The notes: generated from the letters alone by a model not told the origin. 64,000 nucleotides of DNA from Terriglobales bacterium (GCA_035272625.1 DATEQN010000045.1:5918-69917), one strand, 5' to 3'; numbered from the stretch's first letter, positions 1 to 64,000 are shown. A program made the numbers and translations.

Positions 1-52
1 GGCTCCGGCCAAGCCTGTCCCAGCCACCACTCCGGGGAGCAGCGCCCCGTGA
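1..52 (+). CDS. 3' end of an upstream gene (partial); possibly the periplasmic adaptor subunit of the RND pump
   Basis: Frame 2 reads APAKPVPATTPGSSAP then TGA at 50-52, overlapping the GTG start of the next gene (GTGA). Product is inferred only from synteny with RND operons. Confidence 0.3.
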   Translation, partial: APAKPVPATTPGSSAP

Positions 53-3000
53 GTCCATCTCGCCCGTTTATCTTGCGGCCGGTAGCCACCTCTTTGCTGA
101 TGGCTGCAATCCTCCTGGTCGGTATTGTCGGCTATACCCAACTGCCGGTCTCCGCCTTGCCGGAAGTCGATTATCCGACCATTCAGGTGCTCACGTTTTA
201 TCCCGGAGCAAGCCCGACGGTGATGGCGACGACGGTGACAGCGCCACTGGAGCGTCAATTCGGTCAACTGCAAGGTTTGAGCCAGATGACCTCCACCAGT
301 TCCGGCGGCACTTCCGTCATTGTGCTGCAGTTCAACCTCACTCTGAATATTGATATAGCTGAAGAAGAAGTGCAGTCTGCCATCAACGCGTCGCAGAGTT
401 TGTTGCCCTCCATTCTGCCGGCGCCGCCGATCTACAGTAAGACGAATCCAGCCGATGCCCCTGTACTTACCTTGGCCATCTCCTCAAGTTCCATGCCGCT
501 TTCTCAGGTCGAGGACCTGGTGGACACGCGCCTTGCTCCTAAGATTTCGCAGCTCAGCGGGGTAGGCCTGGTCACCATCAGCGGCGGCCAAAAGCCCGCC
601 GTCCGCATTCAAGCCAATCCCACGGCTCTGTCATCGTACGGCATCAACCTGGAAGACCTGCGTGCAGCGCTGACCCAGGCCAGTGTGAATGCCGCCAAAG
701 GCAACTTCGACGGCCCGCGCCAGGATTACCAGATCGACGCCAACGATCAACTGATCACCAGCGACGACTACCGGAAGGTTGTCATTGCCTACCGTAACGG
801 TGCGCCGGTGATGCTGACCGACGTGGCACAAATCGTGAATGGCGTCGAGAACAGTAATCAGGCAGCATGGATGAACCAGACTCCTGCGGTCATCCTGAAT
901 GTGCAACGCCAGCCCGGGGCCAACACGATCAGCGTGGTCAAGAGCATCAAGAAGCTGATGCCCCAGCTTCAGGCCAATCTGCCCACGGGCATTCAGGTGA
1001 CCACGCTCACCGATCTTACGACCGCCATCGAAGCATCGGTTTCTGACGTTGAGTTCGAATTGCTGTTGACGGTCGGACTCGTTGTGCTGGTCATCTTCCT
1101 CTTCTTACGGAGTCTCTACGCCACCATTATCCCGAGCGTGGCTGTCCCGCTGTCGCTGGTGGGCACTTTCGCGGCGATGTACCTTCTGGGCTACAGCCTG
1201 GATAACCTGTCGCTGATGGCGCTGACCATCTCCACCGGCTTTGTTGTGGACGATGCCATCGTGATGATCGAGAACATCTCTCGCTACATCGAAGCGGGCG
1301 ATCCACCCATGGAAGCGGCGCTCAAGGGCGCGGAGCAGATTGGCTTCACCATTCTCTCGCTAACCGTGTCACTCATTGCGGTACTGATTCCGCTGTTATT
1401 TATGGGCGATGTGGTGGGGCGCCTGTTCCGCGAATTTGCCGTGACCCTGGCCGTCACTATCGTGGTTTCGGCAGTTGTCTCGCTTACGCTGACGCCCATG
1501 ATGAGTGCGCGTATTTTGCGGCACAACCCGAAAGAGCAGCAGGGACGCATCTATCGATTCACCGAGCGTGCTTTTGAGGGGATGATCGCGTTCTATGGCC
1601 GCACCCTGAAAGTTGTCCTGCGATTCCAGACGATTACGCTGCTGGTCGCAGTGTCCACACTGCTGCTTACGGTTTTTCTTTACATCATCATCCCCAAAGG
1701 ATTTTTCCCGGTACAGGACACAGGCGTCATCCAGGGCATATCACAGGCGCCGCAGACAATTGGCGCAAAGGCCATGGCGGAGAAGCAGCAGGAGCTTACC
1801 AAGGCCGTTCTGGATGACCCAGCGGTCGAAAGCGTCTCGTCGTTTATCGGCGCAGATGGAACGAATACAACGACGAACAGCGGCAGGATGTCGATCAACT
1901 TGAAGCCGCTCGAACAGCGCAAGATCAGTGCGTCAGACCTGATCCGCAGGCTCAACTCCAGAGTGAACCAGGTTCAGGGGATCCAATTGTTTATGCAACC
2001 GGTGCAGAACATTACCGTGGATGATCGAGTGAGTCGCACGCAATACCAGTACACGCTCGAAGACCCCGATGCGAATGAACTCAACGACTGGACCAATCGC
2101 TTCGTCGCCCGGCTGAAGCAGTTGCCGGAACTGGAGGACGTGGCCACCGATCAACAGTTGGGAGGGCTGGCCGTGACTCTGGTGATCGATCGGGTCACCG
2201 CCTCGCGATTTGGCATCGCGCCGACAACCATCGATAACACTCTGTATGATGCCTTCGGTCAGCGGCAGATCAGCACGATGTATACGCAAGTGAATCAGTA
2301 CCACGTTGTGCTGGAGAGTGAACCGCAATTTCAGAAAGATCCGAACAATCTGAACCATCTCTACATCCAGTCCAATGCGTCTGCGGGCGCAACCGGTACT
2401 GGAGCCTCTTCCTCTTTCGCGTCCTCTGGATCATCCTCAGCGGGATCGAATGCGCTAACCGCCTCCGCCCGCTACACTCCGTCGGCAAATACCGTGGCTC
2501 CTCCCGCGAACGCGCTTTCGGCGAGCCCCTCCTCGCCGTCGAGCACGGGAGCAAACTCTGCCGGCGCCACCAGTTCGGCCACCAGCAGTGCCGTGCCGCT
2601 GAGTGCTTTCTCGCATTTCGAAAAGACGACCGAGCCGCTATCCATTAGCCACCAGGGTCAATTTCCGGCTATCACCGTATCGTTCAATCTCGCGCCGAAT
2701 GCCGCACTGGGCGAGGCGATTACGGCGGTCGACAAAGCGCAGAAAGACATGCACATGCCTCCCAGCCTACAAGCTGGTTTTCAAGGCACCGCGGCATCAT
2801 TCACAGCTTCGCTAGCCAACGAGCCGTTGCTCATTCTGGCCGCGCTGGTCACGGTCTACATCGTGCTTGGAGTTTTGTACGAGAGCTTTATCCACCCCAT
2901 CACCATTCTGTCCACGCTACCGTCGGCGGGCGTGGGCGCTTTTCTCGCGCTGCTTATCTTTCGCCAGGATTTAAGCGTGGTGGCGATCATCGGCATCGTC

Positions 3001-3369
3001 CTGCTGATCGGTATCGTGAAAAAGAACGGCATTATGATGGTCGACTTCGCGCTGGAGGGTGAGCGACAGCACGGCAAGAACGCGACGGATGCAATTTACG
3101 ACGCCTGTCTGCTCCGCTTCCGCCCCATCATGATGACCACCATGGCCGCGCTGCTGGCGGGGCTGCCGCTGGCGCTGGGAACTGGTTTCGGTTCCGAGTT
3201 GCGCCGGCCGCTGGGCATCGCTATGGTGGGCGGACTGCTGCTGAGCCAGGTGCTCACGCTTTACACCACGCCTGTCATCTACGTCTTTTTTGACAATCTG
3301 GCGCAGCGCTTTGCGCACAAATCGACCCAGCCGGAAACCGGAGGCGGAGAACTGGCAGGGCCGGCATGA
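49..3369 (+). CDS. mdtB: RND multidrug efflux permease, MdtB-like
   Basis: 1106-aa ORF. The N-terminus RPFILRPVATSLLMAAILLVGIVGYTQLPVSALPEVDYPTIQV and the 12-TM RND layout closely resemble E. coli MdtB. Its stop overlaps the next start (ATGA at 3366-3369). Confidence 0.9.
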   Translation: MSPSRPFILRPVATSLLMAAILLVGIVGYTQLPVSALPEVDYPTIQVLTFYPGASPTVMATTVTAPLERQFGQLQGLSQMTSTSSGGTSVIVLQFNLTLNIDIAEEEVQSAINASQSLLPSILPAPPIYSKTNPADAPVLTLAISSSSMPLSQVEDLVDTRLAPKISQLSGVGLVTISGGQKPAVRIQANPTALSSYGINLEDLRAALTQASVNAAKGNFDGPRQDYQIDANDQLITSDDYRKVVIAYRNGAPVMLTDVAQIVNGVENSNQAAWMNQTPAVILNVQRQPGANTISVVKSIKKLMPQLQANLPTGIQVTTLTDLTTAIEASVSDVEFELLLTVGLVVLVIFLFLRSLYATIIPSVAVPLSLVGTFAAMYLLGYSLDNLSLMALTISTGFVVDDAIVMIENISRYIEAGDPPMEAALKGAEQIGFTILSLTVSLIAVLIPLLFMGDVVGRLFREFAVTLAVTIVVSAVVSLTLTPMMSARILRHNPKEQQGRIYRFTERAFEGMIAFYGRTLKVVLRFQTITLLVAVSTLLLTVFLYIIIPKGFFPVQDTGVIQGISQAPQTIGAKAMAEKQQELTKAVLDDPAVESVSSFIGADGTNTTTNSGRMSINLKPLEQRKISASDLIRRLNSRVNQVQGIQLFMQPVQNITVDDRVSRTQYQYTLEDPDANELNDWTNRFVARLKQLPELEDVATDQQLGGLAVTLVIDRVTASRFGIAPTTIDNTLYDAFGQRQISTMYTQVNQYHVVLESEPQFQKDPNNLNHLYIQSNASAGATGTGASSSFASSGSSSAGSNALTASARYTPSANTVAPPANALSASPSSPSSTGANSAGATSSATSSAVPLSAFSHFEKTTEPLSISHQGQFPAITVSFNLAPNAALGEAITAVDKAQKDMHMPPSLQAGFQGTAASFTASLANEPLLILAALVTVYIVLGVLYESFIHPITILSTLPSAGVGAFLALLIFRQDLSVVAIIGIVLLIGIVKKNGIMMVDFALEGERQHGKNATDAIYDACLLRFRPIMMTTMAALLAGLPLALGTGFGSELRRPLGIAMVGGLLLSQVLTLYTTPVIYVFFDNLAQRFAHKSTQPETGGGELAGPA

Positions 3370-6300
3370 TTATCTCCGCACCCTTCATTCGCCGGCCAGT
3401 GGCTACCACACTGCTCACGGTGGCGGTTGCCCTCGCCGGGGCGATTGCGTTTGAGGTGCTGCCAGTCGCGCCCCTGCCGGAAGTCGACTTTCCGACTATT
3501 TCAGTCAGTGCAGGCTTGCCTGGAGGCAGCGCCGACATTATGGCGTCGTCCGTCGCCACTCCCCTGGAGCGGCAGTTCGGTCATATTGCAGGGGTGACGG
3601 AGATGACCTCCGCCAGCACGCTCGGCAGCACGTCGATCACCATTCAGTTTGACCTCAGCCGCGATATTGATGGCGCGGCACGCGACGTGGAGGCCGCCAT
3701 CAATGCGGCGCGATCCTATCTGCCCGCCAACCTGCCGGGCAATCCGACCTATCGCAAGGTCAATCCCGCCGATTCGCCGATCATGATTCTCGGACTTACC
3801 TCCGACAAATACGGTCCCGACAAGATATATGACGAAGCCTCCACTGTCCTCGCGCAAAAGCTGTCGCAGATACAGGGCGTAGGGCAAGTCTCCGTCGGAG
3901 GTGGCGCATTGCCATCCGTGCGGGTGGATGCAAATCCCACGCAATTGGCCAGCTATGGACTTACCCTGGCGAATTTGCAGTCCGTGCTGAGCCTGCAGAA
4001 CGCTGACCTCGCCAAGGGCCAGATCACTGATGGCATAACGACCGCGGACATCCTTGCCAACGATCAGATCTCGCACGCGGCCGACTACAAGCCGCTCGTC
4101 GTCGGTTATAAAAACGGCGCGGCGATCCGCCTGTCCGATGTCGCTGAGGTGACAGACTCGGTGCAGAACATCCGTGCTGCTGGCTATTTGAACGGCAAGC
4201 GATCGGTTACAGTCATCATCTTCCGCCAGCCCGGCGCCAACATCATTAACACGGTCGACCGCGTCCGCGCGCAACTTCCGTTTATCCAAGCATCCATTCC
4301 GCTCGGCATCGATACGACTATCGTTCTTGACCGCACCACCACCATCCGCGCCTCTGTCAGTGACGTCGAGAGGACGCTGCTCCTTTCCATCGGCCTCGTC
4401 ATTCTCGTGGTGTTTGTCTTCCTGCGCAACGGCCGCGCCACGCTCATACCCGCGGTCGCGGTGCCGGTCTCGCTGGTCGGTACCTTCGCGGTGATGTATC
4501 TGTTCGGATATAGCCTGGACAACCTCTCGCTGATGGCCATGACCATTGCAACGGGATTTGTGGTCGATGATGCCATCGTGGTGATGGAGAATATCGCGCG
4601 CCATCTGGAAAACGGTATGGAGCCCTTTGCCGCGGCGCTGAAGGGCGCGGAAGAAATCGGTTTCACCGTCTTCAGCATCAGCATTTCGCTCATTGCCGTC
4701 TTTATCCCCCTTCTTATGATGGGCGGAATCGTGGGCCGTCTCTTCCGCGAATTTGCTGTCACTCTTTCGACGGCCGTTTTCGTGTCGATGCTCATCTCTC
4801 TGACCACGACGCCGATGATGTGCGCCTACCTCTTGAAAAACCAGCGCGCAGAAAAGCATGGCCGCCTCTACATGGCGAGCGAAAAGTTCTTTGACTGGGT
4901 GCTGTCGCTATATCGCGGCAGCCTGCATTGGGTGCTCGACCATCCGATCCTCACTCTCGTCGTACTCTTCCTCACTATCGCGCTCAATGGGGTGCTGATC
5001 GTCAAGATACCCAAGGGCTTTTTCCCAGTGGAGGACACAGGAGCGATCTCCGGTAGCGTGCGCGGGCCGCAGGATTCATCCTTTCCGGCGATGGACAACT
5101 CCATCCGGCAGATTGGCGCCGTAATCAAGAATGATCCCGCTGTCGCAAATGTGATTGCGTTCACCGGCGGCGGCGGGGCCACCAATACCGGCTCCCTCTA
5201 CATTGCGCTCAAGCCGCTGGCGGAGCGCAACGTCAGCGCCGCTCAGATCATCGACCGCTTGCGCCCCCAATTGAACCGTCTGCCGGTAGCTTCCGCGTTC
5301 CTCCAAGCCGCGCAAGATCTGCGGATCGGTGGCCGGTCCAGTAATGCGATGTACCAGTACACGATCCAGTCCGACAATGTGCAGGATCTTTCTAAGTGGG
5401 CGCCGATCCTACTTCGTGAGATGCAGCACCTGCCCGGGCTGCAGGACGTGAGCTCAGACCAGCAGAATGGAGGTTTGGATGAGCTGATGACCTATGATCG
5501 CGTCACCGCGGCCAAGCTCGGCCTTACCGTACAGTCGCTGGACTCGGAGTTATACGGCGCATTCGGCCAATCGGAAGTGTCCATCATCTACACTCAGTTA
5601 AATCAGTATTACGTGGTGCTGGAAGTTGCTCCCCAGTATTGGCAAAGCCCGGAAGGATTGAAAGACATTTACCTTCAGTCTTCGGGCGGCAACATTCCGC
5701 TGCTCGCGGTGGCCAAGGGGCAAGCCAACACCACACCACTGGCCATCAACCATACCGGCTTATTCCCCTCGGTCACTGTGTCCTTTAACCTGGCGGCGGA
5801 TAAGTCGTTGAGCGATGCCACGTTGGCCATAACCCAGATGCAAAAACGGCTCGGCACTCCTTCCACGCTGCAAGGCTTTTTTGCCGGCACGCTGCAGGCC
5901 TACCAGCAATCGCTCGGGACCGAGCCCCTGCTGATTCTGACGGCGCTGCTCGCGGTCTACATTGTTCTCGGCATTTTGTATGAAAGCCTGGTCCATCCTC
6001 TGACGATCATCTCCACGCTGCCGTCAGCGAGCGTAGGCGCGATGCTCGCCTTGCTGCTTTTTAAAGAGGACTTGAACATTATCTCTATCATCGGCATTGT
6101 GCTGCTGATTGGAATCGTAAAAAAGAACGCCATCATGATGATCGATTTCGCTCTTCAGGCAGAACGCGAGGAGGGAAAGAACCCAACCGATGCGATTTTT
6201 GAAGCGTGTATGTTGCGCTTCCGTCCCATTCTAATGACGACGATGGCAGCATTGTTGGGCGCTCTGCCGCTGGCGCTGGGGACGGGCACGGGGTATGAGC

Positions 6301-6476
6301 TCCGCCGGCCCCTGGGCATCACGATTGTGGGAGGACTGATCTTGAGTCAGATGCTCACGCTCTATACCACGCCGGTTGTCTATTTGGCGTTCGACCGACT
6401 GCGGCTGCGGATACAGGGAAACCAGAATGACATCCTTGACTATGGGGCTGGACCAGCCCCCAGCGCTACGGATTAA
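3366..6476 (+). CDS. mdtC: RND multidrug efflux permease, MdtC-like
   Basis: 1036-aa ORF. FIRRPVATTLLTVAVALAGAIAFEVLPVAPLPEVDFPTISV and later conserved blocks resemble E. coli MdtC. It is translationally coupled to mdtB. Confidence 0.9.
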   Translation: MIISAPFIRRPVATTLLTVAVALAGAIAFEVLPVAPLPEVDFPTISVSAGLPGGSADIMASSVATPLERQFGHIAGVTEMTSASTLGSTSITIQFDLSRDIDGAARDVEAAINAARSYLPANLPGNPTYRKVNPADSPIMILGLTSDKYGPDKIYDEASTVLAQKLSQIQGVGQVSVGGGALPSVRVDANPTQLASYGLTLANLQSVLSLQNADLAKGQITDGITTADILANDQISHAADYKPLVVGYKNGAAIRLSDVAEVTDSVQNIRAAGYLNGKRSVTVIIFRQPGANIINTVDRVRAQLPFIQASIPLGIDTTIVLDRTTTIRASVSDVERTLLLSIGLVILVVFVFLRNGRATLIPAVAVPVSLVGTFAVMYLFGYSLDNLSLMAMTIATGFVVDDAIVVMENIARHLENGMEPFAAALKGAEEIGFTVFSISISLIAVFIPLLMMGGIVGRLFREFAVTLSTAVFVSMLISLTTTPMMCAYLLKNQRAEKHGRLYMASEKFFDWVLSLYRGSLHWVLDHPILTLVVLFLTIALNGVLIVKIPKGFFPVEDTGAISGSVRGPQDSSFPAMDNSIRQIGAVIKNDPAVANVIAFTGGGGATNTGSLYIALKPLAERNVSAAQIIDRLRPQLNRLPVASAFLQAAQDLRIGGRSSNAMYQYTIQSDNVQDLSKWAPILLREMQHLPGLQDVSSDQQNGGLDELMTYDRVTAAKLGLTVQSLDSELYGAFGQSEVSIIYTQLNQYYVVLEVAPQYWQSPEGLKDIYLQSSGGNIPLLAVAKGQANTTPLAINHTGLFPSVTVSFNLAADKSLSDATLAITQMQKRLGTPSTLQGFFAGTLQAYQQSLGTEPLLILTALLAVYIVLGILYESLVHPLTIISTLPSASVGAMLALLLFKEDLNIISIIGIVLLIGIVKKNAIMMIDFALQAEREEGKNPTDAIFEACMLRFRPILMTTMAALLGALPLALGTGTGYELRRPLGITIVGGLILSQMLTLYTTPVVYLAFDRLRLRIQGNQNDILDYGAGPAPSATD

Positions 6477-6569
6477 GATTGTCATTAGACACCACATTAG
6501 TCGTGTTCCGTCTTTGATCTGAGTCCGCTAGTGGCCCTCAGGCCACCGCTCTCACCCATATAGCTATAA

Positions 6570-8279
6570 TTGCTGACGCTCATGGACTGGATTCCAGCCG
6601 CCTTCCGCTGGCTGTTCGCCTCAGGGTTCGACTCGGAGCACGGCGCATTCGGCCGCCTGATTCCACGCTGGCTCTTCTTGCGGGCACTTGGCTGCATTTA
6701 TTTTTCCGCCTTCTTCTCGCTCGTCTTTCAGATTCGTGGGCTCATCGGACCGGAAGGGATTTTGCCGGCAGACGAGTATCTCCGGGCGGTGGCGCATTCT
6801 GTTGGCTACAGCCGCGGATTATGGTACGCGCCCACTTTGCTTTGGCTGGCAAGCCGCCCGCATATGCTAACCGCCCTGTGCTGGGTGGGCATGGGCGCAT
6901 CGCTACTTTTGGTTCTGAATGCATGGCCGCGTGGAATGCTAACGATCTGTTTTCTGTGTTTCCTCTCGTTCGTCAGCGCAGCGCAGGATTTTTCCGGTTA
7001 TCAATCAGATGGGATGTTGCTTGAAGCTGGATTTATTGCGCTATTCTTTTCTCCGCCCGGATTTCGTCCGGGCCTCGGTGCGGCATCGCCGCCATCGCGG
7101 GCTAGTTTGTTTCTACTGCTGTGGGAATGGTTTCGCATTTATTTCGAGTCCGGTGTGGCGAAGATTATCGGGGGAGATCCCGAGTGGCGCAACTTTACCG
7201 CTATGGACGAGTACTACCAGAACGGTCCTCTGCCCACATGGATCGGCTGGTACATGCAGCATCTGCCGCACTGGTTCCATGCTTCGACGGTTTTTGCGAC
7301 GCTGACGCTTGAACTGGTTTTGGTGTGGATGTTCGTTCTGCCGCGCCGCTGGCGAATCGCTTGCTTCTTCATTGTGACTCCCTGGCAACTCGTCGTTATT
7401 CTCACCGCCAACTACACATTTCTGAATTACCTTGTCCTGATGCTGGGATTCCTTTTGCTGGATGATCGCTTTCTGCTGCAGTTCCTCCCGCAGCACTTCC
7501 GAGAACGATGGAAGAGGTTTTTCGTCGCGGGCGCCACAACCGCGACCGAGGACAAGCCGACGGCGTCTGAACCCAGTCCAACCGATCAGGCGCTGGAAAC
7601 GTCGGCGGAATCAGGACAACGCGAGCAAAGTCAACCGCGAGATTGGAAAGGCGCCTTCCGACAACCGTTCAGGATACTTAAGCTCTCTCTGAGCGGCGTA
7701 ATGCTTAGCTGGATTTTCTATGCCACGACCGCGGAGTTGATCTGGATGTTCTCCGCTCTCCCGCTGCCAACGACCCCGGTGGAGTTGATCGAGCCTTTTC
7801 GAATCGCCAATCGATACGGCCTTTTTGGCATCATGACCAGGGGCCGATACGAGATCGAGTTCCAGGGTTCTGAAGATGGAAAAACCTGGGTGGTATATCC
7901 GTTCCGCTACAAGCCTCAGGACCTGAGTACGCCGCCTGGAATTTACGCGCCTTACCAGCCACGATTCGACTGGAATCTTTGGTTTGCTTCGCTGGGCTCT
8001 TGGCGTGATTATCCAATTGTGCTCAACACTGAAGTCCGGCTGCTTTCCAATGACAACGACGTTCTTACTCTTTTTGAGAAAAATCCCTTTCCGCATGAAC
8101 CGCCACGCCAGGTGCGTGCTGTGGTTTGGCAATATTGGTTCACAACAATGTCCGAAAAGCGGAGACAAGGCCTCTGGTGGCGCCGTCAATTTGTGGGACT
8201 CTACGCACCGACGATCGAGCGCGAACCCGATGGCACGATTCGTGGTGTCGAGTGGTCTACGGTTGGTCCACACGAATGA
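6570..8279 (+). CDS. Lipase maturation factor (LMF1/DUF1222) family membrane protein
   Basis: Polytopic membrane ORF. The C-terminal block YEIEFQGSEDGKTWVVYPFRYKPQ...PYQPRFDWNLWFASLG is typical of the LMF family. TTG at 6570; first ATG at 6582. Confidence 0.7.
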   Translation: MLTLMDWIPAAFRWLFASGFDSEHGAFGRLIPRWLFLRALGCIYFSAFFSLVFQIRGLIGPEGILPADEYLRAVAHSVGYSRGLWYAPTLLWLASRPHMLTALCWVGMGASLLLVLNAWPRGMLTICFLCFLSFVSAAQDFSGYQSDGMLLEAGFIALFFSPPGFRPGLGAASPPSRASLFLLLWEWFRIYFESGVAKIIGGDPEWRNFTAMDEYYQNGPLPTWIGWYMQHLPHWFHASTVFATLTLELVLVWMFVLPRRWRIACFFIVTPWQLVVILTANYTFLNYLVLMLGFLLLDDRFLLQFLPQHFRERWKRFFVAGATTATEDKPTASEPSPTDQALETSAESGQREQSQPRDWKGAFRQPFRILKLSLSGVMLSWIFYATTAELIWMFSALPLPTTPVELIEPFRIANRYGLFGIMTRGRYEIEFQGSEDGKTWVVYPFRYKPQDLSTPPGIYAPYQPRFDWNLWFASLGSWRDYPIVLNTEVRLLSNDNDVLTLFEKNPFPHEPPRQVRAVVWQYWFTTMSEKRRQGLWWRRQFVGLYAPTIEREPDGTIRGVEWSTVGPHE

Positions 8280-8324
8280 CTCCTGGCAGCGATCGAGGAG
8301 CAGGGTAAGCCTTCACGCTTCAAA

Positions 8325-9752
8325 TTAGCTGCCACCCAACCGCGACAACGCCATCTTCGCCGCATGGTAGCCGCACATGCCATGCACTCCTCCACCGGGC
8401 GGAGTGGATGCGGAGCAAATGTAAATGTCGCGCGCCGAGGTGGCGTAATGTCGCCAGGTCGGCCGAAACAGAAACTGCCGAATGTCCATGGCCCCGCCTC
8501 CGATGTCGCCTCCTACGAGGTTAGCGTCCATGCTCTCAAGATCTGCGGGAGAGAAGACACGCCGCGCCAAAATGCAGCTGCGGAAGCCGGGAGCGAAACG
8601 ATCAATCTGATCCTCCAGTTTCTCAAGCACGTTTACTTTGGATCCGTTCGGCACATGACAATAGGCCCACGCCGTGTGTTTGCCTGCCGGAGCCCGTGTG
8701 CTATCGAAAAGACTCGGCTGGGCCAGCAGAACGAATGGACGATCGGCGCTCTGTCCCATTCGTATCGCCTTCTCCGACGCGGCAATCTCTTCAAAGGTTC
8801 CGCCGAGATGCACCGTCGCTGCCCGCAAACATTCGGGAGCTTTCCAGGGGATGGGTGCGTTCAGCGCATAGTCCACTTTGAAGACGCCAGCTCCATAGCG
8901 GAATTTTTCCAGCCGCCGCTTGTAACGTTCTGACAATTGTCCTCCGGCAATCTCGACAAGCTGCCGTGGAGTCAGATCACAGAGAGTCAGGTCATACTTC
9001 GGAAATGCGTTCGCCAGTGCTGCTAAGTTGTCGACTGGCGATGAAGTGCTCACCTTGCTTCCAAACGTCGAGAGATATCCGCATAGGGCGTTGGTGAGTG
9101 ATTGCGCGCCGCCGCGAGGAATCGGCCAGCCAACCGCATGCGCTGGCGCGGCCATCATGATTGCGAACGCCGCGCTCAACGGTTCGTCCAGGCTGAGGAA
9201 AGAATGGGCGGCCAAGCCGGCGAAGAGTGCCCGGGTTCGTTCGCTACGAAACCGGCTGGCAACAACTCGGGCCGACCGGAGTGCGACCATGCCAAAACGC
9301 GCCATCAGCCAGGGATGTCGAGGGATGAAAGGAACGGGGCGCAGTACCTCCGGAGCAAATTCAGTCCAGCGTTCGGCGAACGGACGCATGAGCTTGTCCC
9401 ATGCCGGTCCGTCGATTCCAAGGGAACCTCTGGTTTCATCCAAGCTGCGTTCCAACATCACCGCCGTGCCGTCATCAAGAGGATGCGCCAAAGCAGCCGG
9501 CGAGTGAATCCACTCCAAGCCGTGGTTGCACAGGGGCAGCGACGAGAAGAATGGCGACCCCGCGCCGAGCGGATAGACTGCGGATCCGAAATCATGCCGA
9601 AAGCCCGGTAAGGTTAACTCCATCGTGCGCGCGGCTCCGCCCGGCGTCGACTGCGCTTCCAGCACGTCCACCTGCAGTCCAGCCTGGGCCAGAACGATGG
9701 CCGCTGCCAGTCCATTCGGACCAGCGCCGATTACGCACGCTCTACGGCTCAT
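8325..9752 (-). CDS. NAD(P)/FAD-dependent oxidoreductase, phytoene desaturase (CrtI)-like family
   Basis: 475-aa ORF with an N-terminal dinucleotide-binding motif (CVIGAGPNGLAAAIVLAQAGLQVDVLE) and a CrtI-like C-terminus (STPPGGGVHGMCGY). Confidence 0.8.
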   Translation of the reverse strand: MSRRACVIGAGPNGLAAAIVLAQAGLQVDVLEAQSTPGGAARTMELTLPGFRHDFGSAVYPLGAGSPFFSSLPLCNHGLEWIHSPAALAHPLDDGTAVMLERSLDETRGSLGIDGPAWDKLMRPFAERWTEFAPEVLRPVPFIPRHPWLMARFGMVALRSARVVASRFRSERTRALFAGLAAHSFLSLDEPLSAAFAIMMAAPAHAVGWPIPRGGAQSLTNALCGYLSTFGSKVSTSSPVDNLAALANAFPKYDLTLCDLTPRQLVEIAGGQLSERYKRRLEKFRYGAGVFKVDYALNAPIPWKAPECLRAATVHLGGTFEEIAASEKAIRMGQSADRPFVLLAQPSLFDSTRAPAGKHTAWAYCHVPNGSKVNVLEKLEDQIDRFAPGFRSCILARRVFSPADLESMDANLVGGDIGGGAMDIRQFLFRPTWRHYATSARDIYICSASTPPGGGVHGMCGYHAAKMALSRLGGS

Positions 9753-10022
9753 CGTGGATCACCTTGAAAGGACCACCTTGAAACAACACCCGGACGCCAC
9801 TGCATATAAAACATCCGCTGCTCTTAGCATAAGTTATTTCCGCGGTACCGTGGGAATATGAGCGCCGCGATTCTGCCCGTTGCCAAAGATGGCGCTCTCC
9901 GCTCAGCGGTTGCCAAGTCTCGCGTGTCGTATCAAGGCACCGCTTTAGCGATTCCGGAGTAACAAAACTCTACAGTTCAGAGTGGGTGAGAGCGGTATGA
10001 TTCGAGCAAGACAGTACCGAAT

Positions 10023-13000
10023 GTGCGCGATGCTATGAGGGGTTCCGGTCTTCGCTTTCTGGTGGTCAAGGGCAGGCTGCGCCCGGAGTTCGTCTTCCAG
10101 TTCCTTTTCTTGCTTCATGTCTTCGTGTTTCACCCGCATTTGTTGCGGGGGCAGGCGGTTGCGCCAGCGGTTGGAGGGCTCACGATTCATGGCGTCGTGA
10201 AGTCGGGGAATATGCCAATTCCCGGTGCTGGAGTTTCCGCGACGAACGCGGCCACCAAGGAACAAGTCAATACTTCTACGGATGTGGACGGCAGTTACTC
10301 GTTGCGGGTTCCCGCCGATGGGCACTACACGCTGCGGGTACAGATGGCGGCATTTGCCGCTGGCGCGCAGCAAGTGGTGCTCGACGCAACCCATCAGGGC
10401 GCGCAGGCGAATTTTGAAATGGTGCTGCTGTCGCGGGCGCACGAGGCACGCAACGACAACGACAAAGAGAAAGACCAGCAGCGTCGTGCGAATCTGGGCG
10501 GACGTGGCTTCCAGAATCTTTCCGTGTTTCAGAGTGAAGCGGGGCAAGATGCAGCCAGTGGTTCGGGGGGCAGTTCGATGACCGACGTAGCGCCCGCCGG
10601 CATGCCGGTTCCGGGGATTGCACCGGGCAGTGCAACAGAATCTGTGGCGGTTTCGGGCAACACTTCCAATTCGTTCAATGCGATGAGCGCTGACGAAATG
10701 CAGCAGCGCTTTAACGATGCCCGCCAGCAAGGAGGAGGATTCGGAGGTGGCGGCGGATTTGGCGGTCCGGGGGGTGGTCGCGGCGGCGGAGGGTTCGGTG
10801 GCGGAGGAGGATTTGGCCGGCGGGGTTTCGACATCAATCGCCCGCATGGATCGTTATATTACGGCGTCGGCGATTCGGCGCTGAATGCATCGCCGTTTGC
10901 GCTCACCGGCCAGCCGACGGAAAAACCGGCGTATTTGCAGAACAGTTTCGGCGGTTCCGTGGGCGGCCCGCTGAACATTCCCCATATCTACCACGGCGGG
11001 ACTAAGACTTTTTACTTCATCAACTTCAATGGCAAGCACGGGGAAAATCCCTTCGATCAGTTTTCGACGGTGCCGACGGTGCTGGAGCGGCAGGGAGACT
11101 TTTCCGGGATCGACTACACTTCGGGGCCCGCAAAAGGACAACCAATACAGCTTTTCAATCCGCTGACCAACGTCCCTTACGCTAACCCGATTCCGATCAA
11201 CTCGGCGGCGCAAGGGTTGCTGAACTATATTCCGCTGCCGAACTTGCCCGGCAACTTTCAAAACTTCCACTTCGTAACGTCCGCCAATAGCGACAGCGAC
11301 GATCTGAACATACGTTTGAACCACAGCTTCGGCGCAGCGCCCGCGGGCGGACGCCGGGGCGGGGGTGGAGGCCGCAACGCTCCGCGCAACAGCCTGCAGA
11401 TCGGCTTCCACTACCATCAATCGAGGGCCACTCTGACGAATCCATTTCCAAGCGTGGGCGGCAGTACGACGGTTCGCAGCTTTGATATTCCCGTGTCCTA
11501 CACGCGCAGCATTGGAAAGCTGACCAACATTGTTCGCGCCGACTTTAACCGCAACCGGACGCGCACGCAAAATCTGTACGCCTTCAGCAATGACATTACG
11601 AGCACCCTGGGAATCACGGGAGTCTCAACCAATCCGTTCGATTGGGGACTGCCGGATCTTTCCTTCACAAACTTCGCCAATCTTCAGGACACGACTCCGC
11701 AGCTCAACCGAAGCCAGACCTATACTTTCTCCGACAATGTGATCTGGAATCACGGCAAGCACACCTGGCGCTGGGGTGGAGACTTCCGGCGCGTACAGGT
11801 GAATACCGATACTGACAGCAACCCGCGCGGCTCGTTCGTCTTCACGGGCGTCAACACTTCGGAGATGAGTGGTGGCCAACCCGTGCCCGGGACCGGATAT
11901 GACTTTGCCGACTTTTTGCTCGGATACCCGCAGCAGACTTCCGAGCAGTTTGGAGAAGGTAACCACTTCCGCGGCAACTACTGGGACTTGTATGCGCAAG
12001 ATGAGTGGAAGATGCGTGCGAATCTGACGCTCAATCTCGGAGTGCGCTACGAATACGTTTCGCCGCTCACGGAAGTGAACAATCGCATTGTGAACCTCGA
12101 CCTGTCTCCCGGGTTGCTAACTCAAACGCCGCCGCTGGGCGTGACGGCGATTCAGCCGGGGCAAGCGGGACCGTACAGCGGCAGCCTACCGGACAGCCTG
12201 GCGCGTCCGGATCGCAACAACTTTGCGCCCCGCGTCGGCTTTGCGTGGAAGCCGCTTCCCAATACCGTGGTCCGCGGCAGTTATGGTATCAACTACAATA
12301 CGGGCGCGTATCAGGGCATCGCGCAGCAACTTGCCTTGCAGCCGCCGTGCGCCACCGCGGCGACGAACGTTCAAACGGCACCTGAAGAACTGACGCTGAA
12401 AACCGGATTCTTCCCTCCGCCTAGCGGCACTCAATGCGGAGTGCCCCTGCCTGCCGGCAGCCCGATCACCAATAGCTACGCCGTGAATCCGAATTACCGG
12501 TTGGGCTATGTGCAGATTCGCAATCTGGACATTCAACAGCAGATTCGACCCACCCTGCTGCTGAATCTCGACTACACCGGAACCAAGGGAACGAATCTCG
12601 ATATTTTGGAAGCGCCAAACCGAACCGCCAGCCAGATTCTTATTTCCGGCGTTGACGCCTTCACCTATGAAAGTTCTGTGGCGGATTCCGAGGCCAACGC
12701 GGTATCGGTGCGGCTGCGCAAGCGCTTGTCGGCAGGATTCTCAATCGGCGGCACCTACACGTTTTCCAAGTCGCTCGATGACGCTTCTTCCATCGGCGCG
12801 GGAGCAACCTCGGGGGCGAATACTCCCGGACTGGGCGCGGGCGGCACGGGCGCGGGCGGAGGGGGCGGTTCGTCGGGCGGAGGTGCGGCCAACGTGGCGC
12901 AGAATCCGCTCGATCTGTCCGCGGAGCGCGGGCTTTCCAGCTTCAACCAAACCCATAGATTCACCGCGGACTATTTGTATGAGCTACCCTTTGGGCACGA

Positions 13001-13493
13001 CAAGCGTTGGCTCACCGGAAATTCTCCGTGGCGCGCGATTTTTGGCGACTGGCAATGGAGCGGCGATTGGACGATCGCATCGGGGCTGCCGTTCACGCCG
13101 CGGCTGCTGAATAACACGTGTGACGTGAATGGGGGAACGAACGGAACCCTGCGGCCGAACTTGGTTCCCGGGCAATCGGTGAGCCTGGCGCATCCTTCGA
13201 TCGCGGAGTGGTTCAATACCGCCGCATTCGTCGCGCCGACCGGTTGCACCTATGGCGATGCGCGCCGCAACAGCATCATCGGCCCGGGGAGCAAAGTGTT
13301 TGATATGGCATTCACAAAAATCTTTCCCCTGAAGGAAGCGCGGATGCTGGAGTTCCGGGCGCAGGCGACTAACATTTTCAACCTGGTGAATTATTCGTCG
13401 ATTGATACGAACGTGACCTCGCCCACCTTTGGCCGGGTCACGGCGGCGGGGGCCATGCGACAGTTCACGATTACGTCACGCTTTCGCTTTTGA
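10023..13493 (+). CDS. TonB-dependent receptor-like outer membrane protein with N-terminal carboxypeptidase regulatory-like domain
   Basis: 1156-aa ORF with a signal-like N-terminus and a CarboxypepD_reg-like segment (GVVKSGNMPIPGAGVSATNAATKEQVNTSTDVDGSYSLRVPADGHYTLRV). It has Gly-rich tracts and a beta-barrel C-terminus ending TSRFRF. First ATG at 10035. Confidence 0.8.
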   Translation: MRDAMRGSGLRFLVVKGRLRPEFVFQFLFLLHVFVFHPHLLRGQAVAPAVGGLTIHGVVKSGNMPIPGAGVSATNAATKEQVNTSTDVDGSYSLRVPADGHYTLRVQMAAFAAGAQQVVLDATHQGAQANFEMVLLSRAHEARNDNDKEKDQQRRANLGGRGFQNLSVFQSEAGQDAASGSGGSSMTDVAPAGMPVPGIAPGSATESVAVSGNTSNSFNAMSADEMQQRFNDARQQGGGFGGGGGFGGPGGGRGGGGFGGGGGFGRRGFDINRPHGSLYYGVGDSALNASPFALTGQPTEKPAYLQNSFGGSVGGPLNIPHIYHGGTKTFYFINFNGKHGENPFDQFSTVPTVLERQGDFSGIDYTSGPAKGQPIQLFNPLTNVPYANPIPINSAAQGLLNYIPLPNLPGNFQNFHFVTSANSDSDDLNIRLNHSFGAAPAGGRRGGGGGRNAPRNSLQIGFHYHQSRATLTNPFPSVGGSTTVRSFDIPVSYTRSIGKLTNIVRADFNRNRTRTQNLYAFSNDITSTLGITGVSTNPFDWGLPDLSFTNFANLQDTTPQLNRSQTYTFSDNVIWNHGKHTWRWGGDFRRVQVNTDTDSNPRGSFVFTGVNTSEMSGGQPVPGTGYDFADFLLGYPQQTSEQFGEGNHFRGNYWDLYAQDEWKMRANLTLNLGVRYEYVSPLTEVNNRIVNLDLSPGLLTQTPPLGVTAIQPGQAGPYSGSLPDSLARPDRNNFAPRVGFAWKPLPNTVVRGSYGINYNTGAYQGIAQQLALQPPCATAATNVQTAPEELTLKTGFFPPPSGTQCGVPLPAGSPITNSYAVNPNYRLGYVQIRNLDIQQQIRPTLLLNLDYTGTKGTNLDILEAPNRTASQILISGVDAFTYESSVADSEANAVSVRLRKRLSAGFSIGGTYTFSKSLDDASSIGAGATSGANTPGLGAGGTGAGGGGGSSGGGAANVAQNPLDLSAERGLSSFNQTHRFTADYLYELPFGHDKRWLTGNSPWRAIFGDWQWSGDWTIASGLPFTPRLLNNTCDVNGGTNGTLRPNLVPGQSVSLAHPSIAEWFNTAAFVAPTGCTYGDARRNSIIGPGSKVFDMAFTKIFPLKEARMLEFRAQATNIFNLVNYSSIDTNVTSPTFGRVTAAGAMRQFTITSRFRF

Positions 13494-13567
13494 GGAGGAT
13501 GCTGCTGGCGGGGCAGAGCCCCCGCCTCTACACAATTACTCCGGGAAACGTTTTAGTGAGGATCGCC

Positions 13568-15685
13568 ATGACTCTTACTTCAAGCCGATTTGCCGACCAA
13601 GCTGTCGCAGCTTTGCTAGTGCTCGTGCTCTCGTGCATTGCGTCGCCTGCGCAGCAGCCAACGGAGTATGTGTTTCACGCCGAATCGGATCTCGTGCTGG
13701 TGAATGTGACAGTTAGGGACAAGACCGGAAAGTTTGTTCCGGGGATGAAACCGGAAAACTTCACGATTCTCGAAGACAACAAGCCGCAGAAGATTGTTTC
13801 CTTCGATGTGGAGAACGTCGATGCCGTGCCCGCGTTGGATGTAGCGCAGGCGAAGCCCCTGCCGGAGGCGGCATCTGGACAGACAGGTCCGGCGACTTCC
13901 GCGGCAGATGCGGCGGCCATGTTCAAAGATCGGCGCCTGATTGTCTTGTTCTTCGATCTCTCCGCCATGGAACCGGACGAAATCGACCGCGCGGTTACCT
14001 CAGCCGAACACTATCTCGATACCCAAATGTTGCCCGCGGACCTGGTGTCGATTGTTTCGCTGGGCAGTTCACTGCTGGTGAATCAGGACTTCACTACGGA
14101 TCGCGCGCTGCTGAAAAAACAGTTGGACGGGTTCAGTTCGGGTAGCGGCCAAGGCTTCGAGGAAGGCACCACCGGCACGACCGAGGGGACGCCCGACACC
14201 GGCCAGCCGTTTACCGCCGACGATACGGAATACAACATCTTCAACACCGACCGGCGGCTGGAGGCGTTGCGATCGGTGGCGGAAAAACTGGCGTACGTTC
14301 AGCAGAAGAAATCGCTGATTTATTTTTCCAGCGGCATGAACCGCACCGGCATCGAGAATCAATCCGAACTGCGCGCGGCGGTCAACGCGGCGGTGCGCGC
14401 CAACCTGGCGATCTACACCATGGACATGCGCGGCCTGCAGGCGCTGGTGGCGGGCGGAGAAGCGCAGAACGCCAGCCTGCGCGGTGTTTCGGCGTATTCC
14501 GGGCAGGCCACACTCAACGCGCTGAATTCCAATTTCACCACGCAGGAGACGCTGGTAACCCTGGCCAGCGATACCGGGGGACGCGCTTTTCTCGACTCCA
14601 ATGACTTCAGCAAAATCTTCAAGGGAGTGCAGCAGGACACCTCGACTTACTACCTGCTGGGCTATCACAGCACGAACCCCGCGCGCGACGGGCGGTACCG
14701 GCACATCGTCGTGAAGAGCAACGTTCCCGGAGTGAAGATCGACTACCGTCGCGGTTATTACGCGCCCGCCGATTACAAGCATTCCACCCAGGACGATAAG
14801 GAGCGGCAGCTTGAGGAGGAGCTTGCATCTGAGTTGCCGGCGACAGATTTGCCTCTGTATCTGGGCGTCTCCTACTTTCGACTGGACGGCAACAAGTTTT
14901 TCGTCCCCATCTCGCTGGTGGTGCCGGGCTCGCAGATTCCATTTGTCCGCAGCAGCGACCGCGACAAGGCAACGCTGGACGTGATTGGAATGGTGCAGGA
15001 TAACGAACGCTACCCCTTGAACAGAATTCGCGATACCGTGAAACTCGCGGTGAGCACCTCGGCCGAGGTGCAAAAAAAAAATGTGCAGTATGACACCGGG
15101 ATGAGCCTGCTAAGCGGCAAGTATCACCTGAAATTTGTCGTGCGCGAGAATCAGACCGGCCGCATGGGATCGTTCGAAACCGACATTGAAGTGCCGGAGT
15201 TAAAGGCACTGCCGCTGAAGATGAGTTCGGTAGTGCTGGCGAGTCAGACTCAAACGGTAAAAACAAAGAAGAGTGTGGACCTGAACCCGCTGGTGCATGA
15301 CGGTTCCGAGATTATTCCCAACATCACGCATGTTTTCTCGGCCACGCAGCACCTGCTTCTTTATTTTGAGGTGTACGATCCGGCCCGGCCGACTGTCGCA
15401 GATTCTGCGAGAGGCGAGAACAACAAGCCCGGCATCCGCCTTTTGTCGAACGTCGCCTTCTTCCAGGGAAAAGCCAAAGCCTACGAAAGCTCCTTGATCG
15501 AGTTGACGGAATTGAACGCACGAGAACGCAAGGCTGCCGTCTTCCAGTTGGACGTGCCGCTGACATCGCTCAAACCCGGTTTTTACACGTGCCAGGTAAA
15601 TGTGATTGATGACGCCGGCGGGCACTTCCTGTTTCCGCGGCTTGCCTTGTTGATCCGGCAAGAGAGTTCGAGCGCCGCACGCTGA
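13568..15685 (+). CDS. VWA domain-containing protein (TIGR03436-like acidobacterial VWFA-related family)
   Basis: Signal peptide MTLTSSRFADQAVAALLVLVLSCIASPAQQ, followed by FHAESDLVLVNVTVRDKTGKFVPGMKPENFTILEDNKPQKIVSF. GAGGA lies 6 nt upstream of ATG 13568. The longest ORF opens at 13490. Confidence 0.75.
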   Translation: MTLTSSRFADQAVAALLVLVLSCIASPAQQPTEYVFHAESDLVLVNVTVRDKTGKFVPGMKPENFTILEDNKPQKIVSFDVENVDAVPALDVAQAKPLPEAASGQTGPATSAADAAAMFKDRRLIVLFFDLSAMEPDEIDRAVTSAEHYLDTQMLPADLVSIVSLGSSLLVNQDFTTDRALLKKQLDGFSSGSGQGFEEGTTGTTEGTPDTGQPFTADDTEYNIFNTDRRLEALRSVAEKLAYVQQKKSLIYFSSGMNRTGIENQSELRAAVNAAVRANLAIYTMDMRGLQALVAGGEAQNASLRGVSAYSGQATLNALNSNFTTQETLVTLASDTGGRAFLDSNDFSKIFKGVQQDTSTYYLLGYHSTNPARDGRYRHIVVKSNVPGVKIDYRRGYYAPADYKHSTQDDKERQLEEELASELPATDLPLYLGVSYFRLDGNKFFVPISLVVPGSQIPFVRSSDRDKATLDVIGMVQDNERYPLNRIRDTVKLAVSTSAEVQKKNVQYDTGMSLLSGKYHLKFVVRENQTGRMGSFETDIEVPELKALPLKMSSVVLASQTQTVKTKKSVDLNPLVHDGSEIIPNITHVFSATQHLLLYFEVYDPARPTVADSARGENNKPGIRLLSNVAFFQGKAKAYESSLIELTELNARERKAAVFQLDVPLTSLKPGFYTCQVNVIDDAGGHFLFPRLALLIRQESSSAAR

Positions 15686-16067
15686 AAGCACAAATCTAAG
15701 TTGGGTTGTCCTGTTTCTGCCGTTTTGCTATCCCTGCTCACGATTCTTTCTACGCCTCTTCCTTGCGCCATACTGCGCGCTCTTGTTCACTTTTCGCGAT
15801 TTCGGTTTGCGTCCCAGAATAATATCCAGTTCATTCGCCAGCGGGCAGTCGCAAAAGCCGAACAGCACGCTGTAGAGTAATTGGCTGGCAGATCTCTTCT
15901 AAGACCGTTTTGCCCTTTTGTTGTTCGTACCATCGAGCTAACCATGTTCCAGCATCATGCGCCTCTGTGAGGGGCGTGACAAAAGTCATCGCAGCCTCGC
16001 TGTGATCCGCTAATCTCAAAACATCAAGCGTGGCCGGAAGCATATCGCCGGCTCGCAGGAGGATGCG

Positions 16068-16799
16068 ATGAGCGTTATAACCGAAAAGACCGTACGAGAG
16101 TTAGCCCTGGAAAACCCGGCAGCCACAAGAGTGTTTGAAAAGCTGGGCATCGACTATTGCTGCGGCGGCAACAAATCGCTCGCAGAGGCTTGCCTCGCCG
16201 CGAAGCTGAACACGAACCAGGTACTGGATTCCCTGGAGATGGCCGAGGAGTCGGCGCGTGCCGTGCAAGAAGAGCATAACTGGCAGACAGAGGCTCTTGC
16301 TGACCTGATCGCGCACGTCAAGACCACTCACCACAAGTACACCCGCGAGGAGATTGCCCGTCTCGGTCCTCTCTTCGATAAGGTTTGCTCTGTGCACGGG
16401 AAGAACCATCCCGAGCTCCTGCAGATTCGTGGAATTTTCCAAGGGCTCGCCCAGGAATTGACCACTCACCTGATGAAGGAAGAGATGGTGCTGTTTCCGT
16501 ACGTGGTAAGGATGGAAGAGGCCACGATTGCAAAGGAACCGATCGTGCCTGCGCCGTTTGGTACCGTGCAGAACCCAGTTTCCATGATGGAGCACGAGCA
16601 CGATTCCGCCGGGAATGCGTTGCGTGGTATGCGTGAGGCCAGTAACGGCTATTCCGCTCCGGCCGACGCCTGCGTGAGCTACCAGACACTCTACAAGGCC
16701 CTGGCTGCCTTTGAGACTGACCTTCACCAGCACATCCATCTCGAAAACAACATCCTGTTTCCGCGCGCGGTCGCGATGGAAAAGGCTCGCTGCCAGTAG
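16068..16799 (+). CDS. ytfE: Iron-sulfur cluster repair di-iron protein (RIC/YtfE/ScdA family)
   Basis: ScdA_N-type N-terminus (VFEKLGIDYCCGGNKSLAEAC) followed by hemerythrin-like His/Glu motifs (HHKYTREE, MEHEHD, HIHLENNILF). AGGAGGA precedes the ATG. Confidence 0.85.
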   Translation: MSVITEKTVRELALENPAATRVFEKLGIDYCCGGNKSLAEACLAAKLNTNQVLDSLEMAEESARAVQEEHNWQTEALADLIAHVKTTHHKYTREEIARLGPLFDKVCSVHGKNHPELLQIRGIFQGLAQELTTHLMKEEMVLFPYVVRMEEATIAKEPIVPAPFGTVQNPVSMMEHEHDSAGNALRGMREASNGYSAPADACVSYQTLYKALAAFETDLHQHIHLENNILFPRAVAMEKARCQ

Positions 16800-16879
16800 T
16801 GGATTTCATGCCTGCATTGCCTGGCGGCGAACATCCGAGAGAACCTGGAGCGCATTAACGGTTGAAATCAAAAAAGATC

Positions 16880-16969
16880 TGGCGGAGAGGGAGGGATTCG
16901 AACCCCCGATACCCTTTCGGGTATGCCGGTTTTCAAGACCGGAGCCATCAACCACTCGGCCACCTCTCC
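16880..16969 (-). tRNA. tRNA-Ser (anticodon UGA), encoded CCA
   Basis: The reverse complement reads GGAGAGGTGGCCGAGTGGTTGATGGCTCCGGTCTTGAAAACCGGCATACCCGAAAGGGTATCGGGGGTTCGAATCCCTCCCTCTCCGCCA. It has a 7-bp acceptor stem, anticodon loop CTTGAAA, a long variable arm and a GGTTCGAATCC T-loop. Confidence 0.9.
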
Positions 16970-17035
16970 GGAACTACTACAGTTTTACTACACTCTTCGG
17001 GGTTGCATGAAGCAGCGGATGGGATTCGCCGCAAG

Positions 17036-18088
17036 TTATTTTGTTCCGTTTGGATACACGAGTATCTTGCTGGCTTCGCCCGTCTTCAGGCGCGCCATCG
17101 CTTTGGAAAAATCCTTCATTGGGATGCGGTCGGTGATTACGGGATGAAGATCGAGGCGTCCGCTCTTCAGCAATGCGGTCATCTGATACCACGTTTGGTA
17201 CATTCGGCGGCCGTTGATGCCTTGAATAGTGAGGCCTTTGAAGATGATGTCTTCGGAAAAATTGAGTGGGATGGGTTTCGAAGTGAGGCCGAGGAGCGAG
17301 ATGCGTCCACCGCGGCGGACGATGTCGAAGGCAGTTCGGATGGCGTCGGGGTGGCCTGCCATTTCGAGGACCACGTCCACGCCGAGGCCTCCAGTTTTTC
17401 CGGCGACAATGGCACGAACGTCTTCTTTGGACGGATCGAGCGCGTAATCGGCTTTCATTTTGGTCGCGAGCTTGCGCCGGTGTTCGTTAACTTCGATCGC
17501 GAAGATGGTGGTTGCGCCCACCGCTCGCGCCACTGCGATCGAGAACAGTCCAATAGGGCCGCACCCGGTGATGGCGACAGTTTTCGCGGCGATTTCTCCG
17601 GCCAGCACGGTGTGTACGGCGTTGCCCAGCGGATCGAGGATGGAAGCGTACTCCTGTGGAATCGCGGGATCGAGCTTCCAGATATTCGACTCGGGGATGA
17701 CGACGTACTCGGCAAACGCTCCGTTGGTGTCGACGCCGATAATTTTCACATTCTGGCAGATGTGGGCTTCACCGGTGCGGCATTGCAGGCACTTGCCACA
17801 GGCCACATGCATTTCGGCGGATACGAAGTCGCCTTCCTTGACGCTGGTAACCTCATCGCCGAAGGCGACCACCTCGCCGCAGAATTCGTGTCCGGGGATC
17901 AGCGGTGGGTGAATGCGTCCCTGAGCCCATCGGTCCCACTCATAAATGTGGAGATCGGTGCCGCAGATGGAGGCAACTTTGACTTTGCAGAGGACGTCAG
18001 TGCGGCCGAAGGAAGGAATTTTGACTTCGCGGATTTCCGCGCCCGGCGCGGCTTCCGGCTTGACCACTGCGAGCATGGTGCTGGGCAT
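17036..18088 (-). CDS. tdh: L-threonine 3-dehydrogenase
   Basis: 350-aa Zn-dependent MDR-family ORF. KVKVASICGTDLHIYEWDRWAQGRIHPPLIPGHEFCGEVV matches the Tdh N-terminal signature. Confidence 0.9.
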   Translation of the reverse strand: MPSTMLAVVKPEAAPGAEIREVKIPSFGRTDVLCKVKVASICGTDLHIYEWDRWAQGRIHPPLIPGHEFCGEVVAFGDEVTSVKEGDFVSAEMHVACGKCLQCRTGEAHICQNVKIIGVDTNGAFAEYVVIPESNIWKLDPAIPQEYASILDPLGNAVHTVLAGEIAAKTVAITGCGPIGLFSIAVARAVGATTIFAIEVNEHRRKLATKMKADYALDPSKEDVRAIVAGKTGGLGVDVVLEMAGHPDAIRTAFDIVRRGGRISLLGLTSKPIPLNFSEDIIFKGLTIQGINGRRMYQTWYQMTALLKSGRLDLHPVITDRIPMKDFSKAMARLKTGEASKILVYPNGTK

Positions 18089-18150
18089 GGAAGCCCCCTT
18101 ATAAGTACGGACTAGAAGAGCAAACGGTCTATTCTAGCACCGGGGACTGC

Positions 18151-18615
18151 TTACTTGCCGATAGTCGTGCCCTGCCCGGCGACCTGACACCATTGACCAT
18201 CACGTTTCACGAAGATGTCGGTTTGGCGCGAGCGGCGGCTCTTGACCTGCCCGTTATCCCGAACTCTGATGGTGAACTCCGCGTTAGAGACAGCCGTGTC
18301 GCCGTAGATGCGGATTACGAGATCCGCCGGTTCCATCTCCATGACGATGATTTTGCGGTGGACGTCGCGCAGACTCGCCAGCGCCTCGTCCTTACTTTCG
18401 ACTTGCCCGTTATCGCGGGTGTGCAGGTAATCGAATGCAAGATGTCTTGCGTATTCATCCCAGTCGCCGCGCACGATCAGTTCTGCCAGCCTCAACTCCA
18501 GAGCTTTGATTTCGCCTTCTGCGACGGGATTTGCGTCGGCGTGCACGTCCGCCTGCTGCGCGGTTAGGGCGATGCTCAAAGCCAGAAGAAGTGTGATTGT
18601 GAATATCTTTCGCAT
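18151..18615 (-). CDS. Secreted DUF4440 / SnoaL-like (NTF2 superfamily) protein
   Basis: 154 aa with signal peptide MRKIFTITLLLALSIALTAQQ. NTF2-like pattern (WDEYARHLAFDYLHT ... DIFVKRDGQWCQVAGQGT). Confidence 0.6.
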   Translation of the reverse strand: MRKIFTITLLLALSIALTAQQADVHADANPVAEGEIKALELRLAELIVRGDWDEYARHLAFDYLHTRDNGQVESKDEALASLRDVHRKIIVMEMEPADLVIRIYGDTAVSNAEFTIRVRDNGQVKSRRSRQTDIFVKRDGQWCQVAGQGTTIGK

Positions 18616-18664
18616 ATCCAGTCCCCGGATTCTTTGCGGTCAACTTGCCGATTCGAGATCGCAG

Positions 18665-19228
18665 CTACGTTTTGTACGTACCGCGAGAATGCGTTTTCGG
18701 GCTCGCAGTCTTGTAGTTTTCGGATTTTCCACGCGGAATGCTGAGCGTCTGCCATTTTGAAGAGCGCAGGTGTTTTGCGAGGAAGACGATTTGTCCAATA
18801 TGTTGCGCGTAGTGGGCGAGCGCGCGGTTAAGCGCCTGCATCACCGTATGCGACTCCTGGCGGATGGTCACAGTGCGCTGCAGGTCTTCGGGCTTGAGTG
18901 CGTCCAGCGTGGAAAGCACATGCGACCACGACTGCTCCCACCAGCGCATCACTTCTTCGCGCGTAGTCTTTTCCGAGATTTCAAATTCCCGATCGCGGAA
19001 ACGGTCCGGCTTCTCGCCATCGCTGGTGAGGAAGTCGGTAAACCGCGAGCGTGCGTTGCCGGCGATGTGCTTGACCAGGGCCGCAACGGAATTCGATTCG
19101 GGATCGAGCGCCACGAAGAAATCCCGGTCTTCAAGCTGCGCCATGGCAGCTTCGCCCATGCGCTTGTGGCCGCGGAACTGGCGCTTGATTTCTTCGAGGT
19201 AGTGGGTAGCCAGGTCAGTCATAGGCAT
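18665..19228 (-). CDS. DinB-like / DUF1572 family protein
   Basis: MPMTDLATHYLEEIKRQFRGHKRMGEAAMAQL ... HIAGNARSRFTDFLTSDGEKPDRFRDREFE resembles the four-helix-bundle DinB/DUF1572 family. Start moved to ATG 19228 (or 19222); the longest ORF opens at 19336. Confidence 0.65.
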   Translation of the reverse strand: MPMTDLATHYLEEIKRQFRGHKRMGEAAMAQLEDRDFFVALDPESNSVAALVKHIAGNARSRFTDFLTSDGEKPDRFRDREFEISEKTTREEVMRWWEQSWSHVLSTLDALKPEDLQRTVTIRQESHTVMQALNRALAHYAQHIGQIVFLAKHLRSSKWQTLSIPRGKSENYKTASPKTHSRGTYKT

Positions 19229-19263
19229 CCTCTGATTCGCCCTGCCAGAGTTTCCCGCAGGGT

Positions 19264-19590
19264 TCAGATGAGTCCGATATTCGATTGGGAATTGGTAACA
19301 ATCGGTTCCAATTCTAATTTGATGCCACCAATCCACCGAGCAATCAGGTTATAGACCCACGCGCCAAGAGCTCCCATAACAAACCCCATGAGTCCATAGA
19401 CGACTGGTACGAGAAGCGCCAAAAACCAGATCGCAATTCCCGCAAGCGGCTGAGAACTTTGGCTTCCAAGCAGCAGATTGATAAATCCGCCCAACAGAAA
19501 GAACGGCAGAGCAATTAGTCCAAGGCACCCGTAGATCATGCCCATCATCTGGGCGCAGGAGATAACATCTACTGAGCGCAGCGAGTACAT
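19264..19590 (-). CDS. Small integral membrane protein (about 108 aa), unknown function
   Basis: MYSLRSVDVISCAQMMGMIYGCLGLIALPFFLLGGFINLLLG... has 3 predicted hydrophobic helices. A strong RBS (AAGGAGAACT) sits directly upstream of ATG 19590. Confidence 0.5.
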   Translation of the reverse strand: MYSLRSVDVISCAQMMGMIYGCLGLIALPFFLLGGFINLLLGSQSSQPLAGIAIWFLALLVPVVYGLMGFVMGALGAWVYNLIARWIGGIKLELEPIVTNSQSNIGLI

Positions 19591-19619
19591 AGTTCTCCTT
19601 TCGCGAGAACGCTCACAAT

Positions 19620-20384
19620 TTACACCAATGCGGCATCGCAGGCGACGCGAAACCCGTAGTCCGCATACTTGAAGTCCGGAGGGATGCTGGAGCGCGCAGC
19701 GCAGCGCGACATCTTGATGTGGTGACGCCAGGAGCCGCCGCGGGAAGCGCGCCGTTCGCCAGTTTCGGGACCTCGTGGATTGCGCTCGGGGGAAACCGCA
19801 TAATATGCGGGCGCATACCAGTCGCTGCACCACTCGTGCACATTGTCACACATGTTGTAGAGGCCGAATGCATTCGATTCCCCGCGGCCAACGGGCTCGG
19901 GACCCGTCTTCCAACAATCATTGCAACGGTCGTCGTAGCCGGGCAGGGACTGCGGAGGCGCATCTCCCCACGGGAACAGTGCGCCCGCGACCTCACTGCC
20001 TCCGCGAGCCGCGCGCTCCCACTCGGCCTCGGTCGGCAAGCGGAAATTTCTGCCGGTGCTTGCGCTGAGCCACTCGCAGTAACGGATTGCCTCGTGCCAC
20101 GACACTCCGACAACAGGTTGCTCGGAATGGTTGAACGCCGGATCGCTCCAGAACGGTGGAGGCGAGGAAGCGGTGTCGCGCAGAAATCGCCCGTAGTCGG
20201 CATTGGTGGCCTGGCACGCGGCGAGAAGAAATTCGTCAACCCAGACCCTATGCACCGGTTTTTCGTTGTCCTGTCCCGTGTCGCAGCCCATGAGGAACCA
20301 TCCCGGGGGGATGTGGACGAGCGCGGAAGCGTATTCTTTGGCTCGGGGCTGAGAAAGCAGTAACGTCGGTTCCGTCGGATCCAT
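19620..20384 (-). CDS. Formylglycine-generating enzyme (SUMF1/FGE-sulfatase domain) family protein
   Basis: FGE-domain motifs: PVHRVWVDEFLLAACQATNADY, VVGVSWHEAIRYCEWL, FRLPTEAEWERAARGG, NVHEWCSDWY, RGGSW. ATG 20384 lies 4 nt after the thiE stop. Confidence 0.8.
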   Translation of the reverse strand: MDPTEPTLLLSQPRAKEYASALVHIPPGWFLMGCDTGQDNEKPVHRVWVDEFLLAACQATNADYGRFLRDTASSPPPFWSDPAFNHSEQPVVGVSWHEAIRYCEWLSASTGRNFRLPTEAEWERAARGGSEVAGALFPWGDAPPQSLPGYDDRCNDCWKTGPEPVGRGESNAFGLYNMCDNVHEWCSDWYAPAYYAVSPERNPRGPETGERRASRGGSWRHHIKMSRCAARSSIPPDFKYADYGFRVACDAALV

Positions 20385-20388
20385 GGTG

Positions 20389-21087
20389 TCAGAGCGCTCG
20401 CAGGGCGCGGACGACATCTTCGATTTTATTCTCCTGAAACAAGCGGATGGCCGCGACGCCGGCCGCTCCAGCTCTTAGGCACGATGCGGCGTTTTCTATG
20501 GTTACGCCACCGAGTGCGAAAACCGGGATTTTCGCCCGGCAGGCTTCATGCAAGGCGGCCAGTCCTGTAGGTCGCGTTCCGGGAGCACTGCTCTTTCCGA
20601 ATACCGGAGCGAAAACGGCGAAGTCGGCGGCCTCGGACTCGGCGTGGAAGACATCGGCGGCAGTGTGGCAGGAGGCAGCCACCAGGAAATGGTCAGCGGG
20701 CAGTGACCGGTGGGCAGAAGCGTTCAACACCTGCCGCACTTCATCTGGGGTGATATCATCCGCGCGCAGATGAACGCCGTCCGCTCCCACGGCGAGCGCA
20801 ACGTCGGTGCGTGAGTTAATCAGGAGACGAGTTCTCAATTCTGGTCCAGTGCTCAGTTCCCGGTTCTCAGTCCTCAGTGGAACGCTGTTGCGCACGGCAG
20901 CCAGGGCGTCCCGTGCCAGCATTTCCAGCTCTCTCGCGCTCAGATCCTTTTCGCGGAGGTGGATGTATTCGACGCCGGCACGCGCGGCTTCGGAGACTTT
21001 GGCGAGCAGAGCGCGGCGGCGGGCGTGTTCATCGCCGCGAAATTGGCTTCGGTCGGTGATGTAATAGAGCAGACAGCGGTCAGCCAT
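20389..21087 (-). CDS. thiE: Thiamine-phosphate synthase
   Basis: 232 aa. LYYITDR...YIHLREKDL...LLINSRTDVALAVGADGVHL...VFALGGV is the ThiE pattern. The gene carries an extra low-complexity segment (see findings). Confidence 0.8.
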   Translation of the reverse strand: MADRCLLYYITDRSQFRGDEHARRRALLAKVSEAARAGVEYIHLREKDLSARELEMLARDALAAVRNSVPLRTENRELSTGPELRTRLLINSRTDVALAVGADGVHLRADDITPDEVRQVLNASAHRSLPADHFLVAASCHTAADVFHAESEAADFAVFAPVFGKSSAPGTRPTGLAALHEACRAKIPVFALGGVTIENAASCLRAGAAGVAAIRLFQENKIEDVVRALRAL

Positions 21088-21231
21088 CAGCTCTCAGCGT
21101 ACTACGAGAGATTCGTCTGTAGTGCGGACACTCCCGTTCGCGAACCTTTGCACTACAACGAATATGGAGTCGCGGTTGCCGCAGGCAGCCCTTTCTACAC
21201 GAACTAGGGCGGGGCGGAGCCCACAGGGGCG

Positions 21232-22569
21232 CTACGGCTGACCGGTGAACAACTTCAAATTCTCAGCCTTCCAGCGCATCGCCGCGTAAATGCGATTGCG
21301 CCCGCTGGGGTGATCGAAAAAGATGAACTCCTCGATGGGACTGGGATTCATCTTGCGATATTCGCCGAGATGGATGGCGGCCTGGGCAAAGCCATCGGGC
21401 TGGCGGGCCGTGTTCAGGCCGTACATGTCGGCCTCGATTTCCTGAGTGCGAGTGAACGTGTTGTCGATGGGGGTGGTGACAAAACCAAAGATGGATACCA
21501 GCAGCACCACGAGCGGAAGAACCGCCGTATCACCCACGCCCCGAATCTGCCACTTCTCGCCCCAGCGTTGGAGCGTCCAGTTGAGTCCCCAGAACAAATA
21601 GGCGAAGGCGACCACGGTGATGATCAGCTGATACATGATGCTCTTGTAAATGTGGTTCATCACGTAGTGCCCCATCTCGTGTCCCATGACCGCCTGAATC
21701 TCTTCCGGCGATCCGCGGCGCAGGAGGTTGTCATTGAGAGTGATGCGCATGGTGCTTGCGAAGCCACTTACGTTGGCGCTCATCCTTGTGGTCTGCCTTG
21801 ACGCATCGATCTCATATACATCTTTCGCGGGGATTCCATTGGCCCGCGCCATGCTCAGGATGGGGTCAACAATTTTCGGATCGTCGAGGCGGGTAACTTT
21901 ATTGAAGATCGGAAAGATGTAGACCGGGGAAATGAGCACAACAAAAATCAAGAACACAATGGTCGCGACCGAACCCCAGATCCACCAGGTTCGGGGGAGA
22001 CGGCGAACAATGCCGAATAGCATCACCACCAGGATGCCGCCCAGCACCAGGTTTACGCCCAGATTCTTCACCTGATCCATCATCCAGGGGCCAAAGGTTT
22101 GGGTGGCGAGTCCGTATTTGTGCTCGCGGAAATAATTCTCATAAACGGTGAGCGGGAAAACGAGAATGGAAGTGAGCAGGAGGTATTGCAGCCAGTACAC
22201 GAAGGTGTGCACTGGTTTGAAGCGGGTGACCCGCTCCGCCAGATCTCGCATGCGTGCCGACCAGCGCAGATTCAGCAACAGCAGCGCGACCACGACTCCA
22301 TAGAGAAAGTCCCAAAGAATCAGCCAATAGCCCCCTTCGAAATAGGCGTTGGAACGGGCCGTCTTGTCGGCAGGAATCTGCGCGAGGTAAGCGTTGGTGG
22401 CCGCACTGGCATCGAAGTGCGGCGAGGGCTGTGCCTCCGCCGGAACCTGGATCACGGATGGCATCTGGTTTGCAGCCGGTGGTTGAGCGAGCGCGGTCGT
22501 CGCGCAGAAAGTTGCGCAGAAAAAAATCTGGCAACCGAGTGCTGTCGCCAAGAATGTTCGTGAAAGCAT
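21232..22569 (-). CDS. M48 family (Ste24/HtpX-like) zinc metallopeptidase, membrane-bound
   Basis: HEMGHYVMNH zinc motif, multiple TM helices, and a C-terminal FFDHPS block typical of Ste24-type M48 peptidases. Start placed at MLSRTFLATALG (22569); the longest ORF runs to 22686. Confidence 0.8.
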   Translation of the reverse strand: MLSRTFLATALGCQIFFCATFCATTALAQPPAANQMPSVIQVPAEAQPSPHFDASAATNAYLAQIPADKTARSNAYFEGGYWLILWDFLYGVVVALLLLNLRWSARMRDLAERVTRFKPVHTFVYWLQYLLLTSILVFPLTVYENYFREHKYGLATQTFGPWMMDQVKNLGVNLVLGGILVVMLFGIVRRLPRTWWIWGSVATIVFLIFVVLISPVYIFPIFNKVTRLDDPKIVDPILSMARANGIPAKDVYEIDASRQTTRMSANVSGFASTMRITLNDNLLRRGSPEEIQAVMGHEMGHYVMNHIYKSIMYQLIITVVAFAYLFWGLNWTLQRWGEKWQIRGVGDTAVLPLVVLLVSIFGFVTTPIDNTFTRTQEIEADMYGLNTARQPDGFAQAAIHLGEYRKMNPSPIEEFIFFDHPSGRNRIYAAMRWKAENLKLFTGQP

Positions 22570-22714
22570 TTTTGTTTGTCTCCGGGAAAAACCGACCCGT
22601 AGAAGTGTATACGGAGTCAGGCAGCTGCGGGTTCCATCTTGATCGGGTGCAGGGGCGCCAGCACTCCGCATCCTGATCGAGAGCACGCGGACAAGAGTGT
22701 CTGCGCCCCACTGG

Positions 22715-23602
22715 CTAAGGCCGCGTCTTGGCGATTTCGGGGACGGCTGTCTCGCCGGTCCGCTTGGGTTGTTGCGGGGTGAGATGGTATTTCGTCAGTC
22801 CGTCCTTCAGAAATTTAAAACTTTCTTCTGGCGAATCCGACATCTTGAACAGATCGAGATCTGGCGCTGAGATCACGCCGGCGTCGACCATGGCTTCGAA
22901 ATTGATGATCTTTTTCCAATAATCGCTGCCATAGATGACAACAACAATTTTTTTGGCCAGTTTCTCCGTCTGCGCGAGGGTGAGGATTTCAAAAAGTTCG
23001 TCGAGCGTGCCGAAACCGCCGGGAAAAATCACCAGCGCCTTGGAGAGGTACGCGAACCAGAACTTACGCATGAAGAAGTAATGGAACTCGAAGTTGAGCG
23101 AAGGCGTGATGTAGGGGTTCGGATTCTGCTCGAAGGGCAGGTTGATGTTGAGGCCGATGGTTTTTCCTCCAGCCTCGTGAGCGCCGAGATTTGCAGCCTC
23201 CATAATCCCCGAGCCGCCGCCTGTGGTGACCACAAAGCGGTGGCGCTTGGCGGGGATGTGGGTGGACCATTCAGTCAGCAGGAAGGCCAGCCGGCGCGCG
23301 TCTTCGTAGTAGCGGGCCATGCCAACCGCAGCCTCGGCGCGCTTCATATTATTGGCTTGCTGTGCGACAGAAGCCGGCGCGCCGTTGCCGCGGACTTCGG
23401 TCAACCGGTTCGAGGCGTTGTCGCGACTGTGAATGCGGGCGGAGCCGAAGAACACGACCGTGTCCTGGATCTGTTCGCGCCGGAAGCGCGAGAGCGGCTC
23501 GCTGTACTCGGACAGCAGGCGCAGAATTCTGCCGTCAGGACTATTGAGAAATGGTTCGTTCTGATACGCGAGGGGAGCGGGCTTGAGCTTTTGATCAGTC
23601 AT
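22715..23602 (-). CDS. LOG family protein (TIGR00730; nucleotide 5'-monophosphate nucleosidase-like)
   Basis: VVTTGGGSGIMEAANLGA and the PGGFGTLDELFE motifs define the LOG/lysine-decarboxylase-like family. Confidence 0.85.
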   Translation of the reverse strand: MTDQKLKPAPLAYQNEPFLNSPDGRILRLLSEYSEPLSRFRREQIQDTVVFFGSARIHSRDNASNRLTEVRGNGAPASVAQQANNMKRAEAAVGMARYYEDARRLAFLLTEWSTHIPAKRHRFVVTTGGGSGIMEAANLGAHEAGGKTIGLNINLPFEQNPNPYITPSLNFEFHYFFMRKFWFAYLSKALVIFPGGFGTLDELFEILTLAQTEKLAKKIVVVIYGSDYWKKIINFEAMVDAGVISAPDLDLFKMSDSPEESFKFLKDGLTKYHLTPQQPKRTGETAVPEIAKTRP

Positions 23603-23612
23603 AAGTAAATCA

Positions 23613-23711
23613 GTCGTTGGCTGCTAGTCGTCGGTCGTTCGGCGTCGGTCGTCGAGTATATGGAGGCTCCAGCAAAGCCCCCTGTTCGGGACCGACCATC
23701 GACCATCGACC
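23613..23711. repeat. Hairpin element with tandem-heptamer arms (family A), intergenic copy
   Basis: The left arm is built of GTCGTYGG-type units. The right arm GACCGACCATCGACCATCGACC is the complement of GGTCGATGG units. The arms and a CCGAACA(A/G)GG core are shared with the copy at 31481-31590, in inverted orientation. Confidence 0.7.
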
Positions 23712-23720
23712 AAACATCCG

Positions 23721-24095
23721 TTATTCATTCTCTTCTCGATATTGAATGGCCTCCCAAAATCCGATCCACACATTGAGCGCACCCAAGCCGGTCGAAAGGC
23801 CGCGCACGAACCCGCTGGATACCACGGCGCGAAGCGTAGGATACGGGAGCAGGAGAGGGTTGTCGGACCACTCCGGGCGCCAGGGCAGGATGATGAGCAT
23901 GACCCCGATGGTCGCACACAGAAACACGAACAGAAGCACTCCGATGCGGCGAAGCCACAGACGCGCCGCCGAAGGCGAGCGCCTGGAAACGGAAACGGGC
24001 ACGCCAACGACCGGGACAGATGTTTCCACCGGAGACTTAAGTTCTCCGACACCGGTGGTGTCGCTGGCAAAAGGCAGCTTGGGATCGGAAATCAT
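23721..24095 (-). CDS. Small membrane protein, unknown function
   Basis: The C-terminal part LWLRRIGVLLFVFLCATIGVMLIILPWRPEW...GFVRGLSTGLGALNVWIGFW has two hydrophobic helices. Start at MISDPKL (24095) is chosen only by position after the upstream stop. Confidence 0.45.
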   Translation of the reverse strand: MISDPKLPFASDTTGVGELKSPVETSVPVVGVPVSVSRRSPSAARLWLRRIGVLLFVFLCATIGVMLIILPWRPEWSDNPLLLPYPTLRAVVSSGFVRGLSTGLGALNVWIGFWEAIQYREENE

Positions 24096-24178
24096 TGCAC
24101 GCGTCGTTGTGAGTAAGGCCGTGGGGTGGCGGGATCGGGTCGCGTCCCCACGCAAATTCTGAACCCACTTGGTGCATT

Positions 24179-27100
24179 CTACGACTTCAGAGCCCGAATG
24201 CGCTCGGCCACGTCGCGATAATCGATATTTGCGCCGTACACGTCGGTGAAATAACGCAGAGCGGCGGGCTTGTCCTTGGCAGTTTCGCATGCCGAGCCGA
24301 GCTCATAGTTGATGGCGAGACGCACTTCGTCATCGAGCCGGGGGATGCTGAGCGCCTTTTGATACCAGCGGATGGCGGCTTCAGGAACTCCTTTGTCGAT
24401 AAAGCACTGCGCCAGCCAGGTGTAGGTTTGGACAGGCTGCGAAAATGTCTTGCCGCGATCGATCGAGGTGCAGACCTTCTGTAATTCGGCGATGGCTTCG
24501 TCGAGCAGACCCATTTCGCGGAAGGCAACTCCCAGGTTGTAATGCGTTTCCGGATCGTCGTCGCCGGCAATAACCTCTTCTTCGAGTTCCTGTTTCAACT
24601 CGCCAAACATCTCCGAAAGATCGACGCTGCCGGAGGGATGCATCGCCTGGGCTCCATCTCCCAGAGGGCGTAGGACAGCTTCGCCATAGCTCATCGCGGG
24701 AACGGTCATCGCGGGAACGCTCATGGCGGGAGCGGCAGCGGTTGCGGCGCCTCCCGCCGAGGCTGCGATCGCTGGCATGGCCGCCGGGGCAATTTCAATT
24801 TCCATGCTTGCCACGGGCTCATTTGCCACAGGCTCCGCTTCCGGCTCCGGCATTCTTGAAGTGTCCGGCACGGGCGCGACCGGCCAACTCGGCAGCGGTT
24901 GGGTGTTGGTGGGCTGGGCTATCGGTAGCTGGGTTGCCGGAAATTGGGTAGCAGGTGGCGGCGCTTGCGGGAAAGAATCACCGAGCGAAGCTTCCAGATC
25001 TGCGACAAATGCGGTCAGCTCGCTTGCCTGCGCAGGTAAGGCTTCTGAGTGAGCAGCTTCTGCGAAGTGAGGTTGGGCGTAGTCCGGTTCCGGAGCTTGT
25101 TCCGCCGGAGCTTCGTTATGGTTCTCGTCGTGTGTCTGGCGGTGGTAGGCGGCCAGCAGATCGGACGAGGTTGTGATCTCGGACCCGTGCTGAGCCTCCA
25201 TCGTAACTTCGAAATCCGCGGGCTCGTCGGCGTTGATCTCGGTGATTTCTGGTTCTGGCTCCTCAGGAGGCTGGCCGGCGGATTCGACGGCGGCGCGCAA
25301 CGGATCGAGAACGCGGGCATCGCTGGTCAGGGATTCGAGCTTCTGGATCCCGGCGCGAGCCTGGTCCGCCATGAAGTGCTCGAGATAGAAACGGATTTCT
25401 TCGACCGTCTCGGCGATTTCGGGATTGCTGAGAGCATCGGCGTTGGCTTCGCCTTCGACGGTGGCCGACAGTTCTGCGACCGGAGCGTCCTGGTCGTTGG
25501 CAAGAGAATGCTCCCACTCAGAGGAAAGGTCGGTGGAGAGTTCGGATGAAAGTTCGGAGGAAAGCTCGTGCGCGTCGGAAAGCGCCGGCACCGCCAATTC
25601 CTGGACGGCGAATTCTGGATGCGTGGCAGCGGCAATCTCGCGATCGGAAGCCGCGGTCGCGGCCATCGGCCAAGGCGCGGTCGGAGTCGCAGCGCCACCG
25701 CGGGCGGACGGAGCAGAGGCGGATGATGCAGAAGTCGATGATGTGGAAATCAGCGGAGCGGCTTCCGCGGTCTTTTCGTAGCGCGCTGCCAATTCTCCGT
25801 AGCGCACGGCTTCATCCGGGTATCCGGCGTCGTGGTACACGCCCTCCAGTGTGCGGCAGCAGACGGCGGCTTCGGTAAAGCGCTGGAAACGCGTATGAAG
25901 ACCGGCCAGGCGCTGGTTCAGGCGCACGTCGCGCGGCGCCTGCGGCAGCGCGCCCAGCAGCGGCACGACCGCCTTTTCTGGCAAATTGTAGGAAAGGAAC
26001 AGATCCGCATCGGTGACCGCCGAGCGCACTGCAATTGCAAGGTCGTCGGGATAGGGCTGGTCGATAACCGGCGCAATCGCTTCCAACTCCTCCACGATGA
26101 CCGCCCCTTCCTCGGCGGTGATCCCGATGGCCGGCGGTTCTCCTTCCATGCGCCCCACCACCTGCTGATAATTCTGCATATGTAACGAGTTCTGGGGCTC
26201 GGTGGTGGCCAGCATCTGGTACAGGTCGCGAGCGCGGGCCAGGCTGCCGTCCTTGACCGAGGCGTGCGCCAGAAGCTCGGTGACTTCGTTGACGTGCGTG
26301 CTCTCGCCGGCTTTGCTCAGCAGCTGCAGCAGCGTGTCCAGCGCGCCCGAGTCGTCGCGCACATGGCCGATCATGGAATGCAGGCTGGCCAGCAGTTTGG
26401 TCGAGTCGGTTGCCAGCAGGCGATCGGCATGCCGGTTGTAAACCTCGAGTGCCTCGCGATTTCGACCAAGGCGGGTGCAGCCCTCCGCCAGCAGAAACAG
26501 ACCCTCGGGATCGTTGTGCACCGCGAGCAGTTTCTCTGCAATCGGGGTAGCCTTGGGCAAGTCCCCGATTTGCAGGTAGGCCTTCAGGAGATCCCGCAAA
26601 CCTTCGGGATGAGAATCGAGGTCGGCGGCCTTCTCCAGGTAGGCGACGGCGTTCTTCGGATCGTCGCCCTCGAGGGCGGCCCTCCCGCGCAACAACAGAA
26701 CGTAACTGTTGCCCGGATCGAGCGTCAGCATCCGCTTCAGAATGTCCTCGGCGGCGGCGAGCGATCCACGCGAGCGCAACGATTCCGCCGCCGCACTGAA
26801 AATCTCCCACGCCTCTTTCTTCTTATTCAGCCGGACATAGACCTCGGCGAGTTTGACCCGCATGGGCACGTTCTCCGGGTCCATTTCAAGGACCTTCTGG
26901 AAAAGGCGCACGGATTGATCGAGGTCGCCATTCTTCATGAAATCTTCGGCGACTTGCAGGTACTGGGCGCGGGCGTCGTTGAACAGCCCCTGCTGGGTGT
27001 AAAGTTCCGCCAGTTTCAGAGATGAATCCACGCTCGGCTGAAGCTTGGTGATCTTCTTGTACATGGCGATGCCCTTGACGGTGAAGCCCTGCGCCGCATA

Positions 27101-27316
27101 AGCATCGCCCACTGTCTTGAAGCACTCGATAGCCTTGGCGCTGTCCCCAAGACGAGCGTAGAGGTCGCCGATGGTGTTGTTGACGGTAAGATCCTTGGCA
27201 TCGTGCTTCAGGATCTTGTCATACTCAGCGATGGCGTTCTGCAGCTTGCCCTGCTGGACAAACTTTTCCGCGGCGCTGAGAACCTTTTGTTTGTTAAAGC
27301 CAAAACCAAACGCCAT
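24179..27316 (-). CDS. Large tetratricopeptide-repeat protein with central acidic/Pro/Ala-rich linker
   Basis: The N-terminal ~500 aa and C-terminal ~150 aa show repeated TPR-like A/Y/L patterns (AIAEYDKILKHD, AIECFKTVGDAYAAQG, YNLGVAFREMGLLDEAIAELQK). The middle is low complexity and includes an ELSSELSSELSTDLSSE run. Start at MAFGFGFNKQK (27316). Confidence 0.75.
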   Translation of the reverse strand: MAFGFGFNKQKVLSAAEKFVQQGKLQNAIAEYDKILKHDAKDLTVNNTIGDLYARLGDSAKAIECFKTVGDAYAAQGFTVKGIAMYKKITKLQPSVDSSLKLAELYTQQGLFNDARAQYLQVAEDFMKNGDLDQSVRLFQKVLEMDPENVPMRVKLAEVYVRLNKKKEAWEIFSAAAESLRSRGSLAAAEDILKRMLTLDPGNSYVLLLRGRAALEGDDPKNAVAYLEKAADLDSHPEGLRDLLKAYLQIGDLPKATPIAEKLLAVHNDPEGLFLLAEGCTRLGRNREALEVYNRHADRLLATDSTKLLASLHSMIGHVRDDSGALDTLLQLLSKAGESTHVNEVTELLAHASVKDGSLARARDLYQMLATTEPQNSLHMQNYQQVVGRMEGEPPAIGITAEEGAVIVEELEAIAPVIDQPYPDDLAIAVRSAVTDADLFLSYNLPEKAVVPLLGALPQAPRDVRLNQRLAGLHTRFQRFTEAAVCCRTLEGVYHDAGYPDEAVRYGELAARYEKTAEAAPLISTSSTSASSASAPSARGGAATPTAPWPMAATAASDREIAAATHPEFAVQELAVPALSDAHELSSELSSELSTDLSSEWEHSLANDQDAPVAELSATVEGEANADALSNPEIAETVEEIRFYLEHFMADQARAGIQKLESLTSDARVLDPLRAAVESAGQPPEEPEPEITEINADEPADFEVTMEAQHGSEITTSSDLLAAYHRQTHDENHNEAPAEQAPEPDYAQPHFAEAAHSEALPAQASELTAFVADLEASLGDSFPQAPPPATQFPATQLPIAQPTNTQPLPSWPVAPVPDTSRMPEPEAEPVANEPVASMEIEIAPAAMPAIAASAGGAATAAAPAMSVPAMTVPAMSYGEAVLRPLGDGAQAMHPSGSVDLSEMFGELKQELEEEVIAGDDDPETHYNLGVAFREMGLLDEAIAELQKVCTSIDRGKTFSQPVQTYTWLAQCFIDKGVPEAAIRWYQKALSIPRLDDEVRLAINYELGSACETAKDKPAALRYFTDVYGANIDYRDVAERIRALKS

Positions 27317-27650
27317 AAGGGGTGCGGACTCCAGCCTTTTCCCCGCCGAACACCTGCGATTTCCGCCGGCGTTGCCCAACGGGTCCGAACCTCGCCGGGA
27401 GATTCCCAGGCGAAACACCGCTAACCGCGCAAACGGAATCGCGGAGTAAGCTGATTGTAAGGCCGGGCATCGTCAGTCCGATGGTTACTGACGATTACCG
27501 GGGGTTACCGAAAGGGAGTGTACGTCCGGTTCCGAAACACCCGGCTTCGCGCTTCCAGAATGGGAGGGAAACGGTTCCCATATGCCCAGCCGCCGTTCAT
27601 GGTGTATCCTGCTACTCCTGCATTCCCAATGTCGCAATTGAGGAAACACC

Positions 27651-28013
27651 GTGGCCTCACCCAGGAAGAACAGGATTCCTACCAAAGTAGATCTCTACGA
27701 CAAGCTCATCGCAACCCATCCCCAGATCGAACGCAAGGGCGCTGCCAATCCTTACACTTCTCTGAATGGTCACATGTTTACCATTCTGCAGGACTCGCGC
27801 TCCCTGGCCATCAGACTCCCTGAGGATAAGCGAGAGGAGTTCTTGAAGAAGTACAAGACCACGCTGTTCAAGGCGTACGGCGCCATCATGAAAGAGTATG
27901 TCGCGGTTCCCGACGCATTATTGAAAAAGACGAAAGAACTGCAAAAGTATCTCGAATTAAGCTACGAATATGTCAAGACGTTGAAGCCCAAACCAACCAA
28001 GAAGAAGTCTTGA
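27651..28013 (+). CDS. Hypothetical protein (120 aa), Lys-rich C-terminus
   Basis: ORF with GAGGAAA 6 nt upstream of GTG 27651. By eye it has lower G+C than its neighbours. I recognise no motif with confidence. It lies on the same strand, 57 nt upstream of the BNR protein. Confidence 0.5.
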   Translation: MASPRKNRIPTKVDLYDKLIATHPQIERKGAANPYTSLNGHMFTILQDSRSLAIRLPEDKREEFLKKYKTTLFKAYGAIMKEYVAVPDALLKKTKELQKYLELSYEYVKTLKPKPTKKKS

Positions 28014-28070
28014 TTGGCGGGGGTCTGGTTCGGCCGCTGATCTATTTTAAGGTTCGCGAAGGAGCTACGC

Positions 28071-29255
28071 ATGAGCCAGGTACGGGTTCTGGTGGGTACG
28101 CGCAAAGGCGCATTCGTTCTGACGTCGGACGGCAAACGCGAAAAATGGGATGTTAGCGGTCCGCACTTCGCCGGCTGGGAAATGTATCACCTCAAGGGGT
28201 CTCCCGCTGATCCGAATCGCATTTACGCCTCGCAGACGAGCGGATGGTACGGGCAGATCATCCAGCGCTCCGACGATGGCGGCAAAACCTGGCATCAGCC
28301 GGGAACGCCCGCCGGAGCGCCGGTCGTGCCGGGTCCACCGAAGAGTGCAAGCAATAAGTTCGCCTACGACGCGTCTGCCCGGCCACTCACCACGCATCAG
28401 TGGTATGACGGCACGCAACGTCCGTGGGAGTTCAAGCGCGTGTGGCACCTGGAGCCGTCGCGCACCGACCCGGACACGGTTTACGCCGGCGTGGAAGACG
28501 CCGCCCTCTTTCGCTCGACCGACGGCGGCGAGAACTGGAAGGAACTCCCCGGCCTGCGCGGCCACGGCACCGGGCCGAAGTGGCAGCCGGGCGCGGGCGG
28601 GATGTGCCTGCACACTATTATTCTTGATCCCAGCTTTGGTTCTGGAGAACCGCAGCGGATATACGTTGCAATCTCGGCGGCGGGCGCCTTCCGCACCGAC
28701 GACGGCGGCGCTACCTGGAAGCCGATCAACCGCGGACTGTATTCGCAATACATTCCCGACCCACGCGCGGAGGTCGGGCATTGCGTTCACCACGTCGCCA
28801 TGCATCCGCAGCGCCCGAATGTGCTCTTCATGCAGAAGCATTGGGATGTCATGCGCAGCAACGACGCCGGCGATTCGTGGCAGGAGGTCAGCGGCAACCT
28901 GCCCACAGATTTCGGGTTCGTGATTGACGTTCACGCCCACGAGCCGGAGACCATCTACGTCGTCCCCATCAAGAGCGACTCGGAGCACTTTGTCCCGGAT
29001 GGCAAACTGCGCGTCTTCCGCAGCCGCACCGGCGGAAACGAGTGGGAGCCACTGACCAAGGGCTTGCCGCAAAGCAACTGCTACGTCAACGTGCTGCGGG
29101 ACGCGATGGCTGTCGATTCGCTTGATGAGTGCGGCGTTTACTTCGGGACGAGCGGCGGGCAGGTCTATGCGTCGGCCGATGCGGGAGACAGTTGGGCTCC
29201 CATTGTCCGCGACCTTCCGGGCGTGCTTTCGGTTGAGGTGCAGACGCTGGCGTGA
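28071..29255 (+). CDS. BNR/Asp-box repeat beta-propeller protein (sialidase / Ycf48-like fold)
   Basis: Five Asp-box motifs of the SxDxGxxW type ([41 protein letters not shown]) spread over 394 aa. No signal peptide is evident. Confidence 0.8.
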
Positions 29256-29265
29256 TCGAGCAGAC

Positions 29266-29562
29266 ATGATCCGAGTTATAGTCCCGCAGCATCTCCGGAC
29301 GCTGGCGCAGGTTCGCGGCGAGGTGGAACTCGACGTCGATAGTCCGATCACGCAGCGCTCAGTCCTCGACGCCCTCGAGGCCCGCTATCCGATGCTGCGC
29401 GGAACCATCCGCGACCAGATCACGCAACAGCGCCGACCGTTTCTGAGGTTCTTTGCCTGCGAGGAGGATCTGTCCCACGAGCCGCCCGATGCCCCGCTGC
29501 CCGACGCGGTCCGGTCTGGAGCGGAGCCTTTTATCGTCATCGGGGCCATCGCGGGAGGGTAG
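29266..29562 (+). CDS. MoaD/ThiS family ubiquitin-like (beta-grasp) protein ending in Gly-Gly
   Basis: 98 aa: [24 protein letters not shown]...[11 protein letters not shown] followed by a stop. The size, the N-terminal beta-strand pattern and the terminal diglycine fit MoaD/ThiS. It starts 10 nt after the BNR gene stop. Confidence 0.75.
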
Positions 29563-29601
29563 ATTTGCAAAACGGGGCCGCTGCGATGATGGTCACCGCA
29601 A

Positions 29602-30906
29602 CTATCGCGCTACTCCCGCCCCCCGCTTCTCCATAGGCACGAACTCCCGCGTGTCGTGCCCAATCCAAACCTGCCGCGGGCGCGCGATTTTCTGTTCGGG
29701 GTCGTTCAGCATTTCCTGCCATTGCGACAGCCAGCCGATGGTGCGCGGAATCGCGAAGAGCACCGTGAACATCTCCGGCTTGAAACCCATCGCCTGGTAA
29801 ATGATGCCGGAATAGAAGTCCACGTTCGGATAGAGCTTGCGGTGTACGAAATAGTCGTCTTCCAGCGCGATGCGCTCCAGCTCCAGAGCAATCTCAAGTT
29901 TGGCATTGCGGCCGGTGACTTCGAACACGCTGTCGGCGGTTCGCTTGATGATCTTGGCCCGCGGATCGTAGTTCTTGTAAACCCGGTGTCCGAAGCCCAT
30001 CAGCTTGCCTCTACCTTCCTTGATCTTCTTGATGTAGGCAGGGACGTTGTCCTTGGAACCGATCTCGTCCAGCATGCGCAGCACTTCTTCGTTCGCCCCA
30101 CCGTGCAGCGGACCAGAGAGTGCGGCGGCAGCGGCCGCAGTGGCCAGGTACGGGTCGCTGTGGGAACTCCCCACGGCTCGCATCGCGTTCGCGCTGCAGT
30201 TCTGCTCGTGGTCGGCGTGCAGAATAAAGAGGATGTCGAGCGCCCGCGCCAGCACGGGATTCGCGAGATACTTGGGCTCGACCATCTTCCACAGCATGTT
30301 CATGAAGTTCTCGGTATAGGTGAGGTCGTTGTCCGGATAGATGTAGGGGAATCCGGAAATATGACGATACGACATGGCCGCGATGGAGGGCATCTTGCCG
30401 ATCAGGCGCTTGATCTGCAGCAGCCGGATCGCGGGGTCGTGAATGTTCTTCGCTTCCGGATACACCGTCGAGAGCGCCGCCACGCTGCTCACCAGCATCG
30501 CCATGGGGTGCGCGTTATCGCGGAAGCCTTCCATGAACTTCTTGGTGGTTTCATGGAGCATGGTGTGGTGCGTGATGTCATGCACCCAATTCTTCAATTC
30601 ACTCGCGGTGGGCAATTCACCGAACAGAAGCAGGTAGGCCACTTCCAGATAGGTACATTGTTCGGCGAGAACCTCGATGGGATAACCGCGGTAGCGCAGG
30701 ATTCCCAGATCGCCGTCAATGTAAGTGATCGCGCTCCGGCAGGAGGCCGTGTTCATGAAGGCGGGATCGTAGGTCATCAAGCCGAAATCTTCAGGACCGG
30801 TCTTGATCTTGCGCAGATCCATTGCGCGGATGGTTCCGTTTTCGACGGGAAGCGTGTAGCTGTGCCCGGTACGGTTGTCGGTGATGGTTAAGGTGTCTTG
30901 CGGCAT
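29602..30906 (-). CDS. gltA: Citrate (Si)-synthase
   Basis: 434 aa. Type II citrate synthase pattern: LTITDNRTGHSYTLPV, ILRYRGYPIE, GPLHGGANE, MGFGHRVYKNYDPRA. Confidence 0.92.
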   Translation of the reverse strand: MPQDTLTITDNRTGHSYTLPVENGTIRAMDLRKIKTGPEDFGLMTYDPAFMNTASCRSAITYIDGDLGILRYRGYPIEVLAEQCTYLEVAYLLLFGELPTASELKNWVHDITHHTMLHETTKKFMEGFRDNAHPMAMLVSSVAALSTVYPEAKNIHDPAIRLLQIKRLIGKMPSIAAMSYRHISGFPYIYPDNDLTYTENFMNMLWKMVEPKYLANPVLARALDILFILHADHEQNCSANAMRAVGSSHSDPYLATAAAAAALSGPLHGGANEEVLRMLDEIGSKDNVPAYIKKIKEGRGKLMGFGHRVYKNYDPRAKIIKRTADSVFEVTGRNAKLEIALELERIALEDDYFVHRKLYPNVDFYSGIIYQAMGFKPEMFTVLFAIPRTIGWLSQWQEMLNDPEQKIARPRQVWIGHDTREFVPMEKRGAGVAR

Positions 30907-31085
30907 CCGAGCTCTCCTGAGAACAGTGGTGGACGGGATATTCTACGCGTTCCCCAGCGATTCCAACAATGCTACCAGCAGCGGACGCTGATTGCGCAAG
31001 CCGAGCGTCTGCAAACCAAGGCGAAGAACGTTGTTACAATTAAGCAGAGTGGTTCCCCCCGTTGTTGTGGGTCCTGAAAGCGCAG

Positions 31086-33209
31086 ATGCAGCCATTTGAC
31101 GAACATTTCGAGGTAGTCGTGGTGGGGGCTGGCCATGCCGGATGTGAAGCGGCGATGGCGGCTGCTCGCATGGGATTGAAGACTGCGCTCTTTACGTTGA
31201 ACGTCGATCTGATCGCGCAGATGTCATGCAATCCTGCCATTGGCGGCATCGCGAAGGGGCATTTGGTGCGCGAAGTGGATGCGCTGGGCGGCATCATGGG
31301 CGAGATCACGGATGCGGTCGGAATCCAGTTTCGCCTGCTCAATACTTCGCGTGGCCCGGCCGTCTGGTCGCCTCGGGCGCAGTGCGATAAACAAGCTTAC
31401 CGTCTGAAGATGCGCGAGGTGCTCGAATCGCAGGCGAATTTAAAGATCAAGCAGGCGGAAGTGGCGGATGTGATCGTGGAGTCGATGGTCGATGGTCGAT
31501 GGTCGTTTCCAGGTTCCGATGAGAATTGTCGCTCCGAACAAGGCGATGGATCTGCGTTCGCTAACGACCAACGACTAACGACCAACGACCGCCTCCGCGG
31601 CGTCCTGCTTCGCGATGGTCGCCGCGTTTCTGCTGATGCGGTCATCATTACTACTGGTACTTTCCTGAACGGGCTGATTCATTGCGGGGAGCAGCAGTAT
31701 CCGGCGGGACGGTCTGGAGAACCGGCGGCGGTTCTGCTGGGTGAAGCGCTGAAGAAGCTTGGGCTGCGCGGATGCCGGCTCAAGACCGGGACGCCTCCGC
31801 GGCTCGACGGGCGCACGATTGATTGGGTGCGCTTCGAGCGGCAGCCCGGCGATCTGGATCCGACTCCATTCAGCTTTCGCACCCGGCGCGTTGCCCATCA
31901 CGACTCGCAAGTGCCCTGCTACATCGCCTTCACAACGGGAGAGACGCATCGCATCATTCGCGAGAACGTGCATCGCTCACCGATGTATAGCGGGCAGATT
32001 CATTCGACGGGGCCGCGGTATTGCCCGTCGATTGAAGACAAAATCGTCAAGTTCCCCGACAAACTGACGCACCAACTTTTTTTGGAACCCGAGGGGCTGA
32101 ACACGCACGAGATCTACGTCAACGGCATGAGCACTTCCTTGCCAATTGATGTGCAGTTTGCGATTCTCAAGTCGATTCCGGGGCTCGAAAGCGCGGAGAT
32201 GATGCGGCCCGGCTACGCCATTGAGTATGACTCGATCGATCCCACCGAACTCAAGCGCACGCTGGAAACGAAAAAGATTGCCGGGCTGTTTCTCGCCGGG
32301 CAGATTAATGGGACGTCGGGGTACGAGGAAGCGGCGTGCCAGGGAATCATGGCCGGAATTAACGCGGCGCTGCAGGTGAAGAAAGAAGCTCCGCTGGTAC
32401 TCGACCGCACGGAAGCTTACACGGCGATTCTGATCGACGACCTGATTTCGAAAGGCACCAACGAGCCTTATCGCATGTTCACTTCGCGCGCCGAGTTTCG
32501 CTTGCATCTGCGGATCGATAATGCCGACCGGCGGCTTACTCCGCATGGACGGCGGGTGGGGCTGATCTCGGATGAAGCGTGGTCGGAGTTTGGGGCAAAG
32601 CAGCAGCGGCTGGAAGATTTGAAGCAGGTGCTGGAGAGGACGAAAGTGTCGGTAGCGATGGCGGAGCAGATCGCTGTCGAGCTTAGCTCGACCGGACAGC
32701 CGAGGGCGGCTGTCCCTGCGTGCTCCGTCGCGATTGATCTGTCTTCAGCCGTGGGGCAGCCTTTGGCGCAACTGCTGAAGCGGCCCGAGATCACCATCGA
32801 ACATCTCGCGATCGTTCTCAATGATTTGGTGCCGAAGTTTTTTGCAAGAAACTTCTCTGCGAACTCAGCGTCCTCTGCGGTTAATGTTTCGGCAGGCCAT
32901 CTTTCGTCCGAGATCCGCAACGAGCTCAAGTCGGTCGAAACGGAAATTAAGTATGCCGGATACCTCGACCAGCAGCAGCGCGCCATCGAACGTCTGAAGA
33001 AGGCCGAGCAGCGGCACATTCCCGATTGGTTCGATTACCGCGCGGTGAGCGGACTGTCGCGCGAGATGCAGGAGAAGCTTGGGAGAGTCGTCCCGCAGAC
33101 GCTAGGCCAAGCCTCGCGCATCCCCGGCGTGACCCCGGCTGCCGTTTCGCTGATCAATGTATATATCGAGATCCAGGCGCGACGGCGGGAACAGGCCGCG
33201 GCACTGTAA
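31086..33209 (+). CDS. mnmG: tRNA uridine 5-carboxymethylaminomethyl modification enzyme MnmG (GidA), with in-frame insertions
   Basis: [60 protein letters not shown] and [13 protein letters not shown] are MnmG signatures. It is about 80 aa longer than E. coli MnmG. ATG at 31086; the longest ORF opens at 31062. Confidence 0.9.
31481..31590. repeat. Hairpin element with tandem-heptamer arms (family A), copy inside the mnmG reading frame
   Basis: The left arm (GTCGATG)x3+GTCG (31481-31505) and right arm CGACCAACGACTAACGACCAACGACC (31565-31590) are complementary at 21 of 25 positions, plus one G-T. The element is translated as SMVDGRWSF...NDQRLTTND. Confidence 0.75.
32694..32715. repeat. Family B hairpin unit inside the mnmG reading frame
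   Basis: GGACAGCCGAGGGCGGCTGTCC is identical to the intergenic unit at 33252-33273. Here it is translated as GQPRAAV. Confidence 0.7.
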
Positions 33210-33230
33210 TCTTCCGCAGCCGCTAGAAAG

Positions 33231-33310
33231 CCGCCGAGCTGCGCTCGGCTTGGACAGCCGAGGGCGGCTGTCCCTACGCAACCCTGGACGGGCGAGGGCG
33301 CCCGTCCCCA
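33231..33310. repeat. Family B REP-like element (three consecutive GC-rich hairpins) between convergent genes; probable bidirectional terminator
   Basis: Three hairpins: GCCGAGCTGCGCTCGGC (33233-33249), GGACAGCCGAGGGCGGCTGTCC (33252-33273) and GGACGGGCGAGGGCGCCCGTCC (33286-33307). A partial inverted copy lies at 43348-43416. Confidence 0.7.
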
Positions 33311-33333
33311 CCCGATCGTCCCCACACGCGCAT

Positions 33334-34290
33334 TCAGCGGGCAACCGCTTTCTGCACGGCGGAGCGCAGTTCATCGTAGGAAAGCGCGCCCGGGTGATAC
33401 ATCGCCACTTGCCCGGCGCGATTCACGACGACCAGGGTCGGCGTCGTACTCGCACCATACGCATTGAAGTTCTGCTTACTCAACGGTACCGGCATGTCCT
33501 GCAGGCTGGCGTAGTATCGTGCGCGGACGGATTCGATGTACGCCCGCTCCTGTTCCGGTGCGGCATCGGCTCCTTGCGCGGCGTAGCCGTAGAGTTGTGT
33601 CGGACCGATGACGACCAGGCCCTCGGGAGCGAATTCCTGCCGCAAGCGGGCTATGACGGGGACTTCTGCTTTGCAGTCCACACACCAATGGGCCCAGAAG
33701 AACAAAAGAACCGGCGAACCCTTCAGCGACGCCAGAGCCGGCGGCTTCGGTCCGAGATATTGCGTTACTTGTAAGGGCGGCGCGGGTTGGCCAACCAGAG
33801 CCAGCAGGTTGAGGTTCTTCTGCAGGCGCGCTCGAATGGACATATTTCGATAGCGCGTCAGAGCCGAGCGCAGCAGCCTGACCGCCTGCGCATGCTGTCC
33901 TTTGGCATCCATTTCCTGAGCGAGAACTTCGTATGCGGCACCGAGGGCGATCGGTAGATGAGGTTCGGCATCGAGTTTGCGCTTGGTCGTCGCTAACAAC
34001 TGCTCCGAGAGTTTGCGGGTCTCGGTGGCATAGGCAGCGGCTTGGTCCCATTGCTTGGTCGCGGCCGTCGCACGCGCCATCCATGACAAGGCTTCGAGAT
34101 ACTCGGGAGTGACACCGTGCTGAGCCTCATAGGTCCGAAGTTCCGACTCCGCAGCGGAAAAAGAGTTCTGAGCCAATTGGGCGCGAACATCTCCGACCAG
34201 GTCGGTTTGGGCAGACGATGGGACCCATAAGGGAAGCCAGAGGAGAGCCGCGATGAGGACGAGACCCAACCTCGCCGTTCGAATACGCAT
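33334..34290 (-). CDS. TlpA/ResA-like thiol:disulfide oxidoreductase with N-terminal TPR-like helical domain
   Basis: Signal peptide MRIRTARLGLVLIAALLWLPLWVPSSAQ. Thioredoxin-fold block GSPVLLFFWAHWCVDCKAE contains a CxxC motif. The longest ORF opens at 34329. Confidence 0.75.
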   Translation of the reverse strand: MRIRTARLGLVLIAALLWLPLWVPSSAQTDLVGDVRAQLAQNSFSAAESELRTYEAQHGVTPEYLEALSWMARATAATKQWDQAAAYATETRKLSEQLLATTKRKLDAEPHLPIALGAAYEVLAQEMDAKGQHAQAVRLLRSALTRYRNMSIRARLQKNLNLLALVGQPAPPLQVTQYLGPKPPALASLKGSPVLLFFWAHWCVDCKAEVPVIARLRQEFAPEGLVVIGPTQLYGYAAQGADAAPEQERAYIESVRARYYASLQDMPVPLSKQNFNAYGASTTPTLVVVNRAGQVAMYHPGALSYDELRSAVQKAVAR

Positions 34291-34336
34291 GAGTTGATGA
34301 TGAATCAGGCTCCGGGAAGTTGCAACCAAGGGGTCA

Positions 34337-34368
34337 CCTCTGCAATCTGACCTCCGACCTCTGCAATG
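34337..34368. repeat. Family C repeat units (CTCTGCAAT / CTGACCTC)
   Basis: CCTCTGCAATCTGACCTCCGACCTCTGCAATG shares CTCTGCAATCTGACCTC with the arms of the element at 44389-44492. Confidence 0.6.
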
Positions 34369-34370
34369 TT

Positions 34371-35258
34371 TTATTGCAAGTATTCGAAGAGATTGTTCTG
34401 CGAGAACTTGCTGATGGCCGCGAGCGCGGCCTGGGTGTCGGTGTTGGCTTGGTCGAGATTGTTGGCGGCCGTAGGAAGGTTCACGCCGCCGAGCGTGTTC
34501 TGCTGCTGGCTGATTTGAAGCTGGGCGGCATTAAGGTAGGTGGTCCGCGACTGCGTCTGGTCGGTGGCGTTGCCATAGAACACGGCCTGCGCCGAAAGAT
34601 AGCTGGAGGCTGCACTTACGGCGTTCACTGCCGTACTTATTCCGGCATTAGTCTGCAAGGCCTGGATCAGGTTGTTGATGGCGAGAAATACGTCGTTGCC
34701 GGGTGCGGAAAACAGTTGCGATCCGGGCTGGTTGACGGCGAGCTTGTATCCGTTGCCGATCGACACCTCATTGATATCGCTGTTGCCAACATAGTGGACA
34801 CCGGATGGCGAGGCATCGTCCACCACGTACGGAGCCGTGTTCGTAATGCTGCCGCCGAACACGTAGTTGCCTTGGTACGTCGTGTTGGCGAGCGACACAA
34901 GCTGGCTCTGGATGCCTTGCAGCTGAGTCACGATTGCGGCTTGGTCGCTGGCGGAGACCGTGCCGTTGGCGCCTTCAACGCCGAGGCTAATGGCTTGTTG
35001 CAACGCGGATGTGACCGAACTCAGCGTCGAATCGGCGGTCGAGAGCTGGCCTTGCACCGCGCTGATACTCTGCAGATAGCCGCTGTTGAAAGTAGCCTGA
35101 TCGTTGTTCTCGACCAGCAGGCCGGCGGCGGTCGGATTGTCCGAGGGCTCGTTCACGCTTTTGCCGGTCGAAATCTGGAGCGCCGCCTCTTGCGCCTCCA
35201 GTTGTGTCTGGTTGAGCGCCGCCAGCAGATCGGGCATGGGATTCGGATTGACACGCAT
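34371..35258 (-). CDS. flgL: Flagellar hook-associated protein 3 (hook-filament junction), FlgL
   Basis: 295 aa. Flagellin-type N-terminus (RVNPNPMPDLLAALNQTQLEAQEAALQISTGKSVNEPSDNP) and C-terminus (AANNLDQANTDTQAALAAISKF). It lies immediately downstream of flgK. Confidence 0.85.
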   Translation of the reverse strand: MRVNPNPMPDLLAALNQTQLEAQEAALQISTGKSVNEPSDNPTAAGLLVENNDQATFNSGYLQSISAVQGQLSTADSTLSSVTSALQQAISLGVEGANGTVSASDQAAIVTQLQGIQSQLVSLANTTYQGNYVFGGSITNTAPYVVDDASPSGVHYVGNSDINEVSIGNGYKLAVNQPGSQLFSAPGNDVFLAINNLIQALQTNAGISTAVNAVSAASSYLSAQAVFYGNATDQTQSRTTYLNAAQLQISQQQNTLGGVNLPTAANNLDQANTDTQAALAAISKFSQNNLFEYLQ

Positions 35259-35284
35259 CGATGTTTACCTTCTTCCTACTCCGC

Positions 35285-36679
35285 TTACTCCTCTGCCGCG
35301 TCCATGCCCAGGTTCACGGCATCCAGCAGCAAGAGGTTGATGGTAGAAACGACTTTGGCCGCGGACTGATAGGCCGTCTGATACTGAATGAGGTTGGCCG
35401 CTTCTTCGTTGAGCGATACGCCCGAGACGCTCCCGTTCTCGTCCTGCAGCTGTTGCAGAATCAAGTTGGAGGAATCGGCATCGGCCGAAGTATTCGCCGT
35501 ATCGCTTCCGACTTGAGAGACCAGGTTGGCATAGGAATCGATCGGTGTCTGCCCGTTGGCCAGGGCGTTATCGGCAACCGCGGAGAGATTGGCCAGATTC
35601 CCGTTGCTACCGGTGGTACCGTCGGAACTGGCGGCAATCTTCGACGGGTCGGTCATACTAACCGTCAACGTGGCCGCTGCACCCACTCCGCCCACGGGCG
35701 GAGGAAGAAAAATGTCGCTGCCCTGTTGGGGCGGGTTCTCCAGATCGGTCCCCTCTGCATTGGCGGTGTTGAGGCCGTTGGCAAGACCGGCGGCCAGTTG
35801 ATCGAGACTGCTGCCAATGCTGGGAATCTCCTGGTCGCGAATCTGGATCAGCCCGGCCAGGCTTCCACCCGTCAGCGAGCTGGTGATGTCGTCGGCCCCC
35901 GCCATGATGTGCTGTACGCCGCCGCTGCCAAGCTGGGTGGTGAGTGCGAAATTCTGCGATCCGGATACCAGCGTCGTCCCGTTCGAAGTGGCCAGCGTGA
36001 TGCCCTGACCGGTCGGAATCACCTGCACATCGATCAGCGCGGAAAGCTGCTGGATGAGATTGTTCTGCGTGTCCACCAGGGTGCCATCGCCGGAGGCCTG
36101 GTTTGCGCCTTGCAGATTTGTGATCTGCTCGTCGACACTGGCGATCTGCGACGTCAGGGAATTCACCTGGGTGACCGAAGCCACGACGTTTTGGTCAATG
36201 TTGCTGCGCTGGGTCTGCAGGCTGGTGGCTGCGGTGTTGAAGTCGGTGGCCAGCGTGTCCGCCGCGGTCAGCACGCTCTGTCGCAACGTCAGATCCGTGG
36301 GATCGGGAGAGAGTTGCTGCAGACTGTTAAAGAAATTGCTGATGTCGGCTCCGATGCCGGAAGTGGAGCTCGCGAACTGAGTTTGAATCTGTTGCAGTTG
36401 CGTCAGCGACGCATTGAGCGAGCTGTTCTGGTGCGTTGCCTGATTGATCTGGATTTGGAGTATAGGGTCCCGCAAGCTCTCGATCTTTTGCAGAACCACT
36501 CCGGTGCCGTAGCTCAACGATCCCTCAGTGATCGGGTCGCCCGCTGTTACCACGGGAACTTCCCGTGAATATCCGGGAGTGTTCGCGTTGGCCACGTTGT
36601 TGGACGTGGTTGCCATCTCATCCTGGCTGGCCGCGAGCGAGCTCAGGGCAATCGAAAGAGATCCGAACAAACCCGACAT
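35285..36679 (-). CDS. flgK: Flagellar hook-associated protein 1, FlgK
   Basis: MSGLFGSLSIALSSLAASQDEMATTSNNVANANTPGYSRE is the FlgK/rod-family N-terminal motif. The C-terminal SLNEEAANLIQYQTAYQSAAKVVS also fits. GGAGAA RBS; ATG lies 2 nt after the flgN stop. Confidence 0.85.
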   Translation of the reverse strand: MSGLFGSLSIALSSLAASQDEMATTSNNVANANTPGYSREVPVVTAGDPITEGSLSYGTGVVLQKIESLRDPILQIQINQATHQNSSLNASLTQLQQIQTQFASSTSGIGADISNFFNSLQQLSPDPTDLTLRQSVLTAADTLATDFNTAATSLQTQRSNIDQNVVASVTQVNSLTSQIASVDEQITNLQGANQASGDGTLVDTQNNLIQQLSALIDVQVIPTGQGITLATSNGTTLVSGSQNFALTTQLGSGGVQHIMAGADDITSSLTGGSLAGLIQIRDQEIPSIGSSLDQLAAGLANGLNTANAEGTDLENPPQQGSDIFLPPPVGGVGAAATLTVSMTDPSKIAASSDGTTGSNGNLANLSAVADNALANGQTPIDSYANLVSQVGSDTANTSADADSSNLILQQLQDENGSVSGVSLNEEAANLIQYQTAYQSAAKVVSTINLLLLDAVNLGMDAAEE

Positions 36680-36681
36680 GG

Positions 36682-37143
36682 TTATTCTCCAGCGCACTCT
36701 CGAGATACGAGCCGGACTTCAGTCCGTAATTCTGTCCTGAGCGAGCCGGGACCGGGCGTGTAGGTAAGCGCGCAACTGTCGACCACGCGATTCATGACGG
36801 CCAAACTGCGCTGCAAGTGCCGCAGCAGCGACCAGTGCACTCGCGTAAGATAACGGATCCGGGTTCCGAGCGCCTCCCACTCGGCTTGCAGCCGCGCCGT
36901 GCCGGAGGCGCCAGCCGATGGCGCAGAATGACGACTGGCCTCGCGACGAAGCTGGTCCTCGAGACGACTCCATTGGAGGCACAGCTCCGCCTGATGTGCC
37001 GCGCCGTGCGCGATCGCTTCCGCATCGTTTTGTGCCATGGCCAGGCTGCTCGCCTCCAGACTATCGGCTAGGATGCGCAACAGCGCAAGCCGCTGCTCGA
37101 GCAGTTTGCTCAGTTCGGGAAGCGAGGTGTCGATAAGATCCAT
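36682..37143 (-). CDS. flgN: Probable flagellar export chaperone FlgN
   Basis: 153-aa helical protein (LLEQRLALLRILADSLEASSLAMAQNDAEAI...) in the canonical position between flgM and flgK. The call rests mostly on position and helical character. Confidence 0.55.
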   Translation of the reverse strand: MDLIDTSLPELSKLLEQRLALLRILADSLEASSLAMAQNDAEAIAHGAAHQAELCLQWSRLEDQLRREASRHSAPSAGASGTARLQAEWEALGTRIRYLTRVHWSLLRHLQRSLAVMNRVVDSCALTYTPGPGSLRTELRTEVRLVSRECAGE

Positions 37144-37246
37144 AGCCGTGCGGCTCTTCTTCAGTTCTCGGCGTCAGTTCCAGATCGTCAAACCAAAATC
37201 CGTCATCAAGCCGGGTTGTCGGCTCGGTTGCCGGTCTTAATCGCCA

Positions 37247-37444
37247 TCATGCCAGGTCATCCAGGGTGTGCTTCGGAGTATCGAGGCCCGGCTCCTGGTT
37301 GTTCTCTTCTCCTGGGGCTTCTTCGACCGTTTTCTCGGGCACAGCCGGGCGCTTGCGCCGGGGCGCCGGGTCGCGCTCCTGGCCTCGCTTCTCCGGCACG
37401 CGCAGCAGCGCCGGATCGATCCGGTTCGTAATTAACGGGTCCAT
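37247..37444 (-). CDS. Hypothetical small charged/Pro-rich protein (65 aa) between flgM and flgN
   Basis: ATG ORF starting 26 nt after the flgM stop with a weak GGTGA RBS. The composition suggests disorder. Several alternative-frame ORFs overlap it, so coding status is uncertain. Confidence 0.3.
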   Translation of the reverse strand: MDPLITNRIDPALLRVPEKRGQERDPAPRRKRPAVPEKTVEEAPGEENNQEPGLDTPKHTLDDLA

Positions 37445-37470
37445 GATTCACCGAATGCGATTCGCTCCGG

Positions 37471-37773
37471 CTAGGCCCCGGCGCTGCCCAGTTCGCTGAC
37501 CATCGCATCGGCCACCCGGCTGGCGGGAACCGAATATTCGCCATTCCCGATCGCCTGCTGCAGCGATTGAACCTTGGCCTCGCGAATCTCAGGCTGCGCC
37601 AATACCTGAGCTTCGAGCGACTGCATCCGCGTCTGATCGAACGAGAAGCGGGTTTGGTCAAGGCCCGAGGTGCTGCTCGTCGCGCCGTTCCCCGACTCCC
37701 CGGTCGGCCCGGCGCGGCCCGTCTTGCTTTTGTCCGGTGGTTCCACTCCAAAAGTTGTGAAATCGACTCTCAT
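37471..37773 (-). CDS. flgM: Anti-sigma-28 factor FlgM
   Basis: 100 aa. The C-terminal IREAKVQSLQQAIGNGEYSVPASRVADAMV matches the FlgM sigma-28-binding region. Two sigma-28-type promoters lie upstream. Confidence 0.8.
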   Translation of the reverse strand: MRVDFTTFGVEPPDKSKTGRAGPTGESGNGATSSTSGLDQTRFSFDQTRMQSLEAQVLAQPEIREAKVQSLQQAIGNGEYSVPASRVADAMVSELGSAGA

Positions 37774-37800
37774 AAATTTCTCCGATCCCCTCCTGCCTTT

Positions 37801-37828
37801 TGTATCGGCAGATTCTTAGCAATCCTTA
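37801..37828 (-). promoter_or_regulatory. Sigma-28 (FliA)-type promoter P1 upstream of flgM
   Basis: The minus strand reads TAAG-N15-GCCGATAC, against the consensus TAAA-N15-GCCGATAA. It ends about 28 nt upstream of the flgM ATG. Confidence 0.6.
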
Positions 37829-37872
37829 ATGCGGCGGCCGCTCCTGGGCAGACGCATCACCGGTCAATTCTA

Positions 37873-37899
37873 AGATCGGCAGAGTCGGGAAAAACTTTA
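37873..37899 (-). promoter_or_regulatory. Sigma-28 (FliA)-type promoter P2 upstream of flgM
   Basis: The minus strand reads TAAAGTTT-N11-GCCGATCT, which matches the extended consensus TAAAGTTT-N11-GCCGATAA at 14 of 16 positions. Confidence 0.65.
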
Positions 37900-37921
37900 G
37901 CGCTCGCACTGAAACCCCCGT

Positions 37922-38257
37922 TCACCCTCCACCCGATACCTTTGGTGGCTGCAAATGGCGCAAGATGAGCTGCGCGATGCCAATCCCACCCCGGGCCGCG
38001 ATTGCCTGTGCCAGCGCCTGAGTCCCCAGGGCGCGATAATCGCTCGCCCCCGGAGTTTTGGCGTCTTCGGAGTCGCCGGCAAACGTCTTCTGCAAAGAGT
38101 CGAGCACCGGTGTGAGCAGCAGGGCTTCAAAGTCGCGCGCAGCTTTTTCATTTTTCGCGACGTCGCTCCTTGAAACCGCTTTCGCAGCCGGGGCGCTAGC
38201 CGTGGTCATGCGATTCAAACTGGCAGGGAGCGAGACATTCATGGGATCACCCAGCAT
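37922..38257 (-). CDS. flgJ: Rod-binding protein (FlgJ N-terminal domain only; no muramidase domain)
   Basis: 111 aa. AARDFEALLLTPVLDSLQKTF is the Rod-binding (FlgJ N-terminal) motif. The ATG overlaps the flgI stop (TGATG). Confidence 0.7.
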   Translation of the reverse strand: MLGDPMNVSLPASLNRMTTASAPAAKAVSRSDVAKNEKAARDFEALLLTPVLDSLQKTFAGDSEDAKTPGASDYRALGTQALAQAIAARGGIGIAQLILRHLQPPKVSGGG

Positions 38258-39361
38258 CAGATCACCTCCAGATCAGCATCGAGGGCGCCGGCCGCTTTGA
38301 TCGCCTGCAAAATCGAGATCACGTCGCGCGCCGTCGCGCCCATGTTGTGCAATCCTCCGACCAAGTCGTCGATGCTGGCACCTTCGCCGATCTCGAGGCG
38401 TTTCGCGGGACTGTCCTTGGCCTGCACTTCGGTCTGGCCCACGACCTCGGTTTTTCCCGCCGAGAGCGGCGCCGGCTGGGAAACGGAATACTCGGTCTGG
38501 ATCTGCACCGAGAATCCGCCATGCAGAATGGACACCGCTCCGAGCCGTACGTCTTTCCCCATTACGATGGTTCCCGTACGTTCGCTGATTACGACCGGCG
38601 CGCCGGTGTACGGGCACGGCAAGGTTCTCGATGCGAGCCAGCATCGCCGTCAGGTTCGTCAAGCCGGTTGCCGCCGGATCGACTTCAACGCGTCCCCCGT
38701 CGCGGGCGCTCGCGACCGGGTGTCCGAATTCGCGGTTGATGGCATCGGAGATTTCGCCCGCCGTCGAGAAATCCGACTCGCGCAAAAGCAGCGAAACCGG
38801 AGCCAGGCGGTTGAAATCAAAGGCCAGACTGCGTTCCACCCGGCCCCCCGCCGGAACTCTTCCCGTCGTGGGGTGGTTCATCTGCTTGCTCGCACCCGCG
38901 CCTCCAGCCGCAAAACCGCCCACCGCGACCGGACCTTGCGCGGCGGCATAGACTTGCCCGTCTGCGCCGTACAGCGGCGTCATCAGGAGCACCCCACCCT
39001 CCAGACTCTTGGCGTCGCCGATCGAGGAAACGGTCACGTCCACCTGGGTGCCGGGCCGCGCGAACGCCGGCAGACTGGCGGTCACAAACACCGCCGCCAC
39101 ATTCTTGACGATCGCCGTCACCGGCGGAATCTGCGCGCCCAAGCGCTGCAGGATGTTGGCTAGGGTCTGGGTCGTGAACACGGTCTGCTGGCTGTCCCCG
39201 GTTTGCGTGAGCCCCACCACCATGCCGTAGCCGATCAGAGGATTTTCCCACACGCCTTCGACGCTCGTCAGATCGCGAATTTTGATTGCGACCGATTCGC
39301 TCGCCGAAAGCGTCCCGGAAAGCGCGAACAGCAGGAACCCGGTGGCCCAAGCGGCTTTCAT
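38257..39361 (-). pseudogene. flgI: Flagellar P-ring protein FlgI, interrupted by a 1-nt frameshift
   Basis: The N-terminal 250 aa (MKAAWATGFLLF...IRDLTSVEGV...LARIENLAVP) lie in one frame, from ATG 39361. The C-terminal 115 aa (YTGAPVVISERTGTIVMG...ILQAIKAAGALDADLEVI) lie in another frame, ending at 38257. The span is 1105 nt (3n+1). The junction lies near 38602-38617. Confidence 0.85.
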
Positions 39362-39414
39362 AGATCTCCTAAAAATAGATCGCCTGGAAATAGCTCTCCC
39401 AAAAAGCCGATCTT

Positions 39415-40095
39415 CTAAAAATCCAACAGGTGCAAGATGGTGCGCAGCACCCGGTTCGGCTGGCGCACGCTGTCCGAGATCACGCCTTTGCCCTTGATCT
39501 CGAGTTCCAGATCGCCAACGCTGTCGGAAGAGACGGTGTTGGTCGGTCCGATATCGCCGCGCCGCACCACTCCGCGTAACAAGATCGTCTGCTTCTCGTT
39601 GTTCATGCTGATGATGCGCCTGGCCTCCACCACCAGATTGCCGCTGGCGAGAACCGCTACGACACGGCCCGACAGTTTGGTGGTAATGCTCGTGGCCGTA
39701 GAAGCTGCACCTTTTCCGGCCAGGGCCTCGGATGAATTCAACCCGAGCAGGTTCGTCACCCCTCCAACATTGATCTTGCCGGGCAGCGAGCTGATGCCCG
39801 AACTGGTGGTCAGCGTGCGCGCCGTGTTCACGGAGTTCGCGTTCGTCGACGTCAATCCCTGCACCACGACAATCTCGACCGTGTCCCCGACAACCATCGC
39901 CTTGTAATCGGTGCTGAGCGAAGCCATCTTCCCCGTATCCATCCAGATGCTGCCGAGCGAAAGCGCCGGCGCGGCCGGCTGCGCCATCTCGACCCGGGCC
40001 ACGTATTTTGCCAGATTGTCTTTCTCGGCGTCGCGCTTCGACGCGTGGAGCCAGCCCGCGGTCAGCACAAACAGGCAACACAGCACGGTTTTCAC
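39415..40095 (-). CDS. flgH: Flagellar L-ring protein FlgH
   Basis: GSIWMDTGKMASLSTDYKAMVVGDTVEIVV...LSGRVVAVLASGNLVVEARRIISMNNEKQTILLRGVVRRGDI is the FlgH pattern. GTG 40095 is preceded by AAGGAGAG at 5-nt spacing. The longest ORF opens at 40122. Confidence 0.85.
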   Translation of the reverse strand: MKTVLCCLFVLTAGWLHASKRDAEKDNLAKYVARVEMAQPAAPALSLGSIWMDTGKMASLSTDYKAMVVGDTVEIVVVQGLTSTNANSVNTARTLTTSSGISSLPGKINVGGVTNLLGLNSSEALAGKGAASTATSITTKLSGRVVAVLASGNLVVEARRIISMNNEKQTILLRGVVRRGDIGPTNTVSSDSVGDLELEIKGKGVISDSVRQPNRVLRTILHLLDF

Positions 40096-40173
40096 TGGCG
40101 CTCTCCTTTGACTTGCTAACAACTTAATTGCTTACTAACAATTTACTTACTAACCGCGCTTACTGGTCGCCGA

Positions 40174-40836
40174 TTACTGCGGCACAGCTTCCAGCAGGGC
40201 GGGACCGGAAATCCGCGCCCGGAAAACCTCCCCATCCTGGTTGCGCACGCGAATGATTTCGCCCTCGCGCCCGCGATCCAGACAGGTCACACTCGCGGTG
40301 ATTCGCAAACGGTCGGATACGAACACCGCTGTCGCCCGGTCTCCGGCGAGCACCGTTGGTTTTGGCGGGGGTTTCAGCGGAGCACCCGAAGCCGGGCGCG
40401 GCTCCGATTCCAGCCGGCACGACCCGAAGCGCCTGCCTGCGGGTACCTTGCCATCGTCATGGGTGTGAACCTCGACACGGCTATAGACATAGACCAGAAA
40501 TGGCAGACACTGTCCGGGCTCGCCGCATTCCAGGCGAAATTGGGTGCGTTCGGGAACCCCCTCCGAGCAGGCCGACATGACCTGCAACTTCCGCCCGGCA
40601 ACCGCCGGGAGAGCCACCGGCAGATCGAGATCCTCGATCCGCGGCAACTGGTGTTCCGAAAGCCCTCGTTGGCGGAGTTCGGCCACTACCGCCCGCCACA
40701 CTTCCTGCCGTGTCACCGGGGTCGGCTGCGCGGCAGGCTGCGGGGCGAGATCTTCGGCTGCGAGCCGCGAGTCCGCGATGATTTCGAAGGCGAACAGGAA
40801 GCAGGCGAGAATCAAGCGGACAGTCACTCGGGTCAC
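40174..40836 (-). CDS. flgA: Flagellar basal-body P-ring formation chaperone FlgA
   Basis: Signal-like N-terminus. The C-terminal VLAGDRATAVFVSDRLRITASVTCLDRGREGEIIRVRNQDGEVFRARI fits the FlgA/SAF-type domain. GTG start. Confidence 0.75.
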   Translation of the reverse strand: MTRVTVRLILACFLFAFEIIADSRLAAEDLAPQPAAQPTPVTRQEVWRAVVAELRQRGLSEHQLPRIEDLDLPVALPAVAGRKLQVMSACSEGVPERTQFRLECGEPGQCLPFLVYVYSRVEVHTHDDGKVPAGRRFGSCRLESEPRPASGAPLKPPPKPTVLAGDRATAVFVSDRLRITASVTCLDRGREGEIIRVRNQDGEVFRARISGPALLEAVPQ

Positions 40837-40863
40837 TCTACTTTCTCAGACTGCTCTTTCACG

Positions 40864-41655
40864 CTACTTTCCCAGGTTGTTGACGAGCTGAAGCATTTCG
40901 TCGGCGGCCTGCACCACGCGGGAACTGGCTTCGTAGGATCGCTGCGCCACGATCATGTTGATAAACTCGTCGACCACGCTGACGTTGGACTGCTCCAGAT
41001 ACCCTTACTCGATCTGTCCTAAACCAGCGCTGCTGCCCGGGGTGCCGATGACGGGATCGCCCGATGCGGTGGTGGCTAAATACTGGTTCTGGCCGACGCT
41101 GTTTAATCCGCCCGGATTTGGAAACAGCGCCAGTTGTAGGCTGCCCACCTGCTGCGCCGCAGCTTGCCCAGCGAGGGTGACCGACACGGTGCCATCCGAC
41201 GCAATCGTGACCGAGGTGGCGCCCGCCGGGATCGCCACGGCGGGCTGCAGCGGGTTCCCGTCGGCGGTCACCACATTGCCTTGCGCGTCCTGATGAAATT
41301 CGCCACTGCGCGTATAGGCGATCTGACCCGTCGGCAACAGCACCTGAAACAATCCCTGCCCTTCGATGGCCAAATCGAGCGGGTTTCCGGTCTGACTCAG
41401 GTCGCCCTGCAGTTGCAGGATTTCCGAGGCCGCGGAACGCGTGCCCAGTCCAACCTGCAGACCGGTGGCCACCGTGGTCTGCTGCGAAGCAGCCGCGCCT
41501 GGCATCACCACGTTCTGGTAGATAAGATCCTGGAACTGCATGCGGCGGCTCTGGAAGCCGGCGGTGCTGGAGTTGGACAGGTTATTGGCAATGGTATCCA
41601 GATTCGTTTGCTGCGCCTGCATGCCGGTAGCGGCGGTGTAGAGTGCTCGAAACAT
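40864..41655 (-). pseudogene. flgG: Flagellar distal rod protein FlgG with an in-frame TAA at codon 217
   Basis: MFRALYTAATGMQAQQTNLDTIANNLSNSSTAGF...GLGQIE then TAA (41005-41007). The same frame continues [46 protein letters not shown] to TAG at 40864. The stop sits where FlgG proteins normally have Q in the QGYLE motif. Confidence 0.85.
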
Positions 41656-41663
41656 AATTCCTC

Positions 41664-42440
41664 CTAAACTTTTGCCAGGTCAGTGCTGGCAATGTGGTTA
41701 AATTCGGTGTCAAACAGCGACATACACCGCTGCAGCATTTCGGCCTGCCGTTGCACCCCGATCAGCGTCAGCACCGAACTGACCGAGTTCACGTTCGAAG
41801 ATTCGAGTGCGCCCTGCTTGAGCGAGGACTGCTGCGCTGGCTTCGCGCTACTCTCGGGGGCAGCGATCAAGCTTTCACCCTCGGAGGTAAGCTTGGTGCC
41901 CGGAGCGAATTCCACTAACTGGATGCTGCCCGCGACCGCGCCGTTCACCGAGAGTGTCCCGTCCGGTGCAATTGAAATCACTCCCGCCGGAACCGTGATC
42001 CCACCCTTATCTTTACCTTTGAGCGCCAGGTTGCCGAGCACCAGATCGCCCGCTGCTGTCACCAGTTGCCCGCTGCTCGAGACCTGGAAACCTCCATTGC
42101 GCGTGTAGCGTGTGCCCAGCGCGGTCTGAATGGCAAAAAAACCGCCACCTTCGATCCCCACATCCAGCGGGTTGCCAGTCGCTGCCAGATTGCCCGCGGT
42201 CAGGTCCAGGTGCGTCCCTTCGAGCACTCCAAAATTGTTGGTTGCCGAGTTGAGAACCGAGTTGAGAACGTTATTGAGCACATTTGGGTCGGTTGGGCGC
42301 GCCGCCACCAGCGACTGGAAGGTTGTCTGTTGCCCGCGAAACCCGGCTGTATTCAGATTGGCTAGATTGTGGGCTGCCACTTCGAGTCCCTGGCTCTGCG
42401 CTCGCAGCCCGGCGCACGCCGCGTAGAATCCACTGTCCAC
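41664..42440 (-). CDS. flgF: Flagellar proximal rod protein FlgF
   Basis: MDSGFYAACAGLRAQSQGLEVAAHNLANLNTAGFRG N-terminus and LKQGALESSNVNSVSSVLTLIGVQRQAEM C-terminus are rod-protein signatures. It lies upstream of flgG. Confidence 0.85.
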   Translation of the reverse strand: MDSGFYAACAGLRAQSQGLEVAAHNLANLNTAGFRGQQTTFQSLVAARPTDPNVLNNVLNSVLNSATNNFGVLEGTHLDLTAGNLAATGNPLDVGIEGGGFFAIQTALGTRYTRNGGFQVSSSGQLVTAAGDLVLGNLALKGKDKGGITVPAGVISIAPDGTLSVNGAVAGSIQLVEFAPGTKLTSEGESLIAAPESSAKPAQQSSLKQGALESSNVNSVSSVLTLIGVQRQAEMLQRCMSLFDTEFNHIASTDLAKV

Positions 42441-42899
42441 GTTGGCTCCTTGTGGTTAAACAGGGAGCAAGCCAATCGCCACGACGGAGAAAGGAACGTT
42501 TTCACAAATGACCATGTTCTGAACCGCTTAGCAGTGGAGGCCGGCAAAAGAAACATTGGAAGCGCCTTAGAGTTTGCGGGTGGGGAAAACTCTGCCGAGC
42601 GCGACCCGGCAAAGTTTTCTCAAGAAGGTAGAGACTTGGCATATCGATTTGGGGGATCAGTTGTTGAGTTGAAGACGAACGGCAACCGGTGCGCCCTCAA
42701 ACACCATGGCCGTTTCCATGAGATTTCCCTCGGCCAGCGAATAGAAGTTGTATTCTCCGCCGCTGATGACGGTGGGCACGAGAACCTTGTAGCCGAAATA
42801 TGGGAGAGTCGGGACTTCTGTAACCGGAGACCGATTTCAGCCGGTACCCGCGCCTTCGCCCTTAATCTTCCCCAAATCCGTTATGCTTAGTGGAGACTT

Positions 42900-43346
42900 A
42901 TGACCCTGCTCGACGCCCAGCCCTACGACACGGCGAAAGCACGGCGGCGAAAGATCCAGATCGCGGTCGCCATTTTGTCCGTGATCGCTCTGGCTGTGCT
43001 CGCCTGGATGTACCGCAACTGGCCCGAAGAGCACTCCGTGGACAAGTTCTTCACCGCGCTGCAGCAGCAGCATTATGAGACCGCTTACGGCATTTATTTC
43101 AGCGATCCCGGCTGGCGCCAGCATCAGCAGAAATATTCCCAATACACGTATGCGGACTTCTATCGCGACTGGGGGCCGGGAGGCGAATGGGGCCTTATCA
43201 AGTCCCACAGAATCTACGGATCGGCGAACACCAAAGGTTTTGGTGGCGGAGGCGTTGTGGTCGAGGTGATCGTCAATGAGCGCGCCGAGCACGCCCGCAT
43301 GTTCGTGCAGAAATCAGACAAGACACTGACGGTGTATCCGTACTAG
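42900..43346 (+). CDS. Hypothetical membrane-anchored protein (148 aa)
   Basis: ATG ORF with a single N-terminal TM helix (IQIAVAILSVIALAVLAWMY). I recognise no family motif. Confidence 0.55.
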   Translation: MTLLDAQPYDTAKARRRKIQIAVAILSVIALAVLAWMYRNWPEEHSVDKFFTALQQQHYETAYGIYFSDPGWRQHQQKYSQYTYADFYRDWGPGGEWGLIKSHRIYGSANTKGFGGGGVVVEVIVNERAEHARMFVQKSDKTLTVYPY

Positions 43347-43347
43347 A

Positions 43348-43416
43348 GTGGGGACGGGCGCCCTCGCGAGCCTGCCGTGAGCTAAGTCGAAGGGTCCAAG
43401 CCGAGCGCAGCTCGCC
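43348..43416. repeat. Family B REP-like element, partial inverted copy between convergent genes
   Basis: GTGGGGACGGGCGCCCTCGC and CCAAGCCGAGCGCAGCTCG are reverse complements of parts of 33231-33310. Confidence 0.6.
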
Positions 43417-43418
43417 AG

Positions 43419-44375
43419 CTACACCACCGTGGCCGCAATCTGCGCCAGCGTCTTTTGCAGCGACACATCATCCCCCACCGTCACGCAGGTCTTGGAGCGG
43501 TCGATCTGCCGCATCAGTCCCCACAGAACCTTTCCCGGACCAACTTCGACAAACAGGTCGACCCCCTTTTCGATCAGCAGCCGCACCGACGGTTCCCACC
43601 TCACCGAGCCGGTCACCTGGCGAATCAGGGCTTCGCGCGAAGCCTCCGCGGAAGTAGCGATCGCAGCATCGACATTACAGACCACCGGGTATGACGGATT
43701 CTGAAAACTCAGCCCGCGCAGGTCTCGCGCCAGACGATCCTGTGCCGGTTGCATCAGCGAGCAATGGAAAGGTGCGCTAACTGGCAGGCTCACCGCCTTC
43801 TTCGCTCCGCGTTCGTGGGCCAGCTTGATGGCTCGGTCCACTGCGCCGGCGTTTCCCGAGATCACGATCTGTTCGGGCGAGTTAATATTTGCCGCCTGGC
43901 ACACTTCTCCATTCGCTGCATCGATCGTTATTTCGCTGACCTGGTCGAACGGCATCCCAAGAATCGCCGCCATCGCGCCCACGCCCACCGGCACCGCCTC
44001 CTGCATATACTTGCCGCGATTGCGAACCGTCCGCAGCGCATCGGCAAAGGTTAACGTGCCCGCGGCTACGTGCGCCGAATACTCGCCCAGGCTGTGCCCG
44101 GCGACAAAATCTGGCTTCAAACCTTTTTCCTGCAGCACCCGCCACGCCGCAACCGAAGCCGTCAGGATGGCCGGCTGCGTGATCTCGGTCAGTTTCAATT
44201 TCTCTTCCGGACCATCAAAACAAAGCTGCGACAGCTTGTAGCCGAGCGCCTCGTCGGCTTCTTCAAAGGTTCGACGGGCAACCGGGTAGTCGTCCGCCAG
44301 CTCTTTGCCCATGCCAACGGCTTGCGAACCTTGGCCGGGAAAAAGAAAAGCAATTCGAGAAGCACTGTTCGTCAT
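43419..44375 (-). CDS. fabD: Malonyl-CoA:ACP transacylase
   Basis: IAFLFPGQGSQAVGMGKEL, the GHSLGEYSA active-site motif and its position after plsX. ATG 44375; the longest ORF opens at 44471. Confidence 0.9.
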   Translation of the reverse strand: MTNSASRIAFLFPGQGSQAVGMGKELADDYPVARRTFEEADEALGYKLSQLCFDGPEEKLKLTEITQPAILTASVAAWRVLQEKGLKPDFVAGHSLGEYSAHVAAGTLTFADALRTVRNRGKYMQEAVPVGVGAMAAILGMPFDQVSEITIDAANGEVCQAANINSPEQIVISGNAGAVDRAIKLAHERGAKKAVSLPVSAPFHCSLMQPAQDRLARDLRGLSFQNPSYPVVCNVDAAIATSAEASREALIRQVTGSVRWEPSVRLLIEKGVDLFVEVGPGKVLWGLMRQIDRSKTCVTVGDDVSLQKTLAQIAATVV

Positions 44376-44388
44376 ATGAAAGAGCGAA

Positions 44389-44492
44389 GTCAGAGGTTGG
44401 AGGTCAGATTGCAGAGGTAAGAAACCATCGCTGCAAACGCCGTCGGCAATCGCGGGATTTTCACTCTGCAATCTGACCTCTAATCTCTGACC
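44389..44492. repeat. Family C hairpin element filling the plsX-fabD spacer
   Basis: The left arm GTCAGAGGTTGGAGGTCAGATTGCAGAGG (44389-44417) is complementary to the right arm CACTCTGCAATCTGACCTCTAATCTCTGACC (44462-44492). Confidence 0.7.
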
Positions 44493-44495
44493 TTC

Positions 44496-45506
44496 CTAGA
44501 CCGCCGCGCTCAGTTGCGCTAATTCCCGCTCGATGGTCTCGTTTACTTTGCCCTCGGCGAATTCCGCCGCCACTCGCACCGCGTTCTTGATGGCATTCGT
44601 ATTCGACGATCCGTGCGTGATGATACACACGCCTTTTACGCCCAGCAGCGGCGCGCCGCCATATTCCGTGTGATCCAGCCGCTTCTTGAAATCGGAAAAC
44701 GCGTTGCGCGAAAGATACGCGCCCACCTGCCGCGTGATCGTTGACTTCAAGGTTTCTTTGAGCACGGCGCGCACCAGCCGCGCCACGCCTTCCGAAGTCT
44801 TTAACGCAACATTGCCCACAAAGCCGTCGGCCACGATCACGTCCACATGGCCGTTGTATAAATCGCGGCCTTCCACATTGCCGATAAAATTAATCGGCAG
44901 CCGCTTGAGCAGTTGAAACGCCTCGCGCGTCAGGTCGTTGCCTTTGCCTTCTTCTTCTCCAATTGAAAGCAGTCCCACCCGCGGATGCTTCATGCCGAAA
45001 ATCGATCGGCAGTAGATATCCCCCATCACCGCGAACTGCTCCAGATTGACCGGGGTGCAATCCACATTCGCGCCCACGTCCAACAAAACGGCAGCCGTAT
45101 TATTGACCGTTGGGAATGCCGCCGCCAGCGCCGGACGATCCACTCCCGGCAGCGCCCCCAGCACCACTTTGGCCGTGGCCATGGCAGCGCCCGTGTTGCC
45201 CGCCGTGACGAAGCCCGCGGCACGGCCTTCGCGCACCAGTCGCAGTCCGACGCGGATCGACGAATCGCGCTTGGCGCGAATCGCGTCCACTTTGTCTTCC
45301 ATGGTGATGACTTCGCTGGCGTGAACCACATCAACCGGCAGCCGCCGCGCGCCAGGATAGCGTGCCAGTTCGGCCCGCAACCGCGGTTCCGGGCCCACCA
45401 GAAGCACGCGGACGCCGTGATGGCGTGCCGCCTGCAATGCGCCTTCAATCTCCGGTTTCGGCGCCTTGTCGGACCCCATCGCATCGAGTGCGATTACGCT
45501 AGGCAT
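44496..45506 (-). CDS. plsX: Phosphate:acyl-ACP acyltransferase PlsX
   Basis: 336 aa. [20 protein letters not shown] and FVGNVEG blocks, in the rpmF-plsX-fabD context. Confidence 0.9.
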
Positions 45507-45528
45507 GGAGGATGACGGAAAAAGGCAA

Positions 45529-45714
45529 CTAGGACTTCTCTTCGACCTCTACAACTTCGCGGCCCTTGTAGGTTCCACACTTCGGGCACGCACGATGCGG
45601 CATCTTCCGCTCATGGCAGTTCGGACACTCCGACAGCGAGTGCTTCGAGAGCGAGTCATGAGCGCGCCGCGTAGCGGTGCGCTTCTGGGAATGTCTGCGT
45701 TTCGGATTCGGCAT
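45529..45714 (-). CDS. rpmF: 50S ribosomal protein L32
   Basis: 61 aa. [22 protein letters not shown] with a CxxC...CxxC zinc knuckle. Confidence 0.9.
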
Positions 45715-45735
45715 GAAGTTCCTTTGCAGTTCTTC

Positions 45736-46287
45736 TTATTGAGTCAACTTATCGCGTATCTCTTTCAGCGCCGACCAGCGCGGGTCTTCGACTTCATCCA
45801 CGCACGAGCACTGAATTTCGTTCAAATTCTTGCCGCAGTGCGGACACAGACCTTTGCAATCTTCGCGGCAAATGGTCTTCAAGGGCAGCGCCAGCAATAC
45901 CTGCTCGCGCAAAGTGTCTTCCAGCAACAATCCTTCGCCTTCGTAATACCCGATCTCGGCCTCAGCGTCGGTGACCGAAAGCTCTTCATGCCCGGAATCG
46001 GTTCCAAGCGGCCGGTACAAAAGATCGAAGCTGCGCTCCACCTGGTGCACGACCGGATCGAGACAACGCGCACAAGGCACTTCCAGGCTCGTCTCCAGCT
46101 TGCCCTTCACCCGGATATCCTGTACCACCTTGTGCTTGCCGTGATGCTCCTCGACCAGATCGGCCCGGCCTTCGCTGCGCAGCGGCGACCGCTGGTGGAC
46201 CTCCGCGCCCAGATCAATCGCACCCGGGCTGAGCTCCTCCCGGAAATCGACCGGGTGAATCTCCAGATCCTTAAGTTCGATGAACAT
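45736..46287 (-). CDS. yceD: YceD/DUF177 family protein (large ribosomal RNA subunit accumulation)
   Basis: 183 aa, upstream of rpmF. C-terminal CREDCKGLCPHCGKNLN zinc-ribbon-like motif typical of DUF177. Confidence 0.8.
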   Translation of the reverse strand: MFIELKDLEIHPVDFREELSPGAIDLGAEVHQRSPLRSEGRADLVEEHHGKHKVVQDIRVKGKLETSLEVPCARCLDPVVHQVERSFDLLYRPLGTDSGHEELSVTDAEAEIGYYEGEGLLLEDTLREQVLLALPLKTICREDCKGLCPHCGKNLNEIQCSCVDEVEDPRWSALKEIRDKLTQ

Positions 46288-46456
46288 TGGAACTTGGAAC
46301 CTCCGCCGCCCCCACTCAAATTACCGCAAAGGCCCGCGGAAGTGCGCACAGAGACGAAAGTCTCCCAGGGAGCAATGATTAAGAATAAAGGCCAAGAATA
46401 GCGGTGTCAAGGAGGGGACGCGAAACCTCGGCCTAGGAATGTGCTAGACTATCCCT

Positions 46457-46708
46457 ATGCCAACCCTATACGTAGAAAACGTGCCCAAAGACCTCTACGA
46501 AGCCCTGCGCGCCCGCGCCCGCAAGAACCGGAGCTCCATCGCCGCCGAGGTGATCTCTCTGCTGGAGCAGTTCGTTCCAACCCCCGCGGAATTGCGCCGC
46601 CGGATGCGGGCGTATGAAGAGCTCATGCGGCTGCAAGCTTCCACGCCTCCCGGCCCGGGGCCGTTTCAAAGCACAGAAGAGATGATCCGCGAGGATCGTG
46701 AACGGTGA
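46457..46708 (+). CDS. vapB: Type II antitoxin, ribbon-helix-helix (FitA/VapB-like)
   Basis: 83 aa. MPTLYVENVPKDLYEALRARARKNRSSIAAEVISLLEQ is an Arc/RHH pattern. Its stop overlaps the PIN gene start (GTGA). Confidence 0.7.
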   Translation: MPTLYVENVPKDLYEALRARARKNRSSIAAEVISLLEQFVPTPAELRRRMRAYEELMRLQASTPPGPGPFQSTEEMIREDRER

Positions 46709-47136
46709 CCACCTGCGTGGTGGACGCCAATGTCGCCGCCAAGTGGCTTCTGCCCGCAGCTGGCGAAGGTCTTCTCGACCAAGCGAATCGCTTAGTCGTA
46801 TTGCACGTGAGGCGTGAGTTGCAACTGCTGGCGCCGGACTTGATCGAGGCTGAAATCGGCAATGTCCTCTGGAAAGCCGTGCGGCGCAACCGGATCAGCC
46901 TGGCGGAAGCTGAGAATTCCTTGCGACGTTTCGCTGCTCTTGCGATCCAAGTCGTCCCCACCTCTGACTTGCTGAGTCAAGCGTTGCAGATCGCCGTGGC
47001 TTGCGACCAGAGTTTCTACGACAGCCTTTATGTCGCGATGGCGCTCACGACCAAGACGGAACTCATTACCGCGGACGAACGCCTGGTGAACGCCCTCGGA
47101 AGCCGCTTCCCCGTCCGCTGGCTCGGAGCTTTCTAG
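46705..47136 (+). CDS. vapC: Type II toxin, PIN-domain ribonuclease VapC
   Basis: 143 aa. CVVDANVAAKWLL (first acidic residue), later E and D residues (DLIEAEIGNV, FYDSLYVAMA) and ELITADERL match the PIN fold pattern. Confidence 0.8.
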   Translation: MTTCVVDANVAAKWLLPAAGEGLLDQANRLVVLHVRRELQLLAPDLIEAEIGNVLWKAVRRNRISLAEAENSLRRFAALAIQVVPTSDLLSQALQIAVACDQSFYDSLYVAMALTTKTELITADERLVNALGSRFPVRWLGAF

Positions 47137-47307
47137 CCGGATCCCCGCCTCCCAGCACACAGGCTGCCTTAGACCCCTTTTCACCGTCACCTTCACCGGT
47201 GCCAATCCTCACTGACAAGCCCGCTGTCGTCCTCTTAGAATGTGCTCGTCGGCAAACCAGTCCACAACTTCCTCAGCCACCTGGCGGAGGAAAGGAGGTA
47301 CCTTGCC

Positions 47308-47742
47308 ATGCATTTCTCATCTTCTTCTACTCACAATTCTACTAACAAACTGAAACTCTCCTTCGATACCGTCTTCTACTACGTCACCGACATGGAAGCC
47401 TCCATCAACTTCTACCGCGAGACCCTCGGACTTCCGCTGGTTTCGCAGGATTACGTTGCCCGCTTCGATCTCGATGGCGTGCTCATCGAGCTCGTGCCCC
47501 TCCCGCCCGGATCGGTGGTCCCCGGCAGTGGCAATGCGCGCCTCTGCTTTTCCGTCGCGAATTTGCAGGAGGCGGTGGAGCAGATGCGGGCCCGCGGCGT
47601 ATGCACCAGCAAGATCAAGGAGCAGAAAGACGGCAAGCTGGCTTTTTTCCGCGACCCCGACGGTAACGAACTCTGCCTCTGGGAGTACGCCAAAGTCGAA
47701 GACCCAAGAGAAATCGTGGAGTCGGCCCTGATGCACGGTTAG
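47308..47742 (+). CDS. VOC (glyoxalase/bleomycin resistance/dioxygenase) family protein
   Basis: FYYVTDMEASINFYRETLGLPLV ... FFRDPDGNELCLWE is the VOC pattern. AAGGAGG lies upstream of ATG 47308. The longest ORF opens at 47242. Confidence 0.75.
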   Translation: MHFSSSSTHNSTNKLKLSFDTVFYYVTDMEASINFYRETLGLPLVSQDYVARFDLDGVLIELVPLPPGSVVPGSGNARLCFSVANLQEAVEQMRARGVCTSKIKEQKDGKLAFFRDPDGNELCLWEYAKVEDPREIVESALMHG

Positions 47743-47923
47743 CGAAAACCGAGCGGACGGCATCATGTGTAAGACGGTATCTGCCGGCCCCGACGCGACC
47801 GGCGGTGCTGTGCCCTTGTCCAATTCAGGTGTCGATCGCTCTTTGCCTAGCATCGAGAGCTGGCAGAGATTTTCACGACTGAAGGGGAGGCAACCGGAAC
47901 CTCATTTCAGTTACACTGATCCG

Positions 47924-47972
47924 TTGGCGATGGAGTTCGCCGGTAACCGCCCTTCGGCTGATAACTCCTACA
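47924..47972 (+). promoter_or_regulatory. Fluoride riboswitch (crcB RNA motif)
   Basis: TGGCGATGGAGTTCGCCGGTAACCGCCCTTCGGCTGATAACTCCTACAG matches the crcB motif: GGCGA/TCGCC helix, AACCGCC, GCTGAT, and GGAGT/ACTCC pseudoknot partners. It is followed by AGGAGGA and the crcB start. Confidence 0.8.
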
Positions 47973-47996
47973 GAACTTTTGCAGGAGGACTCCGTC

Positions 47997-48404
47997 GTGG
48001 ACTTTCACGCTAACCATCTCGCAAACTATCTCTCCAACTATGTGTGGATCGCGCTCGGCGCCGTGGTCGGAGCCAGCGCCCGCTACTTCCTCAGCACTCT
48101 CATCGCCCGCGATTTCTCCTCCGCGTTCCCCTACGGCACGCTGCTGATCAACATCACCGGCAGCCTCGTCCTCGGATTCTTTCTCGTTTTCTCGACCGAA
48201 CGCGTACTGCTCGACCCGCGCTGGCGCCTGCTGGTCGCGATTGGGTTTTGCGGTTCATACACTACTTTCTCCAGCTACGCCTTCGAAAGCTTCGCGCTGA
48301 TGGAACAGGGACAATGGCTCCTGACCGGCATCAATATCGTGGCCAGCAACGTCCTCTGCCTGGCCGCCGTTTTGGCTGGCGCCGCACTTGCCCGTGGGAT
48401 GTAA
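47997..48404 (+). CDS. crcB: Fluoride ion channel CrcB/FluC
   Basis: GAVVGASARY, FPYGTLLINITGSLVLGFF and GFCGSYTTFSS motifs, with 4 TM helices. GTG 47997 lies 7 nt after AGGAGGA. The longest ORF opens at 47979. Confidence 0.85.
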   Translation: MDFHANHLANYLSNYVWIALGAVVGASARYFLSTLIARDFSSAFPYGTLLINITGSLVLGFFLVFSTERVLLDPRWRLLVAIGFCGSYTTFSSYAFESFALMEQGQWLLTGINIVASNVLCLAAVLAGAALARGM

Positions 48405-48405
48405 A

Positions 48406-48735
48406 ATGGCAACCGCTATGGCCGTTCAAGTCACCATCTATCTCACCGAAGGCGATTCCTGGCATCATCGACCGCTGCATCTGGAGATCCTGAAATACCT
48501 ACGCGAAGAAAACGTCTTCGGAGCCGTCGCCTTCCACGCCGTGGCCGGTTTCCTCGGACGCGGCCGAGTCCACACCGCGCACCTGGTCGAAGCCGGGGGC
48601 GAGTTACCCGTCGTCATCTCGTTCGTCGATACCGACGAGCACGTCAACCGCGCTCTGCCCAAGCTCAGAGAGATGGCCGCCCACCGGCTCATCGTGCGAG
48701 AAAACGTCGTCATCGAGCAAGGCAGTTTGGACTGA
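48406..48735 (+). CDS. DUF190 domain protein (commonly linked to crcB)
   Basis: MATAMAVQVTIYLTEGDSWHHRPLHLEILKYLREENVFGAVAFHAVAGF is the DUF190 pattern. ATG lies 1 nt after the crcB stop. Confidence 0.8.
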   Translation: MATAMAVQVTIYLTEGDSWHHRPLHLEILKYLREENVFGAVAFHAVAGFLGRGRVHTAHLVEAGGELPVVISFVDTDEHVNRALPKLREMAAHRLIVRENVVIEQGSLD

Positions 48736-48761
48736 AGGAGAGGGGGAACACGCAGAAGAAC

Positions 48762-50654
48762 GTGAAGCGGGCTCCGTACAACGAGTGCGGCACCTGGCAC
48801 AAAAGGAGTTCGGTCAGCGCAATGACTTCAGATCGCCGGACACCACATCGTCGCGCAAGTGACACGATGCGCCTCGCAGTATCCGACGAGTTGCGAGCCT
48901 CTGGTTCTCCGTCCGATTCAGGCCAAAGCAGCGTTGTCGGCAGGGAGCCGGACACCCTGCTTCGCATTGCCAGCCTGGCCGAGCAATTCAACTGCGACCA
49001 AATCACGGATGATGCCCGCTCTGCCGCCGAGCGCATTGCGGAAGGGCGTTTCTACGTGGCGTGCGTCGGCCAGTTCAAACGCGGCAAGTCCACCCTGTTG
49101 AACGCCCTGATGGACGAGCCCATCCTGCCCAGTGGAGTGGTTCCGGTCACGGCTGTCCCCACGATATTGAGATTCGGAGAGAGCCTCGGGGCCCGTGTTC
49201 GCTTAAGCAGCGGTGAATGGACGGACATTGCAATCGCCGATATTGAGGAGTACGTGTCCGAAGTACGGAACCCGCAGAACAGCAAGGGTGTCGCCGGCTT
49301 GGAGGTATTTGTGCCCAGCCCGCTGCTGGCAGAGGGCATGTGCTTCGTGGACACACCGGGGCTCGGCTCCGTGTTCGCGGGGAACACTGCTGCCACACAT
49401 GCATTCCTCCCACACATCGACGCTGCCATCGTCGTGATCGGTGCCGATCCTCCGATAGGCGGAGATGAATTGGCGCTGGTCGAGAGCGTTGCGAAAGAAA
49501 TTCCTGACATCCTGTTCGTCTTGAACAAGGCAGATCGTGTCACCAAACTAGACCGGGATGCGGCCGTTTCCTTTGCCAGGCAAGTGCTTGAGAGTCGGCT
49601 CCAGCGTCCTGTCCGTTCGATTTTCGAAATCAGTGCCCTCGAACAACTCGACAACGGTGGTTCTCAAAGAGACTGGCCTCAATTGGTCGATGCCCTGGAG
49701 CAGTTGACGCGGCAATCAAGCCGGCAACTTGTCCGCGATGCTGAGGATCGTTCGGTGCGACGTTTATCTACTCAACTCCTTATCGTAGTGAAGGAGGAGC
49801 GAGACGCGTTGACTCGACCCTTTGATGAGTCTGAGAGACGGATCAGCCAACTACGCGAGATAGTGTCGCAAGCGGAGCAGTCCCTAAGTGATCTCGGATA
49901 CCTGTTCTCAGGAGAGCAGCAGCGCCTGTCAAAGACGTTTGGTGATCATCGGGATCTCTTCCTCAAGTCCGTGCGAGAAGTGGCGCACCACGAACTTGGC
50001 TCGATCCTACAATCACTGCCGCGAACCAACGGGCCCCGGTATCGGCGATCTGCAATGGGAGTGGCTCAAGATGTTGCTCGGAATCACACGATGCCGTGGT
50101 TGGAAACCGAGAAAACAAAGGGTGAGGAAGCGTACCGCAAGATAGCGAACAGATTCACGGATTTGACAACTGATTTCTTGTCAAAGACGCGTCGCATCCG
50201 AACCTCCGAGCTGGAGTATCTGCCAAAAGAGTTGAATGCTGAACAGGATTTCCGAACGCGCTCTGAGTTTCAGTTCTACGAGTACATTGTTTTGGCTGTC
50301 CCAGCTTCCCCGGTGCGTTACGTAGCTGACCTTATGCTCGGTGCGGTTCGGGCGCACTCGGTGATTGATGCCGCGGCCCATGCTTTTCTCGATCTGCTCT
50401 TGGAGACCAACAGCGAACGCGTGCGAAACGATCTTGAGAAGCGTGTCACGGAGAGCCGCCGTTGTCTCGAAGCCGAAATACGCGCCATGCTGCGTGAACT
50501 GAGCGCAGTCGCAGAGCGGGCGCTGGCTCGTGCCCGCACCGCCCACGCAGCGGGCGCCCCATCGGTTGAATCTTCATTGAAAAGACTGTCGGGCATAGAG
50601 GCTGAACTCGTTCGCCTAAGCGGCGCCGACGCTTCTCATCTGGAGCATTCATGA
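48762..50654 (+). CDS. Dynamin-family (bacterial dynamin-like) GTPase with long helical C-terminal region
   Basis: G1 GQFKRGKST, G2-region VTAVPT, G3 DTPGLGS and G4 NKADR, followed by about 350 aa of charged helical sequence with no obvious TM segment. The start is uncertain: GTG 48762, ATG 48822 or ATG 48867. Confidence 0.8.
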   Translation: MKRAPYNECGTWHKRSSVSAMTSDRRTPHRRASDTMRLAVSDELRASGSPSDSGQSSVVGREPDTLLRIASLAEQFNCDQITDDARSAAERIAEGRFYVACVGQFKRGKSTLLNALMDEPILPSGVVPVTAVPTILRFGESLGARVRLSSGEWTDIAIADIEEYVSEVRNPQNSKGVAGLEVFVPSPLLAEGMCFVDTPGLGSVFAGNTAATHAFLPHIDAAIVVIGADPPIGGDELALVESVAKEIPDILFVLNKADRVTKLDRDAAVSFARQVLESRLQRPVRSIFEISALEQLDNGGSQRDWPQLVDALEQLTRQSSRQLVRDAEDRSVRRLSTQLLIVVKEERDALTRPFDESERRISQLREIVSQAEQSLSDLGYLFSGEQQRLSKTFGDHRDLFLKSVREVAHHELGSILQSLPRTNGPRYRRSAMGVAQDVARNHTMPWLETEKTKGEEAYRKIANRFTDLTTDFLSKTRRIRTSELEYLPKELNAEQDFRTRSEFQFYEYIVLAVPASPVRYVADLMLGAVRAHSVIDAAAHAFLDLLLETNSERVRNDLEKRVTESRRCLEAEIRAMLRELSAVAERALARARTAHAAGAPSVESSLKRLSGIEAELVRLSGADASHLEHS

Positions 50655-51397
50655 GTCCGGCCGCCATCTACGGGAGAGAGGCGGAGCTTGAGCAACTCCG
50701 GCAGTTGGTGTCTCGGCGTCGTTCCTTCCTGTTGCACGGTCCCGCTGGCGTTGGCAAAACACTGCTCCTGAAGCGTCTGGCAGGCGAGGTATCCGAGATG
50801 GTGTATTGCGACGAATCTTCCAGCAGTCAAGCTGTTTTTCGGAAGCTTGCGGCTGGGCTGTTAGCGAGGAAGAATCGCCATGTCCTCCAAGCCTGCGGGA
50901 CTGGCGGACTGAATGCCATCAAGGACAAGTCGGCCGTCTCCATCCGGGGGATCGTCGCCGACGCCTTGCGGGAAGCCAGCCATTGGATTGTGCTCGACCA
51001 CTTGCAATCTTCGTCGCAGTCGTTTGCTGCCTCACTGAAGGATGTGTGCAATTGGACGGCAACCCCGCTCATTGCGGTTGCCCGCTCCGCGCACATGGAA
51101 GATGTCGGGTTCTTGCTGCCGATGTTCTCCGATCGCTCCGAGAAGTATGCCCTGCGGAATTTCGATTCGGATACCGCACGAGAGTTTGCGGTGCAAACCG
51201 CACAGGAGCTGCACCTGAACGCCGCCAACCGCGACGAAGCGATTCAGAAGATCGTCCACTACAGCAAGGGGAGTCCGGGCGCGATTGTCGCTATGCTCCA
51301 AATGGCAGCCAGTCCAAGGTACGTTACCCAGCAGCATGTCAAGCTTTCGCCGCTGTACATAGACTTCAGGCTGCGGTGGGGTGCCACCCATGGATGA
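50651..51397 (+). CDS. P-loop NTPase (AAA/ORC-like ATPase domain), 248 aa
   Basis: IYGREAELEQLRQLVSRRRSFLLHGPAGVGKTLLLKRL contains the Walker A motif. A Walker B-like HWIVLDHL follows. The start overlaps the upstream stop (ATGA). Confidence 0.75.
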   Translation: MSPAAIYGREAELEQLRQLVSRRRSFLLHGPAGVGKTLLLKRLAGEVSEMVYCDESSSSQAVFRKLAAGLLARKNRHVLQACGTGGLNAIKDKSAVSIRGIVADALREASHWIVLDHLQSSSQSFAASLKDVCNWTATPLIAVARSAHMEDVGFLLPMFSDRSEKYALRNFDSDTAREFAVQTAQELHLNAANRDEAIQKIVHYSKGSPGAIVAMLQMAASPRYVTQQHVKLSPLYIDFRLRWGATHG

Positions 51398-51809
51398 TGG
51401 ACTCAGTGACAACCATCGTAGAGTCATCGCGAGCGGCATGCTGATCGTCGATGCCGCGGCGGTTCGTATGCTCGATCTCCTGGAAGACCGGAATTCGCCA
51501 GCGGCCATGAAGACCATCGAGGGCTCCGTTACTGAGAGCGAAAGAGAGCAGATCAGGGCGGGTCTGCATCAACTTCAGGCGCTCATCGCTTCTTTTGTGC
51601 GGAAGAATGATCTTCAGCCCTCAAAGAAAGACCTCCGTCGCATCCTGGCATCGGACGTGTCCCAGATATGGGTGGCTTTGGAGGACAGCCGGCCTGCCCG
51701 AATCCGGGGATACGGCGCCCTGCCGGCTTCCAGCGCCGAATCACTGGAAGCAGACTTACAGGACCTGTTGCTGGTTGTCAAAAGACTCAGGGCGCTGCTG
51801 AACTCCTAA
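51390..51809 (+). CDS. Hypothetical helical protein (139 aa), third gene of the GTPase cassette
   Basis: ATG 51390 overlaps the stop of the ATPase gene (ATGGATGA). The composition is helical. I recognise no motif. Confidence 0.55.
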   Translation: MDDGLSDNHRRVIASGMLIVDAAAVRMLDLLEDRNSPAAMKTIEGSVTESEREQIRAGLHQLQALIASFVRKNDLQPSKKDLRRILASDVSQIWVALEDSRPARIRGYGALPASSAESLEADLQDLLLVVKRLRALLNS

Positions 51810-51830
51810 TCCCGGCTGGCTCGCATTGCC

Positions 51831-51865
51831 CCACTCATTCGCGTTCGCCTTTTGCGAATGAGTGG
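51831..51865. terminator. 12-bp perfect hairpin between convergent genes (probable terminator)
   Basis: CCACTCATTCGC-(11 nt)-GCGAATGAGTGG, followed by GTGAATGA repeats. It starts 22 nt after the cassette stop and lies 34 nt before the GH5 stop. There is no clear U-tract. Confidence 0.5.
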
Positions 51866-51898
51866 AATCAGTGAATGAGTGAATGACTGGGAAGTTGC

Positions 51899-53050
51899 CT
51901 ACTTCATCCCCAGTGCCCGCAGCACGCCCTCATCCGGCACCGTCTTTCCGTCTTTCTTCGTGACCACGCCGAACGATCCCGAGTAGTCCCACATTGCCCA
52001 GCCAATCCCGTTGTGTTCGAGCGCGGACCGCACATCGTGCAGCCACGCCGCCCGGTCCTCGGGATCGGCATACTCCCGATACACGCCAAACTCGTTGCAC
52101 ACCAGCGGAACTCCGCGCCGCCGCGCCCACTCCCCCGCCTGCTTCATTTCGGACTCAATGCGGGCGGCGTCCCAGTGATCGCGCCCATAGCGAATGACCT
52201 GCAGCCGGTCGACGTCATCCGGCACCAGCGCCGCCACGCGCGCCGCCGACTCCGGACTCGACGGATACTTCAAACCGCGCACCCAATGCCAGTAATACGC
52301 GCTCCAAGTCGCGCCCTGATGGGTGAAGATGTGCGGCTCATAGAAATGGAAGTTGTAAATGACATTCGGATCGTGCAGCGGTTCCTGAAAGACCAGGTCG
52401 TCGTCATCCGACCAGCGCGCGCCCGCCGCGATGATCGTGTGCGCAGGTGCGCCCGCCCGGATGGCCGCCGCTAACTTCATTTGCACACCCAGCCACCGAT
52501 AGCGGTCGGTGAACTCCGGCTCATTCAGAATTTCCAGAAACACCCGCTCCGCATCCCACGTCGAGTAATGCGCGGCCAGCGCCCGCCAGAAATCGGCGAA
52601 TCGCTCGACGAACTCGTCGTCTTTTGCCAGCCGTGTCTTGAAGTCGCTCTCCGGGTGCAGGTCGATCACCACCGCCAGCCCGTGATCGAGGATCATCTTA
52701 ACCGCCGCATCCAGGCTGCTAAGATAATCCGCCGGAATCCTATTGGGCTCGTGCTCGTTAAACATCGGCTGCGGATTCACGCTCAACCGCACATGATCGA
52801 AGCCCATCGACTTAATCAGCGCGATGTCTTCAGCGGTCGTCCAGGCTTGAAAATGTTCCGGCGTGTAGCCGCGCTTGTCATACACCTGCGCGAACCACTC
52901 ACTGGCGTTGATTCCCCGCTTCAACTTTTCAGCCCGCGCAGAAGCTAGCGAGGCTTTGGTGCTCGCGGCGCTACCAGTCTGTGCCGCCGCGCAGCCTGCC
53001 AGCAGACTTGACAACAACATGAAAGCGACTCGGAGCTTCACTCTCTTCAT
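51899..53050 (-). CDS. Glycoside hydrolase family 5 (cellulase-like), probable lipoprotein
   Basis: Lipobox-like signal MKRVKLRVAFMLLSSLLAGC. GH5 blocks GFDHVRL and FLEILNEP (catalytic NEP) and a later conserved Glu region (VCNEFG). The longest ORF opens at 53104. Confidence 0.8.
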   Translation of the reverse strand: MKRVKLRVAFMLLSSLLAGCAAAQTGSAASTKASLASARAEKLKRGINASEWFAQVYDKRGYTPEHFQAWTTAEDIALIKSMGFDHVRLSVNPQPMFNEHEPNRIPADYLSSLDAAVKMILDHGLAVVIDLHPESDFKTRLAKDDEFVERFADFWRALAAHYSTWDAERVFLEILNEPEFTDRYRWLGVQMKLAAAIRAGAPAHTIIAAGARWSDDDDLVFQEPLHDPNVIYNFHFYEPHIFTHQGATWSAYYWHWVRGLKYPSSPESAARVAALVPDDVDRLQVIRYGRDHWDAARIESEMKQAGEWARRRGVPLVCNEFGVYREYADPEDRAAWLHDVRSALEHNGIGWAMWDYSGSFGVVTKKDGKTVPDEGVLRALGMK

Positions 53051-53114
53051 TCGATACACCGCCGGCAATCCCTTCTGCATTGATACACTGATAGCCAAGC
53101 CCAAAGACTAGCCC

Positions 53115-54245
53115 ATGATTCCCTGCCAGCGCCATCTCTTCGACATCCCCGACGACGTCGCCTACCTGAACTGCGCTTACATGTCACCGCTGATGAAGCC
53201 GGCACTGGAGGCCGGAACAGCGGGTCTTGCCCGCAAAGCGCACCCGTGGGAACTTACTTCCGACAAATTCTTCACCGGCGCAGACGAGTTTCGCACCACC
53301 GCCGCGCAGCTGATCGGGTGTTCTGCCGAATGCATCGCGATTGTTCCTTCCGCCAGCTATGGCATTGCTACCGCCGCGCGAAATTTGCCGGTCAAAAAAG
53401 GCCAGAGCATTCTTGTGCTCGCCGAGCAGTTTCCGTCCAACTACTATTCGTGGCAACGTCTGGCTGATGAAACTGGCGCTTCGCTGAAAGTCGTCGCCTG
53501 GCCCGAAAACAACGATTGGACCGCTGCTGTTCTGAATTCCCTGATCGCCGATGTGGCCGTCGCGGCGCTCCCGCACGTGCAGTGGACGAGCGGCGGAAGA
53601 CTCGACCTGGTCCGCATCGGCGAGGCTTGCCGCAAGCTCGGCGCCGCGCTCGTTCTCGATCTCACCCAGTCGCTCGGCGCTTTGCCCTTCAGCGTGCGCG
53701 ACGTGCAGCCGGATTTCGCCGTTGCCGCCAGCTACAAATGGCTGCTCGGGCCCTATTCCTCCGGGCTTCTCTACGTCGCTCCAAAATGGCACGGCGGAAT
53801 TCCTCTGGAAGAGAATTGGATTCAGCGCGCCAACGCCCGCGATTTTGCGAACGTCCTGTATACAAACAACTACGACGAGGGCGCGCGGCGTTTCGACATG
53901 GGTGAGCGCTCCAACTTCGCACTGCTGCCTGCCGCTGTGCGCGCGATGAAGCAATTGCTGGAGTGGGAAGTCGCGCAGATTTCCGACACTGCCGGCGCCC
54001 TCAATCGTCAACTGGCGAGCGCCGCCGCGGACATGGGTTTTTCAGCGCCCGCCGAACCGCTGCGCGCGCCTCACTACCTGGCTCTGCGAAGGAAAACGGC
54101 AATTCCGAAGGAACTTCCAGAGGTGCTCGCCCGAGAGAAAGTATTCGTCAGCGTCCGCGGCAGTTCGATTCGAGTGACGCCCAACGTCTATAACACGGCC
54201 GAGGACGGCGAGCAGCTTATCGCCTGCCTGCGCCGCATCGCTTGA
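53115..54245 (+). CDS. Aminotransferase class V-fold PLP-dependent enzyme
   Basis: 376 aa. FDIPDDVAYLNCAYMSP and SYKWLLGPYSSG (PLP-lysine region) resemble the class V / cysteine desulfurase-like family. Confidence 0.8.
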   Translation: MIPCQRHLFDIPDDVAYLNCAYMSPLMKPALEAGTAGLARKAHPWELTSDKFFTGADEFRTTAAQLIGCSAECIAIVPSASYGIATAARNLPVKKGQSILVLAEQFPSNYYSWQRLADETGASLKVVAWPENNDWTAAVLNSLIADVAVAALPHVQWTSGGRLDLVRIGEACRKLGAALVLDLTQSLGALPFSVRDVQPDFAVAASYKWLLGPYSSGLLYVAPKWHGGIPLEENWIQRANARDFANVLYTNNYDEGARRFDMGERSNFALLPAAVRAMKQLLEWEVAQISDTAGALNRQLASAAADMGFSAPAEPLRAPHYLALRRKTAIPKELPEVLAREKVFVSVRGSSIRVTPNVYNTAEDGEQLIACLRRIA

Positions 54246-54272
54246 ACACGTCCGCAAAGTATATGTCTGTTT

Positions 54273-54318
54273 GGTGGCGGGACTTTACCCCGCCCCGGAC
54301 GGGGCAGAGCCCCGTTCA
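54273..54318. terminator. Two GC-rich hairpins between convergent genes (probable bidirectional terminator)
   Basis: GGCGGG-ACTTTAC-CCCGCC and ACGGGG-CAGAG-CCCCGT lie between the stops at 54245 and 54328. Confidence 0.4.
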
Positions 54319-54327
54319 CCACAAGAC

Positions 54328-55056
54328 CTACTGCTTGAGCGCGGCCGCTCGCCGCTGCGCCAGCGATGCCGCTTCGGTGGACGGATTTTCCTTCTCCACT
54401 TGGTCGTAGATCCTCTTGGCCTCGTCCGGCTTCTGCTGCGACTCGTAGAACTCGGCGAGCTCAACCTGCGCCGTCACTTTGCTGACGACGAGCGTGGGCT
54501 TATCGATCAACTGCTTATAAAGGTCGACGGCTTGCGTGTTCTTATTCTCCGCACGATAAACGGAAGCCAGCGCGAACTTGCCCAAGGCCGCGAGGTCCGC
54601 GTTCGAAGACCCGGCCGCCTCCTGCAGGCTGCGCTCCGCCGCTGTGTTGTCGCGAAGCTGGGCCGCGGTCAATCCCGCGAAATAGCGGGCCATATCGGCG
54701 GTGTGAGTGTGCGGATATTTATCGACGATGGCCTGGAACTGTTTGCGCGCCGCGGTGGCGCGTTCCTGAGGCGATGCGAAGCTATCGAACCCCGGCTGCG
54801 CGGGCACGCCTGCCGGACGCACCGGCGTTTCAAAGGTACGGACCGCTGTCGAAAGTTCGGCGCTCGCTTTTTCGTCCTGCGTGTTGACGTAATACCAGCC
54901 GCCGAACCCGATCGCGGCAATGACGACGACCGCAATCACCCCGGCGATGAGTTTCGACTGGTGTTCCACCGTCCAGTGGGCGGCGTTCTCAGCCGCATCC
55001 AATGTACTTTGTCTGAAACGATCTTGTTTCAGTTGATGCCGGGTTTCTGCGCGCAC
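54328..55056 (-). CDS. YfgM-like / TPR-like membrane-anchored protein
   Basis: 242 aa with an N-terminal cytoplasmic tail, one TM helix (LIAGVIAVVVIAAIGFGGWYYV) and a TPR-like helical ectodomain. Confidence 0.65.
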   Translation of the reverse strand: MRAETRHQLKQDRFRQSTLDAAENAAHWTVEHQSKLIAGVIAVVVIAAIGFGGWYYVNTQDEKASAELSTAVRTFETPVRPAGVPAQPGFDSFASPQERATAARKQFQAIVDKYPHTHTADMARYFAGLTAAQLRDNTAAERSLQEAAGSSNADLAALGKFALASVYRAENKNTQAVDLYKQLIDKPTLVVSKVTAQVELAEFYESQQKPDEAKRIYDQVEKENPSTEAASLAQRRAAALKQ

Positions 55057-55211
55057 AGGCTTCCTTCTTGGCTTGAATGTAGGCTGGCAATTCTTCAGTC
55101 TAACAGGCGGATTTCGGCAGCGTCAAAGCGGAGGCTTCGCCGACCACTGCGCCTCGTCAGCAATTCTCAATTAGCGAAATCGCCCGTCAACATGTGTCGA
55201 GCACTTCGCAG

Positions 55212-55778
55212 TCAATCTGGGATAGGAAATACAAAAAGGCCCCGATAGGCCTTGCCGTTAATGTAAAGGTCTTCCCCCTTAAGAGTGTTGGGGTCAAAGT
55301 AGATGGCACAGAACGGTTCGATGTCTCGAGCTTCGATGAAGTCCCCCTTAAACGGCCAAGACTCCCAAAAACGCCTGCGCGGAATCGTCCGCCCGTAGAT
55401 CAGGATGCCACTTTGCCACGGAATAGCTTCGTACAGGTCGAAGACATCGACCCTGCCCAAATCCACCTTCTTGCCATCCCAGTAAAGATCATGGTGCTGT
55501 GTCGTGAGCCGCGCGAGGAGGGAAGGCGACCGAATCCAGTCTGCGGATGCTTTCTCGTCAGCCTGAGTGATGACAACCACGTGTCCGTCCCACGCTATTT
55601 GCGCACCCTTCCTTCGTCCGTCTGTGCTCGTTAGACAGACTTCCTCGATGGAAAGGTGACCATCCCGAACCATGACCGCGTCGCAGTGTGAAGAGTCACC
55701 CATCAACACGCGAGGCTGCATGCCCTTTGGAGAGTCCAGTGCCAAAGCAAAAACAAGTGTTGCCAACAGCATGTTCAT
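55212..55778 (-). CDS. Hypothetical secreted protein (188 aa) directly downstream of pqqE
   Basis: Signal-like MNMLLATLVFALALDSP. No family recognised. Two 60-nt lines counted by hand give about 48-50% G+C. The longest ORF opens at 55844, 2 nt from the pqqE stop. Confidence 0.5.
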   Translation of the reverse strand: MNMLLATLVFALALDSPKGMQPRVLMGDSSHCDAVMVRDGHLSIEEVCLTSTDGRRKGAQIAWDGHVVVITQADEKASADWIRSPSLLARLTTQHHDLYWDGKKVDLGRVDVFDLYEAIPWQSGILIYGRTIPRRRFWESWPFKGDFIEARDIEPFCAIYFDPNTLKGEDLYINGKAYRGLFVFPIPD

Positions 55779-55845
55779 AGGGATGGGTACTCGCCAAGGA
55801 TATACGAGCGACCTGGTTGCTGGCATGGCGTCGCCACAGAGCACT

Positions 55846-56988
55846 TCACTTCGGGTCCGTCCGGTAACTCCAGAACCCAGCCATCCTCTCCTGCAGAACG
55901 TGGAAGGGAGCCTCGCGCACTTCGGGAGCTAAACCCGTCACCGCATCTTCGCGCACCGCATCTTCAATCAGATGATGCAAAGGCGCAAGCTCGCAAACCG
56001 GATCGGTTGCGCTGGCATCGCCTGATAGCAGAAAAGCCTGGCAACGGCATCCGCCGAAATCTTCTTTGCGGCGGTCGCACGAGCGGCAGGGCTCAGGCAT
56101 CCAGTCTTCGCCGCGAAATTTCTGAAATGCTTCGGAGCTCTGCCAGATCCAGTCGAGCGTGTGCTCGCGCACATTGTCAAAGCGCATGCCCGGAATCACT
56201 CCCGCCGCATGACAAGGCAGCGCGCGCCCGGCGGGATCGATCAGCATCAACTGGCGTCCCCATCCGCCCATGCAGGCTTTGGGAAAACGGGCATGGTAAT
56301 CGGGAACGACCATGTCGATGCGGATCTTGCCGCGCAGCCGCTCCTCGGCCGAAGCCACCACGGCTACCGCCCGGTCCAGTTGCGCGCGTGTGGGTAGCAA
56401 TGCCGACCGGTTCTGGAGCGCCCACCCGTAGTACTGCGCATGCGCAATTTCCATGCGATCGGGATGCAGCGCTTCGAGCGCGGCCACCATTTCCTCAAGA
56501 TGCTCGATGTTCTGCCGGTGAACCACCAGGTTTACGGTGAACGCGATGCGCCCTTCGCCAGTCTGATGCTCGCGGATCCACGCGGCCAATTCGATCTTAT
56601 GCGCGTGCGCACGGGCGCCAGCTATCCAGTTGGCATGACCTTCGCTCGAATCCTGAAAGCTGAGTTGGATGTGGTCGAGGCCCGCGTCGACAAGCTGGGC
56701 CAGTCGATCGCGCGAAAGCCCAATTCCGGAAGTGATCAGGTTCGTGTACAGACGCGAACGGCGCGCGCCCTCGATCATTTCGACCAGATCCGGACGCGCC
56801 AGCGGCTCGCCTCCGGTGAGGTGAAGATGCAGAACGCCGAGCGCGGCGGCCTCGCCGAAAACGCGCAGCCAGTCGGCAGTCGCAAGCTCTTCTCTCCGCG
56901 AAGTCAGCTCCAGCGGATTTGAGCAGTACACGCAGTGCAGCGGGCAGCGGTGCGTGATCTCGGCAATCAGGGCCAGCGGATTCGGCAT
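55846..56988 (-). CDS. pqqE: PQQ biosynthesis radical SAM protein PqqE
   Basis: LIAEITHRCPLHCVYCSNP (CxxxCxxC) plus a C-terminal SPASM Cys cluster (PEPCRSCDRRKEDFGGCRCQA). Confidence 0.9.
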   Translation of the reverse strand: MPNPLALIAEITHRCPLHCVYCSNPLELTSRREELATADWLRVFGEAAALGVLHLHLTGGEPLARPDLVEMIEGARRSRLYTNLITSGIGLSRDRLAQLVDAGLDHIQLSFQDSSEGHANWIAGARAHAHKIELAAWIREHQTGEGRIAFTVNLVVHRQNIEHLEEMVAALEALHPDRMEIAHAQYYGWALQNRSALLPTRAQLDRAVAVVASAEERLRGKIRIDMVVPDYHARFPKACMGGWGRQLMLIDPAGRALPCHAAGVIPGMRFDNVREHTLDWIWQSSEAFQKFRGEDWMPEPCRSCDRRKEDFGGCRCQAFLLSGDASATDPVCELAPLHHLIEDAVREDAVTGLAPEVREAPFHVLQERMAGFWSYRTDPK

Positions 56989-57011
56989 TAGAAATCAACT
57001 CACCAGGCCTT

Positions 57012-57082
57012 GTCATCCTGAGCGAAGCGAAGGACCTGCTGTTCGCCGCAAGATGCAGGTCCCTCGCTCCGCTCGGGATGAC
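57012..57082. repeat. 28-bp imperfect inverted repeat (family D, GTCATCCTGAGCGAAGCGAAGGAC type) in the pqqD-pqqE spacer
   Basis: GTCATCCTGAGCGAAGCGAAGGACCTGC (57012-57039) pairs with GCAGGTCCCTCGCTCCGCTCGGGATGAC (57055-57082), with about 4 mismatches. Confidence 0.75.
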
Positions 57083-57112
57083 AATTCATAAAGGGTTGGC
57101 ACTTGCACCGTT

Positions 57113-57388
57113 CTAGTAATCAATAATGCGCTTGGCGTGCAGTTGCTCCAGAAATGTCAGGACATCGGCGCGAACCTTGCCCTTCGGCGCCAGCATGAAC
57201 TGCGTTTCCAGCTTCTGCACAATTTCAGCCAGCGAAAAATGGCCATCGCAGAGTTCGAGAATGATGCGGCCCGTACCTTCCACGCGGATCGCGCCCTCTG
57301 GAAACAGCACGACCGGCGCGTCAGCGGTCCCACCCCAGCGGCATCCCGCGGCAAACTTTGGAACGCTCGCGTCGGTAAGCTCAGCCAC
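57113..57388 (-). CDS. pqqD: PQQ biosynthesis peptide chaperone PqqD
   Basis: 91 aa. VPKFAAGCRWGGTADAPVVLFPEGAIRVEGTGRIILELCDGHFSLAEIV is the PqqD pattern. GTG 57388 overlaps the pqqC stop (GTGGCTGA). Confidence 0.8.
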   Translation of the reverse strand: MAELTDASVPKFAAGCRWGGTADAPVVLFPEGAIRVEGTGRIILELCDGHFSLAEIVQKLETQFMLAPKGKVRADVLTFLEQLHAKRIIDY

Positions 57389-58175
57389 GCTTCTCCTCGA
57401 TGCGAAAAGCGCCCGGCGGCGGCCAGCCCGGCTCGACATAAGCGAAATAGAGCGCGTCGAGCTGCGCCCACAGAATGTCGCACTTGTCGCGCAACGATTG
57501 AATGGCGCGCTCCTGCTCCGCGCGCGTCGCGGCGTGTTCGAACACGTAGCGGATCGCGAAGGCGGCATCTTCCGGAGCCTCCGTCAGCCGCGCCTCAAAA
57601 TAGTCGAGCGCGGAAGCGAGCGACGGATAATGCTGACGCATCCTCTCCATGCGCAACGCAATCAAGTCGCGCGAGAAAAGTTCGGTGAGTGACGAGGCGA
57701 CGCACTCGAGAAACGGCCGCGTCCGCACCAGGTGGAGATACTCATTTCCGATGAAGCGCGTGGCGGGCAGAACTTCACGTGCACTCACCACGCGCTCTCT
57801 ATCCAGCCCGGTCGCTTCCGCCAGTTTCACCCAGCGCAGGATTCCGCCTTGCAACTGGTCATCTCCGTCCTGGCCGTCGTGATCGACAATGCGTTTCCGC
57901 CAGACGCGGCGGAATGACGGATCAGTGGCGCGCGAAAGAATGATCGCGTCTTTGATCGGAATAATCGACTGGTAGTAGTAGCGGTTCAGCGCCCAAGCCT
58001 GCAATTGTCCGCGACTCAGTTTGCCTTCGTGCATCATTAAGTGAAAGGGATGTTTGTGGTGATAACGCTCTTCGCCCACCTGGCGCAGCGCGGCGCGCAA
58101 TTCCTCAAACGTAAGCTTCGGAGCATTTGCAACGCTCCCCGGTTTTTTTTTGTCAACTACAGTTCCAGTTGCCAA
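57381..58175 (-). CDS. pqqC: Pyrroloquinoline-quinone synthase PqqC
   Basis: ERYHHKHPFHLMMHEGKLSRGQLQAWALNRYYYQ is the PqqC signature. TTG start overlaps the pqqB 3' end by 19 nt. Confidence 0.9.
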   Translation of the reverse strand: MATGTVVDKKKPGSVANAPKLTFEELRAALRQVGEERYHHKHPFHLMMHEGKLSRGQLQAWALNRYYYQSIIPIKDAIILSRATDPSFRRVWRKRIVDHDGQDGDDQLQGGILRWVKLAEATGLDRERVVSAREVLPATRFIGNEYLHLVRTRPFLECVASSLTELFSRDLIALRMERMRQHYPSLASALDYFEARLTEAPEDAAFAIRYVFEHAATRAEQERAIQSLRDKCDILWAQLDALYFAYVEPGWPPPGAFRIEEKRG

Positions 58176-59131
58176 TTGTCCTCCGCCACTTCCCAGCCGG
58201 CTTGGCGCACGGCCCGATGTTCAGGACTTGCTTCGTTCAGGATCGGATTCGTGTTGTTGAGATGAACGAACATCTTGCGTCCAACTTTAATGCGTTTCAG
58301 CAGGCGGAGACTTTCTTCCACCGGTATGTGTCCCATCTGGTGCGCGCTTTCGCCGCTCCCCTGAACATGCTGCAGTTCGTCATCGCTCCAGAAGGTGCCG
58401 TCGAACAGAAGCAGGTCCGCGTGCCCGATCTTTTCAAGCAGCACATCGCTGAGGCTGCCGACGGCGGGAACGTAAGCGACTCTCTTTCCCCAAGCTGATT
58501 CAGATTTAGAGTCAGATTTAGAGTAAAAGAATAACGCAGCCGTCGCTTCCTGGCGGGCGAGCTTCCCGAGCTCAGTCGTAACATATTTAGGATAGCGGCC
58601 GGAAAGGTAGTGGACCTCACAGCGCAATCCCGAGTCTTTCCCATCGGGGGTCAATAACGGAAACGGTGCATCCGCAGTCATGGGCGTCCAAACCACCTGC
58701 GGCTCGACGCGGTTCAGCATGCCGAACATGCTGTTCTCTTCCCGCAGAATCCGTAAGATCGATGGGGCGGCGTACACGCGCAAAGGCTGAAGTTCGCGGA
58801 GCAGAAGTAATCCCACAACGTGGTCGAGGTCACAGCTTCCCAATACCACGCCAGCAATAGGCGAATCGCGCGGAGTGTCGCGCAATGCCCGAGGATGAAG
58901 ATCGGGGCAGCTTTCGATTTGAAAGGCCAAGTCCGGAGAGGCTCCAACGAGAAACCACGTGGAGCCATCCGCGCTCAGCGCGAGCTGGGCTTGGGTACGC
59001 GCCTTGCCGGGAAATTTTTTCTCGTGCACATTGTCGCGCGCGTTCGTGCGCACAGCAACGCAGTTGCCGCAGCCGCAATTCCACTGCGGGAACCTACCCC
59101 CGGCCGCAGAACCGAGGATCCGAATGCGCAT
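58157..59131 (-). CDS. pqqB: PQQ biosynthesis protein PqqB (metallo-beta-lactamase fold)
   Basis: MRIRILGSAAGGRFPQWNCGCGNC is the PqqB N-terminal signature. 324 aa. Confidence 0.9.
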   Translation of the reverse strand: MRIRILGSAAGGRFPQWNCGCGNCVAVRTNARDNVHEKKFPGKARTQAQLALSADGSTWFLVGASPDLAFQIESCPDLHPRALRDTPRDSPIAGVVLGSCDLDHVVGLLLLRELQPLRVYAAPSILRILREENSMFGMLNRVEPQVVWTPMTADAPFPLLTPDGKDSGLRCEVHYLSGRYPKYVTTELGKLARQEATAALFFYSKSDSKSESAWGKRVAYVPAVGSLSDVLLEKIGHADLLLFDGTFWSDDELQHVQGSGESAHQMGHIPVEESLRLLKRIKVGRKMFVHLNNTNPILNEASPEHRAVRQAGWEVAEDNWQLEL

Positions 59132-59140
59132 CTTGCTGAT

Positions 59141-59218
59141 TTAGAGTTTTGCGCTCACGTAGGAGTTGATTTCGCAGCAGAGAACGACTTCTTCGAAAAC
59201 AGGACTGGTCCACGCCAT
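59141..59218 (-). CDS. pqqA: PQQ precursor peptide PqqA (25 aa)
   Basis: Not in the ORF track. The minus strand reads ATG GCG TGG ACC AGT CCT ... = MAWTSPVFEEVVLCCEINSYVSAKL, then TAA. It has the conserved W-x-x-P and E-x-x-x-Y (EINSY) cross-link motif and ends 10 nt upstream of pqqB. Confidence 0.85.
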   Translation of the reverse strand: MAWTSPVFEEVVLCCEINSYVSAKL

Positions 59219-59460
59219 AACTTACACCCCTTAGAGTTAGAGATTTTTCGTTCGCCGCGCCCCTAAAGCGCAGCGTGAGGATTGGAGGAATCATACCATT
59301 GCTGAGGGTGTATTGATCCGGGAAAATTGGGGATCGGTATGGCCCGAAGGGGCCATTTCCGCTCCTCTTTCAGACAGAAGTACCCCTTCGCTTCCAATCT
59401 TTTGGAATCATAGGTTTACGCGAAGGACCGCGGACGGAAGTGTCCGCACCACACGAAGAA

Positions 59461-59826
59461 CTATTGCGCGGCTTCCAGCAGGCCCTTCTCGGCTTTTTCC
59501 TGGCATTCGATGCAATGCCGGGTCCAGGGCACGGCTTCGAGGCGCTTGGCGTTGATCTCTTTGCCGCAGGAGACGCATTCCCCAAAGCTGCCTTCGCGGA
59601 TGCGAGCAAGAGCGCCATCGACCATATTGAGCAACTGGCGGTCGTTGTTGCTCTGGCTGAAGAGGAATTCCTTGTTGTAGGAACTCGCGGCGCGGTCGGC
59701 GACGTCTTGCGTGGCTTCATCGTCGACGGTACGCCCGTCTTGCTGATTGCGGACAACCATGTGTCGCAGTTCCTGGCGCCGAGTTTCCAATCTTTTTCTG
59801 AACGTCTCTAGTTTCTTCTTATCCAT
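59461..59826 (-). CDS. DksA/TraR family C4-type zinc-finger protein
   Basis: 121 aa: a coiled-coil N-terminal part, then CVSCGKEINAKRLEAVPWTRHCIECQ. ATG 59826; the longest ORF opens at 59919. Confidence 0.8.
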   Translation of the reverse strand: MDKKKLETFRKRLETRRQELRHMVVRNQQDGRTVDDEATQDVADRAASSYNKEFLFSQSNNDRQLLNMVDGALARIREGSFGECVSCGKEINAKRLEAVPWTRHCIECQEKAEKGLLEAAQ

Positions 59827-60061
59827 GATTGCTGCCTGCGATTGCTGCCCTGCAATTGCCGCCTGCCGTGAAGCAGAATTCCCGCCCCACAACGACCCGT
59901 CCTGCACGAAGTCGAACAATTATCGTAAGCGCGGGAGAGTCGGGCGTCAACTGCAGGAGGCAGTGGTGTGGCATCTCTTCGAACTGAAAACAATTCTCAG
60001 TGTATGGCACCCTACTTTGCCGTTTCTAACATCTGGACGGCGAGTGCATGAGCGGGAGAAA

Positions 60062-60095
60062 CAAAAAAAGCGGCCCCTTTCGGGGCCACCCTTTT
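60062..60095 (-). terminator. Strong Rho-independent terminator (reads best on the minus strand)
   Basis: The minus strand reads GGTGGCCCCGAAAGGGGCCGC followed by TTTTTTT. The plus strand has A7 before and CTTTT after the stem. No annotated gene ends here. Confidence 0.6.
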
Positions 60096-60451
60096 CAAAG
60101 AGGCTAAGTGGCGGGTATCAGAGGTAAGTCAATTTGACGCCGTCCGGGGAGTGGAACGGACAGAGGTGAGTTGTCGCAAACATCGAGAGTGAAGTTGTTC
60201 CAACGGTGCGGCCTCTTCAGTGCCATGGAACTGAGCATTTGCCGAACCAAAATGGGAAACGCGGACAAGAGCCGTGACCCATTTTGGGAACCTATTCAAA
60301 ATCAATGCCTTAGGGTGAATCCCTTAGAAGCAGGCTGGTTCGCGGACTTTCGGACGATTCGCGGCCGGGTGCATAAAGCTGCACATTGGCAGCAGTTCAA
60401 GGCAGAAGTTCAAAGCAAAGATTCCAGCCGGCACTTCCACTTCCCCCCAGA

Positions 60452-60486
60452 AAAAGCAAAGCCCCCTCGGAAGGAGGCTTCGGACA
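60452..60486 (-). terminator. Rho-independent terminator downstream of the gvpF-like gene
   Basis: The minus strand reads AAGCCTCCTTCCGAGGGGGCTT followed by TGCTTTTT, starting about 20 nt after the stop at 60503. Confidence 0.5.
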
Positions 60487-60502
60487 CATCCGGCACAGGC
60501 TT

Positions 60503-61246
60503 CTAGCTGTCTCCGGCGACGGTGCGCACCTTGCCGGGCAGAAAATGATAGGGCGGCCACGGACCGGTCACCACCATCTGACAATTCTTGAGCTGTTTGG
60601 CAGCCGTGCTGTAACGGTTTTGATATTTTTCGATCGACTTGGTGTCGATGAGGTGAGCGATATCGAGCAACATTCCGTCGGCGTCAACCTTTTTGCAGCT
60701 GACTTCCTCTTCGAGAGGGTTGAAGAGCTTGTGCACCTGCACCGAGAGGGCGCGCGCTTTGGTCTGCCGTTCGCGCTCGCGAGACGCCTTCTCGCGGAGC
60801 TTGATAAGGTACTCGCGGCCGACCGTATCGGGCAGGACAATCTCCTCCATGGCGCGAAGAGAACCATCCCGGACCGTCAGCTTGATGCGCATCTCCGACT
60901 TGCCGCGAAGCCGCTCCACGCTCTCACAGAAAGTACGTCGGTTGGATCGAACCGCTTGGCGGATGGCATCTTCGGTGTCGAAGATGGTCCCGAAGCGGAA
61001 GGGCAAAACGGTGGCGGTTCGAAAGCTCTGGCTTACCACGCGGGCATGTTCAAGAACGGACTTTTCGTCGAGTTTGGAGGTTGCGCGGTCGAATTCGCTG
61101 ACAATCACCGCGAATTCTCCACTCGGGTAGCTCATGACGGGAGCGGAGTTCACACCCTGAATTCCATCGAGAACGAAGGGACGACGGGAGCGAACACCAT
61201 TAGCAAGGGTCTGGTGTTCCGTGAGGCAGTACGCGTACCACGACAT
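60503..61246 (-). CDS. GvpL/GvpF family (gas vesicle protein F-like) protein, orphan
   Basis: MSWYAYCLTEH..., VLPFRFGTIF and the C-terminal VVTGPWPPYHF are hallmark GvpL/GvpF motifs. Start at ATG 61246; the longest ORF opens at 61474. Confidence 0.7.
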   Translation of the reverse strand: MSWYAYCLTEHQTLANGVRSRRPFVLDGIQGVNSAPVMSYPSGEFAVIVSEFDRATSKLDEKSVLEHARVVSQSFRTATVLPFRFGTIFDTEDAIRQAVRSNRRTFCESVERLRGKSEMRIKLTVRDGSLRAMEEIVLPDTVGREYLIKLREKASRERERQTKARALSVQVHKLFNPLEEEVSCKKVDADGMLLDIAHLIDTKSIEKYQNRYSTAAKQLKNCQMVVTGPWPPYHFLPGKVRTVAGDS

Positions 61247-61777
61247 GCATTCTCTCCGAATTGCACCGGGGCTTGGGCACCCCTTTAGATTTACTCTTAG
61301 AGCTAGGGCTGCGCTTCTACCTGGAAGTTTTAGTTTTTTTGGAACAAGATGGACGCGAAAGCTGGGTCCAACAGCTATAGTACCGCCGGCACGTCTTATT
61401 TGCAACCTTTCTTGAGACAAATGCATCGCAAATCGTCTCAAATTGCTACAGAAGCGTTTTTGGCGCGCTAGCACGGCGTGTCAGCGAGGGTGTGGAGTCG
61501 AGCGACCGACGCGCGAGTTGTGGAAAAACGACACCGGCAATGCGTTTCCGGGGCAGCAAGGAGCGAAGGGCAGCCCGTTTTGTGAACAGTCCCCAATTCC
61601 TGATCTTAGGCGCAGCAAAAATGGGGTCAAGACGATGGGGGGTGGAAACACCACGGGACGGAATATGACCCCCCTTTCGAATTCTCAATGAGGGTAATCG
61701 CTGGTTTCAACAGTTCAGACGCCTTCCAAGCTCCGAGGTAACTTTCGGGTTCGGCATTGGCGTACTACCCTTGGACC

Positions 61778-62668
61778 ATGGATTGTGTCAATAGAGGCAT
61801 CTTGACCTTGGTGGGATTCTTCCCGTTGCTCGTGCTGGCTGCTCCGGCTGAGGCGCGCCTGAACCTGCTCCAGAGCAAGCAGGTCATGACACTGCCTGCA
61901 ACTCTGGTTGGCAGTATTCGAGCCAGCCTCGAACCATCTTCGACCGGGCCAGTGGCATTCGCCGCACCGATCCAGGCTGACCTTGTGCGCGCTCTGCCGC
62001 AGGATTTCCGCGCTGCGTGCCCCTCATTGATGGAAAGCTGGGGTGACATCGCCAAGGGAACGGGCGAGTGGCGCGTGCGCGTCCTGGTTCGCCAAGACGA
62101 TCAATTGTGGCTGGCCTTTCGATGTGCATCGCGCGCACTCGGCTATGAGAAGGACTATGATGAGCGTCCGGCCCTCCTGCGCCTTGCAACCGGCAAGCTG
62201 GAGTTCTTGCCACTCGGGCCGGACGCCGAGAACGACTCCACGCTCTATCACATCGAGTTCTCCGAGCTCCTGCCACTCGAAGGTGCGCAGGGAGTGGCGC
62301 TCAAAGTCACTGAGCCCGCCGGAAACGCCTGTTGCGATGGGCCTGAATCGCGCTCCGGTGAAACGTGGCGGGTCTTCGCGGATTCACCGCACGGCGTTGC
62401 GGAACTGCTTTCGGTCACGACGGCGCGGGACGACTCGAGCCACTGCGACGACCCCGAAGTCGATTCCGAGACAACCTACCGCGCCCAAATCGCCCTGGAT
62501 CGCGACGCGCAGAACCGGGCCAGGGAAGTCGCGGTTACCTTCCGCAAAGAGGTCAAGGACATCACCTACGAAGGCGAGAAGGCTAACCCTCACACCGTGA
62601 GCCAGCGCTCCGGCACGCTGCGCTACCGCTGGATTCCCGCCTCTCTCCACTTTGAAGAAATCAAGTAG
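61778..62668 (+). CDS. Hypothetical secreted protein (296 aa)
   Basis: Signal peptide MDCVNRGILTLVGFFPLLVLAAPAEA. No family motif recognised. Confidence 0.5.
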   Translation: MDCVNRGILTLVGFFPLLVLAAPAEARLNLLQSKQVMTLPATLVGSIRASLEPSSTGPVAFAAPIQADLVRALPQDFRAACPSLMESWGDIAKGTGEWRVRVLVRQDDQLWLAFRCASRALGYEKDYDERPALLRLATGKLEFLPLGPDAENDSTLYHIEFSELLPLEGAQGVALKVTEPAGNACCDGPESRSGETWRVFADSPHGVAELLSVTTARDDSSHCDDPEVDSETTYRAQIALDRDAQNRAREVAVTFRKEVKDITYEGEKANPHTVSQRSGTLRYRWIPASLHFEEIK

Positions 62669-63108
62669 CGACGAGGTACGGGCCGTGGTACCGACATGCT
62701 TTGAAGCAATGACCAACAAACGGAAAAAGCACGGGAACAATGGGAACACGAGGTTCGAGCACGTCAGCAAAACATTACCCCCGCTGACTATCCCCAAGGG
62801 CTGCATTAGGTCCGAGGCGATCATCTACCAAAGATTATTTCGCAGGGTAGATTCTGGTTCGGAATCGTGTTGACAGCCGTGAGCGTATCCGATAAACGTT
62901 GACCGACTCCGTTGTTGAAACATCCCCCCATTACTTACCAGTAAACATCAAACGCAGAAAAATACATCTTCCCAGGCAACCACCAAGAAATTTATTTTCG
63001 GGCGAACAAACGGACAACCATCCAAGCCAATGTACGTACAATACGGCTACTACAAAGTGTTCCACGTGAAACACTGTACGTACAATATGGCGGCGTCCGC
63101 GTAGCCCT

Positions 63109-64000
63109 TCAAGCCTTCGGCTGCTTCAGCGCGGCGGCGCGCTCTTGCAGAGCAATCGTGACCGCGCGCAGCATATCGTTGGCGGGGGCGGGCTTGCCGG
63201 TCCAGATTTCAAATTGCCGCGCTGCCTGCTGCACAAACATTTCGACTCCGGGAATGACGGCGATTCCCTTGGCGCGCGCGACTTGCAGCAAGTGCGTCTC
63301 GACCGGGTCGTACACCATGTCGAAGACGACGCGGGCTTGAATCTCCGGATCTTTGAGCGGGCAGTCGCGCGTGTTCCCCATCCCAACCGGAGTAGCGTTG
63401 ATGATGACGTCGAAGGCAATCTTGCGGAGATCCGCTCGTTTGATAGTCCGTGCTTTCGCCTGGCGCGCTAGCTTCTGCGCCTTGACGGACGTGCGATTCA
63501 GTATCCAGACTTCAGCGCCACGCTCCTTGAGACCGAACACCGCGGCCCGCGCCGCACCGCCGGCGCCGAGCACGAGAACTTTCGCGTTCTCGATGGTGAG
63601 GCGTTGCTCGAGCGGACGAATGACGCCCGCGATATCGGTATTGAAACCGTAAAGCTTGCCTTCCTGTCCGCGGACGACGGTGTTGCAGGCTCCGATTTTC
63701 GCCGTGTGCGCATCGGTGTTATCGAGATGGGGAAGGATCGCCTGCTTGTAGGGCATGGTGATGCTGAGGCCGTGCAGCGGAATCTCGCGCACACAGTGGA
63801 TCAGATCCTTGAGCGATTTGGCGTGGAGAGGAAGATAAACGGCGTTCACGTTCTCCCGGCGCAAGGCCGTGTTCATGATGACCGGCGAGAGCGAACGCTC
63901 GATGGGATCGCCGGCGACTCCATAGATGCGCGTGGCGGCGTCAACTTGCTCGATGCGGTAAATACTGCGCAGATCCCGCGCGCTGATCTGACCGGGCGCG
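63109..64000 (-). CDS. aroE: Shikimate dehydrogenase AroE (5' end beyond the window; possibly fused to an upstream domain)
   Basis: IYGVAGDPIERSLSPVIMNTALRRENVNAVYLPL, GLSITMPYKQ, GFNTD and VLVLGAGGAARA are AroE motifs. The reading frame stays open to position 64000. Confidence 0.85.
   Translation of the reverse strand, partial: APGQISARDLRSIYRIEQVDAATRIYGVAGDPIERSLSPVIMNTALRRENVNAVYLPLHAKSLKDLIHCVREIPLHGLSITMPYKQAILPHLDNTDAHTAKIGACNTVVRGQEGKLYGFNTDIAGVIRPLEQRLTIENAKVLVLGAGGAARAAVFGLKERGAEVWILNRTSVKAQKLARQAKARTIKRADLRKIAFDVIINATPVGMGNTRDCPLKDPEIQARVVFDMVYDPVETHLLQVARAKGIAVIPGVEMFVQQAARQFEIWTGKPAPANDMLRAVTIALQERAAALKQPKA

Follow-up and report, generated by a model that had tools for sequence, protein, structure and literature searches.

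The stretch of DNA analyzed here (the window) comprises 64,000 nt from a Terriglobales bacterium (GCA_035272625.1 DATEQN010000045.1:5918-69917) and carries, at 48762-51809, a cassette of three co-directional genes that code for a dynamin-like protein (DLP, ORF1), a P-loop NTPase (ORF2) and a small helical protein (ORF3). As an earlier note on this DNA had described, the genes overlap at their ends, the stop of ORF1 and the start of ORF2 sharing ATGA (50651-50654) and those of ORF2 and ORF3 sharing ATGGATGA (51390-51397). On the same strand, 0.8 kb upstream of the cassette, we found a 61-nt fluoride riboswitch located directly 5' of crcB, the gene of a fluoride channel, which is followed by a DUF190 gene (Table 1). 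These three elements are absent from the reading given in that note, though they lie immediately upstream.

Table 1. Features of the riboswitch-led locus in the window
Feature	Position	Strand	Evidence and remarks
Fluoride riboswitch aptamer (RF01734, crcB motif)	47917..47977	+	Rfam 56 bits (gathering score 34), E 7.7e-13
crcB (Fluc fluoride channel)	47997..48404	+	Pfam CRCB 6.1e-29
DUF190 (PII-like) gene	48388..48735	+	Pfam DUF190 5.5e-27; 17-nt overlap with crcB end
ORF1, bacterial dynamin-like GTPase, 610 aa	48822..50654	+	Pfam Dynamin_N 1.2e-24
ORF2, minimal STAND/ORC-like AAA+ P-loop NTPase, 248 aa	50651..51397	+	Pfam AAA_16 5.6e-13
ORF3, predicted four-helix bundle, 139 aa	51390..51809	+	No Pfam family
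GC-rich hairpin	51831..51865	.	Between convergent ORF3 and GH5 genes

The riboswitch is the only one in the window: a model built in this analysis (R1) scores it at 66.8 bits, while the runner-up in the 64 kb reaches 10.8 bits. By sequence and folding, the CUCCU at its 3' end has two possible partners, the aptamer pseudoknot or the ribosome-binding site of crcB (AGGAG). The crcB gene likely starts at GTG 47997, which is preceded by AGGAGG, the longest open reading frame running from TTG 47979. Control of crcB through its ribosome-binding site would be translational in the window, and the 86-nt gap between the DUF190 gene and ORF1 could hold an internal promoter. No terminator-like site exceeding chance was found between the riboswitch and ORF3.

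The most likely start of ORF1 is ATG 48822 and not GTG 48762, where the longest open reading frame begins, because the N-terminus MSSDRRT... is conserved in the alignment of N-termini. The dynamin-type G domain seen by the earlier note is present, with a Dynamin_N score of 87.6 bits (cutoff, 27) that places the protein in the dynamin superfamily, and with the motifs G1 (GQFKRGKST), G3 (DTPG) and G4 (NKAD); in an alignment of 16 clade members, GQFKRGKS, T110/T114, DTPG and NKAD are invariant or nearly so. The nearest solved relative is IniA (PDB 6j72, 2.5e-22), the match covering the G domain and the first helices of the stalk. As previously described, about 350 aa of putatively helical stalk sequence follow the G domain, but the accompanying statement that no membrane paddle is obvious can be doubted. 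Beyond the G domain, the hydropathy profile has a single hydrophobic peak, at residues ~489-507 (YEYIVLAVPASPVRY), which is hydrophobic or aromatic throughout the clade and is a candidate membrane loop.

The ORC/AAA-like character of ORF2 is also borne out, with an AAA_16 score of 50 bits and matches to nSTAND1 (27.7 versus 27.1) and nSTAND6 (27.9 versus 27.7) that are both just at the cutoff. Its Walker A motif, GPAGVGKT, is invariant, and its Walker B reads WIVLDH (hhhhDH), without the catalytic Glu. The best Foldseek matches of the AlphaFold model (pLDDT, 78.7) are the NB-ARC domains of plant NLRs, ORC, RFC and Cdc6, with E values of ~1e-5 and TM-scores of 0.5 to 0.6. These STAND, ORC-Cdc6 and clamp-loader AAA+ proteins (AAA_16, nSTAND1, nSTAND6, NB-ARC) have in common with ORF2 the nucleotide-binding domain and the helical lid; however, STAND NTPases carry sensor repeats and an effector domain, whereas the 248 aa of ORF2 hold no effector, repeat or sensor domain, which makes it a minimal, free-standing module; it always occurs as a pair with ORF3.

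ORF3, in which the earlier note recognized no motif, gave no match in Pfam, NCBIfam or PADLOC. All 205 close homologs are exactly 139 aa long. The motifs of ORF3 are L-x-[DE]-N-H-[RK]-R at the N-terminus and a second one, W-x-x-L-E-D ... G-Y-G. The family comprises 380 clusters at 50% identity, and a further homolog search with a diverse alignment returned close relatives again and added little. The model is a four-helix bundle (pLDDT, 92.9) for which Foldseek found nothing in the PDB below an E value of 0.95; neither did the family profile against PDB sequences nor a Pfam scan of 53 members give anything consistent. As judged from these searches, ORF3 defines a broad family without a counterpart in Pfam. 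A copy of the C-terminus of the DLP was considered as its origin (blastp, 44% identity over 50 aa) and rejected, with a probability of 0.4% and an E value of 0.13 in the hhalign comparison of family profiles.

Downstream of ORF3, the hairpin noticed before is indeed there, with arms at 51831-51842 and 51854-51865 that form a perfect 12-bp stem (13 bp with one G-U pair), a loop of 9 to 11 nt and no U-tract; the 80-nt stretch that includes it folds with -30.3 kcal/mol. It is probably a terminator-like structure that closes the operon or works in both directions. Among relatives, it is conserved in L005, with base changes in the arms, imperfect in L002 and absent from more distant loci.

We compared the neighborhood of the cassette in 28 species-level Terriglobales genomes. 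All 24 Terriglobales loci with upstream DNA and the ORF2-ORF3 pair carry a riboswitch on the operon strand, at the operon's head (24/24). Both stop/start overlaps, ATGA and ATGGATGA, occur at identical positions in ~24 related genomes and hence are not due to chance. Two architectures are found in this order, riboswitch-crcB-DUF190-trio, as in the window, and riboswitch-Na/H exchanger-crcB-DUF190x2-DUF190-trio (type B), in which overlaps of 4 to 8 nt run from the DUF190 genes on and the DUF190 stop overlaps the start of ORF1. In three loci (L008, L011 and L022), the riboswitch is directly 5' of ORF1 and the trio is its only cargo, with no transporter in the operon. Other variants are riboswitch-crcB-trio-DUF190 (L024) and a riboswitch followed by a crcB remnant and then ORF2-ORF3, with no dynamin gene (L025). 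In some relatives the aptamer is followed by a terminator.

Distant loci of the ORF3 family, with 25 to 33% identity to the window ORF3, were also examined. As the earlier note had suggested checking, homologs of ORF2 and ORF3 do occur in synteny with the GTPase gene in many genomes, also where the gene order is permuted. We found the arrangements riboswitch-crcB-DUF190-ORF3-ORF3-AAA_16-DLP-crcB-DUF190 (L033, with a DLP 51% identical to ORF1), riboswitch-AAA_16-ORF3-crcB-DUF190-HEAT (L041), riboswitch-Na/H-MutS-like-ORF3-enolase-PAP2-DLP (L037) and riboswitch-...-TerC-DLP-DUF6062-HEAT-ORF3 (L035). A fluoride riboswitch can also have the four-helix protein as its only cargo, as in L031, where aptamer and terminator are followed by ORF3 alone. 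No aptamer was detected over ORF3 in two solitary relatives (L039 and L045), and in a Hymenobacter copy (L030) ORF3 lies upstream of the riboswitch, so that no detected aptamer controls it. ORF3 occurs in some loci without any DLP; hence, its role would not be purely that of a DLP cofactor.

A scan of metagenomes with the P-loop signature of the DLP as a DNA pattern yielded 120 loci, 100 of which have a riboswitch or co-directional genes for CrcB, DUF190, Na/H exchanger, enolase or MutS-like proteins. Of the 38 loci whose upstream DNA exceeds 5 kb, 29 have a same-strand upstream riboswitch and 9 show none; in 12 metagenome loci the riboswitch is directly 5' of the DLP. When the DLPs were clustered at 70% identity, 17 of the 28 clusters contained a riboswitch-bearing locus, and riboswitch density in the metagenome loci was 0.108 per kb, versus one in the 64-kb window. 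A second, distant DLP is present in the same operon in 34 of the 120. The association with the riboswitch survives the shuffling of gene order and holds at 25 to 50% protein identity. By its position downstream of RF01734, in the same predicted transcription unit and recurrently across lineages, the cassette is placed in the fluoride-riboswitch regulon.

Taken from sequence comparison, the trio is probably the 3' part of an operon induced by fluoride, in which a fluoride riboswitch leads crcB, DUF190 and the genes of the dynamin-like GTPase, the STAND-like ATPase and the four-helix protein, in this order, and it is probably an accessory arm of the fluoride response. A rise in cytoplasmic F- would fold the aptamer and free the ribosome-binding site of crcB (in the relatives with a terminator after the aptamer, folding would block termination instead), and the tight spacing and stop/start overlaps would carry expression on to ORF1-3, whose products would act jointly. 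In Terriglobales of peat and soil this arm is probably passed on by vertical descent, and it recurs, with its genes reordered, in soil bacteria of other groups.

What the proteins do can be proposed only tentatively. In the leading proposal, the DLP may bind the cytoplasmic membrane through its hydrophobic loop and use GTP to reseal or remodel a membrane stressed by HF/F- influx and acidification, with ORF2 as an ATP-bound assembly or switch subunit that, given its DH Walker B, would hydrolyze slowly, and ORF3 as an adaptor coupling an NTPase to its target. We propose this role because IniA is the nearest solved relative and the hydrophobic or aromatic loop is conserved in the clade. IniA and DynA act on the membrane under other envelope stresses; however, we know of no report that fluoride ruptures membranes, and on balance we lean somewhat against this role as a whole.

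An unlikely alternative is that the trio is a regulatory NTPase system, not a membrane machine, that senses the nucleotide or metal-fluoride state and gates or regulates a partner, for example CrcB, the DUF190 PII-like protein or a Na+/H+ exchanger. The DLP is most often directly 3' of DUF190 genes, with overlapping stop and start (DUF190 is present in 53 of the 120 metagenome loci), a Walker B without catalytic Glu fits a switch rather than a motor, and the fold of ORF2 is nearest to STAND/NB-ARC signaling NTPases. A regulatory pair of a DLP and a non-dynamin partner has been described in Escherichia coli, where RdcA (YjdA/CrfC) and RdcB (YjcZ) activate the cyclase DgcE (PMC6510439). However, ORF1 is not an ortholog of RdcA/CrfC (NCBIfam CrfC, 23.3 bits against a cutoff of 1146), and the three loci in which the trio alone is under the riboswitch have no transporter in the operon. 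ORF2 is a P-loop ATPase, whereas RdcB is not known to be one.

Metal-fluoride complexes (MgF3- and AlF4-) poison phosphoryl-transfer enzymes, and the trio could also provide extra or fluoride-tolerant copies, or sacrificial binders, much like the copies of enolase and pyrophosphatase in known fluoride operons; we regard this as improbable. The fluoride-resistance operon of Enterobacter cloacae FRM carries copies of the F--inhibited enzymes ppaC, eno and gpmA (PMC5533749). Enolase and MutS-like ATPases share loci with the DLP and ORF3. GDP-AlF4- traps dimers of the dynamin G domain, and soluble Al is abundant in acid peat soils. Against this, we know of no housekeeping protein that the DLP or ORF2 could replace as a spare copy, the fold of ORF3 is not that of an NTPase, and stoichiometric sequestration of F- by protein is implausible.

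The earlier note had inferred a horizontally acquired anti-phage or membrane-surveillance module, which would be akin to Eleos/LeoABC, and had counted about 48-50% G+C in individual 60-nt lines inside ORF1, against flanks that looked well above 60%. At 58.1% G+C, the cassette ranks at the 24th percentile of 3-kb windows; the window as a whole averages 58.9%, and the flanking genes range from 57 to 62%. Apart from a local dip to 53% and a somewhat low GC3 (0.62) in ORF1 there is no deviation. The cassette shows no defense signature and is surrounded by housekeeping genes, and the neighborhood plsX-rpmF-yceD ... aminotransferase-TPR-pqqE is kept around it in most of the 28 genomes. A low-GC or horizontally acquired island was rejected on the basis of windowed GC, GC3 and this synteny. 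The vapBC pair 1.6 kb upstream is real and would suit a defense island, but its presence among related Terriglobales genomes varies independently of the cassette. PADLOC gives a weak LeoA match of 2e-10 with partial profile coverage, and weak matches to PDC-S27 and other P-loop proteins for ORF2, all of them generic; by contrast, the NCBIfam LeoA score is 15.5 bits against a cutoff of 325, and there is one DLP and no LeoBC. A connection with resistance to phage and to pores has been made for DynA of Bacillus subtilis. Across distant lineages, the cassette is nevertheless consistently associated with fluoride riboswitches and fluoride genes, and we gave up the defense interpretation, now very improbable, because a fluoride riboswitch heads the operon in which the cassette lies. 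On comparative evidence, the trio is a vertically inherited, putatively fluoride-inducible module and not a mobile defense island.

It is just as improbable that the adjacency is coincidental and that ORF1-3, expressed from a separate promoter within the 86-nt gap, serve a purpose that has nothing to do with fluoride: the promoter search of this gap covered the sigma-70 type only and the window riboswitch acts on crcB translation, but the comparative data (the overlap of DUF190 stop and ORF1 start in type B, the riboswitch directly 5' of ORF1 in 3 loci and of the DLP in the 12 metagenome loci, and an association that outlasts shuffling and divergence) strongly disfavor it.

If the trio is the accessory arm proposed here, a bacterial dynamin clade would for the first time have a defined physiological cue, namely fluoride, or the HF/AlFx stress of acid soils. 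To our knowledge, a trigger is known for only a few bacterial dynamin-like proteins (cell-wall drugs for IniA, pores or phage for DynA); here, a well-understood RNA switch would link a whole DLP clade to one particular small-molecule signal, which offers a clean experimental handle (NaF induction, mutants). It would extend the fluoride "super-regulon" past transporters and spare enzymes to a GTPase/ATPase module and a widespread unannotated family (ORF3), and suggests that acid-soil Acidobacteria, facing HF and aluminum-fluoride stress, invest beyond efflux. The chances seem even that this is an unrecognized arm of the fluoride response, built on a distinct DLP clade with the P-loop GQFKRGKS, together with a minimal STAND-like ATPase and a four-helix family that is new, and with a new mechanism such as metal-fluoride-driven or -tolerant membrane resealing or the rescue of trapped NTPases. 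For annotation, the lesson is that a cassette looking like a defense island is explained by a 61-nt RNA.

In the PADLOC and NCBIfam comparisons the trio matches no named system, and the earlier note had been unable to assign it to one. Mycobacterial IniA, which maintains the integrity of the membrane under drug stress, resembles ORF1 in size (~606-610 aa) and in belonging to a stress-induced operon, but identity is low outside the G domain. The iniBAC operon has two DLPs (IniA and IniC) with IniB and lacks both a P-loop ATPase and a four-helix partner, and it responds to cell-wall damage and not to fluoride. Eleos/LeoABC and DynA-type systems share the dynamin-family G domain, and some metagenome relatives of the cassette carry a second DLP as well. 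However, DynA has two dynamin modules, fused or adjacent, whereas the window has one DLP that scores 59.8 against a cutoff of 1600 with NCBIfam DynA; Eleos/LeoABC has LeoA and LeoBC in tandem, whereas here the LeoBC match is 0.0013 over 35 positions, ORF2 and ORF3 are not DLPs and the partners are different protein classes. RdcA-RdcB is a precedent for a DLP with a small co-encoded partner and a signaling output, although its partner is unrelated and it has no riboswitch or fluoride link.

A close parallel in logic is the fluoride-riboswitch regulon itself, of which the operon ppaC-uspA-eno-gpmA-crcB-orf5249 of E. cloacae FRM is an example (PMC5533749). The gene classes listed for this regulon by Weinberg 2010 (PMC2864571) and Sherlock and Breaker 2020 (PMC7266159), the original list of Baker 2012 apart, include transporters, F--inhibited enzymes, mutS-like genes and formate hydrogen lyase, and no dynamin-like GTPase, AAA_16/STAND-like ATPase or ORF3 family; neither did our literature search find a paper joining dynamin-like proteins to fluoride. 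The organization is the same, with a 5' aptamer, crcB first, and Na+/H+ exchanger, enolase, MutS-like, CLC and USP genes in loci related to the cassette, and so is the logic, in which F- turns on a mixed set of protective genes.

Scanned against Rfam along its full length, the window gives only two RNAs, a tRNA and a fluoride riboswitch (RF01734, 56 bits, gathering score 34). Directly 3' of it lies crcB, the gene of the Fluc fluoride channel (Pfam CRCB, 6e-29), followed by a gene for a DUF190/PII-like protein (5.5e-27) whose start overlaps the end of crcB and which is separated by 86 nt from ORF1. A CUCCU on the 3' side of the aptamer is predicted to be able to pair with the crcB Shine-Dalgarno AGGAG; this is how translational ON switches are usually built. 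From the riboswitch to the end of ORF3, no terminator-like site exceeds chance. On sequence grounds, the trio formed by ORF1 (a dynamin-like protein, DLP), ORF2 and ORF3 belongs to the transcription unit of this riboswitch; its three genes are co-inherited, and its nucleotide-binding motifs are intact. Upstream, between yceD and a glyoxalase gene, there is a vapB-vapC pair that some close relatives have and others lack (e.g., L004 and L007) and that diverges much faster than its neighbours (48-97% identity for vapC). It is an indel-prone toxin-antitoxin pair with no relation to the cassette.

The stop/start overlaps described in the earlier note are both found in the three co-directional genes (table), as is the dynamin-type G domain of ORF1 (GQFKRGKST, DTPG, and NKAD; Pfam Dynamin_N, 1.2e-24). 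We moved the ORF1 start to the ATG at 48822 (610 aa), because the motif MSSDRRT is conserved in the aligned N-termini of 22 orthologues. The nearest solved structures are mycobacterial IniA (6j72, 2.5e-22), the Campylobacter DLP1/2 pair and Nostoc BDLP, and we class ORF1 as a member of a distinct DLP clade because its scores against the NCBIfam families DynA, LeoA and CrfC fall far under their cut-offs. The absence of an obvious membrane paddle reported earlier is doubtful: one conserved hydrophobic/aromatic stretch lies outside the G domain (about residues 489-507) and could be a paddle. ORF2 carries the P-loop (GPAGVGKT) and WIVLDH (Pfam AAA_16, 5.6e-13), with borderline nSTAND1 and nSTAND6 Pfam matches at the cut-offs. 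Its structure model (pLDDT 78.7) consists of a nucleotide-binding domain and a helical lid, most similar to the NB-ARC domains of plant NLRs, ORC, Cdc6 and RFC subunits; sensor and effector domains are absent. Neither Walker A nor the Walker B Asp varies, and the residue after that Asp is His (Asp in the distant locus L033) and never Glu, which suggests that ORF2 is a nucleotide-bound switch or an assembly factor.

ORF3, rightly described as having no recognised motif (zero matches in Pfam, NCBIfam and PADLOC), is confidently modelled as a four-helix bundle (pLDDT 92.9). By fold or by sequence, it has no relative in the PDB, and it belongs to no Pfam family. Its gene is translationally coupled to the AAA_16 ATPase gene in most settings, and overlaps a MutS-like ATPase gene in L037 and a HEAT protein gene in L035, both distant loci; we read the protein as behaving like an adaptor. 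The C-terminal helices of ORF1 (VIDAAAHAFLDLLLETNSERV, residues 514-563) resemble the first half of ORF3 (IVDAAAVRMLDLLEDRNSPAA, residues 19-65; 44% over 50 aa); homology of the two segments was unsupported by profile-profile comparison. The hairpin closing the cassette is genuine, and the 80-nt stretch 3' of ORF3 that contains it has a fold energy of -30.3 kcal/mol. The motif of its 3' arm, GAATGAGTG, is repeated directly 3' as short direct repeats (GGAATCAGTGAATGAGTGAATGA).

Coordinates of features in the window and in related loci
Feature	Locus	Position	Strand
vapB-vapC	window	46457-47136	
Fluoride riboswitch	window	47917-47977	+
ORF1, longest form	window	48762-50654	+
ORF1 segment similar to ORF3	window	50361-50510	+
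ATGA overlap, ORF1/ORF2	window	50651-50654	+
ORF2	window	50651-51397	+
ATGGATGA overlap, ORF2/ORF3	window	51390-51397	+
ORF3	window	51390-51809	+
ORF3 segment similar to ORF1	window	51444-51584	+
Hairpin arms	window	51831-51842 and 51854-51865	
Direct repeats	window	51866-51885	
Two-DUF190 protein and the overlapping one-DUF190 protein	L002	4364-5451	
31-aa ORF	L025	7156-7251	
Acido-Lenti-1 RNA (RF01687)	L002	12087-12712	
Acido-Lenti-1 RNA (RF01687)	L003	11718-12340	
Acido-Lenti-1 RNA (RF01687)	L006	10135-11031	
Acido-Lenti-1 RNA (RF01687)	L007	13203-13248	
Acido-Lenti-1 RNA (RF01687)	L009	13300-13345	
DUF6062/HEAT_2 proteins	L035	998-1615 and 4932-5591	
DUF6062/HEAT_2 proteins	L033	7692-8105	
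DUF6062/HEAT_2 proteins	L041	3120-3518	
Plasmid locus, NZ_CP053712.1	L166	2425-17045	

The 205 close homologues found for ORF3, almost all of 139 aa, all belong to Terriglobales. Scanning one genome per species gave 28 loci, all from peat or soil Terriglobales MAGs, and about 24 of them keep the ORF1-ORF2-ORF3 module with identical overlaps (tblastn). The majority share one chromosomal setting, fabD-plsX-rpmF-yceD ... aminotransferase-TPR-pqqE. Identities of 63-94% for ORF1 and 59-98% for ORF2 span about the same range as those of the adjacent aminotransferase gene (75-93%), which, together with the shared neighbourhood, argues for vertical inheritance of the cassette, under purifying selection, and against a mobile island. 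Horizontal acquisition and a low G+C content, as suggested in the earlier note, are not supported: the neighbourhood is kept in most loci, the identities track the aminotransferase gene, and G+C is normal (58.1% versus 58.9% in the window and 57-62% in flanking genes; 24th percentile of 3-kb windows), with a local dip to 53% inside ORF1 only. Between the TPR gene and pqqE, the Acido-Lenti-1 RNA occurs one to three times in related genomes; the matching part of the window has no copy at the gathering score.

In Rfam scans, the fluoride riboswitch was found on the operon strand in all 24 loci with upstream DNA and an ORF2-ORF3 pair. The arrangement riboswitch-crcB-DUF190-trio (type A) is shared by the window and 10 loci. 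Five loci have riboswitch-Na/H exchanger-crcB-(2xDUF190)-DUF190-trio (type B), with overlaps of 4-8 nt from the DUF190 genes through ORF3, and four have the same without the exchanger (type B'). The riboswitch lies immediately 5' of ORF1, without a transporter, in L008, L011 and L022 (type C), and L024 has riboswitch-crcB-trio-DUF190 (type E). L025 (type D) has no DLP: its riboswitch is followed by a 31-aa ORF (MPDWFNHFFTTSLGAMLGADSRHKSAALAGR) that looks like an N-terminal CrcB remnant, ATGA-coupled to the ORF2 homologue of an ATGA-coupled ORF2-ORF3 pair. The arrangement looks like the product of a deletion in which crcB, DUF190 and the DLP were lost and ORF2-ORF3 retained. In L002, L003, L013, L016, L028 and many of the metagenome loci (L046-L165), a gene coding for 244 aa with two DUF190 domains is overlapped by the next gene, whose 118-aa product has one such domain. 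Between them the two proteins hold three PII-like domains, which might assemble into a pseudo-trimer. More often than any other genes, this pair lies immediately upstream of the DLP gene.

A profile search with ORF3 over 1.8 billion cluster representatives (E <= 1e-3) gave full-length matches in 380 clusters of about 133-155 aa each, by which ORF3 is taken as founder of a broad protein family, with the conserved motifs L-x-[DE]-N-H-[RK]-R and W-x-x-L-E-D ... G-Y-G. Genomic context was usable for nine independent distant members. L033 reads riboswitch-crcB-DUF190-ORF3-ORF3-AAA_16-DLP-crcB-DUF190-HEAT, with the trio order reversed and 51% full-length identity between its DLP and ORF1; L041 reads riboswitch-AAA_16-ORF3-crcB-DUF190-HEAT; and L043 has ORF3-AAA_16-DLP, its riboswitch status limited by a nearby contig end. 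The others are L037 (riboswitch-Na/H exchanger-MutS-like-ORF3-enolase-PAP2-DLP), L035 (riboswitch-ABC-DUF6062-MFS-TerC-DLP-DUF6062-HEAT-ORF3), L031, where a riboswitch of the classic terminator-platform type has the ORF3 homologue as its sole downstream gene, and L030 (Hymenobacter), where it lies directly 5' of riboswitch-CLC-DUF190-NhaA; no riboswitch was detected at the solo copies L039 and L045. The L033 contig (GCA_035559855.1, DATMAO010000203.1) is labelled as the archaeon Candidatus Nitrosotenuis and has bacterial-type genes (MutM/Fpg, ArsR, CrcB); it is probably a mis-binned bacterial contig. Cys-rich DUF6062 and small HEAT_2 proteins, the latter with a zinc-ribbon-like motif at the N-terminus in L033, recur in fluoride operons holding a DLP and the ORF3 family, and may be additional parts of the same machinery.

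From the dynamin side, the P-loop context of the DLP clade (FY-x4-GQFKRGK) was back-translated to a DNA pattern, tried first on known loci, and used to scan JGI metagenomes, giving at least 120 loci. A covariance model made from 25 riboswitches, which had exactly one significant match in the 64-kb window, found 94 riboswitches in 870 kb of the listed loci (0.108 per kb). By HMM-based gene calling, 100 of the 120 loci listed have a riboswitch and/or a co-directional CrcB, DUF190, Na/H exchanger, enolase or MutS-like gene. A same-strand upstream riboswitch with all intervening genes co-directional was found in 29 of the 38 listed loci whose upstream DNA exceeds 5 kb, and the aptamer lies immediately 5' of the DLP in 12 of the 120. 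Among these 120, ORF2-like genes occur in 46 and ORF3-like genes in 21, in shuffled orders (ORF3-ORF2-DLP, ORF2-DLP, ORF3-DLP-ORF2, DLP-ORF3). Their G domains, 32-88% identical to ORF1, form 28 clusters at 70% identity, 17 of which contain at least one riboswitch locus among those listed. In 34 of the 120 (L049, L065, L067, L076, L080, L096, L098, L105 and others), the fluoride operon also has a second, distant DLP paralog (about 700 aa, HMM score 160-250) 5' of crcB; therefore, in some lineages two DLPs flank the crcB and DUF190 genes. A cultured bacterium, Lichenicola cladoniae PAMC 26569, has on a RefSeq plasmid (L166) an annotated dynamin family protein, with a G domain 39% identical to ORF1, whose gene divergently adjoins a fluoride riboswitch (40 bits) heading crcB and the gene of a universal stress protein, with a sodium:proton antiporter gene close by.

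Fluoride would induce the trio along with the CrcB channel. By analogy with IniA and DynA, we tentatively favour a role in membrane maintenance under HF influx and acidification in peat that is acid and rich in Al, with ORF2 as the presumed switch and ORF3 as the presumed adaptor. A regulatory system controlling CrcB, DUF190 or exchangers is a somewhat less likely alternative. A role linked to NTPase poisoning by metal-fluoride seems unlikely. The anti-phage defence once proposed for the cassette is very improbable, and an equally slight chance attaches to a coincidental adjacency of trio and riboswitch; the riboswitch is retained with the trio regardless of other gene gains and losses.

In the literature searched, we found no paper joining a fluoride riboswitch with a dynamin or with DUF190, none on crcB and bacterial dynamins, and none that connects dynamin-like proteins and riboswitches in the fluoride-operon sense; the supplement of Baker et al. 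2012 may hold an earlier mention. Genes described in crcB-motif regulons are mutS-like genes, K+/Cl- transport, formate hydrogen lyase, transporters and fluoride-inhibited enzymes (Weinberg 2010, PMC2864571; Sherlock and Breaker 2020, PMC7266159; Enterobacter cloacae FRM, PMC5533749). We rate the fluoride-riboswitch operon as a known type and the trio as a new accessory module of it, and the module may well work by a mechanism that is itself new.
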